Assembly: GCA_964407865.1 (NCBI GenBank) | Contig: CAYOXC010000001.1 | Coordinates: 1,103 to 65,102 of the forward strand | Length of the DNA: 64,000 nt | Direction of reading: 5' to 3' | Source: an uncultured Gammaproteobacteria bacterium | Lineage (GTDB): Bacteria > Patescibacteriota > Patescibacteriia > Magasanikbacterales > GWA2-37-8 | Shown here: piece after piece, positions 1-64,000 of the stretch | Layout of the letters: every line of letters starts with the position of its first letter | Position numbering within the stretch: position 1 is the stretch's first letter | Notes under the pieces: generated by a model | Database searches by the model: none | What the model was told of the DNA's origin: nothing | The model's input: the letters and a program-made list of their open reading frames with translations, nothing else | Position numbers and translations under genes: made by a program

Positions 1-262
1 AATCGTTATTTATAACGGCGAACATCCGGAAGGAATATTAATGGATGAAATATATTTGCCAGAGGAGATGCGCACTGAAGGGGAAAGAACTATTAAAATA
101 GGCGATACTGAGTATTATGTCATGGGCGACAATCGCCAAAATTCCTTTGATTCAAGACGTTTTGGGCCAATCGATAGATCGCTTATAGTGGGAAGAGCCT
201 GGCTTCGTGGATGGCCTATTTCGCGCGCTGAAGTTTTTGACGCGCCAGCTTTTAATTTGTAA
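1..262 (+). CDS. lepB: Signal peptidase I, C-terminal fragment; the 5' end lies upstream of the window
   Basis: The frame is open from position 2 to the stop at 262. The peptide ends ...YVMGDNRQNSFDSRRFGPIDRSLIVGRAW, which matches the conserved GDNRxNSxDSR box of type I signal peptidases. Confidence 0.75.
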   Translation, partial: IVIYNGEHPEGILMDEIYLPEEMRTEGERTIKIGDTEYYVMGDNRQNSFDSRRFGPIDRSLIVGRAWLRGWPISRAEVFDAPAFNL

Positions 263-279
263 AAATATATTGTTTATTT

Positions 280-1701
280 ATGGCTACAAAAAAACCCAAA
301 GAAAAAAAGAAAGTTTTTAAAAAAACCAAGCAGGTAAAATCAAAGAAAAAAGACGAATCAAAAGAATCCACGGAAAAATCAAAAAAAACTTATTCGGTTA
401 TCCGTGGCATGCATGATATTTTGCCTCGTGAAGAAAAATACTGGAAAACCCTTTTTCATAATGCTGAAAATTTAGCAGAGCATTACCAGTTTGGCCGTAT
501 TGAAACACCAATAATGGAAGAGGTGCCACTATTTATTCGCTCGTTAGGCAAGGGTACGGAAGTGGTGGATAAGGAGATGTATGTGTTTGATTTGTCAGAT
601 GGTAAAGTTTGCCTCAGGCCGGAGGGAACGGCGCCGGTTGTTAGAGCTTTCATCAATGCTGGAATGTGGAATTATCCTCAGCCAGTTAAAGTTTGGTATT
701 TTGAACCGATGTTCAGGCACGATAGGCCCCAGGCTGGCCGCTACCGACAGTTTAGCCAGGTCGGTTATGAAATCATTGGCACCATGGACCCTGCTTCTGA
801 CGCTGAATTGATCCTTATTTCTTATAATTTTTTTAAGGACATTGGTTTCCCGGTTGAGGTTAGAATAAATTCGATTGGTATGCCAGAAGAGCGGGAGCGT
901 TACAAAGCAGAATTATCAAATTATTATCGCAGTAAAAAAAGTTATCTTTGTGATGATTGCCGGAAGCGTTTGTTAAAAAATCCGCTTCGTCTTTTAGACT
1001 GCAAAGAAAATCAGTGTCAGCCGATAAAAGATGAGGCGCCGCAGATTGTTGATTGGCTTTCAGATTCATCTAAAAATCATTTTATGAAAGTGCTTGAATA
1101 TCTCGATGAGCTTCAAGTGCCCTATATTTTACAGCCGACCTTAGTTCGTGGTTTGGATTATTATACCCATACTGTTTTTGAAATTTTTCCTTCGCTTGAA
1201 GAAGGTGGCGGAGAATCTGAAGCATCACGCTCGTCTTCTAATCAGAATGCGCAGAGCGCTTTGGGTGGCGGTGGTAGATACGATTTGTTGATTGAAGAGT
1301 TTAGCGGCAAGCCAACACCGGCAGCCGGTATGGCTATTGGAGTGGATAGGACCGTGTCAGTATTAAAGCATTATGCTGACAAGATGCCTCTTAATATCCA
1401 AAAACCGCAGTATGATATTTTCTTTGCTCAGCTAGGCGACAGAGCCAAAGGCAGGGGCTTGAAAATGATAGAGGATTTGCGAAATAGCGGTATAAAAATT
1501 AGCTTCAATTTATATAAAAATTCCCTAAAAACCCAATTGGAACTGGCAAATGATATCAAAGTTCCATATGCCCTTATTTTAGGTCAAAAAGAGGTTCAAG
1601 AGGGCACGGTTATTATTCGGGATATGGAGTCGGGCATTCAGGAAATAGTCGATCAGAAAAAGGTGGAAAATATCCTCAAGAGAAAGTTAAAAAAGATTTG
1701 A
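280..1701 (+). CDS. hisS: Histidyl-tRNA synthetase (class II) with a ~40-aa Lys-rich N-terminal extension
   Basis: SVIRGMHDILP aligns to the conserved IRGMxDxLP N-terminus. The motif-2 region LRPEGTAPVVRAF is present, and a GGGRYD motif 3. No in-frame start exists between M1 and the conserved block, so the K-rich leader belongs to the protein. Confidence 0.9.
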   Translation: MATKKPKEKKKVFKKTKQVKSKKKDESKESTEKSKKTYSVIRGMHDILPREEKYWKTLFHNAENLAEHYQFGRIETPIMEEVPLFIRSLGKGTEVVDKEMYVFDLSDGKVCLRPEGTAPVVRAFINAGMWNYPQPVKVWYFEPMFRHDRPQAGRYRQFSQVGYEIIGTMDPASDAELILISYNFFKDIGFPVEVRINSIGMPEERERYKAELSNYYRSKKSYLCDDCRKRLLKNPLRLLDCKENQCQPIKDEAPQIVDWLSDSSKNHFMKVLEYLDELQVPYILQPTLVRGLDYYTHTVFEIFPSLEEGGGESEASRSSSNQNAQSALGGGGRYDLLIEEFSGKPTPAAGMAIGVDRTVSVLKHYADKMPLNIQKPQYDIFFAQLGDRAKGRGLKMIEDLRNSGIKISFNLYKNSLKTQLELANDIKVPYALILGQKEVQEGTVIIRDMESGIQEIVDQKKVENILKRKLKKI

Positions 1702-1727
1702 CGATTCTTTAAAATAGCCCTATAATA
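1699..1727 (+). promoter_or_regulatory. Sigma-70-like promoter upstream of rpsU
   Basis: TTGACG, then a 17-nt spacer, then TATAAT, ending about 40 nt before the GTG start. The -35 element overlaps the hisS stop. Confidence 0.45.
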
Positions 1728-1767
1728 ATAATGTTAATTAATCCTTAAGTAACGGAGGTGACTTTTT

Positions 1768-2010
1768 GTGTCAGAGATAAAACGAAAGAAGAACGAATCG
1801 TTCGAAGCCTTTATACGCCGCGTTAAAAAGCGCTGGCAACAGTCAGGCAAGATTCTACAGGTAAAGAAAATCCAGTTTCACGAGCCAGATCGCAGCCGCA
1901 ATATGCGTCGAAAAAGCGCGCTGCATCGCTTGGAAAAAGCTGGAAAAATTGAGTATCTTAAGAAAATTGGACGTCTGCCCGAAGAAAAAATGTCCAAACG
2001 ACGTAGATAA
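1768..2010 (+). CDS. rpsU: 30S ribosomal protein S21
   Basis: GTG start with a GGAGGTG ribosome-binding site 6 nt upstream. The 80-aa basic protein ...EAFIRRVKKRWQQSGKILQVKKIQFHEPDRSRNMRRKSALHRLEK is typical of S21. Confidence 0.85.
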   Translation: MSEIKRKKNESFEAFIRRVKKRWQQSGKILQVKKIQFHEPDRSRNMRRKSALHRLEKAGKIEYLKKIGRLPEEKMSKRRR

Positions 2011-2024
2011 ATCGGGCAAGGAGA

Positions 2025-4169
2025 TTGTATTCTTGTCCATTGTTACCCATGCTTCAATGGATGTCTAAAATAGGTGATCGGTTAAAAAGAACCGCCACAA
2101 CCGGAGGGTTTATTTTTGTGGCGGTTTTTTGTTTATTTGGATGTTTTTTACAGGGAGATTCAGCTGGTGCACAGGGCGTAAGCCAAGCAGATCCGAACAG
2201 TGAGTTGATGCAGGGAGTTCAGGTTATTGAAGAACCTCTTGGCCTACCTTCTACTGATATTCGGCTGATTATTGCTCGTGTTATTAGGGCGGCACTAGCC
2301 TTCATGGGCATAGTTGTTCTTGTAATTATATTATACGCCGGATTTTTATGGATGACTGCCGGAGGAAACGAAGAGCAAATTGAACGAGCAAAAAAGACTT
2401 TACGCAATGCTGTTATAGGACTGCTGATTATATTATCAGCTTATGCCATAGTTGCCTTTGTCATGCGCATGCTTGGTGTTGGTATGGGCGCCGGTGGTAT
2501 GGGAGGAGTCGGTCCGCCAGGCGTGAATAATTTTAGAGGTAGCGGAGCTTTAGGCCGGGTGATCAAGGATCATTATCCTCAGCGCAACCAAGTTAATGTT
2601 CCGCGCAATACTAAAATAGTTATAACTTTTTTCCGGCCAATTAGACTGCAGGAAATCGCCGTTGACACCAGTAATGATGGAATTCTAGGCAACTGCAAGC
2701 CAACGGTAAATAATTGGGAAACCGACTGCGATAGTTTGAATATGAGCAATAACCTGATAAATATTTCTCGGGTTGTTCCGGCTACGACCACCACTGGTAC
2801 AGCCACGCTTGAACCGATTAGTGGAGCAGCTATCCTGGCTCAACAAACCGCTCCGAACCCAACAGACCCGATTGGTATTTATACTATTGTAATAAGACCG
2901 CATGAATATTTAGGTTCAGAAACAGAAGACGTTCCATATCTTGTTCGTATCGGCAATGATGTTCTACGCGATGATGCAGATCTTGGCAATCCAGGGATTT
3001 TTGATGGGTTGAGCGGCTCAAAATATTATGAGTGGACTTTTACCTGCAGTACTGAACTGGATTTAACTCCGCCTCATGTGATTTATGTTTATCCCGAGCA
3101 GGATGTTATTGAATATAAAAACACAGTTATTCAGATCGGTTTTAACGAGCCAATGGATCCGATAGGTATCCAGGGATTTTTTACCAGTTCCAGCTTTGAT
3201 TATTATTATCTTCAAAACGGATTTATTTACGCAAAAAATACTTCAAGCACCATTCCGGTGGGTGTGATGAATTTAGTAAATAATTATCAGACTTTAGAAT
3301 TTACCCCTTCAATTCCTTGTGGTAAAAATGCCTGTGGCGGGACGATTTATTGCCTGCCGGTTTGCGATGAAGTCGGCGCAACCTGCGACCAGGCAAGATA
3401 TGACATGCTCCTAAAAGCCGCTATCACCATTGGCGAATCAACTTTTGAATCTCAACCCTTTACCGGTGTGGCAGATATTTGCGGCAACGCTCTTGATGGC
3501 GACGATGATGGAGTTATTGAAACCGCGCCGTTAATTTCAGATGAGTTTGATGAAGGTAAAATGCCAAACAATTATTGGTGGAATTTTTATATTAAAAATG
3601 AAATGGACTTAATTCCGCCGATTGTTTCGCAAGTTATTCCCGGCCCGGAAGCGCCGTTTGTAGATTCAGGGGAGGATTGGAGTATGTGGTTTGATAAGCG
3701 GATGCGCATTGAGCCAATGTATGCCATAAATATTCAGGAGTCGCCAACGCCCGAAGAGCGCTGCACCTGCTATACCCGCACTCCACCACCAGCCAACGCT
3801 TGCGTTGCTCTGCCTGCTGAGCAGTGTGTTTTAGATTTGATTTGGAAAGTGCCGTTTATTACTTTTTCAACTACTACTCCAAAAACCAAGACAAATGAAA
3901 ATCATGGTCCGTTTTTAGACGGTTTGCCACAGGGTTATATACCGAACATTGACTCAGGAGTGGAAGATACACATTTTAACTGTCTGTATCCCGGACAAGG
4001 ACCGCTAAGCGCTGAACCGTATGTCGCGGATAAGCTTTCGGGTTTTTGCGACAAAAATCCAGATAATTGCTGTATTAAAGATAATGTTCAAGTGCTTTGC
4101 TGTAATGGCGAACCGGCTTTAAACAATGCTCAAGATTGCATAGATACTTTACTTACGCCTCTTGAATAA
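2025..4169 (+). CDS. Cys-rich extracellular protein anchored by a VirB2/TrbC-like two-helix membrane module; paralogous N-terminus to the next gene
   Basis: N-terminal hydrophobic segment, then the conserved block LPSTDIRLIIARVIRAALAFMGIVVLVIILYAGFLWMTAGGNEEQIERAKKTLRNAVIGLLIILSAYAIVAFV, then a Gly/Met-rich linker and about 550 aa rich in Cys, Asp and Gly. The listed TTG start sits 1 nt after an AAGGAG, so the true start may be the ATG at 2049 or 2061. Confidence 0.7.
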   Translation: MYSCPLLPMLQWMSKIGDRLKRTATTGGFIFVAVFCLFGCFLQGDSAGAQGVSQADPNSELMQGVQVIEEPLGLPSTDIRLIIARVIRAALAFMGIVVLVIILYAGFLWMTAGGNEEQIERAKKTLRNAVIGLLIILSAYAIVAFVMRMLGVGMGAGGMGGVGPPGVNNFRGSGALGRVIKDHYPQRNQVNVPRNTKIVITFFRPIRLQEIAVDTSNDGILGNCKPTVNNWETDCDSLNMSNNLINISRVVPATTTTGTATLEPISGAAILAQQTAPNPTDPIGIYTIVIRPHEYLGSETEDVPYLVRIGNDVLRDDADLGNPGIFDGLSGSKYYEWTFTCSTELDLTPPHVIYVYPEQDVIEYKNTVIQIGFNEPMDPIGIQGFFTSSSFDYYYLQNGFIYAKNTSSTIPVGVMNLVNNYQTLEFTPSIPCGKNACGGTIYCLPVCDEVGATCDQARYDMLLKAAITIGESTFESQPFTGVADICGNALDGDDDGVIETAPLISDEFDEGKMPNNYWWNFYIKNEMDLIPPIVSQVIPGPEAPFVDSGEDWSMWFDKRMRIEPMYAINIQESPTPEERCTCYTRTPPPANACVALPAEQCVLDLIWKVPFITFSTTTPKTKTNENHGPFLDGLPQGYIPNIDSGVEDTHFNCLYPGQGPLSAEPYVADKLSGFCDKNPDNCCIKDNVQVLCCNGEPALNNAQDCIDTLLTPLE

Positions 4170-4175
4170 TTTTTC

Positions 4176-7100
4176 ATGCCAAAGACCACGCGTAAAATCC
4201 TATTATCTCTCATTTTTCTTGCCACTATCGCGGGTGGTTTGTTTTTTTCGCTTCACGTTCTTGCTCAGGAACCCCAGGGAACCATCACAGTTGATGATTT
4301 GGGTTTAGAGCCGGTAAGAGAAGGTATCGGATTGCCTGATACAGATATTCGATTAATTGCCGCTAGAATTATTCGTATCGCGCTAGGATTCCTTGGTGTA
4401 ATTGCCTTGGTTTTGATACTTTACGGCGGTTTTGTTTGGATGACGGCTGGAGGCAATGAGGAAAATATACAAAAGGCAAAAAAGATTTTATTAAACGCCA
4501 CCATAGGTCTGGCTATTATTCTTTCTGCTTACGCCATAGTTAGTTTTGTGATCAATGCTTTAGTCGGGGCGACAACCGGCGGAGGCGGCGGAGGCGGCGG
4601 AGGGGGCGGACCAGGAGCTTTTTCAAATGTTTTTTATATCACTAGCATGCCGGGCGATGATCTAGGTTGTGGCATTAGAAACATCCATCCGGTTATTGTT
4701 TTTAATAAGCCGGTTAATTTAGAGACAGTTACAAATAATTTGATTATTCGTAAAATATCCGACGGCAGTCCGGCCAATGGCGAATGGCATTTTGCCATGC
4801 CGACGGCGCAAAACAGAATTGTTTTTGATCCGATAGGAGACTGCGGTATTGATCCGCCGCAAAATGATTGTTTGGAGGCTAGTACAACTTATCAGATATA
4901 TTTTGCCAATGCTTCAAACATATTAAGCCAGGATGAACTGTCTTTAAATTGCAATGTTGGTAATTATAAAAAGCAGTGCAGTAATAATCCTTCGGTTGAA
5001 TTTACCACCGGTTCTGATGTTGACACCGAACCGCCGACAATAAACATAATCAATCCTTTTGAAGGTCAGAGTTTTCCTGAGGGGGCGGTAGTGCCGGTTG
5101 AAATGGAATATACTGATAATTTTGGACTACAAAATGTCGGTTTGTTTGTTGGTGGCGACGAGGTTAGCACTATTAACATAACCGGTTGTCAGACATCTGG
5201 CTCAGTTACATTAAATTGGCCTTCCGGAACTTCGCCTACTGGCACTTATGCTTTGTCCGGGGTAGCCACAGACAATGCTAATTTTACCGCTTCAACAACT
5301 CGTAATATTCAGCTATTACCGGCTCATTGTTATGACGATGAGCTTAATTTTGGCGAGACCCAGATTGGTCCGCCGGCCTGCGGCGACGGCTGTGGCAGTT
5401 GCGCTGGTGAATCGTGTACACAAAATAGTGACTGCGCCAGTGGTTGGTGCGAAAATGGCATTTGTATTGACCGGATGAAAATTACAGATTTTTCGCCTGA
5501 TAATGGCGCAGCTAGTACCACTTATGTATCTATAGATGGTCAATATTTTGGAGATGACGGCGGTCATGTTTATTTTAGAAAAGCGGGGACTGGTGATGAT
5601 ATTTGGACAGAAGCCTATGTGGTAAATTGCGGTGCCGGTATAGACAATTGGACACAGAGCCAGCTTGTTGTAAAAGTTCCATCCAATGCCATAACCGGCC
5701 CGATTAAAGTTGTGACCGCTTCCACTACCGGCCCAGATGATGTTGAACGTGTATTTGTTGATGTGACTGACAATGACGGCTGGGGTATCAACAAATCATT
5801 TACAGTTAACAACTCGCTCAGACCGGGTCTTTGTGCTCTACAACCAAATTATGGCCCGCCATATTCTGATACAGTTCTTTTAGGCGAGAATTTTGGTTCT
5901 ACTCAAAATAATCCAAATTTAGATAAAGTATTTTTTAGCTCTTCCACTGCTTTGATTCGTCCAGGCACTTGGGCAAACAACACGGTTATGGTCAGGGTGC
6001 CGGCGCTTGGTACCGGAGCGGTGCCGGTAAAAATTACCAATGAAGGAGTTGACAGCAACAGTGTCAGATTTTACGTAAGAGAACTGCTTGACGCCGATGT
6101 TCCGATAATTGAAAGCATTAATCCCGAATCCGGGGCTAGAGGTGAATATATCACAGTAACCGGTAAGAATTTCGGTTCACTGCTTGGTAAAGTTTTGTTT
6201 AAGTTAAATGGAACAGGGGAAGCGGTTTATGGTGATTTTAATTTTCCTGAAGAATGTGAAGGCGCGGTTTGGAGTGATAAACAAATTATTGTAAAATTTC
6301 CGACTGAAGATGTTTCTGTCGGAAATGATTATTCAGTGCAAATACAGCGATCAGACAGTGTTATCGGTCCAATTGGTGCAGAGTTTGCCCTGCAATCAGG
6401 TGATCCCGCTCCGGGCATGTGTAAAATTGATCCACCGGAAGGTCCGGTGCCTTTTGGTTCTAGCGCGGTAATGAATATTTTTGGTGAATACTATTTGCGC
6501 GGAGGAAATCCATCACGCCCTTATTTTTGGGAGACTGGGGCTTCAGCTACTACCACTGCCGGCCGCGCAGCAACCCCAGATGGAAATATAGTCGGTTTGA
6601 ACGACACTTGGGCGCAGCTTCGACCGCCAACTACCACAGAAACCGGGCCGGTAGTGATGTATAGGGCATTTGACGGTAAGATGGGCAATAGTTTGCCTTT
6701 TACTGTGTTTAATTGTATTGAAAACGACAATACTTGTTCTGACCCGGCTTATAAATGCTGTACCGGAGGCGGAGATGCTGGAATCTGCAAACCAGAAGAT
6801 GATTTGTGCGACGGTGAAACCCGTTCTACTAACTATATTTGGCGGTTTAACACCGGCCCTTTTCCGCCGACTGCTTATGTAGTTGAGCGCTGCGATAGCG
6901 AAACTGATGCCGGGCATAATTTACCCTCGCCTTCACCTAGTATCCGCTGGACTTCCGGGGGTAATTTTGACCATTTAAATGTTTGCCGTACTGCATTGGT
7001 TAATATAGAATTTTCCATGAGAATGCAGCAGAGTACGGTCAATGCCAGTAATGTTGAAATTTACAAATGCAATTCATCATCAGTGGCACTTGATGTTACT

Positions 7101-10100
7101 TATCAAACAAATAGTTGTGATCATTTAGCTGGCCCACTTTTACTATCCTCAGACAGTTATACATTAAATATTGCATCTGGAGATGAGTTTTCTACTCATG
7201 ATTATATACAAGCCAGCCTTTTAAGCGGTAGTTGGGATGATGATTCGTATTATCAGGTTGTGTTGAAACCGGGCATTAAGTCCGAGCCGACCACTTATGA
7301 GTTTGGTGGGGAGATTAGATATCTGGACGCTCAAAATCTTAAGCCAACCCGGCCCTGTGGAGATGGGACGGCTTATTGTTTTATTTTTAAAACAGATGCT
7401 AGGGCTTGCCGATTGAGTAAAGTAATTGTCACCCCGTTTGAATATTGGACCTCTGTTTTGGAAGAACCGATGAAATATCGTTCAATTAAATCCAATGGAG
7501 ATGATCCGGGCACAACCTTGTATTACCGCGGTTCAGGTTTAAGCGACCAGCACTGTATTATGATGAACATGAGCGATTATGATTGGTCTTGGTCAACTTA
7601 TCCCACGGCTCCGACAATGTACGCGGATATTTATGGCGTACCAACCGGCACGAATGGAAACATGACAGAAGTTTCCGCTTTGGCCAACACAGTCGCGGTT
7701 GGCTTGGAAGACGATTCAACACTGGTTCGAGCGCAGGCGAGCAAAGACGGCGTACATCCGGCAAATACCATCAGTGGCCTGGTGGCTTGGTGGCAGTTTG
7801 ATGAAACCAGCGGTACAAATGCTGCCGATAGCAGTGGTATGGGAAATGACGGACAGGGTAAGGGTGCTTTAAGTAACATCAGTTTTGTGCCTGGAAAGTT
7901 AGGCAATGCCTTAAATTTAAACAACAATGCTTGGCTAGAGACTTCATATAATAATTTTTCAGCAGGCTATGAACCGCGTTCGGTGTGCGCTTGGGGTAGA
8001 CCTTCAGGTATTTATACCGGATGGCATTGGATTTATTCTTATGGTAGTCCTTCGGCCGGCAGAGCGATGTTTATTGGATCTAATTTTAGAAGTCTTTATG
8101 GCGGTGGGTTTGGCTCATCAGATATTTATTATACGTATTTTTGGGTAACGCCTGGAGTTTGGAAGCATACTTGTTTAGTATTTACCGGAACACGAGGCAG
8201 GCTTTACGCCGACGGTGTTTTAGTCAGAGATTATAATCGTTATCCAGATTGGAATTTAACATATTCAAAATCATACATTGGCACACAGGTATTTCCGTCG
8301 CCTTCAGGCGAGTTTTGGCGCGGGTCAATAGATGATCTTAGAGTTTACAACAAAGCGCTTTCTCTTGATGAGGTGCAGGCAATTTATGATTATGGAATTA
8401 GCGGTACGCCTTCTTCCGGCGAATCAGTTATGGGCGAGAGTCCGTTAACTATTGATTTATCCAATCCAAAAGTAGTTGATTACTGGCCAAATTGTCTTGA
8501 AGCTTGTACCAACGCCGAAATCGGAGCGAAGTTTAATGTAATCATGGCCAATAAAAATTTTACTAACGCGATCAAGCTCGAGAAGTGTTTGGACGAGAAC
8601 TGCGCCGTAAGGGTGTCTGTTAGCGGGTTGCTCAAAGTATTAAACCCGGGCGACAGAAGAATAATTCAAATTTCCTTCGTCAATCCTTTAATTGAATTGC
8701 AACCAGACGCGATTTATCAGGTGACGCTTTCAAAAACCGGCACAACAAGCATTGACTGGTTATACCAGCTTTGGTCTGGCGCTAGTTTGGATAATGAAGC
8801 TGCATTTTCCAAACCAATGCAGGAAGAGTTTGTTTGGCGGTTTAAAACTAAAAAAGAAAAATGCACACTTGATCGAGTGGATGTTATTCCTTCAGTATTT
8901 ACCACAGTTTATGTAAACGATCGCAGTGTATATTCAGCCGAAGCGAGAAGCGCTCCGGATGCTTGCGATCCTAATGGCCAGCGCCTTAATCCTTGGGGCA
9001 TTGATTGGGATTGGCAGTCGTCTTCAACTAGCATTGCCACAGTAATGGAATTTGAAACCAAAGGTCACAGTCCGTTTTGCGAATCAAATTGTGTAAAAAA
9101 AGGTTCTGACATTGCATATGGCGAAGCGCTTTTGCCACTTTGCGGAAATAATATTGTAGAAGCTGGTGAGGATTGTGATCCATCGCAAAAAGTTGGAGAC
9201 ATCGTCACTTGCGGATTAAATTGTTTAAGACCTGGAAATGCTTCCACAACCTGCGGTAATGGGACAGTTGACCCGCTTTTTGGAGAAGAGTGCGATACAA
9301 ATGACCCGGCGACTAAAACAGGGTGTGCATCCAATTGTACTCATTTAGGATCAAATCAGGCCACTGGGGCCGAAGATGTCGGCGCTTCTATTTGCGGTAA
9401 TGGCACGATTGGTTTTGGCGAGGAGTGCGATTTGGGTGTAGCAGCAAATTATTTATCTCCCACGTCGTCGCTTAATTGTTCTGAAAATTGTCTGCATACA
9501 GGTACGCAACTTTCGGCTGTTTGGTGCGCTACTCATGCAACTGATTTTGGCGGTTTTTCAGGTGAAGAATATATTGCTACTTGCGCTAATTCAGTTAGCC
9601 AGTGCGGTGACGGTATATCCAGTCTTGATGAAGACGCTGTTTGCGAACCAGCACCAGGTGTTTTGAATTTGAATTGTACGGAAAATTGTTTAGCTAATTC
9701 TTTGGCAGTACAAAAATGCAATCCGACATCTACTGTTATGATTGGTCCTAGTCAGTGGAAGGTTGTAAAAACAGAAGGCTGTAGTTTAACCGGCCAGTAT
9801 GAAGGCTCGTCGCTTTTGTATACGGATCCATCATTGTGCGGTGATTTTGATGTTGGTACTGGCGAAGATCCAGCTTGTGAAACAGGTTTTGTAATATCTC
9901 ATACTTTTATCGACCCCTGGACTTTGGCAAGCGGAGTTGGTTTGGGTGCTCCTGCCAACGCAAGTTCGCCAATGCAAATAGCCGATATTACTGGTACAGG
10001 CATACAAACAATAGATACTACTGAATACATAAAGTCTGACAAGGGTCAGTTTATAATTCTTTGCGGTTATCAGACTGATGCTGAATGCGAGAGTGTTGCC

Positions 10101-17890: not shown

Positions 17891-18265
17891 ATGTCTGTAA
17901 GAAGATTTTTTCAGAGTTTTAAAGACGCCTTCGAGGGGGTGAGGTATGCTTTTCTTCATGAACAGAATTTTCGTATTCAGCTTATTGTCGCTCTTATAGC
18001 ACTGGCTTTGGCTGTTTTTTTACCGCTTAAAGAGTCAGAGCAATTACTTATTGTAGTTATGGTTTTTATGGTCTTGGTGGTAGAGCTTTTAAATACCGCT
18101 ATCGAGCGGTTTATAGACCTTTTAAAGCCTCGATTGCATCATTATGCTAAAACAGTTAAGGACGTTATGGCAGGGGCGGTATTTCTGACTTCATTTTGTG
18201 CTGTAATAGTTGGTTTAATAATATTTTTACCTTATTTTATTCAGTATATCGGCAATTGTTATTAA
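17891..18265 (+). CDS. dgkA: Diacylglycerol / undecaprenol kinase family membrane protein
   Basis: Three transmembrane helices and the DgkA signature ELLNTAIE. Confidence 0.8.
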   Translation: MSVRRFFQSFKDAFEGVRYAFLHEQNFRIQLIVALIALALAVFLPLKESEQLLIVVMVFMVLVVELLNTAIERFIDLLKPRLHHYAKTVKDVMAGAVFLTSFCAVIVGLIIFLPYFIQYIGNCY

Positions 18266-18326
18266 GGTGGTCTAGGAGTATAATTATTTTATATTTTTTG
18301 ATAAAAAGATTTATTTTTAAACAAAT

Positions 18327-19598
18327 ATGGCGAGACGCGGTGATAACATAATATGTGGCATGGACATTGGGTCAACCTCAGTGAGAATTGCTGTAGGCAA
18401 GCCAATGGAGCTTGATACCAATGATGGCGCATTGCAGATTATTGGTCTAGTAGAAGTGCCTTCCGAAGGCGTATCAAAAGGCGTAGTAACAAGCATAGAA
18501 GATGTTGTCTCCAGTGTCTCCTCGTGTCTTGAAGTGGCAGAAAGAACAGTCGGCGTGCCGATTGATACGGTTTGGCTAGGCATTTCAGGTACCCAGACCA
18601 TGATCCAAGGAAGTCGTGGTTATGCCGCGGTGGCAAAGTCGGATAATGAAATTACTCCGGCAGATGTTGATCGTGCTATCGAATCGTCTCGCTCTGTTTC
18701 GACCCCGTTAAATTATGAGATTCTGCATGTCACGCCTAGGGCGTATAATGTTGATGGTCAAAGTGGTATAAAAGATCCGGTAGGCATGACCGGGCTTCGT
18801 CTGGAAGTTGATACAAAGATTGTTCTTGGCCAGTCTTCTCAAATTAAAAATTTAACGCGTGCAGTCTATCGGGCCGGTCTTGAGATAAACGATGTTGTTT
18901 TGTCTCCGCTCGCGGCAGCTAATCTTCTTTTAACATCTCGGCAGAAGGATTTAGGAGTAGTACTTATTAATGTTGGCGGACAATCTACAAGTGTTACTGT
19001 TTATGAAGAGGGTGATTTGTTGCATACAGTCACCATACCGGTTGGTTCTGCTCACATTACTAACGATCTTGCTGTAGGATTGAGAGCTTCAATCGATGTT
19101 GTTGAAAAAGTTAAGCTTGAATACGGCGATTGTTCAACAGATTCATATCGCAGTCATGATGAAATAGATTTATATGAACTTGGCTCGTTAGAGCACGAAA
19201 TATTTAAATTAAAAGATATAAATTCAATTATTGAAGCCAGAGTTGAAGAGATATTCTATATGGTTGATCAGGAGCTGAAAAAAATACAGCGTAGCGGCCT
19301 GTTGCCGGCTGGAGCAGTGTTGACCGGCGGAGGAGTAAAGCTTAGGGGAATTGTTGAAGAGGCAAAAAATACTCTTCGTTTACCTGTAGTCATGGGTTAT
19401 CCTATTGGTTTGATTGGCACCTCAGACCAAGTAAATGATCCGGCATATACCACAGCTATCGGCTTGGTTAAATGGGGGATTGATATGTACGGCGCTGGAA
19501 TTCACAGTTCCGGCCGCGGTGATTTATGGGGTTCAATAAAAAAATCATTTGGATTAAAAGGTAAATTGAAAAAAACAATAAGTTCGCTTATACCCTGA
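18327..19598 (+). CDS. ftsA: Cell division protein FtsA
   Basis: Actin-like fold markers: GMDIGSTSVRIAVGK at the N-terminus and LTGGGVKLRGI near the C-terminus. Lies immediately upstream of ftsZ. Confidence 0.9.
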   Translation: MARRGDNIICGMDIGSTSVRIAVGKPMELDTNDGALQIIGLVEVPSEGVSKGVVTSIEDVVSSVSSCLEVAERTVGVPIDTVWLGISGTQTMIQGSRGYAAVAKSDNEITPADVDRAIESSRSVSTPLNYEILHVTPRAYNVDGQSGIKDPVGMTGLRLEVDTKIVLGQSSQIKNLTRAVYRAGLEINDVVLSPLAAANLLLTSRQKDLGVVLINVGGQSTSVTVYEEGDLLHTVTIPVGSAHITNDLAVGLRASIDVVEKVKLEYGDCSTDSYRSHDEIDLYELGSLEHEIFKLKDINSIIEARVEEIFYMVDQELKKIQRSGLLPAGAVLTGGGVKLRGIVEEAKNTLRLPVVMGYPIGLIGTSDQVNDPAYTTAIGLVKWGIDMYGAGIHSSGRGDLWGSIKKSFGLKGKLKKTISSLIP

Positions 19599-19605
19599 GG
19601 ATTAT

Positions 19606-19634
19606 TTTCTTGACAGCATCCCATTATCAAAGTA
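19606..19634 (+). promoter_or_regulatory. Candidate promoter in the ftsA-ftsZ spacer
   Basis: TTGACA, then a 17-nt spacer, then TAAAAT. It is followed at about 19641-19670 by a hairpin (AGCGA...TCGCT) plus a T-run that could be an ftsA terminator or attenuator. Confidence 0.4.
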
Positions 19635-19737
19635 AAATAATAGCGAAGTTGATGCTCGCTATTTTTATTTAGTTGATTGAATACAAAATTTATTCATCTG
19701 AAAATTACTATTGTCTTTTCTTATATAACCATATTTT

Positions 19738-20997
19738 ATGCCACAAGTTAAACCAGAAATAGAAACATTTGCAAAAATTAAAGTCGTCGGTGTTGGCGGT
19801 TCTGGCGGCGCTGCTATTAATAGAATGATGTCGGCAAAGATTCGTGGTGTGGATTTTGTCGCCATGAATACAGATGTTCAAGATCTGCATCATAATTTAG
19901 CACCTCAAAAACTGCATATTGGCAAATCGGTTACTCGTGGTTTAGGCGCGGGCATGGATCCTGAGTTAGGACGCAGAGCAGCTGAGGAATCTCAAAATGA
20001 AATAAAAGAATTACTAAAAGATTCTGATATGATTTTTGTTACTTGTGGTTTGGGTGGCGGAACCGGTTCTGGGGCGAGTCCTGTGGTAGCAGAGATTGCT
20101 CGTGAGCTTGGAGCTTTAACTGTTGCGGTTGTAACAAAGCCGTTTGCATTTGAAGGACAGAAGCGCAGTGAAATTGCCAATCGTTCCTGGGATCAATTAG
20201 TAAAACATGTAGATACGATAATAACGATTCCGAACGATAGGATTAACCAGGTGATTGATAAAAAAACAACCATGCTTGATGCGTTTAAGATTGCCGATGA
20301 TGTTTTGCGTCAAGGTGTTCAAGGTATTTCTGAACTAATCACCATGCATGGTCTTATTAATGTTGATTTTGCCGATGTCAAAACAATCATGAAAGATACT
20401 GGCTCTGCTCTTATGGGTATTGGTTCTGGAGCCGGCGAGACAAGAGCGATTGATGCTGCCAGGATGGCAATATCAAGTCCGTTACTTGAGTTATCAATTG
20501 ATGGAGCTCGCGGTATACTGTTTATTATATCTGGTGGGCCAGACTTAGCCATGAGTGAAGTTGAGGACGCGGCAAAAGTAATCACTTCATCAGCATCTGA
20601 AGATGCAAAAGTCGTGTTTGGCGCTATCATCGATGATAGTTTAGCCAATAATATAAAAATTTCTGTTATCGCCACAGGTTTCGATGATCGCCGACCGCAA
20701 CACGATGAGGAGACGACTTCTCGCTATTCTCCTTTTGGCAACGTAGCTTTATCTTCAAAGTTCAGACAGCGTGAAGAGGAAGACAAGGAAAAAAAGTTAT
20801 TTGAGGACCTCGTCAGTTCAAAAAAGACGGCTAACAAGACGGAAGATGATTCTACGCTTCGCAGGGGCTCACCAGTCAAGGAAATTAAAAAAGAAAAACA
20901 AGCACCGTCTGCGCCTCAGATAATTTCTGAAACACCAACCGTAGACGATGAAGAGTTGGAAATTCCAGCATTTATTCGTCGAAAAATGGGGGTTTAA
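19738..20997 (+). CDS. ftsZ: Cell division GTPase FtsZ
   Basis: Tubulin signature GGGTGSGASPVVAEIARE, KIKVVGVGGSGGAAINRM at the N-terminus, and the T7 loop region NVDFADV. Confidence 0.95.
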   Translation: MPQVKPEIETFAKIKVVGVGGSGGAAINRMMSAKIRGVDFVAMNTDVQDLHHNLAPQKLHIGKSVTRGLGAGMDPELGRRAAEESQNEIKELLKDSDMIFVTCGLGGGTGSGASPVVAEIARELGALTVAVVTKPFAFEGQKRSEIANRSWDQLVKHVDTIITIPNDRINQVIDKKTTMLDAFKIADDVLRQGVQGISELITMHGLINVDFADVKTIMKDTGSALMGIGSGAGETRAIDAARMAISSPLLELSIDGARGILFIISGGPDLAMSEVEDAAKVITSSASEDAKVVFGAIIDDSLANNIKISVIATGFDDRRPQHDEETTSRYSPFGNVALSSKFRQREEEDKEKKLFEDLVSSKKTANKTEDDSTLRRGSPVKEIKKEKQAPSAPQIISETPTVDDEELEIPAFIRRKMGV

Positions 20998-20999
20998 TT

Positions 21000-21458
21000 A
21001 TGCGCTGCCCAGTTTGCAATAATCTGGAAACCAGTGTTGTTGACAGCCGCTCGTCAAGCGACGGCCTTGCTATAAGGAGGCGGAGAGAATGCAACAAGTG
21101 CTCATATCGTTTTTCCACTATTGAGGAAGTGGAACTTTTAGACATAGTAGTAGTAAAAAGCGATGGAAGAAGAGAGTCGTATATGCGGGAAAAAGTTGAA
21201 CGCGGTATTAAGCAGTCGCTTTCTAAGCGGTCATATACGGCAGATAATTTTTCTCGTTTGATACATTCTATAGAGCGCGATATTCAGAAGCGAAAAAAGC
21301 GGGAAATATCAAGCAAGGATATTGGCGAGATAGTAATGAAGCATCTTAAAAATTTTGACAAAGTTGCTTACATCCGTTTTGCCAGTGTTTATCGCGATTT
21401 TAAAGATGTTAAAACTTTTCAAAGAGAATTAAAAAAGATTGGCAACAGCAAAAAATAA
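21000..21458 (+). CDS. nrdR: Transcriptional repressor NrdR
   Basis: MRCPVCNN...SVVDSR...IRRRRECNKCSYRFSTIEEVE: a zinc ribbon followed by an ATP-cone. The gene starts 2 nt after the ftsZ stop. Confidence 0.9.
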   Translation: MRCPVCNNLETSVVDSRSSSDGLAIRRRRECNKCSYRFSTIEEVELLDIVVVKSDGRRESYMREKVERGIKQSLSKRSYTADNFSRLIHSIERDIQKRKKREISSKDIGEIVMKHLKNFDKVAYIRFASVYRDFKDVKTFQRELKKIGNSKK

Positions 21459-21459
21459 T

Positions 21460-21903
21460 ATGATTGAGGAAAAAAAGGAGACAACCAAAGAGGTCGAGGT
21501 TTCAGAAGAAAAAAAAGAGAACAAAACACCTCAATTTATTGGCAACAGCAAGAAAGAGGATGAAAAATCTTTAGGCCACCGAACTTCGGACCTGCGCGAG
21601 CTTTTAGAAAAAAATTTAAAATGGTCGCAGATTATATATGAACAAAATCGCCGTATCAGTCGACGGTTGCTTTGGAGTTCAATTGCGGCATGGTTAAAAT
21701 GGATAATAATTTTAGGCGTTATCGTTTGGGGGGCTTGGTATGGTTGGCCAATAGTAAAAAATTTGACTAACCAGTACGAATCGATTATGAAGCAGCTTGA
21801 GTTGCCGGATGGAAAAGTTGATAATACCACTTTAGAAAAAATATTAAAGATCTTGCCTCTTAACCAATCTCAACAGGAGCAGATAAAAGCGATGACAAAA
21901 TAG
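21460..21903 (+). CDS. Hypothetical membrane protein
   Basis: ORF with one strong transmembrane segment (LLWSSIAAWLKWIIILGVIVWGAWYGW). The ORF track starts it at 21439, overlapping nrdR; the ATG at 21460 avoids the overlap. Confidence 0.45.
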   Translation: MIEEKKETTKEVEVSEEKKENKTPQFIGNSKKEDEKSLGHRTSDLRELLEKNLKWSQIIYEQNRRISRRLLWSSIAAWLKWIIILGVIVWGAWYGWPIVKNLTNQYESIMKQLELPDGKVDNTTLEKILKILPLNQSQQEQIKAMTK

Positions 21904-22112
21904 GGTTATGCCGCGTTATATAACTTCCAGTGTGTTTTATGAAACAATGATTTTTGATTGTGAAATACGACGGGGAAAATAATGCCATGCTCAATTTAAA
22001 AAAAAGCGAACACAATAGTATTTATTTACGGCGTTTAATTTATTGATAAGTATATTTTCACAAGCATTACACCTCGAGGTGCTTGCTTCTGAAAGTTGAT
22101 ATACGGGGTATG
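21903..22112 (+). repeat. Copy B of the ~210-bp element; its terminal ATG at 22110 is the pyruvate kinase start codon
   Basis: Left end GGGTTATGCCgcgtTATATAACTTCCAGTGTGTTTTAT. Right end GGTGCTTGCTTCTGAAAGTTGATATACGGGGTATG. Termini are conserved with copy A; the interior differs. Confidence 0.5.
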
Positions 22113-23549
22113 CACAAAAATACAAAAATAGTCGCCACCATCGGTCCGGCGTCAGAAAGTTATACAAAAATCAAAGCTATGGCGAAAGCGGGCATGAATG
22201 TGGCCCGTCTTAATTTTTCGCACGGCAGCTATTCTAATCACGCAAAATTAGTTAGAAATATTCGTCGGGTTGAACGAGAGTTGGACCAGCCAATCGGGAT
22301 AATGCAGGATATCCAAGGTCCTAAAATACGCCTAGGAGAAATGCCGAAGCGTGGTTTAGTGATAATGGCCGGCAAAGAGGTTGTGATAAATACTTCATTA
22401 AAATCTTATGAGGGATCAGATTTGCCGCTTTATTTCCCTGGTCTAGAAAAATTTATTAAGCCGAAAAGTAGTATTCTTATTGACGATGGACACGCTGAAT
22501 TGAGAGTTAAGCGAGTTGAGAAAGATCGTATTATCTGTCATGTTGTTGAAGGTTATAATTTGAAAACGCACAAAGGAATAAATTTTCCAGATAGTTATTT
22601 GAAAATACCGATTATGAGCGATAAGGATAGAGCGGATTTGCGGTTTGGTTTAAAGACGGGTGTTGATATGGTTGCTTTGTCATTTGTGCATACGGCTAAA
22701 GAAATTCGCACTGCACGTTCACTGATTAAAAAAATTCAGAAGGAACTAAAACAAAAAAGTGCCGTACCGATTTTTGTAATTGCTAAAATTGAGCGCAACG
22801 AAGCTGTGCAAAACATTGATTCAATACTCAAAGAGGCTGATGCGGTTATGGTGGCTCGCGGTGATTTGGCCATGGAAACGGAAATGTCTGAAATGCCACT
22901 TTTACAAAAAATGATTATAGAAAAAGCTAATTGCGCCGTAAAGCCCGTTATTGTTGCCACTCAGATGCTTGATTCAATGCAGACAAACAGGCGGCCGACT
23001 CGAGCTGAAATTACTGATGTGGCAAACGCCGTAATCGATCATGCTGACGCTTTAATGCTTTCAAATGAAACTGCAATGGGAAAATATCCGGTCGCGGTGG
23101 TAAAAACAATGTCGGAGATTATTCAAACTACGGAGGACTCAAAATATGACGATATCGACCCTTTGAGAGAACTGCATCCGCACAAATCAATTAGCCGGGC
23201 AATTGCCGGTCTTTCAGGCGTGATGGCTCTGCAAGTCGGAGCTAAGGCAATTTTAGTGGCCTCAGCCACCGGTACCACAGGCAGGCTGGTAAGTCGCGTT
23301 AGGCCGCCATTTCCGGTTTATGTGGGGGTAAAATCAATTGCTGCCGGCCGTCAACTTTCAATATCTTGGGGTTTAAAGCCGTTTATACTGCCGACCAAGC
23401 GTTCGCTTGAAGACTTAGTCAGCGCTTTTTTGAAATATGTAAAAAAATCCCGTTTAGTAAAAAAAGGCGATAAGATAATTTTGATTTCTGGTGAGCCGGT
23501 AGGTAAGCCGGGGAGTACAAATTTATTGGAAGTGAAGGAGATAAAATAA
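22110..23549 (+). CDS. pyk: Pyruvate kinase
   Basis: MHKNTKIVATIGPASES matches the canonical pyruvate kinase N-terminus; also NFSHGS and MVARGDLAME motifs. The ORF-track start at 22083 adds 9 residues that are unlikely to be real. Confidence 0.9.
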   Translation: MHKNTKIVATIGPASESYTKIKAMAKAGMNVARLNFSHGSYSNHAKLVRNIRRVERELDQPIGIMQDIQGPKIRLGEMPKRGLVIMAGKEVVINTSLKSYEGSDLPLYFPGLEKFIKPKSSILIDDGHAELRVKRVEKDRIICHVVEGYNLKTHKGINFPDSYLKIPIMSDKDRADLRFGLKTGVDMVALSFVHTAKEIRTARSLIKKIQKELKQKSAVPIFVIAKIERNEAVQNIDSILKEADAVMVARGDLAMETEMSEMPLLQKMIIEKANCAVKPVIVATQMLDSMQTNRRPTRAEITDVANAVIDHADALMLSNETAMGKYPVAVVKTMSEIIQTTEDSKYDDIDPLRELHPHKSISRAIAGLSGVMALQVGAKAILVASATGTTGRLVSRVRPPFPVYVGVKSIAAGRQLSISWGLKPFILPTKRSLEDLVSAFLKYVKKSRLVKKGDKIILISGEPVGKPGSTNLLEVKEIK

Positions 23550-23575
23550 TTCGCACATTCAAAAAACACTGAAAA

Positions 23576-23612
23576 ACAAAAACACCAGATTAAAAATTGG
23601 TGTTTTTTGTTT
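23576..23612. terminator. Bidirectional rho-independent terminator between pyk (+) and glyA (-)
   Basis: AACACCA, a 10-nt loop, then TGGTGTT, flanked by an A-run and a T-run. Confidence 0.5.
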
Positions 23613-23628
23613 TAGTCCTTATTTGTTT

Positions 23629-24867
23629 TTACAAATATAGAGGAAATTGTTTTGTCAGTTCTATCACTTTATTTTTTATGGCAATCAGTTTCTCATCATC
23701 CGTATGATGAGTTATAGCTTCGTTAATCCATTCGGCAATTTGTTTCATTTCTGCTTCTTTCATACCTCGTGTAGTAATGGCTGGCGTTCCCAAGCGAATA
23801 CCTGATGGATCCATTGGTGAACGCGGGTCGGTAGGTACCATATTTTTATTTACGGTGATACCGGCTTTGTCCAAGGCAATCTGCGCTTCTTTACCGGAAA
23901 TATTTTTGTTGCTCAAATCAATCAAAAGTAAATGATTGTCTGTACCGCCGAAACAAATATTGTATTCAAGCTTTTTAAATTCTTCTTCCAGCACTTTCGC
24001 GTTCTTAAGAACTTGTTTGACATAATCTTTAAACCCCGGCTCTAGTGCTTCTTTAAAAGCTATGGCTTTGCCAGCAATATTATTTTCATGCGGTCCTCCT
24101 TGAAATCCGGGGAAAATAGATTTATCAATTGCTTTAGCGAATTTTTGTTTACACATAATCATTCCACCGCGTGGTCCGCGCAAAGTTTTGTGGGTAGTAG
24201 TAGTGACTACATCAAAAATAGGCACTGGATTATTCATTACACCACCGGCGATCAGTCCGGCGATATGAGCGATATCTGCCATGGTAATGGCTTCTACTTT
24301 ATCGGCAATTTCTTTTATTCGGGTGTAATCAATTTCTCGGGAATAAGCGCTGTAGCCGACTAAAATGATTTTTGGTTTGTGCTCTAATGCCAATTTTTCA
24401 ATTTCTTCGTAATCTATTCGTCCGTCATCAGTAGTTTTGTAGCGGATAAAATTATAAAGTTTAGCCATATAGGTGACCGGATGTCCATGCGTCAGATGTC
24501 CGCCGTGAGCTAAATCCATGCCAAGCACCGTGTCTCCAGGTTCGAGAAGGGCAAAATAGACGGCTATATTGGCCGGAGCGCCTGACAATGGTTGAACATT
24601 GACATGTTCAGCGCCAAAGAGCTGTTTGGCCCTTTCTATGGCCAAATTTTCCACTTGATCAATATATTCGCAACCGCCATAATAGCGTTTTCCTGGGTAG
24701 CCTTCAGAATATTTATTGGTTAAAACAGAACCAAGCGCCTCCATCACCGCTCGGGAAACAAAATTTTCTGACGGAATCATTTCTAAGCCTGTTTCTTGTC
24801 GATGTTTTTCTTTTTCAATCGCATCAGAAATATCCGAATCAAACTCCATTAGTTTTTGTTTATTCAT
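23629..24867 (-). CDS. glyA: Serine hydroxymethyltransferase
   Basis: [17 protein letters not shown] and the PLP-binding region [14 protein letters not shown]. Confidence 0.95.
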
Positions 24868-24871
24868 AATT

Positions 24872-25273
24872 TTATTTGTTTGAAAGTTTTAAATCATCAA
24901 TTATTTCATATACATTTGGCGCGCAGTCATCCGGTAAATTATCTATATCAAGCCAATCCCACTGGGCGATTTCTTGACCGGGTTTAACTTCGCCGATTCG
25001 TTCGGCCAGATAATGGATTAATAAAATTACTCGTCCCTTAATGTTTAACATTATTGGTTTTAAGGGTTTCAATATTTTTATTTCAATACCCATTTCTTCC
25101 ATTACTTCACGCTTACAAGCTTCTTCCAACGATTTATCAAAATCTTCTACTTCGCCACCGGGAAACATCCAGGGGCTGACACCATCTGGTTTATGTTCTT
25201 TGTTAAGAAGTATTTTATTATTTTCAATAATTACAGGACCTGAAGCAATAATGGAATTGGCGGGTAGTTGCAT
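24872..25273 (-). CDS. NUDIX hydrolase
   Basis: Nudix box [27 protein letters not shown]. The ATG at 25273 (MQLPANS) avoids overlap with the upstream gene; the ORF track extends to 25366. Confidence 0.7.
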
Positions 25274-25292
25274 ATATTTTATTTTTAAAAAA

Positions 25293-26885
25293 TTATTTAA
25301 ATTTTTTGACCATGTAACCGTGTTCCAGTCGGTAACCTTGTTTGCGGTAATAACCACGTACGCCAATACCGGAAATAACTGCTAATTTGGATATTTTATT
25401 TTTTAAACAGATTTTTTCCGCTTCCTTTATTAATTTTAATCCTAAACCTTTATGTTGTGAAGCTGCTTTATTTTTGCTGCCAATTTGAAGGGCTTGGCCA
25501 TAGGTGTGCAATTCACGGATAAAAGATGGATACAAACCGTTTTTGTCAATGCGAAGGCGACAAAAAGCAAAAACAATTTCGCGTTTGGTGTTTTCAAAAC
25601 TTAAAAAATATTCTGTGCCTCTATTGGCTTCGTATTTATCAGCAAATAATTTGATGGATAATTTTTTATTTGGATTATTTTTTTGATGTCCAGCTTCCCG
25701 ACAACGCAAGCAATTACATTTTAACCCTCGTCGTGCCATCTCCGATTGAATTACTTGTCGCAAGTTTGTCATTCGGTTTCCAGCAACAATATGGTGTCCG
25801 GGAATATCTCGGATAAGACGTGAAATGCGGACATAACGCGGAACATTGGATTTAAAATTTATTAAAAGTTCTAATAATTGCTTGTCTGAGTAAGGTTTAT
25901 ATTTGCCATTTTTTACCCAACGGTAGAGTGGAGAATTTTTTACCGCTGTACAAGGATAAATTTTTATCATATCCGGACGGTAGTTTGGATCGGAAAAAAT
26001 TTCAGACAGCATTTTTTCGTCCTTTTTAGGTGTTGAGCCAGGTAGCATAGGCATTAGATGGTAATCAACTTTAAAACCGTAATTTTTTAGCAATTTTGTC
26101 GCCTGAACAGTATCACTCATAGCGTGGCCGCGTTTAACCAGTTTTAAAATTTTTTCATCAATTGTTTGAACGCCTAACTCAATCCTGGTTGAGCCAAGCT
26201 GGCGCATTTGTTCAACGCTTTTGTTGTTGATTAAATCAGGACGAGTTTCTAAAGTCAAGCCAATAATCCGATGCTCTGCTTTTTCATTTTTTTTCTGTGC
26301 ATGAAATAGTTTATTTTTTATTACATCAACTTTTTCAATTTTACTTTTTGAATTTTTAATTTTATTACACGCCTCAAAACAGCGCCAGATAAACCAGTAT
26401 TGATAGGCGAGGGGGTAGGCGTTCCAGCTTCCGCCTTTAACAATCAGTTCAATTTTGTCTGTTGGGTGGCCGTTTCTCTTAAGCACCTTAATACGCTCCA
26501 CTACTTGACGGTAAGGATCAAATTTTAAAGCCAGAGCCCGGGCAGCCGCCGGTTCATCGGAAATATAGCTTTTGGGCATACCCCGTTCATTGGGGCAATA
26601 AATACATTGGCCCGGGCAGGGGAATGGTTTTGTTAAGACGGTGATCACGGTTACGCCTGACAGGGTACGAATAGAGCGTTTGCGCAAAATACGCTCCAGA
26701 TTTGGTGAGCGTTTTAGTTTGCCCGAAGCCACTAATTCGTGATAAGCTTTTATCAGTTCGGTTTTAGCCGGTATTGATTGACCGGTCCCTTTTAAGGCGT
26801 GGCGAACAGCTAAATTAAGACCAATTTCGTCTTGCGGGCGTTTTTTGGCAATAATTTTTATAATATTTTCTGTCGAAATTTTCAT
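25293..26885 (-). CDS. Elp3-like radical-SAM/GNAT protein, a putative tRNA uridine-34 modifying enzyme
   Basis: N-terminal radical-SAM region with CPGQCIYCP and a C-terminal GNAT-like fold (QHKGLGLKLIKEAEKI...YYRKQGY). Length is about 530 aa, as for archaeal and bacterial Elp3. Confidence 0.75.
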   Translation of the reverse strand: MKISTENIIKIIAKKRPQDEIGLNLAVRHALKGTGQSIPAKTELIKAYHELVASGKLKRSPNLERILRKRSIRTLSGVTVITVLTKPFPCPGQCIYCPNERGMPKSYISDEPAAARALALKFDPYRQVVERIKVLKRNGHPTDKIELIVKGGSWNAYPLAYQYWFIWRCFEACNKIKNSKSKIEKVDVIKNKLFHAQKKNEKAEHRIIGLTLETRPDLINNKSVEQMRQLGSTRIELGVQTIDEKILKLVKRGHAMSDTVQATKLLKNYGFKVDYHLMPMLPGSTPKKDEKMLSEIFSDPNYRPDMIKIYPCTAVKNSPLYRWVKNGKYKPYSDKQLLELLINFKSNVPRYVRISRLIRDIPGHHIVAGNRMTNLRQVIQSEMARRGLKCNCLRCREAGHQKNNPNKKLSIKLFADKYEANRGTEYFLSFENTKREIVFAFCRLRIDKNGLYPSFIRELHTYGQALQIGSKNKAASQHKGLGLKLIKEAEKICLKNKISKLAVISGIGVRGYYRKQGYRLEHGYMVKKFK

Positions 26886-27629
26886 ATGATGAAGAATACT
26901 CAGGCTTTACGAATTTTACGCCAAACTAAGAGAAATTACAATACAATCGCTTTGGATTGGAATGTTAGTCGTGGTAGGCCCTCGGCATTAAAAATTAGTT
27001 TACTAAAAGGCATCAAACCCGGATACCGAGTATTAGATCTAGGGTGTGGAAATGGCTTCTTAGCGCCTGAAGTGATTAAACGCGGAGCTGAATATGTGGG
27101 TATTGATGTGTCAAGTAAACTAATAAGAATTGCGAAAAAAAAATTTGTTGATGAAGTTAAGTCAGGAAAAGCGAAGTTTATTTGCGCTGATGTCTTAAAT
27201 TTAAAATTACCCAACAAGACTTTTGATTTTATTTTTTCATTCGCAGTTATGCATCATATTCCGTCCAACCGGTTTCGTTTAAATTTTTTAAAGCAAATTT
27301 ATAAATTATTAAAACCAGGCGCGAGAGCAGTTGTTGTTAATTGGAATTTATTAAACCAGTGGACCAACCAAAGGTTTAATATTACAGAGCAGTTAAAAGA
27401 AATATCCGCAGATTTTGACACCGGAGACGTTGTTGTGCCGTGGAAGGCAACTGAAGGGAGGGTGGTAAAACGCTATCTCCATTGGTTTAGTGATGAAGAG
27501 TTAAGTAGTTTGACCAAAAAAGCCGGTTTTAAATCATCCCGAATAGAGTACAGAGATCGTTCGGGGAAGAGGAAAAAAAACGGCGAAGAGCAAATCTTGT
27601 TAATAAAAAAATCCTCAGCCCAAGGCTGA
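26886..27629 (+). CDS. Class I SAM-dependent methyltransferase (Methyltransf_11-like)
   Basis: Motif I VLDLGCGNGFLAPE and motif post-I GIDVS. Divergently adjacent to the Elp3-like gene. The start is ambiguous: ATG at 26886 or 26832. Confidence 0.7.
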   Translation: MMKNTQALRILRQTKRNYNTIALDWNVSRGRPSALKISLLKGIKPGYRVLDLGCGNGFLAPEVIKRGAEYVGIDVSSKLIRIAKKKFVDEVKSGKAKFICADVLNLKLPNKTFDFIFSFAVMHHIPSNRFRLNFLKQIYKLLKPGARAVVVNWNLLNQWTNQRFNITEQLKEISADFDTGDVVVPWKATEGRVVKRYLHWFSDEELSSLTKKAGFKSSRIEYRDRSGKRKKNGEEQILLIKKSSAQG

Positions 27630-27641
27630 GGATTTTTTATG
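27606..27641. terminator. Bidirectional terminator between the methyltransferase (+) and the GT4 gene (-)
   Basis: Perfect 10-bp stem ATCCTCAGCC / GGCTGAGGAT around a CAAG loop, flanked by A6 and T6 runs. It overlaps the methyltransferase stop codon. Confidence 0.55.
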
Positions 27642-27647
27642 TGGCGT

Positions 27648-28801
27648 TTATGCCGTTTGTAATTGTTTTTCAGCCATCAAAGTTTCTCTGTAGATATTAG
27701 CTGTTCTTTCGGCAATATCTTTCCATTGAAAATCTTTTTTGACGAATGCCAGATTTTTTTGTCCGGTTTCTTTAAGCAGGACTTCACTGCTGACTAACGT
27801 AATGATTTTCTCCACTAGAGAATCAACCGAAGTATTAGCCGCCCAGAAGCGCCCGTCATTGATTACCTCTTGGTGTTCCGGAATATCCGAGACCAAGACT
27901 GGTAAACCAAAAGACATGGCTTCAAGTACGGTAATAGGCAGACCTTCATTTTCTGACGGATGGACCATCATTAAGGCGTTGGCAAATAGTGAATGAAGTT
28001 TTTCATCTTTTTGCCAATCAGTAAAGACAATTGATTTGTCGTTACCGGCCATGGCTTTTAGATCTCTGACATAATCGTCGGTAAAAGCGCTGCCACCCAC
28101 AATTGCTAGTTTTTTATCCACGAAAAGTCCTGGTGCTCTTTCCCTGGCACGTTGCCAAGCGTCAATTAAATAGTGGGCACCTTTATGGCGGACTAAACGG
28201 GAAATCATAACTAGGTATTTTTGAGGTTCCAGATTCCATTCTGACAGATATTGAGTACCTGGATTATTTTTTATGGAAATACCGTTAGGGTTATAAGTAG
28301 TGTTGACGTGGAATTCGTTAAGACAATAATTCTGAATCGTTTTTGAAACCGCAATAGTCTTGTGCGGGAAAAGACAAGCAAATCTTTCGCCGAGCAGAAG
28401 CATTAATCTGGCAAACAATCCCCATTTTTGGTGATATCGGTCAATACAGTGAAAAGTAGCAATTACTTTAATTTTTGGCGCAAGCACGCGCGGTAACCAA
28501 CTAGCAAGAGATGGTCCGACTCCATGATAATGAATTATGTCCGGCTTACTGACAAATATTGCATGAAATGTTGAAGTAAAAGTGTGTATAATCGCATCAA
28601 AATGTTTGGTTTTTATAGTGGGTGTATGAACTATTTTGATTCCTGCATGCTCGGTTAAATTTTTTGGTGTAAACCATTTTCTAGAATAGACAAAAATATC
28701 ATGGCCTTGATTGACAAGTTCACGAGACAATTCCTCTACATGGCGTTCAATGCCACCATAAAGGGTGGGGATGCCTTTTTGTCCGATCATTGCTATACGC
28801 A
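27648..28801 (-). CDS. GT4-family glycosyltransferase
   Basis: MRIAMIGQKGIPTLYGGIERHVEEL N-terminus. A C-terminal segment fitting the E-x7-E pattern common to this family (EGLPITVLEAMSFGLPVL). Confidence 0.8.
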
Positions 28802-28824
28802 TATAATTCAATTTAAAACAGTTA

Positions 28825-28853
28825 AATATAGCACAAAATTGCCTTTTTGTCAA
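28825..28853 (-). promoter_or_regulatory. Sigma-70-like promoter for the GT4 gene
   Basis: On the minus strand: TTGACA, then a 17-nt spacer, then TATATT, ending about 20 nt before the start. Confidence 0.5.
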
Positions 28854-28948
28854 TACTGTAAAATTGCTAACCTTAGCAAAATTAACGATAAAAAGTATTT
28901 GCCATCAGCGCTCTACTCTGCTATAATTAACGCATATTGTGAATTTTC

Positions 28949-29791
28949 ATGATAATTAATGGCAGAAAAATAGCAGAGCAGATAAACATTAATACGGCAA
29001 AAAGGATAAAAAAGCTGATTCAGCATGGCTTTGTTCCTAAAATTGCCGTTATTTTAGTTGGCAGTCGTTCAGAGTCAGAAATTTATGTCAGACAAAAAGA
29101 GTCTTTGGCAAAAAAATTGGGTTTTGCTTTTAACTTGATTCGTTTTTCGGAAAATGCTTCAGAAAAAAAAATTAGCGCCGAATTAATGCATTTACAAAAC
29201 ACAAAAGATATTTCCGGGGTCATTGTTCAACTTCCTTTGCCTGGACGCATTGATGCCTATAGAATATTATCCTGTCTTTTGCCGGAGTATGATATTGATT
29301 GCCTGTCTGATATTAGTTTAGGCCGTTTAATTCTAAGAAATAATTTGGTTGAACCTCCGACGGCCGGTGCAGTGCTAGAAATATTAAAATATTTAAAAAT
29401 AAATTTATCGGGTAAAAAAATTGTTGTGGTCGGTGCGGGACTTTTGGTTGGCAAGCCATTGGTGATGATGCTTATGAATAGCCAGGCTACCGTTTTTGTA
29501 TGCAATTCAGAAACAAGGAATTTAGCCAGTTATTGTAGAGATGCGGATATTATTATTTCAGGCGCTGGTAAGAAAAATTTGATCAAGCCTAGTATGGTGA
29601 AAAAGAATGCTGTAGTAATTGACGCAGGTTTTTCCTATAAAAACGGAAAGGTTTTTGGTGATGCGGCCGTCGCTAAATTGGATAAGAAAGGTGTAAAAGT
29701 AACACCGACACCAGGGGGAGTTGGACCTGTTACTGTGGCTAAACTCATGCGCAATGCAATAATTTGTGCTGAACAAAAATTTCTACACTAA
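28949..29791 (+). CDS. folD: Bifunctional methylene-THF dehydrogenase / methenyl-THF cyclohydrolase
   Basis: KIAVILVGSRSESEIYVRQK and the Rossmann motif VVVGAGLLVGKP. Confidence 0.9.
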   Translation: MIINGRKIAEQININTAKRIKKLIQHGFVPKIAVILVGSRSESEIYVRQKESLAKKLGFAFNLIRFSENASEKKISAELMHLQNTKDISGVIVQLPLPGRIDAYRILSCLLPEYDIDCLSDISLGRLILRNNLVEPPTAGAVLEILKYLKINLSGKKIVVVGAGLLVGKPLVMMLMNSQATVFVCNSETRNLASYCRDADIIISGAGKKNLIKPSMVKKNAVVIDAGFSYKNGKVFGDAAVAKLDKKGVKVTPTPGGVGPVTVAKLMRNAIICAEQKFLH

Positions 29792-29813
29792 TTACTAACT
29801 ACTAAATACTCAC

Positions 29814-30707
29814 ATGTGGTTAATAATAGCCCTAATTGGTTTTACGATTGCCGCAACGGTTAATGTGATGGATAAATACATTTTGGATAAGACGATAAAA
29901 AAATCGGCGGTATTTGTTTTTTATTCTACGGCGCCGGCAATAATTATTTTACTGCTTTTGCCTTGGACCAATAATTTACATAGTAATTGGGATATTATTT
30001 TTGCAGTATTAGCAGGTTCGTCTTTTGTTTTTAGTTTATGGGCATGTTATCAAGGAATCCAGAAAAGCGAAGTTAGTCATATCGGACCCCTGATCGGAGC
30101 GGTTACGCCAATTTTTGTCATTATTTGGAGTTTGATATTTTTTAATGAGATTTTTACTACTAAACAAATTTTTGCCATAACTAGTTTGATTTTTGGTTCA
30201 TTTATAATTGCATCGGAAAAGAGTGTTAAAAATAATGGTTTTCACTCTGGATTTGCCTGGGGAATTTTAGGCGGTTTCCTCGGGTCAATTTTTGGCATTA
30301 CTTCAAAATATTTATACGGAGTCAATGATTTTCTCACAGGTTTTGTCTGGGTTCAAGGAATGGTTGGTATATTTGGTTTGCTTATGATTTTTTCTTTTCA
30401 TGTCCGCCAGTCATTGAAGAAAAAGCCCAAAAAAGAAAAATTGGGTGCTAAGAAAATTGCTTTTATCGTTTTTGATAAAACACTCGGAGTAGTTGTGTTA
30501 GTTTTAATTCAATATGCAGTTGCTTTAGGAAGCGCTGCGATAGTTTACGCCCTAGCTGGCGTGCAGTATGCTTTGTTGGTAATTTTTGTGGCTATTTTAA
30601 GCAAGGTTTGGCCTAAGTTTTATCGCGAAGAATATAGTAAAGTCGAGGTGGTTCAAGAAATAATTGCTGTATTATTTATTGCCTGCGGTTTAGCCTTATT
30701 GGTATAA
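29814..30707 (+). CDS. EamA/DMT-like polytopic membrane protein
   Basis: Ten predicted transmembrane helices in two repeated halves. Confidence 0.5.
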   Translation: MWLIIALIGFTIAATVNVMDKYILDKTIKKSAVFVFYSTAPAIIILLLLPWTNNLHSNWDIIFAVLAGSSFVFSLWACYQGIQKSEVSHIGPLIGAVTPIFVIIWSLIFFNEIFTTKQIFAITSLIFGSFIIASEKSVKNNGFHSGFAWGILGGFLGSIFGITSKYLYGVNDFLTGFVWVQGMVGIFGLLMIFSFHVRQSLKKKPKKEKLGAKKIAFIVFDKTLGVVVLVLIQYAVALGSAAIVYALAGVQYALLVIFVAILSKVWPKFYREEYSKVEVVQEIIAVLFIACGLALLV

Positions 30708-30712
30708 ATTCA

Positions 30713-31717
30713 TTGATTATGAATTTCAAGAAAAATTTTATGGTACCGTTTATAATTATTGTCGGGACAATAGTGATTGTTTGGATTTTATGCTGTTTGC
30801 CTTTGCGCGGTAATCAGGATCAAATTTTTGGCGTTAGTTTTAACCCAGAATACGCTGGATATCTTGGTTATGATTCAATGGATGTGTTTCAGGCCATTCT
30901 CGAAGATTGGCATTTTCGCTATATCCGCCTTTCAGCCCAATGGGATGAGATTGAAGTTAGTCCTAATGTATATGATTTTAAAATATTAAATGACTTGATG
31001 GATGAGGCGGCAAAATACGACGCAAAGGTAGTGCTTGTAGTTGGACAAAAAATTCCACGCTGGCCAGAATGCCACCCGCCAACTTGGGCAGATACTTTGT
31101 CTGACGCTGAGTATCGTGCATCGGTTAAGCGGCTTATCAAAGCAACAATAAATCAGTTTAAAGACCATCCAGCTTTGGAAATGTGGCAAATCGAAAACGA
31201 GCCACTGTTTGCGTTTGGAGAATGCCGTTCTTTTGATAAAGCCATGTTAGCTTCTGAAATAAGCATGGTTAGAGAGTTGGATCCTAATCATAAAATAATG
31301 ATAACGGATAGCGGTGAATTAAGCTCGTGGCGTAATACCGCTAAGGCAGGGGATATTTTTGGCACCACGCTATATCGCGTAGTTTGGCATAAAAGCTTTG
31401 GTTATTTGGCTTATGATTTTATTCCGCCGGTTTTTTATCGCTTTAAACTTTGGCTTACCGGTCAAACTAAGGAAAATTCTATGGTCTCTGAACTTCAAGC
31501 TGAGCCTTGGATACCCGATCATGATATAAATAAATTAGATCTGGATGAGCAGTATCGGTCAATGAATCTTGAGCGTTTACAAAAAAATGTTAAATTTTCT
31601 CAACGCGTCGGTTTTTCACGGGCATATCTTTGGGGGGCTGAATGGTGGTATTGGATAAATGAAAAACATGGAGTATCGGATTTTATAGAATATGCGAAGA
31701 CGCTAAAAAAGGAATGA
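30713..31717 (+). CDS. Membrane-anchored TIM-barrel glycoside-hydrolase-like protein
   Basis: N-terminal transmembrane helix, a WQIENEP motif (the NEP catalytic acid/base motif of clan GH-A), and aromatic-rich barrel strands. Confidence 0.55.
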   Translation: MIMNFKKNFMVPFIIIVGTIVIVWILCCLPLRGNQDQIFGVSFNPEYAGYLGYDSMDVFQAILEDWHFRYIRLSAQWDEIEVSPNVYDFKILNDLMDEAAKYDAKVVLVVGQKIPRWPECHPPTWADTLSDAEYRASVKRLIKATINQFKDHPALEMWQIENEPLFAFGECRSFDKAMLASEISMVRELDPNHKIMITDSGELSSWRNTAKAGDIFGTTLYRVVWHKSFGYLAYDFIPPVFYRFKLWLTGQTKENSMVSELQAEPWIPDHDINKLDLDEQYRSMNLERLQKNVKFSQRVGFSRAYLWGAEWWYWINEKHGVSDFIEYAKTLKKE

Positions 31718-31720
31718 TTG

Positions 31721-31749
31721 TTGACACAATGGGTTTTATCAGATATTAT
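31721..31749 (+). promoter_or_regulatory. Canonical promoter driving the tRNA-Val locus
   Basis: TTGACA, then a 17-nt spacer, then TATTAT. The -10 element ends 12 nt before the tRNA-like 5' fragment. Confidence 0.55.
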
Positions 31750-31761
31750 GCGCTATAAATT

Positions 31762-31836
31762 GCACGCTTAGCTCAGCTGGTTACCCGCCCGTACCGAACG
31801 GGTACGTTCGGGCGGGGAGCACTTCATTATGAGGAG
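31762..31836 (+). pseudogene. tRNA-Val-like 5' fragment with a 33-nt GC-rich hairpin inserted in the D-loop
   Basis: GCACGCT-TA-GCTC-AGCTGGTTA-[CCCGCCCGTACCGAACGGGTACGTTCGGGCGGG]-GAGC-A-CTTCATTATGAGGAG. It is near-identical to the 5' third of the intact tRNA-Val (GCACGCC-TA-GCTC-AGCTGGTTA-GAGC). It has no T-arm. Confidence 0.45.
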
Positions 31837-31918
31837 TTTGACAGTTTTGAAGAAGCTAGAAAAAGAGAAAAATATTTTAAAACAGCTGCTGTAAGAAGGT
31901 ATATTAAAAATTTAAATA

Positions 31919-31992
31919 AGCACGCCTAGCTCAGCTGGTTAGAGCACCTCGTTTACACCGAGGGGGTCAGGGGTTCGAATCCCTTGGCGTGC
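31919..31992 (+). tRNA. tRNA-Val (anticodon TAC)
   Basis: Hand-folded cloverleaf: acceptor GCACGCC/GGCGTGC, D-arm GCTC-AGCTGGTTA-GAGC, anticodon arm CCTCG-TTTACAC-CGAGG, T-arm AGGGG-TTCGAAT-CCCTT, discriminator A. CCA is not encoded. Confidence 0.9.
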
Positions 31993-32165
31993 ACAATTGC
32001 GACCCAATAGTTTGGGTCGCAAAGGGATTCGAACGCCGGAGCGATGTCGTGCGACGCAGAAGGGCGAGCACGACCCTGCCTGCCGGCAGGCAGGCGCGAG
32101 GTGGTGGCCAGGCCGAGCGAGTGGAAGTGAGCGAGAGCCGAGGCCGAATCCCTTGGCGTGCACAA
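31993..32165 (+). other. Structured GC-rich tail of the tRNA-Val locus
   Basis: Components in order: a perfect hairpin GCGACCCAA-TAG-TTGGGTCGC; an inverted copy of the tRNA T-arm (AAAGGGATTCGAACGCC); about 105 nt at roughly 65% GC with internal stems (GTCGTGC...GCACGAC, CCTGCCTGCC/GGCAGGCAGG); then a 22-nt direct repeat of the tRNA 3' end. Confidence 0.5.
32144..32165 (+). repeat. 22-nt direct repeat of the tRNA-Val 3' end (att-core-like)
   Basis: CGAATCCCTTGGCGTGCACAAT is identical to 31975-31996. Confidence 0.6.
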
Positions 32166-32174
32166 TAAAAACAC

Positions 32175-32210
32175 GATCCTTTCTTAATCTGATTTAGGAA
32201 AGGGTTTTTT
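32175..32210 (+). terminator. Rho-independent terminator closing the tRNA-Val unit
   Basis: CCTTTCT...AGGAAAGG stem followed by TTTTTTATTT. Confidence 0.5.
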
Positions 32211-32244
32211 ATTTAAGCCAAATATTATGCTATAATAAACATCT

Positions 32245-33420
32245 ATGAATAACATAAAAAATCGGCCTGTTGTTTTACATCAGGGTGTATATAAAAGAAC
32301 AGCTTCAACTTCAGAGGCGGTTTTTATGATTACAGGCATGACTATTGGCGCCGGGGTACTTGGTTTGCCATATGTTATAGCCAGGAGCGGACTTGCCATA
32401 GGTCTCATCATGATCCTTGTTTGGGGCTTGGTTATGTTGCTTTTAAACTTGATGTTAGGCGAAATTGCCGTGCGCACTCGTAACAATTTTCAACTGCCGG
32501 GTTTTGCTGGAAAGTATTTAGGGCCATGGGCAAAAGGTATTCTTAGCATAATTATAATTTTTAGCGGTTTTGGCGCACTACTAGCTTATGTGATTGGCGA
32601 GGGTCAGGTTTTATCCGAGATATTTGGAGGAATGCCAGCTTGGTGGAGTGTGTTTTTCTGGACAATCGGCAGTATAATTATTTGGTTTGGGTTACAGACG
32701 GCCAAGTTGTTTGAAAGAATTTTGAGTTTATCCGTCATTATTTTAATTGCCGGTCTATCGTTATTTTTGTTGCCTAAAATTAATCCGGTTAATTTAGCCT
32801 ATACTGATTTAACCAATTTCTTTTTACCTTTTGGAGTAATTTTATTTGCCCTTCATGCTAGTCCATCCATTGCTGAAGCGCACGCTCTTTTGCCGGGCTC
32901 TGAAAAACGTTTCAGAAAAGCGATAATCATAGGAACTTTGATACCGGTAGCGGTCTATTTACTTTTTTGTTTGGCTGTTGTTGGATATTTTGGATTAAAC
33001 ACTAGTGAAGTGGCTACGGTTGGATTGGGCCATGCTTTTGGTCCGGGAGTGGTAATTTTAGCCAATGTTTTTGCATCTTTTGCTATGGCAACTTGTTTTA
33101 TGGGGCTTGGTATTGCGTTAAAGCAGAGTTTTGTTTGGGATCACAAAATTAGCCCGCATTTAGCTGAATTTACAGTCGTTGTTGTTCCAATCCTATTGTT
33201 TCTTTTTGGTTTTAGAAGCTTTGTGAAAGTTATTGATTTGGTCGGGGGTTTATTTATCGGTTTAGAGTCATTGATGATTGTTTTAATTTGTTATAAAGCT
33301 AGAAAAGCCGGCGATCTAACCGCTGACAGATATGGATTAAAAAATTTTTGGCTTATCGCTGTGCCGGTAATAGCTTTTTTTCTTACCGCTACAATATATT
33401 CAGTGATTCGCTTTTTTTAA
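32245..33420 (+). CDS. Amino-acid permease (HAAAP / aromatic amino-acid transporter-like)
   Basis: Eleven transmembrane helices and the N-terminal signature ITGMTIGAGVLGLPYVIARSG. Confidence 0.65.
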   Translation: MNNIKNRPVVLHQGVYKRTASTSEAVFMITGMTIGAGVLGLPYVIARSGLAIGLIMILVWGLVMLLLNLMLGEIAVRTRNNFQLPGFAGKYLGPWAKGILSIIIIFSGFGALLAYVIGEGQVLSEIFGGMPAWWSVFFWTIGSIIIWFGLQTAKLFERILSLSVIILIAGLSLFLLPKINPVNLAYTDLTNFFLPFGVILFALHASPSIAEAHALLPGSEKRFRKAIIIGTLIPVAVYLLFCLAVVGYFGLNTSEVATVGLGHAFGPGVVILANVFASFAMATCFMGLGIALKQSFVWDHKISPHLAEFTVVVVPILLFLFGFRSFVKVIDLVGGLFIGLESLMIVLICYKARKAGDLTADRYGLKNFWLIAVPVIAFFLTATIYSVIRFF

Positions 33421-33435
33421 TAAATAGTTAGATAA

Positions 33436-33469
33436 TAAAAAAGAACCCAACTAGGTTCTTTTTTTTTAT
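33436..33469. terminator. Bidirectional terminator
   Basis: A6-AGAACC-caacta-GGTTCT-T9. Confidence 0.5.
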
Positions 33470-33477
33470 TACTATTT

Positions 33478-35274
33478 TTATTGGCTTACTTCTGGTTTGG
33501 CCGCTGAACCTTGGTCTTCATCAGATAGGCTGTTATCTAGTTCACCACGGATTAGTTGTAGTTTTTTGCCGGTAATATCATCGTCAGCAGTAAAGTTAAT
33601 GCTTTTTACTAATACTATTTTTTTGCCAAGCTGGGCCATTGTTGGTTTAACTGCAACCTCAAAATATAGGCCGATGTTGCTTAAATCAGCAGCATAGCCA
33701 TGATCCCAACTCATAATATTTGAGGATTTATTGTAAGTCATCTCAGACCCAACTGACACGCTTTGTTTTCCCGTAAATTCGACTCCATCACCTAAAATAG
33801 CACTAAAATTATTGTTAACAATGGCATTTACTCCGTTTTCAATTTCTATAAAAATCCAATATTTAGTAGTATCGCCGATAATAGGAGGTAGTGGTCCTCG
33901 ACCGAGCTGATCGCCGCCTTCTGTGTAATAAACTGGCCTGATTTTCCAGCCTATCTGAGTAGCCAGCGGTAAGCGTACTATCTCCGAACTGGTTTGGCTG
34001 AATTTTTGATCAGGCATTTCCGGCAATTCAGCCTCGCTTACAATTTGTATTTCTAGCTGTCCATGATCATCAGTACGGAAAAATGATAAAAGTTTTAAGT
34101 TAATTACAAATTCATCAGACGACCCAGGGGCGCTTGAGGAAAGCGAACTCCGTGTAGTCTTGTCTGCAATCAATTCACCGTTTTCTAGTTTAAGGCGGTT
34201 TTGGGCGGCTGTGGCTCGAAGATCAACTACTCCAGGCGTAGTTGAAATACGCAGGCGCACATTTTTTAAGGTGTACTGTCCTGAGTTGTTCCAATATAGG
34301 CGTACCGGCACTGTATCGTTTGCATCAGCAAAACTATTAGTAAATACAGATTTAAGTCCGGTTGATATTGTTGGACTAATAACATTGATTTCTTTTTCAA
34401 GTGTTTGAAAACGAATTGTCTCGTTGTTAACAAGAATATCAAAATTAAATCTTAATGAGTGTGATCCTGTTTCATTCGGAGCGGTGAGCGATCCGGCAAA
34501 AGCCTTTGTTTCTCCAGGGGAGAGCGTGATATTCTGCAACTCCTCATTTTTAGTGAAATTGTATTTAGCTTCACTTTTTAATGAGAAGTTTGTTAGCGTG
34601 GTTTGACCCGTATTTTTTAGTGCCAGAGTTATTGGCATTTCATGGCCGGGTAAGGTAGTTGAAGATATTCTAATTTCCGGCAACAGTGTTGAGCCGACAG
34701 TTTTAAAAAATGCGGCGCTAATTTTTTGTTCCTTGTTATTTTTATTCTCAGGACGATAAGAAAGAAATGCTGAAATTTTCTCCTCGACATTTGGTTCGGC
34801 AAAAATTATGCCGCTGATTTCCACTTTGCCACTTGCCCCGGGTGCAATTTTCCCAATCACCTGAGTGTTCTCATTAGAGAATACACTTTCAGGCGTTTTA
34901 GAGCGATCAATAATAAATCCTTTTGGAAGATGCAGTGCCAATACAACCGCGTCTAAATAGTGCTTGCTGCGGTTTTTGTATCCAACAGTTAAGGTCATCT
35001 CATGACCGCTCAATAACCGTTCGTTGGCGCCAAAAGAAAATTCAATGTCAATCAAGTCAGTAATAGTTGGTTTCCAGAAAAAGAAAAAAAGGCTGGCGCC
35101 AAGTAATATAATAGAACAAAACAAAAGCACCAGGTCAAAAACAAACAATTTTTCTGCCTGTCGGTATTTGCCGTGATAACGAGAGTGGTAGTGATGATGA
35201 AAAAATTTGTATATCGCCTTATGCATAGATGAAGTATTTCTATGTATTATAGTATTTTTAATTAACTTGGTCAA
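33478..35274 (-). CDS. Hypothetical membrane-anchored beta-rich extracellular protein
   Basis: His-rich cytoplasmic N-terminus, one transmembrane helix, and about 520 aa of Thr/Ser/Asn-rich beta-type sequence. An alternative start lies at 35226. Confidence 0.55.
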   Translation of the reverse strand: MTKLIKNTIIHRNTSSMHKAIYKFFHHHYHSRYHGKYRQAEKLFVFDLVLLFCSIILLGASLFFFFWKPTITDLIDIEFSFGANERLLSGHEMTLTVGYKNRSKHYLDAVVLALHLPKGFIIDRSKTPESVFSNENTQVIGKIAPGASGKVEISGIIFAEPNVEEKISAFLSYRPENKNNKEQKISAAFFKTVGSTLLPEIRISSTTLPGHEMPITLALKNTGQTTLTNFSLKSEAKYNFTKNEELQNITLSPGETKAFAGSLTAPNETGSHSLRFNFDILVNNETIRFQTLEKEINVISPTISTGLKSVFTNSFADANDTVPVRLYWNNSGQYTLKNVRLRISTTPGVVDLRATAAQNRLKLENGELIADKTTRSSLSSSAPGSSDEFVINLKLLSFFRTDDHGQLEIQIVSEAELPEMPDQKFSQTSSEIVRLPLATQIGWKIRPVYYTEGGDQLGRGPLPPIIGDTTKYWIFIEIENGVNAIVNNNFSAILGDGVEFTGKQSVSVGSEMTYNKSSNIMSWDHGYAADLSNIGLYFEVAVKPTMAQLGKKIVLVKSINFTADDDITGKKLQLIRGELDNSLSDEDQGSAAKPEVSQ

Positions 35275-35322
35275 AACAAGTTAATATATAAGTCAACTCC
35301 TAGGCGTGGCGCGTACAAAAAA

Positions 35323-35350
35323 CCCTGCTTCAGGCAGGGTATTATTTTTT
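35323..35350. terminator. Bidirectional terminator between the HTH gene and the 598-aa gene
   Basis: CCCTGC-TTCA-GGCAGGG flanked by A and T runs. Confidence 0.5.
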
Positions 35351-35653
35351 ATCTGATTTTTTGAGCGATTTTGGGTTGGGGGAGTAAAGAGGGTTTTTTA
35401 TGCGCCAACGCTCGACATATTGGCCTATTCCCCGGCTAGCAAGTTTGTTTTTTATGGTTGTGCGACGTTGAGACCATTTAACCAGGCTTTCAAAATTGAT
35501 CTTATATCTGCCTGATACAACAGCATAAGTTATTTCTTGTGCGGCAATAGCCCTTCTTACTGTTTGCGAATTTACACCAAATAGTTTTGCTGCTTCTGAA
35601 ACAGATAATCGAATTATTTCTTTTTGATCCTTTTTAGGCGGGATTTTAGCCAT
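35342..35653 (-). CDS. Small HTH DNA-binding protein (excisionase / MerR-like HTH_17 type)
   Basis: LSVSEAAKLFGVNSQTVRRAI helix-turn-helix. The ATG at 35653 is the likely start; the ORF track's 35677 is a TTG upstream. Confidence 0.7.
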   Translation of the reverse strand: MAKIPPKKDQKEIIRLSVSEAAKLFGVNSQTVRRAIAAQEITYAVVSGRYKINFESLVKWSQRRTTIKNKLASRGIGQYVERWRIKNPLYSPNPKSLKKSDKK

Positions 35654-35654
35654 A

Positions 35655-35678
35655 TTTGTATAGATAAGTATATACAAA
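35655..35678. promoter_or_regulatory. Operator-like palindrome P1 (TTTGTATA-N8-TATACAAA), abutting the HTH gene start
   Basis: tttgtatagataagtatatacaaa. Confidence 0.5.
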
Positions 35679-35750
35679 TGATATCATGTAGCGAATCTTT
35701 GTCAATAGTCAATTATGTGTCCTGAAAATAGATAATATATGATATATTTT

Positions 35751-35782
35751 ACTGTTTGTATACACTTGTGTATACAAACAGT
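35751..35782. promoter_or_regulatory. Operator-like palindrome P2; perfect 14-bp arms
   Basis: ACTGTTTGTATACA-cttg-TGTATACAAACAGT. Confidence 0.5.
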
Positions 35783-35832
35783 AATAGAAATGAATAACGA
35801 TAAATAGCTTAAACTAGCAAAATTATATATTT

Positions 35833-35856
35833 TTTGTATAGACTAGTCTATACAAA
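35833..35856. promoter_or_regulatory. Operator-like palindrome P3; perfect 12-bp arms
   Basis: TTTGTATAGACT / AGTCTATACAAA. Confidence 0.5.
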
Positions 35857-36120
35857 TTAGAATTTATCTCGCCTTATCTATTTATCGCTGGCAATTATCC
35901 GTTGATTATTTTATCAGTAATTCAGTAATCCTGAAACAGCTTAGTAGTTATGTATGAAACAATTCATCCACTATTTATGACATATTGACAATATGGTTTT
36001 TAAAATATATCATTATTAAAGATTTATTACTTTTTCACTAATTTGACCGTGTTTTTCGGTCAATTTTATTTAAAGGTAAAGCAGTGGTGTAACTTTTTTC
36101 CATTTTATCCGTCTTCTATA

Positions 36121-36705
36121 ATGACAGGAAAAATATCGGAAAAATTACTACTTTATCGGTTGCAAGCCAAGCAAGATCCTGATGCTTTTGCCGAGCTCTA
36201 CGATTTATATGTAAAACGAATATATCGCTTCGTTTTTTTTAAGGTATCCGGACACGAGGAGGCAGAAGATATAACTTCTGAAGTTTTCTTGCGCACCTGG
36301 AACTATTTAGCTGAGGGCAAAGAGATAACAAGTTTTAGCGGGTTATTATATCGTACGGCGCGAAACTGCATTATCGACCTTTATCGTTCCAAGTCCTATC
36401 AGGCAAACCCACTGCTCCTTTCAGAATTACCAGAAGGCACAGAGCCGAGCGATATGGGAAGATCGGTTGAACTAATTTCAAGCACTATGGGGGCGGCTGA
36501 AATTATAAAAGCTATAAAAAAGATGAAACAGGAGTACCAGGAAATATTGACGCTTAAATATATTGATGAATTATCCACGGAAGAAATAGCTGAAATAGTC
36601 GGTAAGGGAAAAATCGCGGTCAGGGTAACATTGCACCGAGCATTAAAACGTTTAAAAAAATTATTATCGCAACCTGTTCAGGAAGAAAAAAAACCGTCGG
36701 CATAG
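36121..36705 (+). CDS. ECF-type sigma-70 family factor
   Basis: Region 2 (AFAELYDLYVKRIYRFVFFKV...EDITSEVFLRTW) and a region 4 HTH (EEIAEIVGKGKIAVRVTLHRALKRLKK). The ORF-track start at 36043 adds 26 residues that look unlikely. Confidence 0.8.
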   Translation: MTGKISEKLLLYRLQAKQDPDAFAELYDLYVKRIYRFVFFKVSGHEEAEDITSEVFLRTWNYLAEGKEITSFSGLLYRTARNCIIDLYRSKSYQANPLLLSELPEGTEPSDMGRSVELISSTMGAAEIIKAIKKMKQEYQEILTLKYIDELSTEEIAEIVGKGKIAVRVTLHRALKRLKKLLSQPVQEEKKPSA

Positions 36706-36723
36706 TTTGCTAACTATCGACCA

Positions 36724-38070
36724 TTGACTTTTATGTCAAAAGAATTGATCGGACAACTTAAAAATTTGAAACACTCTGAAGTTTCTCCTCGACCCGAGTG
36801 GCTAAAGGCCAGCCGGGATGTTCTCATGTCTCAGATTAGAAATACCGTGCCGAGTGAAGAGACGAACTGGCTTGGAAATTTATGGCTTGGCATGTCAATA
36901 CTCTTGCCTCAGAAATTTGTCTTTGGAGTCGTCCGTCCTTTGGCCGTCCTTCTTATAGTTGCTTTGGTAGGGACAAGCGGTTGGATTGCTACTGTAGATG
37001 CTTCTTACGAAGCAATGCCTGGTGATTGGCTTTATCCGGCAAAAAGAATGGTAGAGAAAACTCAGGTAGTTGCCGCGTCTATGGTTGGTGCAAAAAATGC
37101 GAAAACCAAACTTCACTCAGAATTCGCCAAACGGCGTGCTGGTGAAATTAAAACTGTGGTAAAAATCAATGATCCTAAAAATACTGTCAGAATTGCCGGT
37201 GTAGTTAATGATTTAAAAAATGAAATAATCAGCGTTAACTCCAATCTAGATGAAATTAAAACCGAACAGGGTGCCGGCGCAGTAGCCAAGGAAGTGCAAA
37301 AAGACACAGACCAGATAAATAGCGTTTTAAATGAAATTAAAGAAGACTTAAGTGCGACTACTACCGAAGAGGCTGCTACAATAAGTAAAAATCTCACTGA
37401 AGCAAAAGAGCTGACCAAAGACGCCACAGTTAAAGTGGTGGAAGTTTTAGTAGCAAAACACCAGGATGGAGAAATATCCAAAGAGGATTTAGTTGACGCT
37501 ATTGATGCGACTATGGTGACTGCGGTAGCTGAGGCCAATGCTAAAAAGCAAACGATTGATACTGTTAAAACAGTGGTTGATGCCATGGCTGGTTTGAAGT
37601 CAGCGGTTGCCACAAGCACTGAAACAGAAAAAATCGATACTGCTGTAACGCAGACCAATGAGGCTGCGACTAAGGTGGGCGAGGCGGTTAATGAGCTTAC
37701 CAGCAAGGCGACAGCCATAAAAAATTTAGTGGAGAGCGGAAATTTAACTGAAGCTGTTAGCGTGGTTAAGGAAGCTACTGAAACCACCAAAGAAGTGGAA
37801 AAAATACAGGACAGTTCAATTAACGCCGTCCAGCAGATTCTTTCAGCACCGGCGATAAACCAGTTCAATTTTCAAGTTAATGAAGCCACCCTAAATGCCA
37901 GCTCTACAGAATCGGTTACGGTAATTGTTGTAACAACAACAGCAATGAGCGAGCCGGGTAAATTGCCATTTTCAATTACTGTTACAACAACGCTGACAAG
38001 TCAAATTGCTACCGGCACAGTGTTAAGCGCAACAACCACGCCGGTTTCAACAAGTTCGATAATACGTTAA
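36724..38070 (+). CDS. Putative anti-sigma factor-like membrane protein
   Basis: Short cytoplasmic N-terminus, a single transmembrane helix (VVRPLAVLLIVALVGTSGWIA), then about 330 aa of Ala/Thr/Glu/Lys-rich helical sequence. The function is assigned from position and topology only. Confidence 0.45.
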   Translation: MTFMSKELIGQLKNLKHSEVSPRPEWLKASRDVLMSQIRNTVPSEETNWLGNLWLGMSILLPQKFVFGVVRPLAVLLIVALVGTSGWIATVDASYEAMPGDWLYPAKRMVEKTQVVAASMVGAKNAKTKLHSEFAKRRAGEIKTVVKINDPKNTVRIAGVVNDLKNEIISVNSNLDEIKTEQGAGAVAKEVQKDTDQINSVLNEIKEDLSATTTEEAATISKNLTEAKELTKDATVKVVEVLVAKHQDGEISKEDLVDAIDATMVTAVAEANAKKQTIDTVKTVVDAMAGLKSAVATSTETEKIDTAVTQTNEAATKVGEAVNELTSKATAIKNLVESGNLTEAVSVVKEATETTKEVEKIQDSSINAVQQILSAPAINQFNFQVNEATLNASSTESVTVIVVTTTAMSEPGKLPFSITVTTTLTSQIATGTVLSATTTPVSTSSIIR

Positions 38071-38272
38071 ATTGTTTTTCCTGCTTTTAAGGCAATTTTT
38101 TTCTTAAAAGCAGGAGAGGGAATTTATTTGTTTAGTAGGTCTTTGTAAAGGTCGAGGGATCATATGGTCTCGCATAGATCATTGTGAAGCGGCTTAGCAC
38201 CGCGCAATTCTCTTCAGAGGATATTTTCCTCGAAAGAGGATTGTGGCGATGTAATAGTCGCACAACTCTGAT

Positions 38273-41200
38273 TTGGTTGACGATTTTTTAGGCGGTTATC
38301 CGTCAAAAGAAACGCGCTTCCTGTCAGGGTATATCATATATTTAATTATGTACAACGTTATCAAAAGAACTTTTACCTTTAGCGTTGTTGTGACGACCAT
38401 TTTATGGTCGGTCGGCGTGGCGGCTTTGATTCCGTCAGTAGCCGAGGGCGCGGTTTGTCCGACTCTCGTTGCTGGCGATATGATCAAGGTTACCGGCAAG
38501 CCGGCAATCTACGCGATGCGCAGCGACCTCAAGGTTCTGTATTTCCCTTCTGGTGATGAGTTCAAGTCATGGAGACCGACCTATGGTGGTTATGTTTCCA
38601 TTACTCAAGAGTGTTTTGATTCACTCCCAGTGCCGAGTAACTACCCGGCTGCTGTGAACTATCATCCAGGCTCATATCTTATTAAACGACCGTCATCTGA
38701 TCAGCTTTATGTTGTTCAGCCGAATAACACCAAAGCCAGAATTTCACAGAGTTTGGCTGATATTCTTTATGGATCGAACGCTTACACTGACGGTGTTGGT
38801 GCAAAAGTCATGACTGTGTCTGATGTTTTTTGGCCTCATTATATAACTGATGCGGCTGAGATCACCACAGCCACGGTGCACCCAGGCATGTTGTTCAAGG
38901 TTGAAGGCCAGGCTGCTACCTGGTATGTTGATTCTGACAACAAGCTTCGCGAAGTTTCTGCAACTGGCTTTACCGCCAATCAATTCCAGCAGAGATTTGT
39001 CCGCAGCGTTCCCGCTTCAGCCATCACCGGCATGACCACTGGTGCCATGCTTGATGCCGAGGTCCCATCAATTGTGGATAAGACTCAAAGCGGTGGCATT
39101 ACTACCACCCCGTCTGCCCAGGGCACTTTAACAGTTGCTTTGGCTGCTGACACTCCGGCTGCTATGAGCGTGCCAAAGAATGGCACACGCGTTCCGTTCA
39201 CCAGAGTCGTTTTGACCGCTGGTAGCGACAGCGCAATCAATGTGGATGTAATTACTGTTAAGAGAACTGGTTTAAGTGATTACACCGTGTTTTCTGGTGT
39301 TGGCAGCGTCTGGGCTGAGAAGAATGGCGTTCGCGTCTCTTCACAGTCTGACATGAACAGCACCGATGAGGTCAATTTGACATTCTCTCCGGTTCTTAAC
39401 ATTCCGGCCGGCACTTCAGTCACTTTGGAAATCGTTGCTTCTTTGAACAACGGCGCCGGTAATGCCGCTCTCGGCATTGCTGCTGCTTCCGCTGTTTCAA
39501 CCGGTGGCACCACCGTTGGTGGTTCCTTCCCGGTTATGGGCAACTTGATGGCCTTTGCTGATTACAGTGTCGCTACCGCTATGGTTGACTGGAATACAAC
39601 TACCAAGACTCCAAAGGTAGCTGATACAGCTGCCGATCTTGGTGAGTTTACTGTTCAGCAAACTGCCACAGTATCCAAGGATGTCATTTTTAAGAGTATT
39701 ATAATTAAGAACACCGGTGTTGAGGATATGGATGTTGCTTTGACCAATGTATATTTGGAAAAAGCTGGCGCCCAAGTTTCTTCATATGGTGTGATCGATG
39801 GCCGCTATATCACCTTCAACTTAAATGGTGGCGGACTCTTGATCGAAAAGGGAGATACCCTTTACTTCAAGATCCGAGGTGACGTTATGGCCAAAGACAG
39901 CACCACTGACCCGGCCTTCACTTTCTTCGTAAACAAGATCGAAGATGTAGATATTATTGAATCATCTACTGGTTTTGGCGCAGCCGTTACCAAGGATACT
40001 GACACCAATAACGTCAATATTACATCTGGCGCTCTGTCAATTACCAAGAAAACCACTCAGCCGGCTGACGCTGATGTCATTAAGGGTACCACTGGCAATG
40101 TTTCATTGCTTGCCAATATCCGCACTGACGAAGCTATCACTGCTGATGGCGTGAAGATTGGTTGGGAAGGCACTTCAGTGACCTCTTCCTTCCAGAATGC
40201 CAAAGTGTACTTAAATGGTTTCTTGATTGGTACATTTGACCCGGATGCTGATACCAATGCTGGTACTTACGAACTTGAGACATCTGTAACCTTCAACAAG
40301 GGTGACAACGAGCTCAAGGTCATGGTTGACGTCAAATCCACTGCCACTGCTGGCGCCACTATCAAGTTCTTGATCTCTGGTTCCAACTTTGTCAACGGCG
40401 AAGCTCCGGAATATGTTGCTTCAGGCAATCCGGTGAATCCAGCCGATGTCAATGGCAGCCCGATCGGTGCTATTATCACTGTTGAGGGTGCTGGTTTGAC
40501 TATTTCCCGCAATGATGGTTTTGCCGAAGATCGTCAGGTCGTTCATGGCACATCAGATGTTGTCTTAGGTAAATTCAATGCCAAAGCTACTAGCGATCAG
40601 GTGACTATCACTTCGGTTGAAGTAGCGGCCAATAGCGGTGCAACACCTCAAAATGCTGACACCTCTATCTATGACATGAAGATTTACGTTGACGGTGTCC
40701 AGGTTGGTTCAACTCGCGATTTCAACTCAAGCGGCGCTTCTTTCTCTGGTCTAAGTGTGATCATTCCGAAAGATGCTGTTAAGTTGTTTGAAGTGAGAGC
40801 TTCCTTTGACACTGCCGCCACCGGTTCTATCAAAACCGTCCTCACCTTTAACGGCCAAGACAGTCTCGGTAAGTCCTTAACTGGCGTTACCGGTACGACT
40901 GTTCAGAGTCTCGTTATCGGTCAAGGCGTTTTGACCTCCACTGTTGGCGCAGATACCCCGGAAGAGGCTATCATTCTCGCCAAGACTGGCGTTGAATATT
41001 CTGTTGCGACGTTTAAATTAACCTCGCAATATGATCTCGCCAATGTTACTGAAATTAGCGTGATGAATACATCAACTAATCCTTCAGACGCGAGAATTTC
41101 AGCTGTTACACTTTATGATGGCAGCACACTGTTAGGTACTGATTTCTTGGTCAACGGTACAACGACCGTGAAACTCAGCACTAACAGTTTGATAATCCCT

Positions 41201-41818
41201 GCCAATGGTTACAAGAATGTAACCTTAAAGGTCAGCTTGAACCCGATTAGTTCTGTTGAACAGAGCAGCACCACGGTCAGAATGCAGTTGACTTCACTCA
41301 AGTTCAAGGGTTCTGCCGGATCTGAGACTGTTCATACCCCAAGCACTGCCTTGGTTGGTAAGAATATGCAGATCAGAAAGACCAGACCGGTCTTTGCCGG
41401 TGTCTCTATCGGTACAACCGGTAGCCAGAGTACTGAAGAAGAAGTGCTTAAATTCACTGTCACCGCAGATACAAATGAAGAAGTTGTCATGGACAGCTTG
41501 ACATTTGTAGCGGTTGGCACTGCATCTGTCACCAACTACAAATTGTATGTTGATGGCGTTGAGAAAGCTACAGCTAGCGGTACCCCTGCCTTTACTGGTT
41601 TGGGAACCACTGTATCTGTTGCTGCTGGTCAGACCAAGACCTTCTCGGTCCGCGCCAACACCTCAGCTGTTGCAGTAGATGCGACCTTCGGTCTCTCCTT
41701 AGAGAAAGGCGTTTCCAATGGAAATATTACCTGGGCCGAATACTTTGTCGGTGGTAATAATCCTGGTGATGCAGAATTCCTGTACACCTTGCCGATCTCG
41801 AACACCAAGAAATACTAA
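38273..41818 (+). CDS. Large secreted Thr/Val/Gly/Ser-rich beta-type surface protein (S-layer or adhesin candidate) with GC3-rich codon usage
   Basis: Signal peptide at MYNVIKRTFTFSVVVTTILWSVGVAALIPSVAEGA, giving a likely start near 38348. The rest is about 1,150 aa with no Cys-rich repeats. Codons are biased to C/G-ending (ACC, GGC, GTC, TTC, AAG), unlike neighbouring genes. Confidence 0.75.
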   Translation: MVDDFLGGYPSKETRFLSGYIIYLIMYNVIKRTFTFSVVVTTILWSVGVAALIPSVAEGAVCPTLVAGDMIKVTGKPAIYAMRSDLKVLYFPSGDEFKSWRPTYGGYVSITQECFDSLPVPSNYPAAVNYHPGSYLIKRPSSDQLYVVQPNNTKARISQSLADILYGSNAYTDGVGAKVMTVSDVFWPHYITDAAEITTATVHPGMLFKVEGQAATWYVDSDNKLREVSATGFTANQFQQRFVRSVPASAITGMTTGAMLDAEVPSIVDKTQSGGITTTPSAQGTLTVALAADTPAAMSVPKNGTRVPFTRVVLTAGSDSAINVDVITVKRTGLSDYTVFSGVGSVWAEKNGVRVSSQSDMNSTDEVNLTFSPVLNIPAGTSVTLEIVASLNNGAGNAALGIAAASAVSTGGTTVGGSFPVMGNLMAFADYSVATAMVDWNTTTKTPKVADTAADLGEFTVQQTATVSKDVIFKSIIIKNTGVEDMDVALTNVYLEKAGAQVSSYGVIDGRYITFNLNGGGLLIEKGDTLYFKIRGDVMAKDSTTDPAFTFFVNKIEDVDIIESSTGFGAAVTKDTDTNNVNITSGALSITKKTTQPADADVIKGTTGNVSLLANIRTDEAITADGVKIGWEGTSVTSSFQNAKVYLNGFLIGTFDPDADTNAGTYELETSVTFNKGDNELKVMVDVKSTATAGATIKFLISGSNFVNGEAPEYVASGNPVNPADVNGSPIGAIITVEGAGLTISRNDGFAEDRQVVHGTSDVVLGKFNAKATSDQVTITSVEVAANSGATPQNADTSIYDMKIYVDGVQVGSTRDFNSSGASFSGLSVIIPKDAVKLFEVRASFDTAATGSIKTVLTFNGQDSLGKSLTGVTGTTVQSLVIGQGVLTSTVGADTPEEAIILAKTGVEYSVATFKLTSQYDLANVTEISVMNTSTNPSDARISAVTLYDGSTLLGTDFLVNGTTTVKLSTNSLIIPANGYKNVTLKVSLNPISSVEQSSTTVRMQLTSLKFKGSAGSETVHTPSTALVGKNMQIRKTRPVFAGVSIGTTGSQSTEEEVLKFTVTADTNEEVVMDSLTFVAVGTASVTNYKLYVDGVEKATASGTPAFTGLGTTVSVAAGQTKTFSVRANTSAVAVDATFGLSLEKGVSNGNITWAEYFVGGNNPGDAEFLYTLPISNTKKY

Positions 41819-41860
41819 TCTTTGATTAGTCTGACTTGGAGAGCGTAAGCTCAAATAAAA

Positions 41861-41895
41861 TTCCCCGGCCCATGGCCGGGGAATTTTATTTTATG
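41861..41895 (+). terminator. Strong rho-independent terminator
   Basis: CCCCGGCC-CATG-GGCCGGGG followed by AATTTTATTTTAT. Confidence 0.7.
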
Positions 41896-42015
41896 CTTTC
41901 AATTTTATAAATTTAACCGTTGCATCATTTTATGAATCATTATACTTATCCACAGGTTAATATTAAAATTAAAAAAAATTTAATGTATAATTAATACATT
42001 GAAGGCGGAGGGGGA

Positions 42016-42049
42016 TAAAAAACCATGCGTTATGTCGCACGGTTTTTTG
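42016..42049. terminator. Candidate bidirectional terminator in the convergent spacer downstream of cysS
   Basis: A6-CCATGCG-ttatgt-CGCACGG-T6. The stem carries one G-U pair. Confidence 0.4.
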
Positions 42050-42163
42050 TTAGTATAATTAAAATTTTATAATTTTTAATTTTGTAAATAATTTTTTAAT
42101 GCTTAAATTTTTAATGTTTAAAAATTAAGATTTATTTAAAAATTATAAAATTAAAAAATTATC

Positions 42164-43534
42164 TCAAGTTTTTAGCTTGGCTTTCGTCCCTTCCGCCGTA
42201 TCCATCACCTCGTATCCCATTTTAACTATTTGGTCCCTGAGCCTGTCACTTTCCGCCCAATCTTTATTCTGACGAGCTTTGTCGCGTTCTGTAATTAATA
42301 TATTTACTTTATTCGGCAAATCATTATCTTTTTTAGATAAGCATATTTCCAAACCCAGTCCCAAGACTCCGTCAAATTCAATTAGTATTTTTTGACTAAT
42401 GGATTTTTCTTTTACCGCTTGCCATAAAATAGACAGCGCTTTGGGTGTATCAAGATCATTGTTTAGGGCTGAATAAAATTTATTTTTTACAAGGGCGGCG
42501 GTTTTTCTATCAACTACAAGAGTTTGTCCCAGACTGCATAAATGTTTTAATCCAGTCTCAGCAGCTTTAAGCGCTTCAAAACTGAATTTTAATTGTTTTC
42601 TATAATGTGTTTGTAAAAGCAAATAGCGATAGGCCAGGGGACTGTATTTTTTTTCTTGTAAATTGTGAAGAGTGATAAAGCCGCCTTTGGATTTAGCCAT
42701 TTTTTTATCACCCATAGTCAGAAATTCATTGTGCATCCAATAGCGAGCCGGTATTACGCCATCAGCTGCTTCTGTTTGCGCTATTTCGTTGGTATGATGC
42801 ACTGGAATGTGGTCTATTCCGCCGGTATGGATATCAAAAGGAAGTCCCAGATACTTTTTAGACATAGCCGAGCATTCTATGTGCCAGCCGGGGAAACCAA
42901 CGCCCCAGGGACTATCCCATTCCATTTGCCGCTTCTGAAGCTTGGGTGATAGTTTCCACAGGGCAAAATCGCTATGATGTCTTTTGCCGTGCGCGTCAAT
43001 TCTTGCTCCGGCGCGCAATTCTTGTTTTTTGAGGCGAGCCAAAATGCCGTAATTATTTAATTTGCTCGTGTCAAAATATACTCCGTCGGCAGTTAGATAG
43101 GTAAAACCTTTTTTTTCAAGTTTTTTAACCAGCTTGATTTGTTCTTTGATGTGATCAGTCGCTCGGCAGATTATTTCCGGTGTTTCAACGTTAAGATCAG
43201 CCAGATTTTTTATAAATGCCTTGGAATAAAAATCGGCTATTTCTAAAGCAGTTTTTTTCTCTCTGGCCGCGCCCTTTTCTATTTTATCTTCTCCTTCGTC
43301 AGCGTCGCTTGTCAGATGGCCGACATCTGTAATATTCATAACCTGTTTAACCTTATAGCCATCGTGGGTCAAAATCCGGCGAAGAATATCCCAGGTAATA
43401 TAGGAGCGCAAGTTGCCAATATGGGCGTAATCATAAACAGTCGGACCGCAGACATAGAGGCCAACTTTTTTGTTTTTTATCGGTTTAAAAATCTCAACCT
43501 TGCGCGATAGTGTATTGTATAGTTTGAGAGGCAT
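42164..43534 (-). CDS. cysS: Cysteinyl-tRNA synthetase
   Basis: HIGN motif ([19 protein letters not shown]) and KMSKS motif (KMAKSKG). The likely start is [12 protein letters not shown] at 43534; the ORF-track start is 43606. Confidence 0.9.
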
Positions 43535-43690
43535 AGCTTCACGTATTTTATACGATTTTATAGCTATTATCAATAGAAGGACGTTTGTGGTATAATAAAA
43601 ATGCAAATATTTGTTTATTATCTTAATAAATTTCTATTTTTGAAAAATTGTTTAGGATTTAGGAATTAGAAATTAGAATTTTTTAATAAT

Positions 43691-44845
43691 ATGTCTCTAT
43701 TTTCAAAGCCAAAAGCTTATCTGGGCATAGATATGGGCGCTGGCGGAATTAAATTAGTAGAGCTTAAAGAAGACAAAAAACGTCCTGTTTTGTTTACTTA
43801 CGCACTTTCTTCAGAAGCTCAGGATGTACACCGTCTGCTTGCTGCGCGGGCCGCCTTGGCTCCGGATGCAATACAAATTGACAAAAAGGAAAATATTCGA
43901 TCGGAAAAAAAGTCAACACCAGCCGTAGACGCATCTGCTGAGAGGATTGAACAATACGCCGGCGCGCTGAAAGCCACTATGGATGCCGCCAAGGTTCAGT
44001 CCAGAATAGCCGTAGGCTCTCTGCCTGTGTCCGCCGTCTTTAATTCAATCGTTACTATGCCCAAAGTGGAACAAAAGGAATTTTTAGGCATACTCAAAGC
44101 TGAAGTCAAAAAACTCCTGCCTTATTCTATTGATGAAATGGTTCTAGATTATCAGGTACTGGAAGATTTTTCCACGGAAAAAGTTAAAAAAATCATGGTT
44201 AGCGCTGTACCAAAATCAATTGTTGAATTTTATTCCAAAGTTTTTCGGCGTGCTGGATTGACCCTAGAATCGCTTGAGCCAGAATCAACCGCCTTGGAGC
44301 GTTCCCTTATCGGGCGAGACAAAGCTGTAACCATGCTTGTCGATATGGGAGCTGAACGCACTAATTTGTTTATTATTGACCAGTCAGTGCCGATTACTAA
44401 TAATTCTATTGAATCAGGCGGTAATAAAATTACCAGAATTTTAATGAATTCACTTGGTGTGGAAGAAAAGGAAGCCACTCAGATAAAACACGATCTTTTC
44501 AAGCGAGCGCAAAACCCTGGCAATGACGCACTTGATCGCAAAAATTTTATCAATTTAATCATGCCGGTAATTGATCCGATTATCAAGCAGATTGAATACA
44601 GTTTTGGTATTTATTTAAATCAGACAGGAAATGAAAATAAAAAACCGGAGAAAATAGTTCTAACCGGAGGCGCTTCAATGGTGCCTTATTTTGCTGATTA
44701 TTTGTCAGAGCACTTCAAAATTAAATGCTACTTAGGTGATCCTTGGGCCCGGGTAGTTTATCAGGATAAATTAAAGCCAGTCTTAAATGAAATTGGTCCA
44801 CGAATGTCTGTGGCCATAGGTTTGGCTTTAAAAAACCTTGTTTAG
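43691..44845 (+). CDS. pilM: Type IV pilus assembly ATPase-fold protein PilM
   Basis: Actin-like N-terminus YLGIDMGAGGIKLVELKEDKKR and LTGGASMVPYF near the C-terminus. Confidence 0.8.
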   Translation: MSLFSKPKAYLGIDMGAGGIKLVELKEDKKRPVLFTYALSSEAQDVHRLLAARAALAPDAIQIDKKENIRSEKKSTPAVDASAERIEQYAGALKATMDAAKVQSRIAVGSLPVSAVFNSIVTMPKVEQKEFLGILKAEVKKLLPYSIDEMVLDYQVLEDFSTEKVKKIMVSAVPKSIVEFYSKVFRRAGLTLESLEPESTALERSLIGRDKAVTMLVDMGAERTNLFIIDQSVPITNNSIESGGNKITRILMNSLGVEEKEATQIKHDLFKRAQNPGNDALDRKNFINLIMPVIDPIIKQIEYSFGIYLNQTGNENKKPEKIVLTGGASMVPYFADYLSEHFKIKCYLGDPWARVVYQDKLKPVLNEIGPRMSVAIGLALKNLV

Positions 44846-44847
44846 TT

Positions 44848-45249
44848 ATGGTTAAAGACGCAAAAGGCAAGAAACCGCAGATACTCTTAGTTGAACCAGA
44901 TGTTTTCTTGGCTGATATTTACGAAAAAAATTTATTAATGGAAGATTTTAGAGTAGTAAAAGTTGGCAGTGGTGAGCGAGCTTTGTCTTTGCTTAAAACA
45001 AAAGATATTAATTTAGTATTATTATCATTGAATTTGCCTAAAATGAACGGTTTTGAGGTGCTTGAGTTGATTAAAAATGACCGCAAAACACTAGGTTTGC
45101 CGGTCATTATACTGTCCAAGCTTGGAGCCAAAGAAGATGTTGATCAAGCAAGGTTATTAGGGGCCGACCAATATATTATCAAGGCCCACTTTTACCCTTC
45201 GGATATTGTGGATAAAGTTAAAAAAATTCTATTACAAAAAATGCAGTAG
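44848..45249 (+). CDS. CheY-like receiver domain lacking the phospho-acceptor Asp (pseudo-receiver)
   Basis: Receiver-domain fold with the conserved Lys (GADQYIIKAHF) and Ser/Thr (IILSKLG). At the position of the phosphorylatable Asp, hhhhDxxMP, the sequence reads NLVLLSLNLPKMNG, with no Asp. Confidence 0.65.
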   Translation: MVKDAKGKKPQILLVEPDVFLADIYEKNLLMEDFRVVKVGSGERALSLLKTKDINLVLLSLNLPKMNGFEVLELIKNDRKTLGLPVIILSKLGAKEDVDQARLLGADQYIIKAHFYPSDIVDKVKKILLQKMQ

Positions 45250-45306
45250 TGTGCTATTATAATTGCATATTTTAGCTATATTTTTAACATGAGGGGAGGT
45301 GACAAT

Positions 45307-45753
45307 ATGAATAAAAAAGGTTTTACTTTAATTGAACTCTTGGTGGTAATTGCCATTATCGGTTTATTGTCAACATTGGCAGTTGTCGCGTTGGGTTCAG
45401 CAAGACAGAAAGCTCGCGATTCAAAGCGTTTATCTGATCTTAAACAGGTTCAGACCGCTCTTGAGCTTTATTTCACGGATAATAACACCTATCCTACAAG
45501 CACCGGTATAACTTTGGGCGATGTTGACCACAAATGTCTTGGTTCCAATGGATTTAATGCCGCAGGTTCGTGCGCAGGCACAATCTACATGGGGTTAGTT
45601 CCAGCAGAGCCGACACCATCAGCACAAGGCTACACATACAATGGCTCCTCAACATCCTATTCAATTAGCGCAGTGTTAGAGGGTTCTATTAACGATCTAA
45701 CTGCAGGCGATATCATCGCTACACAAAACGGTATTCAGAATGCGACACCGTAA
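45307..45753 (+). CDS. Type IV pilin (class III signal peptide)
   Basis: MNKKGFTLIELLVVIAIIGLLSTLAV prepilin leader with the G|FTLIEL cleavage motif. A GGAGGTGA ribosome-binding site lies 5 nt upstream. Confidence 0.85.
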   Translation: MNKKGFTLIELLVVIAIIGLLSTLAVVALGSARQKARDSKRLSDLKQVQTALELYFTDNNTYPTSTGITLGDVDHKCLGSNGFNAAGSCAGTIYMGLVPAEPTPSAQGYTYNGSSTSYSISAVLEGSINDLTAGDIIATQNGIQNATP

Positions 45754-45869
45754 TATTAAGCCATGGCTTAAGCCTCTCCGGTATTTTCCGGAGGGGTTTT
45801 TGTTTAAATTTAGCCGAATGTGCTATAATAATAATTACTAAATAATTAATTTTAGCCAATATTTTTGAG

Positions 45870-46634
45870 TTGGTTATACAATATATTATTGTTTTTATCA
45901 CCGGCCTGACCATCGGCAGTTTTATCAATTGCCTGGTTTGGCGGCAAAATAACAATATGAGAGTGGCTGTTGGACGCAGCCAGTGTCCGCATTGTTGCAG
46001 AAAACTTTCGTGGTGGGAGAATATACCGCTTTTTAGTTATTTTTTTCTCGGTAAACGATGCCGTACATGCAAAAAAAGAATTCCGGCTTATTATCCTCTG
46101 GTTGAATTTTTTACCGGAGTTCTTTTTTTACACGCTTACGCAACAATAATCCAGCACTATGCAAGTGGTTGGATTTTTTTAGTTCGTGAATTGACAATTC
46201 TTTCTGTTTTAATAATAATTTTTTTAAGCGATGTCCTTTATCGGATTATTTGGCCGTCAGTAATATGGTTTGGCCTAATCATTGTTTTGGTTATCAACCT
46301 GTTACTAAAGCAAGATATTTCCAGCATGATAATTGGCTTTTTGGTTGGTGGTGGATTTTTTCTGTTTCAATATCTTGTTTCTAACGGTAAATGGATTGGC
46401 GGGGGAGATGTTCGCATGGGTGCGATGATGGGGGTTTGGCTTGGCTGGCCCTCTATTTTAATTGCTTTATTAATCGCATATTTTGCCGGAGCGATATTCG
46501 GTATTACCATGATATTGATTGGTAAGAAAAAGTGGGCTTCAGCTGTGGCTTTTGGACCGTATTTAGTCATGGCAACATTTTTAGCTCATTATTTTGGCCA
46601 GTCGATTATTCAATATTTGCAGTCTTTCATATAA
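45870..46634 (+). CDS. pilD: Prepilin peptidase (A24 family)
   Basis: TTG start. N-terminal Cys box CPHCCRKLSWWENIPLFSYFFLGKRCRTCKKRI. Six transmembrane helices and a GGGDVRMGAMMG catalytic region. Confidence 0.85.
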   Translation: MVIQYIIVFITGLTIGSFINCLVWRQNNNMRVAVGRSQCPHCCRKLSWWENIPLFSYFFLGKRCRTCKKRIPAYYPLVEFFTGVLFLHAYATIIQHYASGWIFLVRELTILSVLIIIFLSDVLYRIIWPSVIWFGLIIVLVINLLLKQDISSMIIGFLVGGGFFLFQYLVSNGKWIGGGDVRMGAMMGVWLGWPSILIALLIAYFAGAIFGITMILIGKKKWASAVAFGPYLVMATFLAHYFGQSIIQYLQSFI

Positions 46635-46635
46635 T

Positions 46636-55822: not shown

Positions 55823-56629
55823 ATGACAAGCACAACCAAAGTGCGAAAATTTTCTTTACATCCAAAATTGGCAGCAGCCATTGATTTTTTGTTAAATGTA
55901 GCTACGCTTTTTTGGTTCCCTCATTTGGATAGTTGGCAGTGGTTCATGGCCTGGTTTTTAATTCGGGCTGCGCTTTGGGCCGCTTTTATCGCTTTAGTTT
56001 ACTACCCGCCTGAATTATCGCGCTGGCGGCATTTTTGGTCGCTTATACTTTTTAATTTTGGTTTGATTGTTTCTCTTTCTATATTCGTAGAGTGGGCAGT
56101 TGCTTGGTATTTGTTAATGGGAATTTTTGTTATTTTTTCTGCATCAAGTTTTTGGCTATTACCGGCTGGCGATGAACCGTTATCTTTTTATCGCAAACCT
56201 TTTCGACGCTGGCTATTTCTTATGGATGCTTTTGGCATGGCTGGCTTCTGGTGCGGTATTTACGCCTTGATGCAGTTTCAACTTTGGCAAGCAGCGCTTT
56301 ATCCATTTTTAGAATTTGTCGGCGCGCTTTTTACAGCAATAATTTCGCTTTGGTGGTGGCGTGCCTATGGCATTGAATTTTCCGAGCGTTTTTGGATTTC
56401 CGCGGCAGCAATGTTTCTTTTGGTCTTTGAACTTGCGTGGGTAGTAACTCGATGGCCCCTTGGCTTCATGGTTTCCGGGCTGATGATAATATGGTTTTGG
56501 TATGTCTGGTGGCTTTTGATGCGTTTTAATTTGACCAAAGAGGGAATCGACTGGAAAAAACAAAGATTTTTTTTAGTATCAAGCGGATTACTGCTTATAC
56601 TTTTCACTTTACTTGCTAAATGGAATTAA
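55823..56629 (+). CDS. Trp-rich polytopic membrane protein, hypothetical
   Basis: Seven or eight hydrophobic helices rich in W, F and L. No recognisable motif. Confidence 0.5.
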   Translation: MTSTTKVRKFSLHPKLAAAIDFLLNVATLFWFPHLDSWQWFMAWFLIRAALWAAFIALVYYPPELSRWRHFWSLILFNFGLIVSLSIFVEWAVAWYLLMGIFVIFSASSFWLLPAGDEPLSFYRKPFRRWLFLMDAFGMAGFWCGIYALMQFQLWQAALYPFLEFVGALFTAIISLWWWRAYGIEFSERFWISAAAMFLLVFELAWVVTRWPLGFMVSGLMIIWFWYVWWLLMRFNLTKEGIDWKKQRFFLVSSGLLLILFTLLAKWN

Positions 56630-56639
56630 TAATATTTTT

Positions 56640-57740
56640 ATGCTAGCACCACATTTGCCATCTCCTAAGTGTGATATAAAAAACCACGAGCGCTGGATAA
56701 ATATCAAGTGTATTTTAGCCGCCTCATTTTTAGGACTCCTGGCAGGCGTATCCGGAGCTTCAATTGCTTTGGGTTGGATCTGGCCGAGTTATGGCGGAGG
56801 CGACACTTGGATAGTCTCGCGAGGTCAAAGCAGTTCGGTCGGTTCGAGTTTGGAAGAAATAGTGCACAAAGAAAGCACTGAAAGAGTTTTTTCAATTTAT
56901 CGCAACAGTACAAAAATAGACAGTTTGGAATATTTGCCTCAGTCAGAAAAAATCGCTGAGGCTATAGCCATATCGTCTGATGGCTGGTTGGCCATGTATG
57001 TCAAAGAAAATACTCCGCTAATCACCGCGTCAAAACTGCGAGCTTTTTCTAGCGATGGAGCAGTTTATCAGGGTGAAAAATACCTTTTTGATAGTCAAAC
57101 CAGAATCGCTTATATTAAAATCAGCCGGCCGGTTAAAACCGAATCAGAAGAAGCTGTGACCACTCAGTTTAAAGTCGCTTCTTTTGAGGAGGGAGATTTA
57201 AATTATCAGGAAATATTTATTCACGAAAATGGGGACTGGCATTTTACCCGAACTGGTTACAAAAAATTTTTTCCGGCGGCAACTCTTAGGCTAGATAGCG
57301 CGCCGAGTTATGCATATTCTCTTGAAGGAAATTTTGTTCCAGGCTCAGTAGCCATTACCGGTCGCGGTCGAGCGGTTGGTTTTGTTAACGACGACAACCA
57401 GCTTTTACCTATTGCCGCGCTTACCAGAATAATGCCAGGGGTGTTGAGCGGACAAAAAATAGAATATCCATCGTTTGGTGTTAGTGGTTGGTTTACTTCG
57501 GTTCAGCCGGCTATTTCTGGCAACAACCAGATTTCCGGATTTGTTGTAGCTAATGTTTGGCACAAGTCCAGCAAACTTCGAAGAGGTGATGTGATCATGG
57601 AAATGAACGGACAAATTGTTCGTGATGAATCTTTGTGGTATAATATAGGCGATAAACAGACTACTTTGACTATTTCCAGATCGGGTAAAGTATTTGACCT
57701 TGTGGTTGAAATTTATAAAGCATCGCCTGATTTAAAATAG
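56640..57740 (+). CDS. Membrane-anchored protein with a C-terminal PDZ-like domain (degenerate HtrA-like?)
   Basis: N-terminal transmembrane helix. The C-terminal region GFVVANVWHKSSKLRRGDVIMEMNGQIV...TISRSGKVFDLVVEI resembles a PDZ domain. No GNSGG catalytic motif was seen. Confidence 0.45.
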   Translation: MLAPHLPSPKCDIKNHERWINIKCILAASFLGLLAGVSGASIALGWIWPSYGGGDTWIVSRGQSSSVGSSLEEIVHKESTERVFSIYRNSTKIDSLEYLPQSEKIAEAIAISSDGWLAMYVKENTPLITASKLRAFSSDGAVYQGEKYLFDSQTRIAYIKISRPVKTESEEAVTTQFKVASFEEGDLNYQEIFIHENGDWHFTRTGYKKFFPAATLRLDSAPSYAYSLEGNFVPGSVAITGRGRAVGFVNDDNQLLPIAALTRIMPGVLSGQKIEYPSFGVSGWFTSVQPAISGNNQISGFVVANVWHKSSKLRRGDVIMEMNGQIVRDESLWYNIGDKQTTLTISRSGKVFDLVVEIYKASPDLK

Positions 57741-57771
57741 ATATTAATATTAAAAATTTTAACAAAAAAAT

Positions 57772-58101
57772 ATGCAGCCGGATTTAATAAATACATTTGT
57801 TACCGAACTTCTTAAAAAAGCGGAGTTAGAAAAAGTGCCGCAGCATTTTTATAATGAATATGTGGAAAAGATTGGCAATGAAGTGCAAAAGAGGCTAGGC
57901 ATTATTGCTATGAAAGAACTTTCTCCTGATGCGGTAGATGAGTTTGGCAAGCTTGTATCCAGTGAAGCCAAGCCAGAAACCTTGGCCGAATTTTTTAAAA
58001 AGAATATTCCTGATTACGAAGAAAAGGTGGAAAATGCCTTAAGAGAATTTGCTGATGAGTTTTTGGCTTCAGCGGCAAAACTGAAACAAGCAGCCGTATA
58101 A
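57772..58101 (+). CDS. Hypothetical small helical protein
   Basis: ORF only; acidic and Lys-rich. Confidence 0.4.
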   Translation: MQPDLINTFVTELLKKAELEKVPQHFYNEYVEKIGNEVQKRLGIIAMKELSPDAVDEFGKLVSSEAKPETLAEFFKKNIPDYEEKVENALREFADEFLASAAKLKQAAV

Positions 58102-58106
58102 TATTT

Positions 58107-58298
58107 ATGGTAAAAAAATTGAAGAAGAAAAAAAATATAAGCCACGAGGAAGTTTATGACCGGCTTATGGAAAACTACAAAGAGTGGCGCGAATTGATGG
58201 ATTTACTAAAAAAGGAAGAGCGTGATTTGCGTCGCGAATTTTTGCGTTTTGCTGATCAGGCAAAGATACAGAAGGTAATGAAAAGTTTGCATAACTAA
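58107..58298 (+). CDS. Hypothetical small charged protein
   Basis: ORF only (63 aa, K/E/R-rich). Confidence 0.3.
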   Translation: MVKKLKKKKNISHEEVYDRLMENYKEWRELMDLLKKEERDLRREFLRFADQAKIQKVMKSLHN

Positions 58299-58318
58299 AA
58301 ACAATTTTTTGATAATAT

Positions 58319-61300
58319 ATGTCAGGTGAAAAAAATAAAAAAGATAAAAATGATCAAGTCGAATCCGTTGAACGAAATTTAATTATTCCGGAAATTATTG
58401 ATGTCGCTGATTTGACAGGCGAGAACGCTTCTTGGATTGACGATCGGGCGGAGTTTTATATTAGTCAATTACAAAAAAAATACAGCGCGGCCAAAGAACA
58501 GTATCCTTTACTTAATGAATTGGGCGCCAAAACATTAGAAAAAAAATTTACTCAGTGGCCAGGTGAAATTAGCGATACCAGAGAGGAGCTTTTTGATACC
58601 TGGGAAGAAGCAGTCAACGCAAAAAATAAAGACGGAGATGTTCCGAAGGCTACCCTGAAAAAAATAAATGCTCTAGCCATGAAGTTAAATGATTATTTTT
58701 CACGAATTGAAAAACAGGGAATAGTTGGTGGACATGAGAAAATAGACATGAGCGTCACAGAATCTTTTGAAGAAGAGGGTTTAAAGTCAGTCGAAAAAGG
58801 CATCGCTTCCGGGCGCGATGACATTAATCGGTGCCGAGAATCGTTTGAGTTGATAGAATCGTCGGTTTACAAAGAGCTTTACGACGAAAAGTTTTTGCGC
58901 CAGTTGACCGATTTTGCCAAGCGTCTAGGTGTTGTTGAAGGCTGGCTAAACCAGCTTGAACAGGCAAAGGACACAATAAAAGCTCGAATACAAAAAGAAA
59001 CATTGTCTGACGATCAGGTTCAGGAAATGTTTGATAATTTATCAGCAATAAAAGATAGTGTAAAAAATAATTTAGAAGCTTTGCGTCGCGGTGTTGAGCG
59101 GGTAAGAAAAGATGTTGAAAAGGGCAAAGAGGAGCGTCATAAGCTGGTTGGCAGAGTAGAGGCTTTGATAGACCGTATTGAAGCCAGGGGTCAATCCGGA
59201 TTTTTTGCCGGAAAAGACATGGCCAAGGTGGCTCGGTTTATGGTGGAACGGCTTAAACAAATGAAAGAGAAACCTTTGGATATTCAGTCAGTCAAATTGG
59301 CAGAAAAAGAAGCGGAGGAAACCATATTTGCCCCAGAAATAAAATCAGATGAAAAAAAGGAAAAAATGGACATTCTTTATTTTTGGAAGAGAAGAGTGCT
59401 GGATGAAAAAAAGCGCATTGATACAATGATCGCTGAATTCGAAATAGCGCAAGATACTCTGAGGAAATCTTCAAAACAAATTCAAGATCGCCTAGCTAAA
59501 GTAGGCAAAGCCTTATCGGCAGCTAGCGGCCGAAATGACCTGCTGAATCAGGCTCTTGATTCCATAAATACACCAAAGGAAGAATCTCTGGTAGATATAA
59601 AATTTCAACTAGATGCATATAAAGATGAATATTTAGCGGCAGAAAAAGCCTATGATCAATTGTCGCCTGAATTAGCCAAAGCAACTCTTGCCAATCTACA
59701 GCCGAAAATCATGTCAGTTTTATCAGCGGCCAATAAAAATTTTATTACCGCTAGTCAAAAAACAATGATTGAGGGATGGCAGACTGTTTTTAACAAAGGT
59801 GGTGAATTTACATTGGAAGAGGTAAATAATTTTTCAGAAAAACTTAAAGATGTTATGGATTCGTTGGGTGAAAAGCAAAGAGAATATATGTCAAAAGTAG
59901 AAGCTGATTTAAAAGAAAAAGCGCTCGAGAGCGAATTTATGGCCAAAGGTGAAAAGATGGATTTACAAAAGAAAGAATTTATTCCTTTAAAATCAGCTAA
60001 GCCGGAAGCCAGAGTTTCAGCTAAAACAGAAGAAGAGTTTTTTGGTGAAAAAGTTTTTACTCCGGCAGTTGAGCGAAAAATCGGTCGATCTGAAGTGCTT
60101 ACAAGTATAAAGGATATGTTTGAAGAACAGGGTGTGATCGATTTGGAACCGGAAAAAATTCTTTCAGCTTTAACTCCGGCAGAACTTAGTTCACTCATAG
60201 AAAATGTAAAAGAGGATGCCAAAGAAAAGGCGGATAGTAATCGTGACATATTTGAGAGATCGTTGAGAAGTATTTTAAACGAACGTTTGCTCCAAGCGCT
60301 AGATGCTGAAAAGCGAGAAAAAATATCCAGTGATGTTTCCGCTCAAGCGTATTCATTGTTGAAAGGCGCAGTTGAAGCTGAAGCACAGAAGCAATTAGCC
60401 AAGCTGCAATCAGGTGAGGCGAGTAAATTAGCTAAAGCAGGAAAAATCGGAGCAAAATTAGCCGCAAATGTTGGGTTGGCGGCTGGTATTGGTATTGGCG
60501 CGGGATTGGTGATTGGTTCAGGCGGAGCGGCGGCTGCTGTAGCTGGTGCCTCCATAGCTTTTACGCGCCTGGCTAATAAAGCCATCGCTAAGTCAGAAAT
60601 TTTTCAAGCGGCCAAGGAAAAAGTTTCTTCTTTGTGGGGAAAAACCGCCGGCAAACTATTTAAAAAGGAAAAATCGCCGTTTGACACAGATAAAATTTTG
60701 GAGGAAACGACTAATAAATTTATTAATCCAGAAATTGTAGCGGCAATCCTATCAAATCAGTTGAGAGAAAACTCTAGCCAGGAATTGCTCCGAGCGGTAA
60801 ATGCGTACGGTTCGGCAAAGTCTGAAGCCATGCACAAACCATCGGTTGGTTCAATTGAAAAATTTGAATCATCTCTAGATGACGTTTCTAAAGAGTTTTA
60901 CAAAAAATCATACAATTACTTAGCCATGTTTTATAAGAATGATAATTTACCCGAAGAAACATTGGCTAAAATGGCGCTGCAGATGACATTGAATTTAAGT
61001 ATTTATCAACGCAATGAAGTTAAGCTCTTAGAAACGCTTGAGGCTGATAAAGTCAAAAATAAATTACCGGAAGAAAAGCATTGGCTGGTTGGTAGAATGG
61101 AGCATTTTATGAAATTTCGCTCTGAGGGCGTTGGATCAGTATTGTTTGGCGGTGCATTGGCTTATGCTGTTTCTGAAACAACTTCGGCTGGCCGGGTGGT
61201 TTCGGGTGCCTTAGCTGGAGCTGGATTGGGCCTTATGCTAGAGAGGAAAACACGCAAATCAGAAGAGGAAAAATTGCATAAAGTTGTCGAAGATATTATT

Positions 61301-62851
61301 AATCGAACTGAAAAGAAATTGTTTGGTAAGGATGCCGTAATTTTAGACAGCGAGCTGGTAAAGGCGAAAAAAGATGCCGCTTATATAAGAGCGCAGATTG
61401 ACGCTGGTGTTTTTGAACGTAATGATATGCTAAAAAATAGGGCGGAAAATTTTGTTGTTAGAGTAAATCAGGAAATGATGAAAACCTATGAGGCGCCCAA
61501 GTTTTCAATAGACGATTTACTTAAAGATGTCAGCAAGCACTCAAAATTAATGGAAAAAGAAACAGCTAAAACTTTTAAAAAGACATCTGAAGCGTTTAAA
61601 ACAAAAGATCGCGCTTTGGCATATATGACTGTCGGCGTTTTAGTCGGCGGAGCAGCAGGATACCTTGGCGCTCGGCTTACGCAATACATTAGAGGCCCGA
61701 AGGCAGAAGAAATAAGATTAGTGGAAGCTCCAACAGAAGCATCAAGGCCGGGTTTTGTTTATGCTCCGACAGAAAAAATTACACCGACTGAAACTCCACT
61801 TGAGCCAGTTTCGCCTCCGACACCGCTAGAACCGACACCGGCGCCGACTGAAGGTGTTGAAGAGATAACCATGCCAACGGAACACGTTAGGGTGTCGCGT
61901 GGAGGAGCGGGTAGATCTATTGAGCAAGCTGTGGAAAAAGCACCGCCAATTCTTAGTCGGGCTCATGAAGAAGCCGTGACTAAAGCGGGCGAACCTATTG
62001 AGGTATCTGAAGTTTATCGCGCATCTATTTATGAGTGGCCCAAAAAAGAACCGTTATTTTTTACTCGTGAAGAAGAATTAAAAATAAATGAGTTGACTGA
62101 AAAGGGCGAAGTCGAAGCGTTGGCTGAATTTATGACCAAAGCAAAATCACGCGGTCAGATTTATGAAGATTTAAAAACAGGCAAGCAGTATCATGCTGAT
62201 GAATTGATTATCGCATCAGAAACATCAGAACCAGAAGTAGAAGAAGTAGTAGTTTCTGAAGAGCCACTTGAGCAAGCAAGAGAAAATTCGGAAAATCCAT
62301 ACAATGAACCAGATATTGTAAAAACTGAAAATGAAGCCAAAGAGCCTGAAACCGAAATTGAGGAAGAAAACAAAATTGTTAATCCTTATGATTTGCCTGA
62401 AAATAAACCAGAGGCAGAGATGGAGAGGGCTGGTGCTGAAGATTCAGGCGAGTCAGATCAAAGTGCGCCAAATGATCAAGACGCACAAGTAGAGCCGGCT
62501 GAACAAAATTTAAGAGAACAGGCGGTTGAGGAAGTTGAGTCTGCCAAAGCACGCGAAGCAAAAGCGGATGAAGAAGATCTTGAAGCCGACGAAGAGATTA
62601 GAAGAGAGGCGGAAGAGTATACTGAAGCAGCGACAAAGCGCATGGTTCAAGAGTTGTCGGAAAAGCCACGTCAGGCTTACGATTGGCTTGATACCAACGA
62701 AGACAATACCAAACTAACTCTGGACGAGAGAGCTGCTGTTAAAGATTTAAAGAATCAGTTTGTCAAAGATATGATCGACGATATGAATATTAAAAAATCT
62801 CTCTTAGACAAGATAGAAAAATTAAAAACAAGAGTAGAATTTGAACTGTAA
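58319..62851 (+). CDS. Large (1,510 aa) coiled-coil-rich protein with central Gly/Ala-rich hydrophobic segments and an acidic C-terminus
   Basis: Long K/E-rich heptad-like stretches. Three hydrophobic Gly/Ala segments (KLAANVGLAAGIGIGAGLVIGSGGAAAAVAGASIAF, SVLFGGALAYAVSE...ALAGAGLGLML, YMTVGVLVGGAAGYLGARL). A Pro/Thr linker and a Glu-rich tail. Confidence 0.7.
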   Translation: MSGEKNKKDKNDQVESVERNLIIPEIIDVADLTGENASWIDDRAEFYISQLQKKYSAAKEQYPLLNELGAKTLEKKFTQWPGEISDTREELFDTWEEAVNAKNKDGDVPKATLKKINALAMKLNDYFSRIEKQGIVGGHEKIDMSVTESFEEEGLKSVEKGIASGRDDINRCRESFELIESSVYKELYDEKFLRQLTDFAKRLGVVEGWLNQLEQAKDTIKARIQKETLSDDQVQEMFDNLSAIKDSVKNNLEALRRGVERVRKDVEKGKEERHKLVGRVEALIDRIEARGQSGFFAGKDMAKVARFMVERLKQMKEKPLDIQSVKLAEKEAEETIFAPEIKSDEKKEKMDILYFWKRRVLDEKKRIDTMIAEFEIAQDTLRKSSKQIQDRLAKVGKALSAASGRNDLLNQALDSINTPKEESLVDIKFQLDAYKDEYLAAEKAYDQLSPELAKATLANLQPKIMSVLSAANKNFITASQKTMIEGWQTVFNKGGEFTLEEVNNFSEKLKDVMDSLGEKQREYMSKVEADLKEKALESEFMAKGEKMDLQKKEFIPLKSAKPEARVSAKTEEEFFGEKVFTPAVERKIGRSEVLTSIKDMFEEQGVIDLEPEKILSALTPAELSSLIENVKEDAKEKADSNRDIFERSLRSILNERLLQALDAEKREKISSDVSAQAYSLLKGAVEAEAQKQLAKLQSGEASKLAKAGKIGAKLAANVGLAAGIGIGAGLVIGSGGAAAAVAGASIAFTRLANKAIAKSEIFQAAKEKVSSLWGKTAGKLFKKEKSPFDTDKILEETTNKFINPEIVAAILSNQLRENSSQELLRAVNAYGSAKSEAMHKPSVGSIEKFESSLDDVSKEFYKKSYNYLAMFYKNDNLPEETLAKMALQMTLNLSIYQRNEVKLLETLEADKVKNKLPEEKHWLVGRMEHFMKFRSEGVGSVLFGGALAYAVSETTSAGRVVSGALAGAGLGLMLERKTRKSEEEKLHKVVEDIINRTEKKLFGKDAVILDSELVKAKKDAAYIRAQIDAGVFERNDMLKNRAENFVVRVNQEMMKTYEAPKFSIDDLLKDVSKHSKLMEKETAKTFKKTSEAFKTKDRALAYMTVGVLVGGAAGYLGARLTQYIRGPKAEEIRLVEAPTEASRPGFVYAPTEKITPTETPLEPVSPPTPLEPTPAPTEGVEEITMPTEHVRVSRGGAGRSIEQAVEKAPPILSRAHEEAVTKAGEPIEVSEVYRASIYEWPKKEPLFFTREEELKINELTEKGEVEALAEFMTKAKSRGQIYEDLKTGKQYHADELIIASETSEPEVEEVVVSEEPLEQARENSENPYNEPDIVKTENEAKEPETEIEEENKIVNPYDLPENKPEAEMERAGAEDSGESDQSAPNDQDAQVEPAEQNLREQAVEEVESAKAREAKADEEDLEADEEIRREAEEYTEAATKRMVQELSEKPRQAYDWLDTNEDNTKLTLDERAAVKDLKNQFVKDMIDDMNIKKSLLDKIEKLKTRVEFEL

Positions 62852-62875
62852 TTATTCAGAAATTAATAAAAATAT

Positions 62876-62908
62876 AAAGGATCGCTCAAAGGCGTTCCTT
62901 TTTATTTT
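62876..62908 (+). terminator. Candidate terminator after the 1,510-aa gene
   Basis: AAGGAtCGC-tcaaag-GCGtTCCTT followed by TTTTATTTT. Confidence 0.4.
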
Positions 62909-63014
62909 AAGCGTTTAAGCGCGAGGGTCGTAGGCCTTATGCGCGGTTGACCCAGCATAATCTCCTGTAGCTATGCCGGGTTGACTCGGTAAAGCTATTA
63001 GAAGCTCTACTGTA

Positions 63015-63043
63015 TTGACAAAAAAGCTAAAATGTGCTATATT
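63015..63043 (+). promoter_or_regulatory. Canonical promoter for the FHA-domain gene
   Basis: TTGACA, then a 17-nt spacer, then TATATT. A 16-bp perfect palindrome AAGAGCATATGCTCTT (63061-63076) and an AAAGGAGG ribosome-binding site (63104-63111) lie downstream. Confidence 0.55.
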
Positions 63044-63119
63044 TTGCTGTTATGCTTAATAAGAGCATATGCTCTTTACAATAGGCAAAAGGTAAAAACC
63101 CTTAGAAAGGAGGCCTTGA

Positions 63120-64000
63120 ATGACGGATGAAAAGAAAAAGAGGCGTCCGACAAGGGCGTTTCCCAAGGGTGAGGTGAGAGCCTCGCCCGTTTCTGAATTG
63201 GAAACAGATGGCGGTGGCAACAGGGAAGACCTCGCTGCTTTGCGAGGCAGAACGCTTCCGCCTCCGCCAACAGGGGGTTATCATCACAGACCTCGGCCAA
63301 CGTCCGGGGTTCTCGGTCGTGTATCGTTTGCGGGAGACCCGAACGATGCCGCTGATGTGCGGAGCTTCGTCTGCAGTCTTGCCGCGCAATTTCCCGATGA
63401 AGCCGAAGAGATCAAAAGGTCTTTTGGTGTAATTGCGGATATTGCCGACGGTAAGCAGGTGGAGCCCTTGGTGCCAACCGCATTACCGCCACCGCCAGAC
63501 GGCACGTTTTCAGACGACCGTTTGACGAACGGGACGATTCATTTGTCCCAGTTGTTTGTCGAGCGGATTGGCGGTGATGAAGAGAAAGTGTCCGAAGACG
63601 TCCCGAGAGTGGTGCTCATCACCATGCTCGGTATGTTTCGGGCCCCGATAATCGGACGGGTCAAAATCGGCCGAGCATTGGACAACGATGTGGTGGTGGA
63701 AGACAATCCGTTTGTCTCCAAGCATCACGTCATGATTGAAGTGGTCGGTGATAGAGTAATGATCTGTGACATGAATTCCAAAAATGGCACACTGGTTAAC
63801 GGTGAAAAGTTGTCTGGTGTGCGAGAGCTTACGGATAAGGACTCTATTTTTTTGGGCGATGAAATGCGGGGCGCAAAGATTTTTTTCAGCAACCCGCGAA
63901 TCGATAAAAAAAACGACGAGCAGCCGGTCGCGTTCAGTGTGCCGGAGAAAGGAATTGAAATGATGGACAACGATAAGAAGGCGCCGCCGCCGTTGCGAGA
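63120..64000 (+). CDS. FHA-domain protein, 5' partial (runs off the window); not listed in the supplied ORF track
   Basis: ATG 8 nt after AAAGGAGG. The frame is open for 293 codons to the window end. The FHA signature is GRVKIGRALDNDVVVEDNPFVSKHHVMIEVVGDRVMICDMNSKNGTLVNGEKL...IFLGD. The N-terminal region is Pro-rich. GC is about 55-60%, against about 30-40% in neighbouring genes. Confidence 0.75.
   Translation, partial: MTDEKKKRRPTRAFPKGEVRASPVSELETDGGGNREDLAALRGRTLPPPPTGGYHHRPRPTSGVLGRVSFAGDPNDAADVRSFVCSLAAQFPDEAEEIKRSFGVIADIADGKQVEPLVPTALPPPPDGTFSDDRLTNGTIHLSQLFVERIGGDEEKVSEDVPRVVLITMLGMFRAPIIGRVKIGRALDNDVVVEDNPFVSKHHVMIEVVGDRVMICDMNSKNGTLVNGEKLSGVRELTDKDSIFLGDEMRGAKIFFSNPRIDKKNDEQPVAFSVPEKGIEMMDNDKKAPPPLR

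What the first reader, a model, noticed from the sequence alone, without database searches (positions are those of the whole stretch)
31721..32210. tRNA-Val nested inside fragments of a second tRNA-Val copy, with GC-rich hairpin insertions, all within one promoter-terminator unit
A perfect TTGACA-17-TATTAT promoter fires about 5 nt before a tRNA-Val-like 5' third: acceptor strand, then a D-arm whose D-loop carries a 33-nt GC-rich perfect hairpin (CCCGCCCG...CGGGCGGG). Then comes an AT-rich spacer and the intact tRNA-Val(TAC). Downstream of it lie a perfect hairpin, an inverted copy of the T-arm, about 105 nt of roughly 65% GC structured sequence, and a 22-nt exact direct repeat of the tRNA 3' end (CGAATCCCTTGGCGTGCACAAT). 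A terminator closes the unit. Three readings are possible. (a) An intact tRNA plus a 3'-end direct repeat about 150 bp away is the signature of tRNA-targeted site-specific integration and excision, with an att core and a GC-rich foreign remnant. (b) It could be a composite precursor RNA in which the tRNA's T-arm can be sequestered by the downstream inverted copy. (c) It could be decay after tandem duplication. The same architecture recurs at the tRNA-Asp locus, which argues against pure chance.
Basis: seen in the sequence. Interest (0 to 1): 0.75.

Follow-up and report, generated by a model that had tools for sequence, protein, structure and literature searches.

The report
tRNA gene scarred by homing-nuclease elements
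An intact tRNA-Val gene in a Patescibacteria (CPR) genome lies between partial copies of itself, and these look like scars of a tiny GIY-YIG nuclease gene and its GC-rich palindromes, a selfish-DNA system that turns up at tRNA genes in many Patescibacteria and Bacteroidota and that I could not find described.

Summary
An intact tRNA-Val(UAC) at 31920-31994 sits in one promoter-to-terminator unit. Upstream is a copy of its first 27 nt, split by a 33-nt GC palindrome. Downstream, behind about 150 nt of GC-rich hairpins, is a 22-nt exact copy of its 3' end. tRNA-Asp has the same layout.

The spacer before the tRNA is the last 34 codons of a GIY-YIG nuclease gene. Its stop codon is U8-A9-G10 of the tRNA. 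Eighty metagenomic relatives of that stump include the undecayed form: an ~80-aa GIY-YIG gene, co-oriented, wedged between an intact tRNA and hairpin-interrupted partial copies of the same tRNA. These often form tandem arrays, including in a Segetibacter isolate. The window's palindromes recur there in both orientations.

Orthologous loci in relatives are plain, 5'-only or 3'-only. I therefore read the locus as the scar of a tRNA-gene-targeting homing-endonuclease and palindrome system, not as integrase att sites. The closest precedent is phage SegB.

The 3' cassette is better conserved than the neighbouring coding DNA. This remains unexplained.

The parts
31721..31749 (+). Sigma-70-type promoter TTGACA-17-TATTAT of the whole unit
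   Evidence: 11/12 consensus. Orthologous loci carry a TTGAC-type promoter in the same place.
31762..31783 (+). 5' partial copy of tRNA-Val, positions 1-21
   Evidence: 21/22 identical to 31920-31941.
31784..31816 (.). 33-nt GC palindrome CCCGCCCG...CGGGCGGG inserted in the D-loop of the partial copy (A21|G22)
   Evidence: It matches hairpins in L056 and L030 at 32/33 in the opposite orientation. This palindrome family lies next to GIY-YIG ORFs in 36/80 loci, against 0 in shuffles.
31817..31822 (+). tRNA-Val positions 22-27 (GAGCAC), the end of the 5' partial copy
   Evidence: Read directly from the sequence.
31823..31929 (+). Stump of a GIY-YIG nuclease gene: the last ~34 codons, ...HYEEFDSFEEARKREKYFKTAAVRRYIKNLNKHA. 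The stop codon TAG is tRNA nt 8-10.
   Evidence: It is 68% identical over 28 aa to bona fide PF01541 domains. The N-terminal catalytic half is missing.
31920..31994 (+). Intact tRNA-Val(UAC), the presumed functional product
31997..32022 (+). Perfect 11-bp hairpin H1, the ancestral tRNA-Val terminator stem, here without its T-run
   Evidence: A homologous hairpin plus T-run ends the plain loci L096, L097 and L101. Four compensatory pairs against L095.
32018..32144 (+). Non-coding GC-rich 3' cassette. It opens with an inverted or T-arm-like segment (AAGGGATTCGAAC) and holds several hairpins.
   Evidence: Homologous cassettes occur in L095 and L102.
32075..32094 (.). 20-nt perfect palindrome CCTGCCTGCCGGCAGGCAGG, a window-specific insertion into the cassette
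   Evidence: Absent from the aligned cassettes of L095 and L102. The identical 20-mer lies next to GIY-YIG ORFs in L039, L044, L084 and L087.
32145..32166 (+). Exact 22-nt direct repeat of the tRNA-Val T-loop-to-3' end (C56 to +4)
32175..32206 (+). Terminator-like hairpin plus T-run closing the unit
53122..53545 (-). tRNA-Asp unit with the same plan. It has a 12/12 promoter (53545-53517). Outer tRNA-Asp pieces lie at 53495-53483, 53440-53431, 53273-53259 and 53168-53151. GC hairpins lie at 53482-53445, 53309-53273 and 53252-53177. The intact tRNA-Asp is at 53414-53340.

Best explanation
The locus is one tRNA-Val transcription unit, and its only working product is probably the intact inner tRNA. 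The flanking tRNA pieces are partial duplicates left by selfish DNA that targets tRNA genes. That DNA consists of a family of very small (~80 aa) free-standing GIY-YIG endonuclease genes and the GC-rich palindromes that travel with them.

On the 5' side, a GIY-YIG gene once sat between a copy of tRNA positions 1-27 and the intact gene. It read out into the tRNA and used U8-A9-G10 as its stop codon. It has since lost its catalytic N-terminal two-thirds. The orphan 5' copy was hit in its D-loop by a 33-nt palindrome.

On the 3' side, the old terminator hairpin is followed by a non-coding structured cassette. The cassette ends in a fresh copy of the tRNA's T-loop-to-3' end and was itself hit by a 20-nt palindrome.

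Inferred mechanism, by analogy with phage SegB: the nuclease cuts conserved tRNA-gene motifs (D-loop, anticodon loop, T-loop). Recombinational repair then inserts or amplifies the nuclease gene and duplicates part of the tRNA, so one intact copy always survives. Redundant copies are then free to collect palindromes and to decay. The inner tRNA must be released from the long precursor by RNase P and a 3' endonuclease. This processing is inferred, not shown.
For: Shown in the window:
- An intact tRNA plus colinear fragments at two loci.
- The spacer is homologous to the C-terminus of PF01541 GIY-YIG domains.

Shown in related sequence, using 80 metagenomic loci that encode relatives of the stump:
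- 52 have a tRNA immediately beside the ORF, and every tRNA called is co-oriented with it.
- Of the 52 loci with a tRNA beside the ORF, about 40 also carry colinear fragments of that same tRNA on the other side of the ORF. These fragments are split by 27-130-nt inserts at the D-loop or the T-loop.
- In 8 of the 22 loci where an intact tRNA directly follows the ORF, the stop codon is tRNA nt 8-10, as in the window.
- 36/80 loci carry CCYGCCYG...CRGRCRGG hairpins near the ORF, against 0 in shuffles.
- The hairpins occur in both orientations: 8 one way, 9 the other, 22 symmetric or undetermined.
- The window's two palindromes are near-identical (32/33) and identical (20/20) to hairpins in other loci.
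- Tandem arrays of ORF plus hairpin-disrupted tRNA occur in a cultured Segetibacter genome.

Shown at orthologous loci in relatives. Neighbouring permease 72-84% identical; GH 66% identical where compared, in L092:
- Plain tRNA-Val: L097, L101.
- 5' fragment plus a different hairpin: L092, L096.
- 3' cassette only: L095.
- 3' cassette present, 5' side not assembled: L102.

Precedent: SegB, a GIY-YIG homing endonuclease, cuts inside tRNA genes at a T-loop motif. It drives tandem repeats of tRNA plus truncated segB by recombination (PMC13096335).
Against: - No nuclease activity or target has been shown for this ORF family. The ~80-aa proteins have no DNA-binding domain.
- No intact ORF was found at this exact locus in any relative.
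- The 3' cassette contains no ORF remnant. Its link to the GIY-YIG system rests only on its architecture and on the inserted 20-nt palindrome.
- The cassette is 83% identical between the window and L102, while the adjacent coding gene is 68% identical. That does not fit a passive relic.
- The boundaries of the duplicated tRNA segment vary from 0 to 26 nt of leader, so there is no simple target-site duplication.
- It is unclear why the palindromes sit almost only at tRNA loops.
Confidence: 0.68

Rival explanations
1. The 3' cassette, possibly together with the outer tRNA pieces, is a functional structured RNA co-transcribed with tRNA-Val. It might be a processing or stability element. It might be a T-arm mimic or sequestrator that competes with the tRNA's own T-arm. 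It might pair with the 5' fragment into a split tRNA-like molecule once the inner tRNA has been cut out.
For: - The cassette is conserved in three lineages. RNAalifold predicts 51 pairs, 13 of them kept through changes on both sides.
- It is more conserved than the neighbouring coding DNA: 83% against 68%.
- Its terminal repeat is 100% identical to each lineage's own tRNA 3' end, even though the tRNA alleles differ.
- The whole unit folds well below its shuffles, z = -7.6, and the outer acceptor strands pair in the MFE structure.
- The outer tRNA-Asp acceptor stem differs from the inner one by two swapped base pairs and still pairs.
Against: - Distribution is patchy. The cassette is absent from equally close relatives L092/93, L096, L097/98, L100 and L101.
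- No Rfam family matches.
- The palindromes occur in both orientations, and one is a lineage-specific insertion into the cassette.
- The covariation rests on only three sequences, and palindromic DNA pairs by construction.
- There are no expression data.
Confidence: 0.15
2. These are classical tRNA-targeted site-specific integration scars. On this reading, the 22-nt repeat is an att core left by an integrase-bearing island that has since been almost entirely deleted.
For: An intact tRNA followed by an exact 3'-end direct repeat is the canonical attL/attR picture. L102 has two such repeats in series.
Against: - There is no integrase within 3 kb on either side.
- Only 147 bp lie between the repeats.
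- The core is not found in IMG/VR.
- This reading does not explain the 5' fragment, the GIY-YIG stump or the shared palindromes.
- The ancestral terminator hairpin H1 sits between the tRNA and the cassette.
- The same architecture elsewhere carries GIY-YIG ORFs, not integrases.
Confidence: 0.07
3. The locus reflects plain tandem duplication or triplication of the tRNA gene by slippage, followed by random decay, with no mobile element involved.
For: Tandem tRNA copies are common, and the fragments are colinear and co-oriented.
Against: - A nuclease gene stump sits exactly between the copies.
- The GC-rich inserts belong to sequence families shared with unrelated genomes.
- Two different tRNA loci in one 64-kb window show the same pattern.
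- Different relatives show different states of the locus.
Confidence: 0.05

Closest known systems
SegB, the free-standing GIY-YIG homing endonuclease of T-even phages (PMC13096335; earlier work on the T4 tRNA region)
   Same: - It is a GIY-YIG nuclease gene embedded among tRNA genes.
- It cuts inside tRNA genes at a T-loop motif, RAWTSGAAC.
- Recombination between the tRNA 5' region and the 3' end of the nuclease gene yields tandem repeats of tRNA plus C-terminally altered nuclease. That junction is the one seen here.
   Different: - SegB is phage-borne. By the paper's account it acts on sites far from its own gene. The window's family is cellular (Patescibacteria, Bacteroidota) and is only the ~80-aa catalytic domain.
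- No relative of the window's family was found in IMG/VR.
- The window's family leaves partial tRNA copies riddled with GC palindromes.
- No activity has been shown for it.
Free-standing homing endonuclease genes that duplicate part of the host gene in fungal and protist organelle genomes (the Allomyces atp6 case is from my own recollection; host-gene fragment duplications are described in e.g. PMC7315562 and PMC6506933)
   Same: A nuclease ORF is inserted into an essential gene. The gene is kept intact by a duplicated segment, and the displaced fragment remains alongside as a pseudogene piece. GC-rich mobile hairpins co-occur in the same genomes.
   Different: In those cases the targets are protein genes in organelles. 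Here the targets are bacterial tRNA genes. In some loci the tRNA itself supplies the ORF's start codon, and more often its stop codon.
Group I introns in Patescibacteria tRNA genes (PMC13011429)
   Same: The host phylum is the same. Selfish insertions sit in the anticodon-loop region of tRNA genes, including tRNA-Asp. Standard tRNA finders do not detect the interrupted genes.
   Different: - There is no ribozyme: Rfam gives no RF00028 hit.
- The tRNA is rescued by duplication rather than by splicing.
- The inserts are 20-65-nt palindromes or an ORF.
REP/MITE-like palindromic repeats and Rickettsia palindromic elements
   Same: They are short GC-rich palindromes in an AT-rich genome. They are multi-copy across genomes, occur in both orientations, and are sometimes inserted in frame in protein genes (LPAP...RQAG in HsdS).
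   Different: - They associate with a GIY-YIG ORF that can sit inside the inverted repeat, not with a RAYT or another transposase.
- They show a strong preference for tRNA loops.
- No clear target-site duplication is seen.
tRNA-gene att sites of integrase-bearing islands
   Same: An intact tRNA is followed by a direct repeat of its 3' end.
   Different: There is no integrase, the 'island' is 147 bp, and there are additional 5' fragments and a nuclease stump.

Membership tests
GIY-YIG nuclease domain (PF01541), applied to the ORF stump at 31823-31929 | Scores above Pfam's gathering threshold | tested here: not met
   The 56-aa open frame gives no Pfam, NCBIfam or PHROGs hit. It is too short. 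Full-length relatives score 54-56 bits against a cut-off of 22.6.
GIY-YIG nuclease domain (PF01541), applied to the ORF stump at 31823-31929 | Significant sequence homology to bona fide members | tested here: met
   phmmer against 1.84 billion representatives gives E = 3e-4 to P0001, which itself scores PF01541 at 5.5e-30. The stump is 68% identical to it over 28 aa. tblastn with L031 gives E = 4e-7.
GIY-YIG nuclease domain (PF01541), applied to the ORF stump at 31823-31929 | N-terminal GIY and YIG motifs and the catalytic Arg/His | tested here: not met
   Only the C-terminal ~34 residues remain (alignment A7). The stump cannot be an active enzyme.
Free-standing homing endonuclease gene (SegB-like behaviour) | Nuclease ORF outside any intron or intein, next to its presumed target gene | tested here: met
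   In 52/80 related loci the ORF abuts a co-oriented tRNA, and Rfam finds no intron there.
Free-standing homing endonuclease gene (SegB-like behaviour) | Presence/absence polymorphism at the same site among relatives | tested here: inconclusive
   Plain loci (L097, L101) and scarred loci (window, L092, L096, L095, L102) both exist. No relative with an intact ORF at this locus was found.
Free-standing homing endonuclease gene (SegB-like behaviour) | The enzyme cleaves the ORF-less allele, and the flanks are co-converted | not testable with these tools
   This needs biochemistry or crosses. One suggestive point: the window's tRNA-Val allele differs at 19/75 positions from the allele shared by four relatives.
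Integrase-type tRNA att site | Tyrosine or serine integrase gene adjacent to the repeats | tested here: not met
   The genes within 3 kb are FolD, EamA, a GH-like protein, a permease, a 582-aa protein and HTH_17. The rest of the window was not scanned.
Integrase-type tRNA att site | The direct repeat covers the tRNA 3' end | tested here: met
   A 22-nt exact repeat.
Integrase-type tRNA att site | An attP copy of the core on a virus or plasmid | tested here: not met
   No exact match to the 19-nt core in IMG/VR. Plasmids and other genomes were not searched.
Group I intron in a tRNA gene | Ribozyme core detectable (RF00028) and an insertion in the anticodon loop after a U | tested here: not met
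   Rfam finds only tRNA and tmRNA in the window, at both the gathering and the E-value threshold. The inserts are 20-113 nt.
MITE/REP-like palindromic repeat | Short palindrome, many copies, either orientation | tested here: met
   41 strict copies in 81 loci (the 80 related loci plus the window's Val locus), against 0 in shuffles. Orientations are 8, 9 and 22 undetermined.
MITE/REP-like palindromic repeat | Defined target-site duplication and a cognate transposase | tested here: inconclusive
   The flanks are mostly T-N | G-A with no consistent duplication. The only associated gene is the GIY-YIG ORF, which in some loci lies inside the inverted repeat.
Archaeal-type split, permuted or BHB-intron tRNA | No intact copy present, and pieces joined through bulge-helix-bulge processing | tested here: not met
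   An intact tRNA is present. The organism is bacterial: tmRNA at 54871-55270, and its relatives are Patescibacteria. BHB motifs were not searched for.

The most novel reading that the evidence does not exclude
The window may be a fossil of an undescribed class of cellular mobile element. The element would be a minimal, catalytic-domain-only GIY-YIG gene, accompanied by GC palindromes that can enclose it. It would home into tRNA genes, and into a few conserved protein motifs, without needing an intron, because it rebuilds the target by duplicating part of it and, in some loci, borrows its start or stop codon from the tRNA. It would build tandem arrays and drive replacement of tRNA alleles between lineages of Patescibacteria and Bacteroidota. 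The conserved 3' cassette would be a non-coding rider of this system that regenerates a copy of the host tRNA's 3' end wherever it lands.
Probability: 0.4. Interest if true: 0.75.

Novelty: new variant of a known kind. Interest (0 to 1): 0.62.

Why it matters
**Mechanism.** If confirmed, the system shows how a homing endonuclease can colonise an essential RNA gene with no self-splicing intron. It does so by leaving the host one rebuilt copy. This would extend the recently shown SegB-tRNA amplification from phages to bacterial chromosomes.

**Annotation.** It would explain the puzzling tRNA fragments, 'missing' or hairpin-interrupted tRNAs, contig breaks inside tRNA genes and GC-rich islands seen in CPR and Bacteroidota assemblies.

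**Evolution.** It offers a route for tRNA allele replacement between lineages.

**Testability.** A cultured Segetibacter strain carrying an array makes the system experimentally tractable.

Tried and rejected
**Searches that found nothing**
- Direct family scans of the 56-aa stump (Pfam, NCBIfam, PHROGs, PDB) gave nothing. The word-indexed protein search also found nothing. Only the exhaustive phmmer search worked.
- Rfam on the locus and on ten related loci gave only tRNA.
- A GTDB search with the upstream GH protein gave only 35-40% relatives, with no tRNA nearby.
- IMG/VR contains neither the 19-nt core nor any relative of the ORF.
- No full-length GIY-YIG gene lies elsewhere in the window. 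No further copies of the Val or Asp GC inserts lie in the window.

**Ideas considered and dropped**
- Group I intron remnant: no ribozyme, and the inserts are too short.
- Archaeal BHB, split or permuted tRNA, including a permuted reading of the minus strand around H1: the host is bacterial, an intact tRNA is present, and no D-arm is found.
- Fixed-length target-site duplication: the repeat boundary varies from 0 to 26 nt upstream of tRNA position 1.
- Palindromes as strand-specific RNA motifs: both orientations occur.
- A shared element between the Val and Asp GC inserts: only 7-9-nt motifs such as GAGCGAG are shared, which is not significant.
- The in-frame reading of the tRNA fragment as part of the ORF (IARLAQL aligned to ERL..QH): treated as coincidence.
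Full report
**1. What is there**

The window is 41% GC. It comes from a Patescibacteria (CPR) genome. Homologues of the downstream permease are annotated Patescibacteria or Candidatus Magasanikbacteria. The nearest GTDB relatives of the upstream GH-like gene are Patescibacteria MAGs. A tmRNA is present.

Between the GH-like gene (stop at 31717) and the permease (start at 32245) lies a single unit.
- Promoter TTGACA-17-TATTAT at 31721-31749.
- A 21/22 copy of the first 22 nt of tRNA-Val at 31762-31783.
- A 33-nt palindrome CCCGCCCG...CGGGCGGG at 31784-31816.
- GAGCAC, which is tRNA positions 22-27.
- A 100-nt AT-rich stretch.
- The intact tRNA-Val(UAC) at 31920-31994.
- A perfect 11-bp hairpin at 31997-32022.
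- A segment complementary to the T-arm at 32018-32040.
- About 105 nt of 69% GC sequence.
- An exact 22-nt repeat of the tRNA's T-loop-to-3' end at 32145-32166, unique in the window.
- A terminator at 32175-32206.

Three independent assemblies are identical across the locus, so it is not an assembly artefact. One of them breaks inside the repeated D-loop sequence.

The tRNA-Asp locus (53545-53122, minus strand) has the same plan.
- It has a 12/12 consensus promoter.
- Four colinear pieces of a second tRNA-Asp surround the intact gene.
- There are three GC hairpins.
- The outer acceptor stem is GGGCTGG/CCAGCCC. It differs from the inner stem GGGTCGG/CCGACCC by two swapped pairs and still pairs.

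**2. The spacer is a nuclease gene stump**

In frame with the tRNA, 31825-31926 reads HYEEFDSFEEARKREKYFKTAAVRRYIKNLNKHA. The stop codon TAG is tRNA nucleotides 8-10.

Profile libraries and the word-indexed search found nothing. An exhaustive phmmer search found three hits. The best hit carries two PF01541 GIY-YIG domains (5.5e-30). The stump is 68% identical to the C-terminal 28 residues of one of them.

Aligned with full-length relatives, the stump covers only the last ~34 of ~80 residues. The catalytic N-terminal part is gone. It is the only GIY-YIG-like sequence in the window.

**3. The undecayed form exists elsewhere, and it is a pattern**

I searched JGI metagenomes with a small alignment of the stump and its hits. 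This returned 80 loci.
- ARAGORN finds a tRNA in 60 of them. In 52 it lies 3-51 nt after the ORF, or ends 85-223 nt before the matched C-terminal segment, which is just before the ORF start. Every tRNA called is co-oriented with the ORF.
- In most of these loci, the other side of the ORF carries colinear fragments of that same tRNA. The fragments are split by 27-130-nt inserts.
- Typical layouts:
  - L016, L031, L056: [tRNA 1-17/21][GC hairpin][to position 30-33][ORF][intact tRNA].
  - L054, L073: [intact tRNA][ORF][second tRNA copy with a D-loop hairpin].
  - L015, L029: [intact tRNA][ORF][3' part with a T-loop hairpin].
- In L018 the ORF's ATG is bases 32-34 of the anticodon loop.
- In 8 of 22 loci where an intact tRNA follows the ORF, the stop codon is U8-A9-G10. 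The same is true of the window, and of L054 and L073 where the following tRNA copy is hairpin-interrupted.
- Tandem arrays occur. The clearest is in the cultured Segetibacter sp. 3557_3: an intact tRNA-Arg(CCT), then 376-nt repeats of ORF plus hairpin-disrupted tRNA 3' part.
- The subfamily found with the L054 ORF has more than 1200 members, all PF01541. Those that carry names are from Bacteroidota.

**4. The GC inserts are a shared palindrome family**

A strict pattern, CCYGCCYG...CRGRCRGG, occurs near the ORF in 36/80 loci and never in shuffles.
- It sits at recurrent places in the redundant tRNA copy: A21|G22 or G18|G19 of the D-loop, A9|G10, C56|N57 of the T-loop, and the variable loop.
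- It occurs in both orientations.
- The window's 33-mer matches the L056 and L030 hairpins at 32/33 in reverse orientation.
- The window's 20-mer CCTGCCTGCCGGCAGGCAGG (32075-32094) is identical to palindromes beside GIY-YIG ORFs in four loci.
- Where the ORF is not at a tRNA, it can lie inside such an inverted repeat. It is then inserted in frame in type I restriction-modification genes (translated as LPAP...RQAG), or in the GGAGF motif of an epimerase gene with a duplicated 5' gene fragment.

Palindromes with long loops (L018, L023, L082) look like intermediates between ORF-bearing repeats and tight hairpins. That step is inference.

**5. The orthologous locus in relatives**

Using permease homologues, I recovered the same neighbourhood (FolD-EamA-GH-...-permease) from relatives whose permease is 72-84% identical.

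| Locus | State |
|---|---|
| L097/98, L101 | Plain tRNA-Val: promoter, tRNA, hairpin H1 plus T-run |
| L092/93, L096 | 5' fragment plus one or two different GC hairpins, then a 14-31-nt spacer, then the tRNA; no ORF left |
| L095 | No 5' fragment; a 3' cassette homologous to the window's |
| L102 | Contig starts in the D-loop; carries the window's tRNA allele, the cassette, and two successive 3' repeats |
| L100 | Contig also starts in the D-loop; a third tRNA allele; no cassette |

Three points follow.
- H1 in the window is the old terminator stem with its T-run lost.
- Four relatives share a nearly identical tRNA-Val. The window's allele differs from it at 19 of 75 positions, all in stems and all compensatory. 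This suggests allele replacement rather than drift, which is an inference.
- The locus is very dynamic, and the plain state exists.

**6. What does not fit a simple relic**

The 3' cassette has conserved motifs: GGATTCGAACGSCGGAGC, GGTGGCCAGGC and AGCCGAGGC. It also has variable, compensating hairpins. RNAalifold predicts 51 pairs, 13 with double changes, from three sequences.

Between the window and L102 the cassette is 83% identical over aligned positions. The adjacent permease coding DNA is 68% identical. In each lineage the terminal repeat is identical to that lineage's own tRNA 3' end.

The cassette is therefore one of three things:
- a mobile cassette that regenerates the repeat from its target;
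- a sequence kept uniform by gene conversion;
- a functional RNA.

Its patchy distribution favours the first, but I cannot decide between them. The 20-nt palindrome is a later, window-specific insertion into the cassette.

**7. Mechanism**

Shown:
- the anatomy;
- the homology of the stump;
- the recurrent ORF-tRNA-fragment-palindrome association;
- the variable states among relatives.

Inferred:
- the nuclease cuts conserved tRNA-gene motifs;
- recombinational repair inserts or amplifies the ORF together with a duplicated tRNA segment, so one intact copy remains;
- redundant copies collect palindromes;
- the ORF decays.

The inference leans on phage SegB. SegB is a GIY-YIG enzyme that cuts tRNA genes at RAWTSGAAC, which is the T-loop on the bottom strand. 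It drives uvsX/uvsY-dependent tandem repeats of tRNA plus truncated segB, through microhomology between the tRNA 5' end and the segB 3' end (PMC13096335). That is the same junction I see.

The repeat boundaries vary, which fits recombination better than a transposase-type staggered cut.

**8. Novelty**

Full-text searches found nothing describing small GIY-YIG genes nested between tRNA copies in bacterial chromosomes, or these palindromes.

The nearest work is:
- SegB in phages;
- homing-endonuclease-linked gene-fragment duplications in organelles;
- group I introns in Patescibacteria tRNAs (PMC13011429).

I rate this a new variant of a known kind.

The instance in the window is a decayed scar. 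Its main value is as a pointer to the wider system and to the unexplained 3' cassette.

Noticed in passing
window 53328-53348 and 53408-53428 (minus-strand tRNA-Asp): A 21-nt, 95% complementary inverted repeat. The acceptor stem of the intact tRNA-Asp is extended by 14 nt of AT-rich leader-trailer pairing. It looks like a processing stem, or like the arms of an element carrying the tRNA.
   Followed up: partly
window 53252-53177 (minus strand): The long hairpin in the outer tRNA-Asp T-arm contains an AT palindrome (AAAAAGACAAAC/GTTTGTCTTTTT). It is flanked by a 9-nt direct repeat, TGAGCGAAC, which looks like a small insertion with a target duplication.
   Followed up: no
L095 4233-4365, L096 3850-3985, L097 4075-4250: A conserved ~130-nt structured element lies between the GH gene and the tRNA-Val promoter. 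Its long closing stem (for example AGGGCGTGTCAGACATTTGTT...AACAAAAATCTGACACGCCCT) shows compensatory differences between relatives. The element is absent from the window, L092 and L101.
   Followed up: no
P0001; L062 about 1340-1625; L085 about 990-1270; L063: GIY-YIG modules are inserted in frame in type I restriction-modification specificity or methylase genes. Their flanking inverted repeats are translated as LPAP...RQAG. P0001 carries two such modules.
   Followed up: partly
L067 60-440: A GIY-YIG ORF inside the inverted repeat CCTGCCCGCATCGCCAGCGAGCC...GGCTCGCGTGGCGGGCGGG is inserted in the GGAGF Rossmann motif of an epimerase gene. A 12-codon 5' gene fragment lies upstream and a complete gene downstream. 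This is the same rescue-by-duplication logic as at the tRNAs.
   Followed up: partly
L047, L055, L069, L077, L080/L083: A second inverted-repeat family, CCCCGTGAGATA...TATCTCACGGGG, encloses GIY-YIG ORFs. The right arm encodes the C-terminal YLTG plus the stop codon. Solo hairpins of this type occur nearby. The window's Asp-locus hairpins share the CCCCG...CGGGG ends.
   Followed up: partly
window 31920-31994 compared with L092, L095, L096, L097 and L101: The tRNA-Val allele in the window (and in L102) differs at 19/75 positions from the allele shared almost unchanged by relatives of similar protein divergence. All the differences are compensatory stem changes. L100 has a third allele. This suggests xenologous replacement of the tRNA gene.
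   Followed up: partly
L003, L100, L102, L103 (contig starts): Several independent assemblies break at the same place inside the tRNA-Val D-loop (GGTTAGAGC). This is as expected if a 5' partial copy upstream confuses assemblers, and it may be a practical marker for such loci.
   Followed up: no
L038, L014, L050, L034, L078, L021, L046: Tandem arrays of GIY-YIG ORFs are present. In L038 there are four copies with a ~367-nt period. In L046 the repeated unit is a tRNA-Arg 5' half carrying two palindromes, followed by the ORF.
   Followed up: partly
L095 4642-4902; L100 125-367; L101 3207-3584: Extra small genes lie beside the tRNA-Val locus in relatives. These are an 86-aa GC-rich ORF, an 80-aa ORF with several paired cysteines, and a 23S_rRNA_IVP/bAvd-like gene. 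They again mark the site as a hot spot for insertions.
   Followed up: no

What the first reader, a model, noticed from the sequence alone, without database searches (positions are those of the whole stretch)
62860..64000. Abrupt GC jump at the window's 3' end with an FHA-domain gene that the ORF track missed
From about 62,900 the sequence rises to about 55-60% GC, against about 30-40% elsewhere. A consensus promoter, a 16-bp perfect palindrome and a strong ribosome-binding site lead into an ORF (63120 onward) that stays open to the last base. It encodes a Pro-rich N-terminus followed by a textbook FHA domain (GR.KIGR...D.VV.D..VSK.H..I......V.I.D..S.NGT.VNG.KL). The ORF track lists only minus-strand shadow ORFs here, because the real gene has no stop within the window. 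FHA proteins partner Ser/Thr kinases and phosphatases or secretion systems (T6SS/T3SS). Together with the compositional discontinuity, this suggests a horizontally acquired island or a chimeric junction.
Basis: seen in the sequence. Interest (0 to 1): 0.55.

Follow-up and report, generated by a model that had tools for sequence, protein, structure and literature searches.

The report
Conserved GC-rich envelope genes in CPR bacterium
The GC jump and the FHA gene are real, not an assembly error or a recent foreign insert: the gene opens a roughly 9-kb cluster of cell-envelope genes whose coding regions alone have stayed far more GC-rich than the rest of the genome across many related ultra-small (CPR) bacteria, and no ordinary explanation accounts for that.

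Summary
The sustained GC rise starts at the ATG (63,120), not at 62,900. It is 53% in the window against a 40.8% mean. The promoter, 16-bp palindrome, RBS and FHA domain (Pfam E=4e-16) are all present.

Two public contigs identical to the window extend it. The gene encodes a 675-aa protein with a cytoplasmic FHA domain, one TM helix and a Cys-containing outer domain. A coiled-coil/8-strand beta-barrel protein and an Asp-repeat lipoprotein follow, both about 60% GC.

The junction is not chimeric and not strain-specific. In all 9 other Magasanikbacteria-like CPR lineages examined (core proteins 68-76% identical in those compared), the same gene order crosses the same boundary, and GC3 rises there too.

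In the loci that cover it, the block has six genes. Its high GC is confined to coding sequence, and spacers stay at 26-44% GC. Four-fold sites are near saturation, equally in core and block, so the offset is actively maintained. No integrase, att repeats, phage or plasmid matches, kinase, phosphatase or secretion genes were found.

The FHA gene itself is ordinary. The conserved, CDS-only GC-rich envelope cluster, with OMP-like barrels in a supposedly monoderm lineage, is unusual. Its cause is unresolved.

The parts
58319..62851 (+). Last gene of native composition (1510 aa, GC 40%, GC3 0.33). It is a conserved CPR membrane/coiled-coil protein that always precedes the FHA gene.
   Evidence: ORF listed. 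No Pfam hit. Homologues of 1319-1697 aa occur in Patescibacteria/Magasanikbacteria MAGs. It lies immediately upstream of the FHA-protein gene in all loci. One TM-like segment.
62869..62908 (+). Terminator-like hairpin followed by a T-run, after the 1510-aa gene.
   Evidence: Inverted repeat I1: 17-nt arms, 88% complementary, 6-nt loop. Sequence followed by TTTTTATTTT. The simple terminator scan did not flag it.
63015..63043 (+). Sigma-70-type promoter TTGACA-17 nt-TATATT with an extended -10 TG.
   Evidence: 11 of 12 positions match. The -35, TG and -10 elements are conserved in the orthologous spacers of L003, L005, L008 and L009. Native genes of the window use the same promoter type, for example at 28853 on the minus strand.
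63044..63107 (+). Conserved 5' leader. It contains TGTTATGCTT and the 16-bp palindrome AAGAGCATATGCTCTT (63061-63076), followed by TACAA and an A-rich tract.
   Evidence: Palindrome shown. The sequence block is conserved in 5 genomes, but the palindrome is perfect only here. A GCTCTTT(A/G)-type motif recurs in the leaders of other block genes. No consensus RNA structure or covariation was found. No Rfam match was found when the overlapping contig L002, which is identical to this stretch, was searched.
63108..63113 (+). Shine-Dalgarno sequence AGGAGG, 6 nt before the ATG.
   Evidence: Read directly from the sequence.
63120..64000 (+). First 293 of 675 codons of the FHA-domain single-pass membrane protein. 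This is the first gene of the GC-rich block.
   Evidence: Translation. The full gene is read on L001 and L002, which are identical to the window over 5714 and 2546 nt. GC is 53% in the window and 59% for the whole gene; GC3 is 0.58 and 0.675. The single TM helix lies at about aa 489-518, beyond the window.
63660..63857 (+). FHA (forkhead-associated, phosphothreonine-binding) domain, aa 181-246.
   Evidence: Pfam PF00498, E=4.1e-16, full-length match to positions 1-67 of 67. The closest solved relatives are the FHA domains of Rv1747 and EmbR. GR and SxxH are conserved in orthologues.

Best explanation
What is there. The window ends inside the first gene of a conserved, chromosomal, vertically inherited gene block. 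In the loci that cover it, the block has about six genes over roughly 9 kb. The genome belongs to a Candidate Phyla Radiation bacterium related to 'Candidatus Magasanikbacteria'.

The first gene (shown). It encodes a 675-aa protein made of:
- a proline-rich N-terminus;
- an FHA domain;
- a long Pro/Glu linker;
- one transmembrane helix;
- a roughly 150-aa C-terminal region with a short conserved segment (about 60 aa) carrying invariant cysteines.

The other genes (shown). They encode two proteins with a signal peptide, a coiled coil and a C-terminal 8-strand beta-barrel ending in Phe. They also encode two lipoproteins with long Asp-Ser/Thr repeats and Cys-rich domains, and a small membrane protein.

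Proposed function (inferred). The FHA protein is a phosphorylation-dependent transmembrane adaptor. Its cytoplasmic FHA domain would bind a phosphothreonine on a partner that is still unidentified. Its outer domain would contact the co-encoded envelope proteins, coupling signalling to a surface structure, perhaps one used in host attachment. The FHA module is accessory: three related lineages keep the TM and outer domain but lack it.

The GC jump (shown). It is a property of the coding sequences of this block only. Each CDS has GC3 of about 0.6-0.9, while its promoter, leader, terminator and even 600-700-nt non-coding stretches inside the block keep the genome's low GC.

How the offset persists (shown, then inferred). 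The offset recurs at the same gene boundary in all related lineages. Synonymous sites between the lineages compared are nearly saturated, so the offset is actively maintained and is not a fading trace of foreign origin (shown under a simple model). The most likely force (inferred) is selection acting on the transcribed or translated sequence itself, meaning mRNA or codon composition. A regional mutation bias or regional biased gene conversion is less likely. The ultimate origin of the block may still be an ancient transfer from a GC-rich diderm.
For: Junction real. L001 and L002, from two other sequencing runs, are identical to the window and continue it.

Synteny. The order SmpB / 266 aa / ~366 aa / DUF5663 / ~65 aa / ~1500 aa / FHA-TM protein / barrel protein / ... 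is found in L005-L010, L025, L026, L027 and L029. L003 holds the end of the ~1500-aa gene and the next two genes in the same order.

Same GC step in every locus, from per-gene values:
- window: GC3 0.33 rising to 0.68-0.74;
- L005: 0.36 to 0.73-0.84;
- L008: 0.38 to 0.71-0.81;
- L009: 0.46 to 0.63-0.81;
- L025: 0.54 to 0.79-0.91 in the six complete genes that follow (a seventh, truncated gene has 0.66);
- L026: 0.48 to 0.57-0.77;
- L027: 0.53 to 0.71-0.76;
- L003: 0.42 to 0.49-0.53;
- L029: 0.30 to 0.43.

Return to background. In L009 GC falls back after about 9 kb.

Restricted to coding sequence. In the metagene profile GC is 0.31-0.42 upstream, at least 0.6 from about 40 nt into the CDS, and 0.39 just after the stop. 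Short spacers are 0.34-0.44. Stretches of 600-700 nt of non-coding DNA inside the block are 26-38% GC in L005 and L008.

Global codon flip. AAA:AAG goes from 76:24 to 25:75, TTT:TTC from 86:14 to 37:63, and TTA from 30% to 3% of Leu codons. Folded domains are affected as well.

Co-divergence. Pairwise identities give the same L008+L009 grouping in core genes (0.68-0.76; 0.9 for L008-L009) and in block genes (0.25-0.44; 0.49-0.64). Normalised excess identity at four-fold sites is alike in core and block, 0.06-0.15 against 0.04-0.13 for the deep pairs.

Passive decay excluded. Under an F81-type relaxation the ancestral GC4 offset would have to be 0.54-1.33, against a possible maximum of 0.41-0.62.

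Native promoters. They are conserved across genomes and of the same type as those of native genes.

Protein anatomy. FHA domain; one TM helix in all orthologues; conserved C-terminal Cys domain, and loss of FHA in L003 and in L026 and L027. The barrel model has 8 strands with pLDDT about 70-80 in that part. Its Foldseek hits are mostly outer-membrane barrels such as OmpA-TM, OmpX, Ail, OpcA and PcoB, but also include the soluble PsbO subunit of photosystem II. The C-terminal Phe is conserved.
Against: No experiment or expression data exist, and the selective agent is unidentified.

GC1 and GC2 and the amino-acid composition are also shifted. This looks like a nucleotide-level pressure rather than pure codon selection.

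The spacers are mostly functional elements (terminator, promoter, leader), so their low GC could partly reflect constraint.

The size of the offset varies widely between close relatives: L029 and L003 are small, the window and L004 are large. This could also be read as amelioration in progress.

The saturation argument rests on a simple substitution model and a few hundred sites.

The downstream end of the block is seen only in L009. For the window's own organism only the first two genes and the start of the third are seen.

No kinase or phosphatase partner was found, so the FHA role is inferred from family knowledge alone.

The barrel prediction rests on a 3-sequence alignment (mean pLDDT 65) and weak Foldseek E-values of about 1e-3.
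Confidence: 0.6

Rival explanations
1. Ancient horizontal transfer from a GC-rich diderm bacterium (about 60-65% GC), before these CPR lineages diverged. The block is simply still ameliorating, with no active force.
For: GC1/GC2/GC3 of the block genes (about 0.63/0.45/0.70) are what established codon-position relations predict for a genome of about 62% GC, and the native genes fit about 40% (the relations are from general knowledge).

The block proteins have diderm-type features: Sec signal peptides, lipoboxes, and a beta-barrel with terminal Phe.

The best weak hits outside the lineage point to GC-rich sources. The FHA domain hits a Corallococcus protein. The Cys-rich repeats hit contigs of 63-73% GC.

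L003 and L029 have much smaller offsets, as expected if decay is further advanced there.
Against: Four-fold sites between lineages are nearly randomised. Passive decay from any possible starting GC would leave a smaller offset than is observed.

Non-coding DNA inside the block is fully native in composition while synonymous sites are not.

The barrel family has only 14 cluster representatives among 1.84 billion, and every named one is a Patescibacteria MAG.
Confidence: 0.12
2. GC-biased gene conversion. The block is a recombination hot spot for surface-protein genes, comparable to antigenic-variation loci, and repeated conversion drives GC up.
For: The Borrelia vls cassettes are a precedent: about 49% GC in a 28.6% GC genome, held there by their role in gene conversion (PMC11499132).

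The block contains two paralogous pairs and long repeats.

Its proteins evolve much faster than core proteins, with 25-44% against 68-76% identity.

The shift affects all three codon positions and both G- and C-ending codons, as a nucleotide-level drive would.
Against: Conversion tracts should not stop at start and stop codons, yet 600-700-nt internal non-coding stretches stay at 26-38% GC.

The FHA gene and the small TM gene have no paralogue.

There is no silent-cassette array and no strong GC skew: about 0-0.15 against 0.52 in vls.

To my knowledge (not checked here), published bacterial gBGC effects are only a few GC3 points.
Confidence: 0.15
3. A recently acquired genomic island specific to this genome.
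For: Abrupt GC and codon-usage change. The tmRNA gene, a common island target, lies 8 kb upstream.
Against: The block is present at the same position in all ten lineages sampled. It co-diverges with the core. It has no integrase, transposase, att repeats, or phage or plasmid similarity. Low-GC conserved genes lie between the tmRNA gene and the block.
Confidence: 0.02
4. An assembly chimera joining a low-GC and a high-GC organism at about 62.9-63.1 kb.
For: The composition change is sharp and lies in an intergenic region.
Against: Two other runs assemble the identical junction. JGI, ENA, NCBI and Logan assemblies of other species carry the same junction on contigs up to 732 kb. The spacer itself aligns across species.
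Confidence: 0.01

Closest known systems
FHA-domain single-pass membrane proteins of envelope machines: T3SS YscD/PrgH, T6SS TagH/Fha1, mycobacterial FhaB/FipA (Rv0019c), Myxococcus GltG
   Same: A cytoplasmic FHA domain is joined through one TM helix to an extracytoplasmic part. The gene sits among envelope-protein genes. Domain-level similarity is clear (Pfam FHA E=4e-16; sub-threshold NCBIfam hits to TagH, FhaB and GltG).
   Different: All family-level scores are far below their cut-offs: 43 vs 120, 42.5 vs 125 and 34.6 vs 650 bits. No T3SS, T6SS, gliding or kinase/phosphatase genes lie nearby. The N-terminal and C-terminal regions matched no known protein family outside the FHA domain. The FHA domain is dispensable in some orthologues.
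Classical horizontally acquired genomic island
   Same: A sharply bounded segment of several kb with atypical GC and codon usage, encoding surface proteins.
   Different: It has no mobility genes, att repeats or adjacent tRNA. It is present in all relatives and co-diverges with the core. Only the CDSs are atypical, while the spacers are native. The composition has not ameliorated despite near-saturated synonymous divergence.
Borrelia vls antigenic-variation locus (GC-rich locus maintained in an AT-rich genome)
   Same: A surface-protein locus about 20 GC points above its genome, conserved as such across species, and taken to be under selection for its composition (PMC11499132).
   Different: This block has no silent cassettes, no strong GC skew and no G-runs. 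It holds six unrelated gene families, including a cytoplasmic-domain FHA protein. It is chromosomal, and there is no evidence of segmental gene conversion.
Small 8-stranded outer-membrane beta-barrels (OmpA TM domain, OmpX, Ail, OpcA) and coiled-coil-plus-barrel envelope tethers (OmpM/SlpA type, trimeric autotransporters)
   Same: The second block gene is predicted to have a signal peptide, a roughly 280-aa helical stalk and a C-terminal 8-strand barrel ending in Phe. Most of its Foldseek hits are OM barrels.
   Different: There is no sequence-family membership. There is no SLH or OmpA-C domain. The organism belongs to a group described as monoderm (PMC8871954). The model is of moderate confidence only.

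Membership tests
FHA domain (Pfam PF00498) | Profile match above the curated cut-off | tested here: met
   59.6 bits against a cut-off of 20.7, E=4.1e-16, covering profile positions 1-67 of 67.
FHA domain (Pfam PF00498) | Phosphothreonine-binding residues (Gly-Arg, Ser-x-x-His, Asn-Gly) | tested here: met
   IGR, SKHH and NG(T) are present in the window protein. GR and SxxH are conserved in the L005, L008 and L009 orthologues, while the NG Asn varies.
T6SS TagH/Fha (TIGR03354) | Family-level profile score and T6SS core genes in the neighbourhood | tested here: not met
   43 bits against a cut-off of 120.25. No T6SS genes lie in the 64-kb window or within the 10 kb fetched downstream in relatives, which is about 3-10 kb beyond the FHA gene.
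T3SS YscD/PrgH | YscD cytoplasmic domain plus periplasmic ring-building domains and T3SS neighbours | tested here: not met
   PF16697 scores 39.4 bits (cut-off 33.2), but on the same residues as the stronger FHA hit. No T3SS genes are nearby, and the C-terminal region gave no family match.
FhaB/FipA (NF049868) and GltG (NF033760) | Equivalog score above the cut-off | tested here: not met
   42.5 against 125 bits and 34.6 against 650 bits.
FHA/STPK/PP2C signalling module | Ser/Thr kinase or PP2C phosphatase encoded nearby | tested here: not met
   No Pkinase or PP2C domain was found in any ORF of at least 100 aa in the window that was scanned, or in the genes of the related loci. The 3643-aa ORF at 4176-15107 was not scanned. 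The rest of the genome was not available.
Horizontally acquired genomic island | Atypical composition and codon usage relative to the genome | tested here: met
   GC 59-60% against 40%, GC3 0.68-0.74 against 0.29-0.40.
Horizontally acquired genomic island | Mobility genes, flanking direct repeats, or insertion at a tRNA/tmRNA | tested here: not met
   No integrase, transposase or phage families. No repeat of 11 nt or longer is shared between the two boundaries in L009. The tmRNA gene lies 8 kb away, with conserved low-GC genes in between.
Horizontally acquired genomic island | Patchy distribution among relatives, or phylogeny discordant with the core | tested here: not met
   Present at the same boundary in all ten lineages sampled. 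Identity pattern and four-fold-site divergence parallel the core.
Assembly chimera | Junction not reproduced in independent assemblies | tested here: not met
   The junction is identical in contigs from two other runs and orthologous in assemblies from JGI, ENA, NCBI and Logan. Read-pair mapping itself cannot be done with these tools.
Outer-membrane beta-barrel protein (for the second gene of the block) | Signal peptide, even-numbered antiparallel TM strands closing a barrel, C-terminal aromatic beta-signal | tested here: inconclusive
   An N-terminal hydrophobic signal-like segment and a conserved terminal Phe are present. The AF2 model has 8 strands at pLDDT about 70-80. Foldseek hits are mostly OM barrels, but with E about 1e-3 and low TM-scores. 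No Pfam or NCBIfam OMP family matches.

The most novel reading that the evidence does not exclude
The six GC-rich coding sequences are kept in a 'foreign' codon dialect because they are decoded in a different context from the rest of the genome. In the extreme form they are expressed inside, or assembled by, a GC-rich diderm host of this episymbiont, in a T-DNA-like manner. That would explain at once the universal sigma-70 promoters, the Sec signal peptides, the lipoboxes, and an OMP-type barrel with a terminal-Phe beta-signal in a lineage thought to lack an outer membrane and BAM. A milder form is a rare-codon regulon, in which translation is gated by tRNA availability during host attachment.
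Probability: 0.04. Interest if true: 0.95.

Novelty: new variant of a known kind. Interest (0 to 1): 0.7.

Why it matters
Composition-based methods treat a GC or codon-usage outlier as a sign of recent transfer or of a mis-join. Here an outlier of about 20 GC points (GC3 +0.3 to +0.45 in most lineages) is neither. It is a conserved, vertically inherited, CDS-only feature that has persisted through near-saturating synonymous divergence in several CPR lineages.

If this holds up, it matters in four ways:
- It is a clean natural case for asking what can hold a handful of genes at a different compositional equilibrium in a small bacterial genome: selection on mRNA or codons, or biased conversion.
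- It warns against discarding such regions during MAG curation.
- It points to a lineage-specific envelope module: an FHA-TM adaptor, coiled-coil/beta-barrel proteins and Asp-repeat Cys-rich lipoproteins. This module may be central to the surface biology of these uncultured episymbionts.
- OMP-like barrels in a supposedly monoderm group bear on how CPR cell envelopes are built.

Tried and rejected
Searches and tools that gave nothing:
- Two scans of GTDB species-representative genomes found no relative, one with the FHA protein and one with the barrel-family alignment.
- The first metagenome scan also found none.
- The second metagenome scan, with the Cys-rich lipoprotein alignment, gave one true partial block (L011). 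Its other hits only share Cys-rich repeats on unrelated high-GC contigs.
- The word-indexed search with the full FHA protein was swamped by generic FHA proteins and missed the true orthologues. They were recovered through synteny instead.
- The 48-aa start of the third gene found no match in a concatenated query.
- The look-up of P0021 found no contig, because the gene call on record has a different start.
- No polymorphism was available for a mutation-spectrum test. Assemblies of the same species from different samples were 100% identical.
- Three literature searches found no description of this phenomenon or of FHA proteins in this context.

Uninformative results:
- RNAalifold on the FHA leader gave no consensus structure and no covariation, and Rfam gave no match. 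The palindrome is therefore not claimed as an RNA element.
- The single-sequence AlphaFold model of the FHA protein was unusable (pLDDT 41), apart from its TM helix.

Readings considered and rejected:
- Prophage or plasmid origin: PHROGs, phage DNA and plasmid tblastn searches were all negative.
- att-type repeats at the block ends: none found.
- Amino-acid composition alone as the cause of high GC: GC3 and GC4 carry the largest shift, and folded domains are shifted too.
- Ordinary translational selection in highly expressed genes: L20, L35 and IF3 in the same loci deviate by at most about 0.1 GC3.
- DGR-type adenine mutagenesis: the coding strand is not A-depleted, and AT skew is positive.
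Full report
CHECK OF THE OBSERVATION

The last 881 nt of the window (63120-64000) are 53.3% GC. The window mean is 40.8%, with an SD of 3.4% for windows of this length, and this is the highest such window in the 64 kb. In 200-nt windows the region reaches 0.45-0.61. One-kb windows elsewhere span 0.33-0.49.

The sustained rise starts at the start codon (63120), not at about 62,900. The spacer 62852-63119 is 38% GC and has only a 57% GC patch at 62910-62965.

The other elements are all in place:
- The promoter TTGACA-17-TATATT with an upstream TG lies at 63015-63043 and matches 11 of 12 positions.
- The perfect 16-bp palindrome lies at 63061-63076.
- AGGAGG lies at 63108-63113.
- An ORF is open from 63120 to the last base.
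- It carries a full-length FHA domain at aa 181-246, PF00498, E=4.1e-16.

Codon position 3 of this ORF is 58% GC. All 41 other ORFs of the window have GC3 0.29-0.40, with one exception at 0.47. The ORF list shows only short ORFs here because ORFs that run off the window are not listed.

EXTENDING THE WINDOW

The upstream 1510-aa protein and the FHA protein are both on record on public contigs. L001 (SRR14492173, 8.5 kb) and L002 (SRR14492171, 5.8 kb) are 100% identical to the window over 5714 and 2546 nt, and both continue beyond it.

They show three things:
- The FHA gene is 675 codons long, 59% GC, with GC1/2/3 of 0.64/0.46/0.68.
- A 286-nt spacer of 36% GC follows, and then a 490-codon gene of 60% GC with GC3 0.74.
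- After a further spacer comes the start of a lipoprotein gene with Asp-rich repeats.

The 1510-aa gene just upstream is 40% GC with GC3 0.33. The identical proteins also occur on an NCBI contig of 463,612 bp, presumably the source of the window.

WHAT THE ORGANISM IS

The window carries ordinary bacterial core genes. These include HisRS, FtsA, FtsZ, NrdR, pyruvate kinase, SHMT, FolD, CysRS, LigA, BipA, PPDK, L20, IF3, SmpB, a tmRNA gene and type IV pilus genes. It also carries families typical of the Candidate Phyla Radiation (T4SS_pilin PF18895, DUF5663, DUF5667).

Homologues of the 1510-aa protein come from Patescibacteria MAGs. One is named Candidatus Magasanikbacteria, GCA_026396515.1.

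THE DECISIVE COMPARISON

I fetched the loci around homologues of the 1510-aa protein and of the 490-aa protein. The fetched loci were L003, L004, L005/6/7, L008, L009/10, L025, L026, L027 and L029, plus the partial L011. They come from JGI, ENA, NCBI and Logan assemblies, on contigs up to 732 kb.

The loci that span the region share the order SmpB(-) / 266 aa / ~366 aa / DUF5663 / ~65 aa / ~1450-1700 aa / FHA-TM protein / ~450-490-aa protein / .... L003 starts inside the ~1500-aa gene and keeps the same order from there. L004 and L011 are fragments that lie wholly inside the block.

In all nine loci that span the boundary, GC steps up between the large protein gene and the next gene:
- L005: GC3 0.36 rising to 0.73-0.84.
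- L008: 0.38 to 0.71-0.81.
- L009: 0.46 to 0.63-0.81.
- L025: 0.54 to 0.79-0.91 in the six complete genes that follow, with a seventh, truncated gene at 0.66.
- L026: 0.48 to 0.57-0.77.
- L027: 0.53 to 0.71-0.76.
- L003: 0.42 to 0.49-0.53.
- L029: 0.30 to 0.43.

In L009 the high-GC stretch ends after about 9 kb, and the next gene is back at about 44-50%. The junction is therefore neither a chimera nor a strain-specific insertion. Assemblies of the same species from different samples are identical.

CONTENT OF THE BLOCK

1. The FHA protein. It has a Pro-rich N-terminus, an FHA domain, a Pro/Glu-rich linker, one TM helix (aa ~489-518 here) and a C-terminal region of about 150 aa with a short conserved Cys-containing segment (about 60 aa). 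Orthologues in L003, L026 and L027 keep the TM helix and the C-terminal domain but lack the FHA domain.
2. A protein with a signal peptide, about 280 aa of helical coiled coil and a C-terminal 8-strand beta-barrel ending in a conserved Phe. The AlphaFold model has pLDDT of about 70-80 in the barrel. Foldseek hits are mostly outer-membrane barrels, at weak E-values, alongside the soluble PsbO subunit of photosystem II.
3. A lipoprotein with long Asp-Ser/Thr repeats and a Cys-rich C-terminus.
4. A small membrane protein on the opposite strand.
5. A second coiled-coil/barrel protein.
6. A second Asp-repeat lipoprotein with Cys-rich repeats.

Apart from FHA, nothing reaches a Pfam, NCBIfam or PHROGs threshold. 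The barrel family has only 14 representatives among 1.84 billion clusters, and all the named ones are Patescibacteria MAGs. No kinase, PP2C phosphatase, T3SS or T6SS gene was found in the window or in the related loci.

THE NATURE OF THE GC OFFSET

It is a whole-codon-table flip, not a matter of a few preferred codons. AAA:AAG goes from 76:24 to 25:75, TTT:TTC from 86:14 to 37:63, ATA from 27% to 4% of Ile codons, and TTA from 30% to 3% of Leu codons. There is a parallel shift toward Ala/Pro/Asp/Glu/Val/Arg and away from Ile/Asn/Tyr/Lys. Folded domains show it as well.

It is confined to coding sequence. Averaged over 17 gene starts and 16 gene ends, GC is 0.31-0.42 upstream of the ATG. It reaches at least 0.6 by about 40 nt into the gene and falls to 0.39 right after the stop codon. 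Short spacers are 34-44% GC. Non-coding stretches of 600-700 nt inside the block in L005 and L008 are 26-38% GC.

The spacers carry native-type promoters. The FHA promoter and leader align across five genomes, and native genes of the window use the same promoter type.

VERTICAL INHERITANCE AND ACTIVE MAINTENANCE

Core proteins of the window organism, L005 and L008/L009 are 68-76% identical, and L008 against L009 is about 90%. Block proteins are 25-44% identical, and 49-64% for L008-L009. The relationships are the same, but the block evolves faster.

At four-fold degenerate sites of identical amino acids, identity is only slightly above the compositional expectation. The normalised excess is the same in core and block: 0.06-0.15 against 0.04-0.13 for the deep pairs, and 0.25 against 0.27 for L008-L009. 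Block and flanks therefore have the same age of divergence.

Under a simple F81-type relaxation, a passively decaying offset would need an ancestral GC4 excess of 0.54-1.33. At most 0.41-0.62 is possible. Something keeps these coding sequences GC-rich.

A regional mutation bias or regional biased gene conversion is hard to reconcile with the AT-rich non-coding DNA inside the block. Ordinary translational selection is too weak, because L20, L35 and IF3 deviate by at most about 0.1 in GC3.

I therefore favour selection on the transcribed or translated sequence. This is an inference, and the agent is unknown. The shift in GC1, GC2 and amino-acid usage, together with the wide spread of offsets among close relatives, remains unexplained by it.

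COMPARISON WITH WHAT IS KNOWN

The protein is an FHA-domain single-pass membrane protein. It works most like YscD/PrgH, TagH, FhaB/FipA or GltG, but it is a member of none of them, because all family scores are far below their cut-offs and the expected neighbours are absent.

As a compositional feature, the block meets only one of the criteria for a genomic island, namely atypical composition. It fails on mobility genes, boundaries and distribution.

The nearest precedent for a GC-rich surface-protein locus maintained in an AT-rich genome is the Borrelia vls system, at 49% against 28.6% GC (PMC11499132). That system has silent cassettes and strong GC skew, both absent here.

OMP-like barrels are unexpected in a group whose described members are monoderm (PMC8871954). 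I found no paper describing this block.

VERDICT

The chimera reading is refuted. The 'acquired island' reading holds only in the weak sense that an ancient transfer cannot be excluded.

The FHA gene itself is an ordinary new member of a known domain family. The conserved, CDS-restricted, actively maintained GC-rich envelope cluster is an unusual variant of a compositional island and deserves follow-up.

Limits:
- There are no expression or population data.
- The downstream boundary is seen in one relative only.
- The barrel fold rests on a shallow alignment.
- The phospho-partner of the FHA domain is unknown.

Noticed in passing
window 63044-63107; L002 5618; L005 14814, 21728; L008 21612, 22881; L009 15056, 17029, 21238, 22459; L011 1686, 2998: A GCTC(T/C)TT(A/G/T)-type motif recurs in the 5' leaders of several different block genes in several genomes. 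It is often preceded by a complementary (A)AGAGC at a variable distance and followed by an A-rich tract. In the 64-kb window it occurs only once on the plus strand, upstream of the FHA gene. It could be a shared regulatory site for the block. No covariation or Rfam match was found.
   Followed up: partly
L003 2128-3243; L026 9187-9789; L027 10404-10979: The orthologues of the FHA protein in three related lineages lack the FHA domain entirely but keep the TM helix and the Cys-containing C-terminal domain. The FHA module has therefore been gained or lost within the family.
   Followed up: partly
L005 21060-21756: About 700 nt of 26-38% GC non-coding DNA inside the GC-rich block. It carries three copies of nearly the same strong promoter (TTGACAAAA..AAAATGTGCTATAAT), arranged divergently between the small membrane-protein gene and the second barrel gene.
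   Followed up: partly
L008 21701-22303 and 22308-22739: The second coiled-coil/barrel gene is split into two adjacent ORFs in L008, whereas it is a single 331-352-aa gene in L009 and L005. This could be a pseudogene, a sequencing error or programmed recoding.
   Followed up: no
L009 20428-20826: The called plus-strand ORF here (a GGTTGG-repeat peptide) is probably spurious. In L005 and L008 the GC-rich stretch at this position encodes the small membrane protein on the minus strand.
   Followed up: no
window 38273-41818: The only other ORF of the window with raised GC3 (0.47, 1181 aa). It has weak PEGA and Laminin_G_3 hits and is probably another surface protein. Whether it shares the block's compositional pressure was not examined.
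   Followed up: no
window 4176-15107: A giant 3643-aa ORF of native composition. It follows a T4SS_pilin/Big_5 protein and precedes two TSP3-repeat proteins. So surface or secreted proteins as such are not GC-rich in this genome.
   Followed up: no
window 54873-55270 (minus strand): A tmRNA gene with the tag peptide ARAFSPSLNLAPALV, next to smpB (55285-55734). It lies 8 kb upstream of the GC step and is separated from it by conserved low-GC genes.
   Followed up: partly
L005 3714-4100 and L008 2728-3135 (minus strand): A small 128-135-aa gene next to PPDK has GC3 of about 0.6 in two relatives, well above their background. It has no orthologue in the window.
   Followed up: partly
window 62910-62965: A 56-nt patch of 57% GC with an imperfect inverted repeat (62937-62960) in the otherwise AT-rich spacer. 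It is not conserved in L005, L008 or L009.
   Followed up: partly
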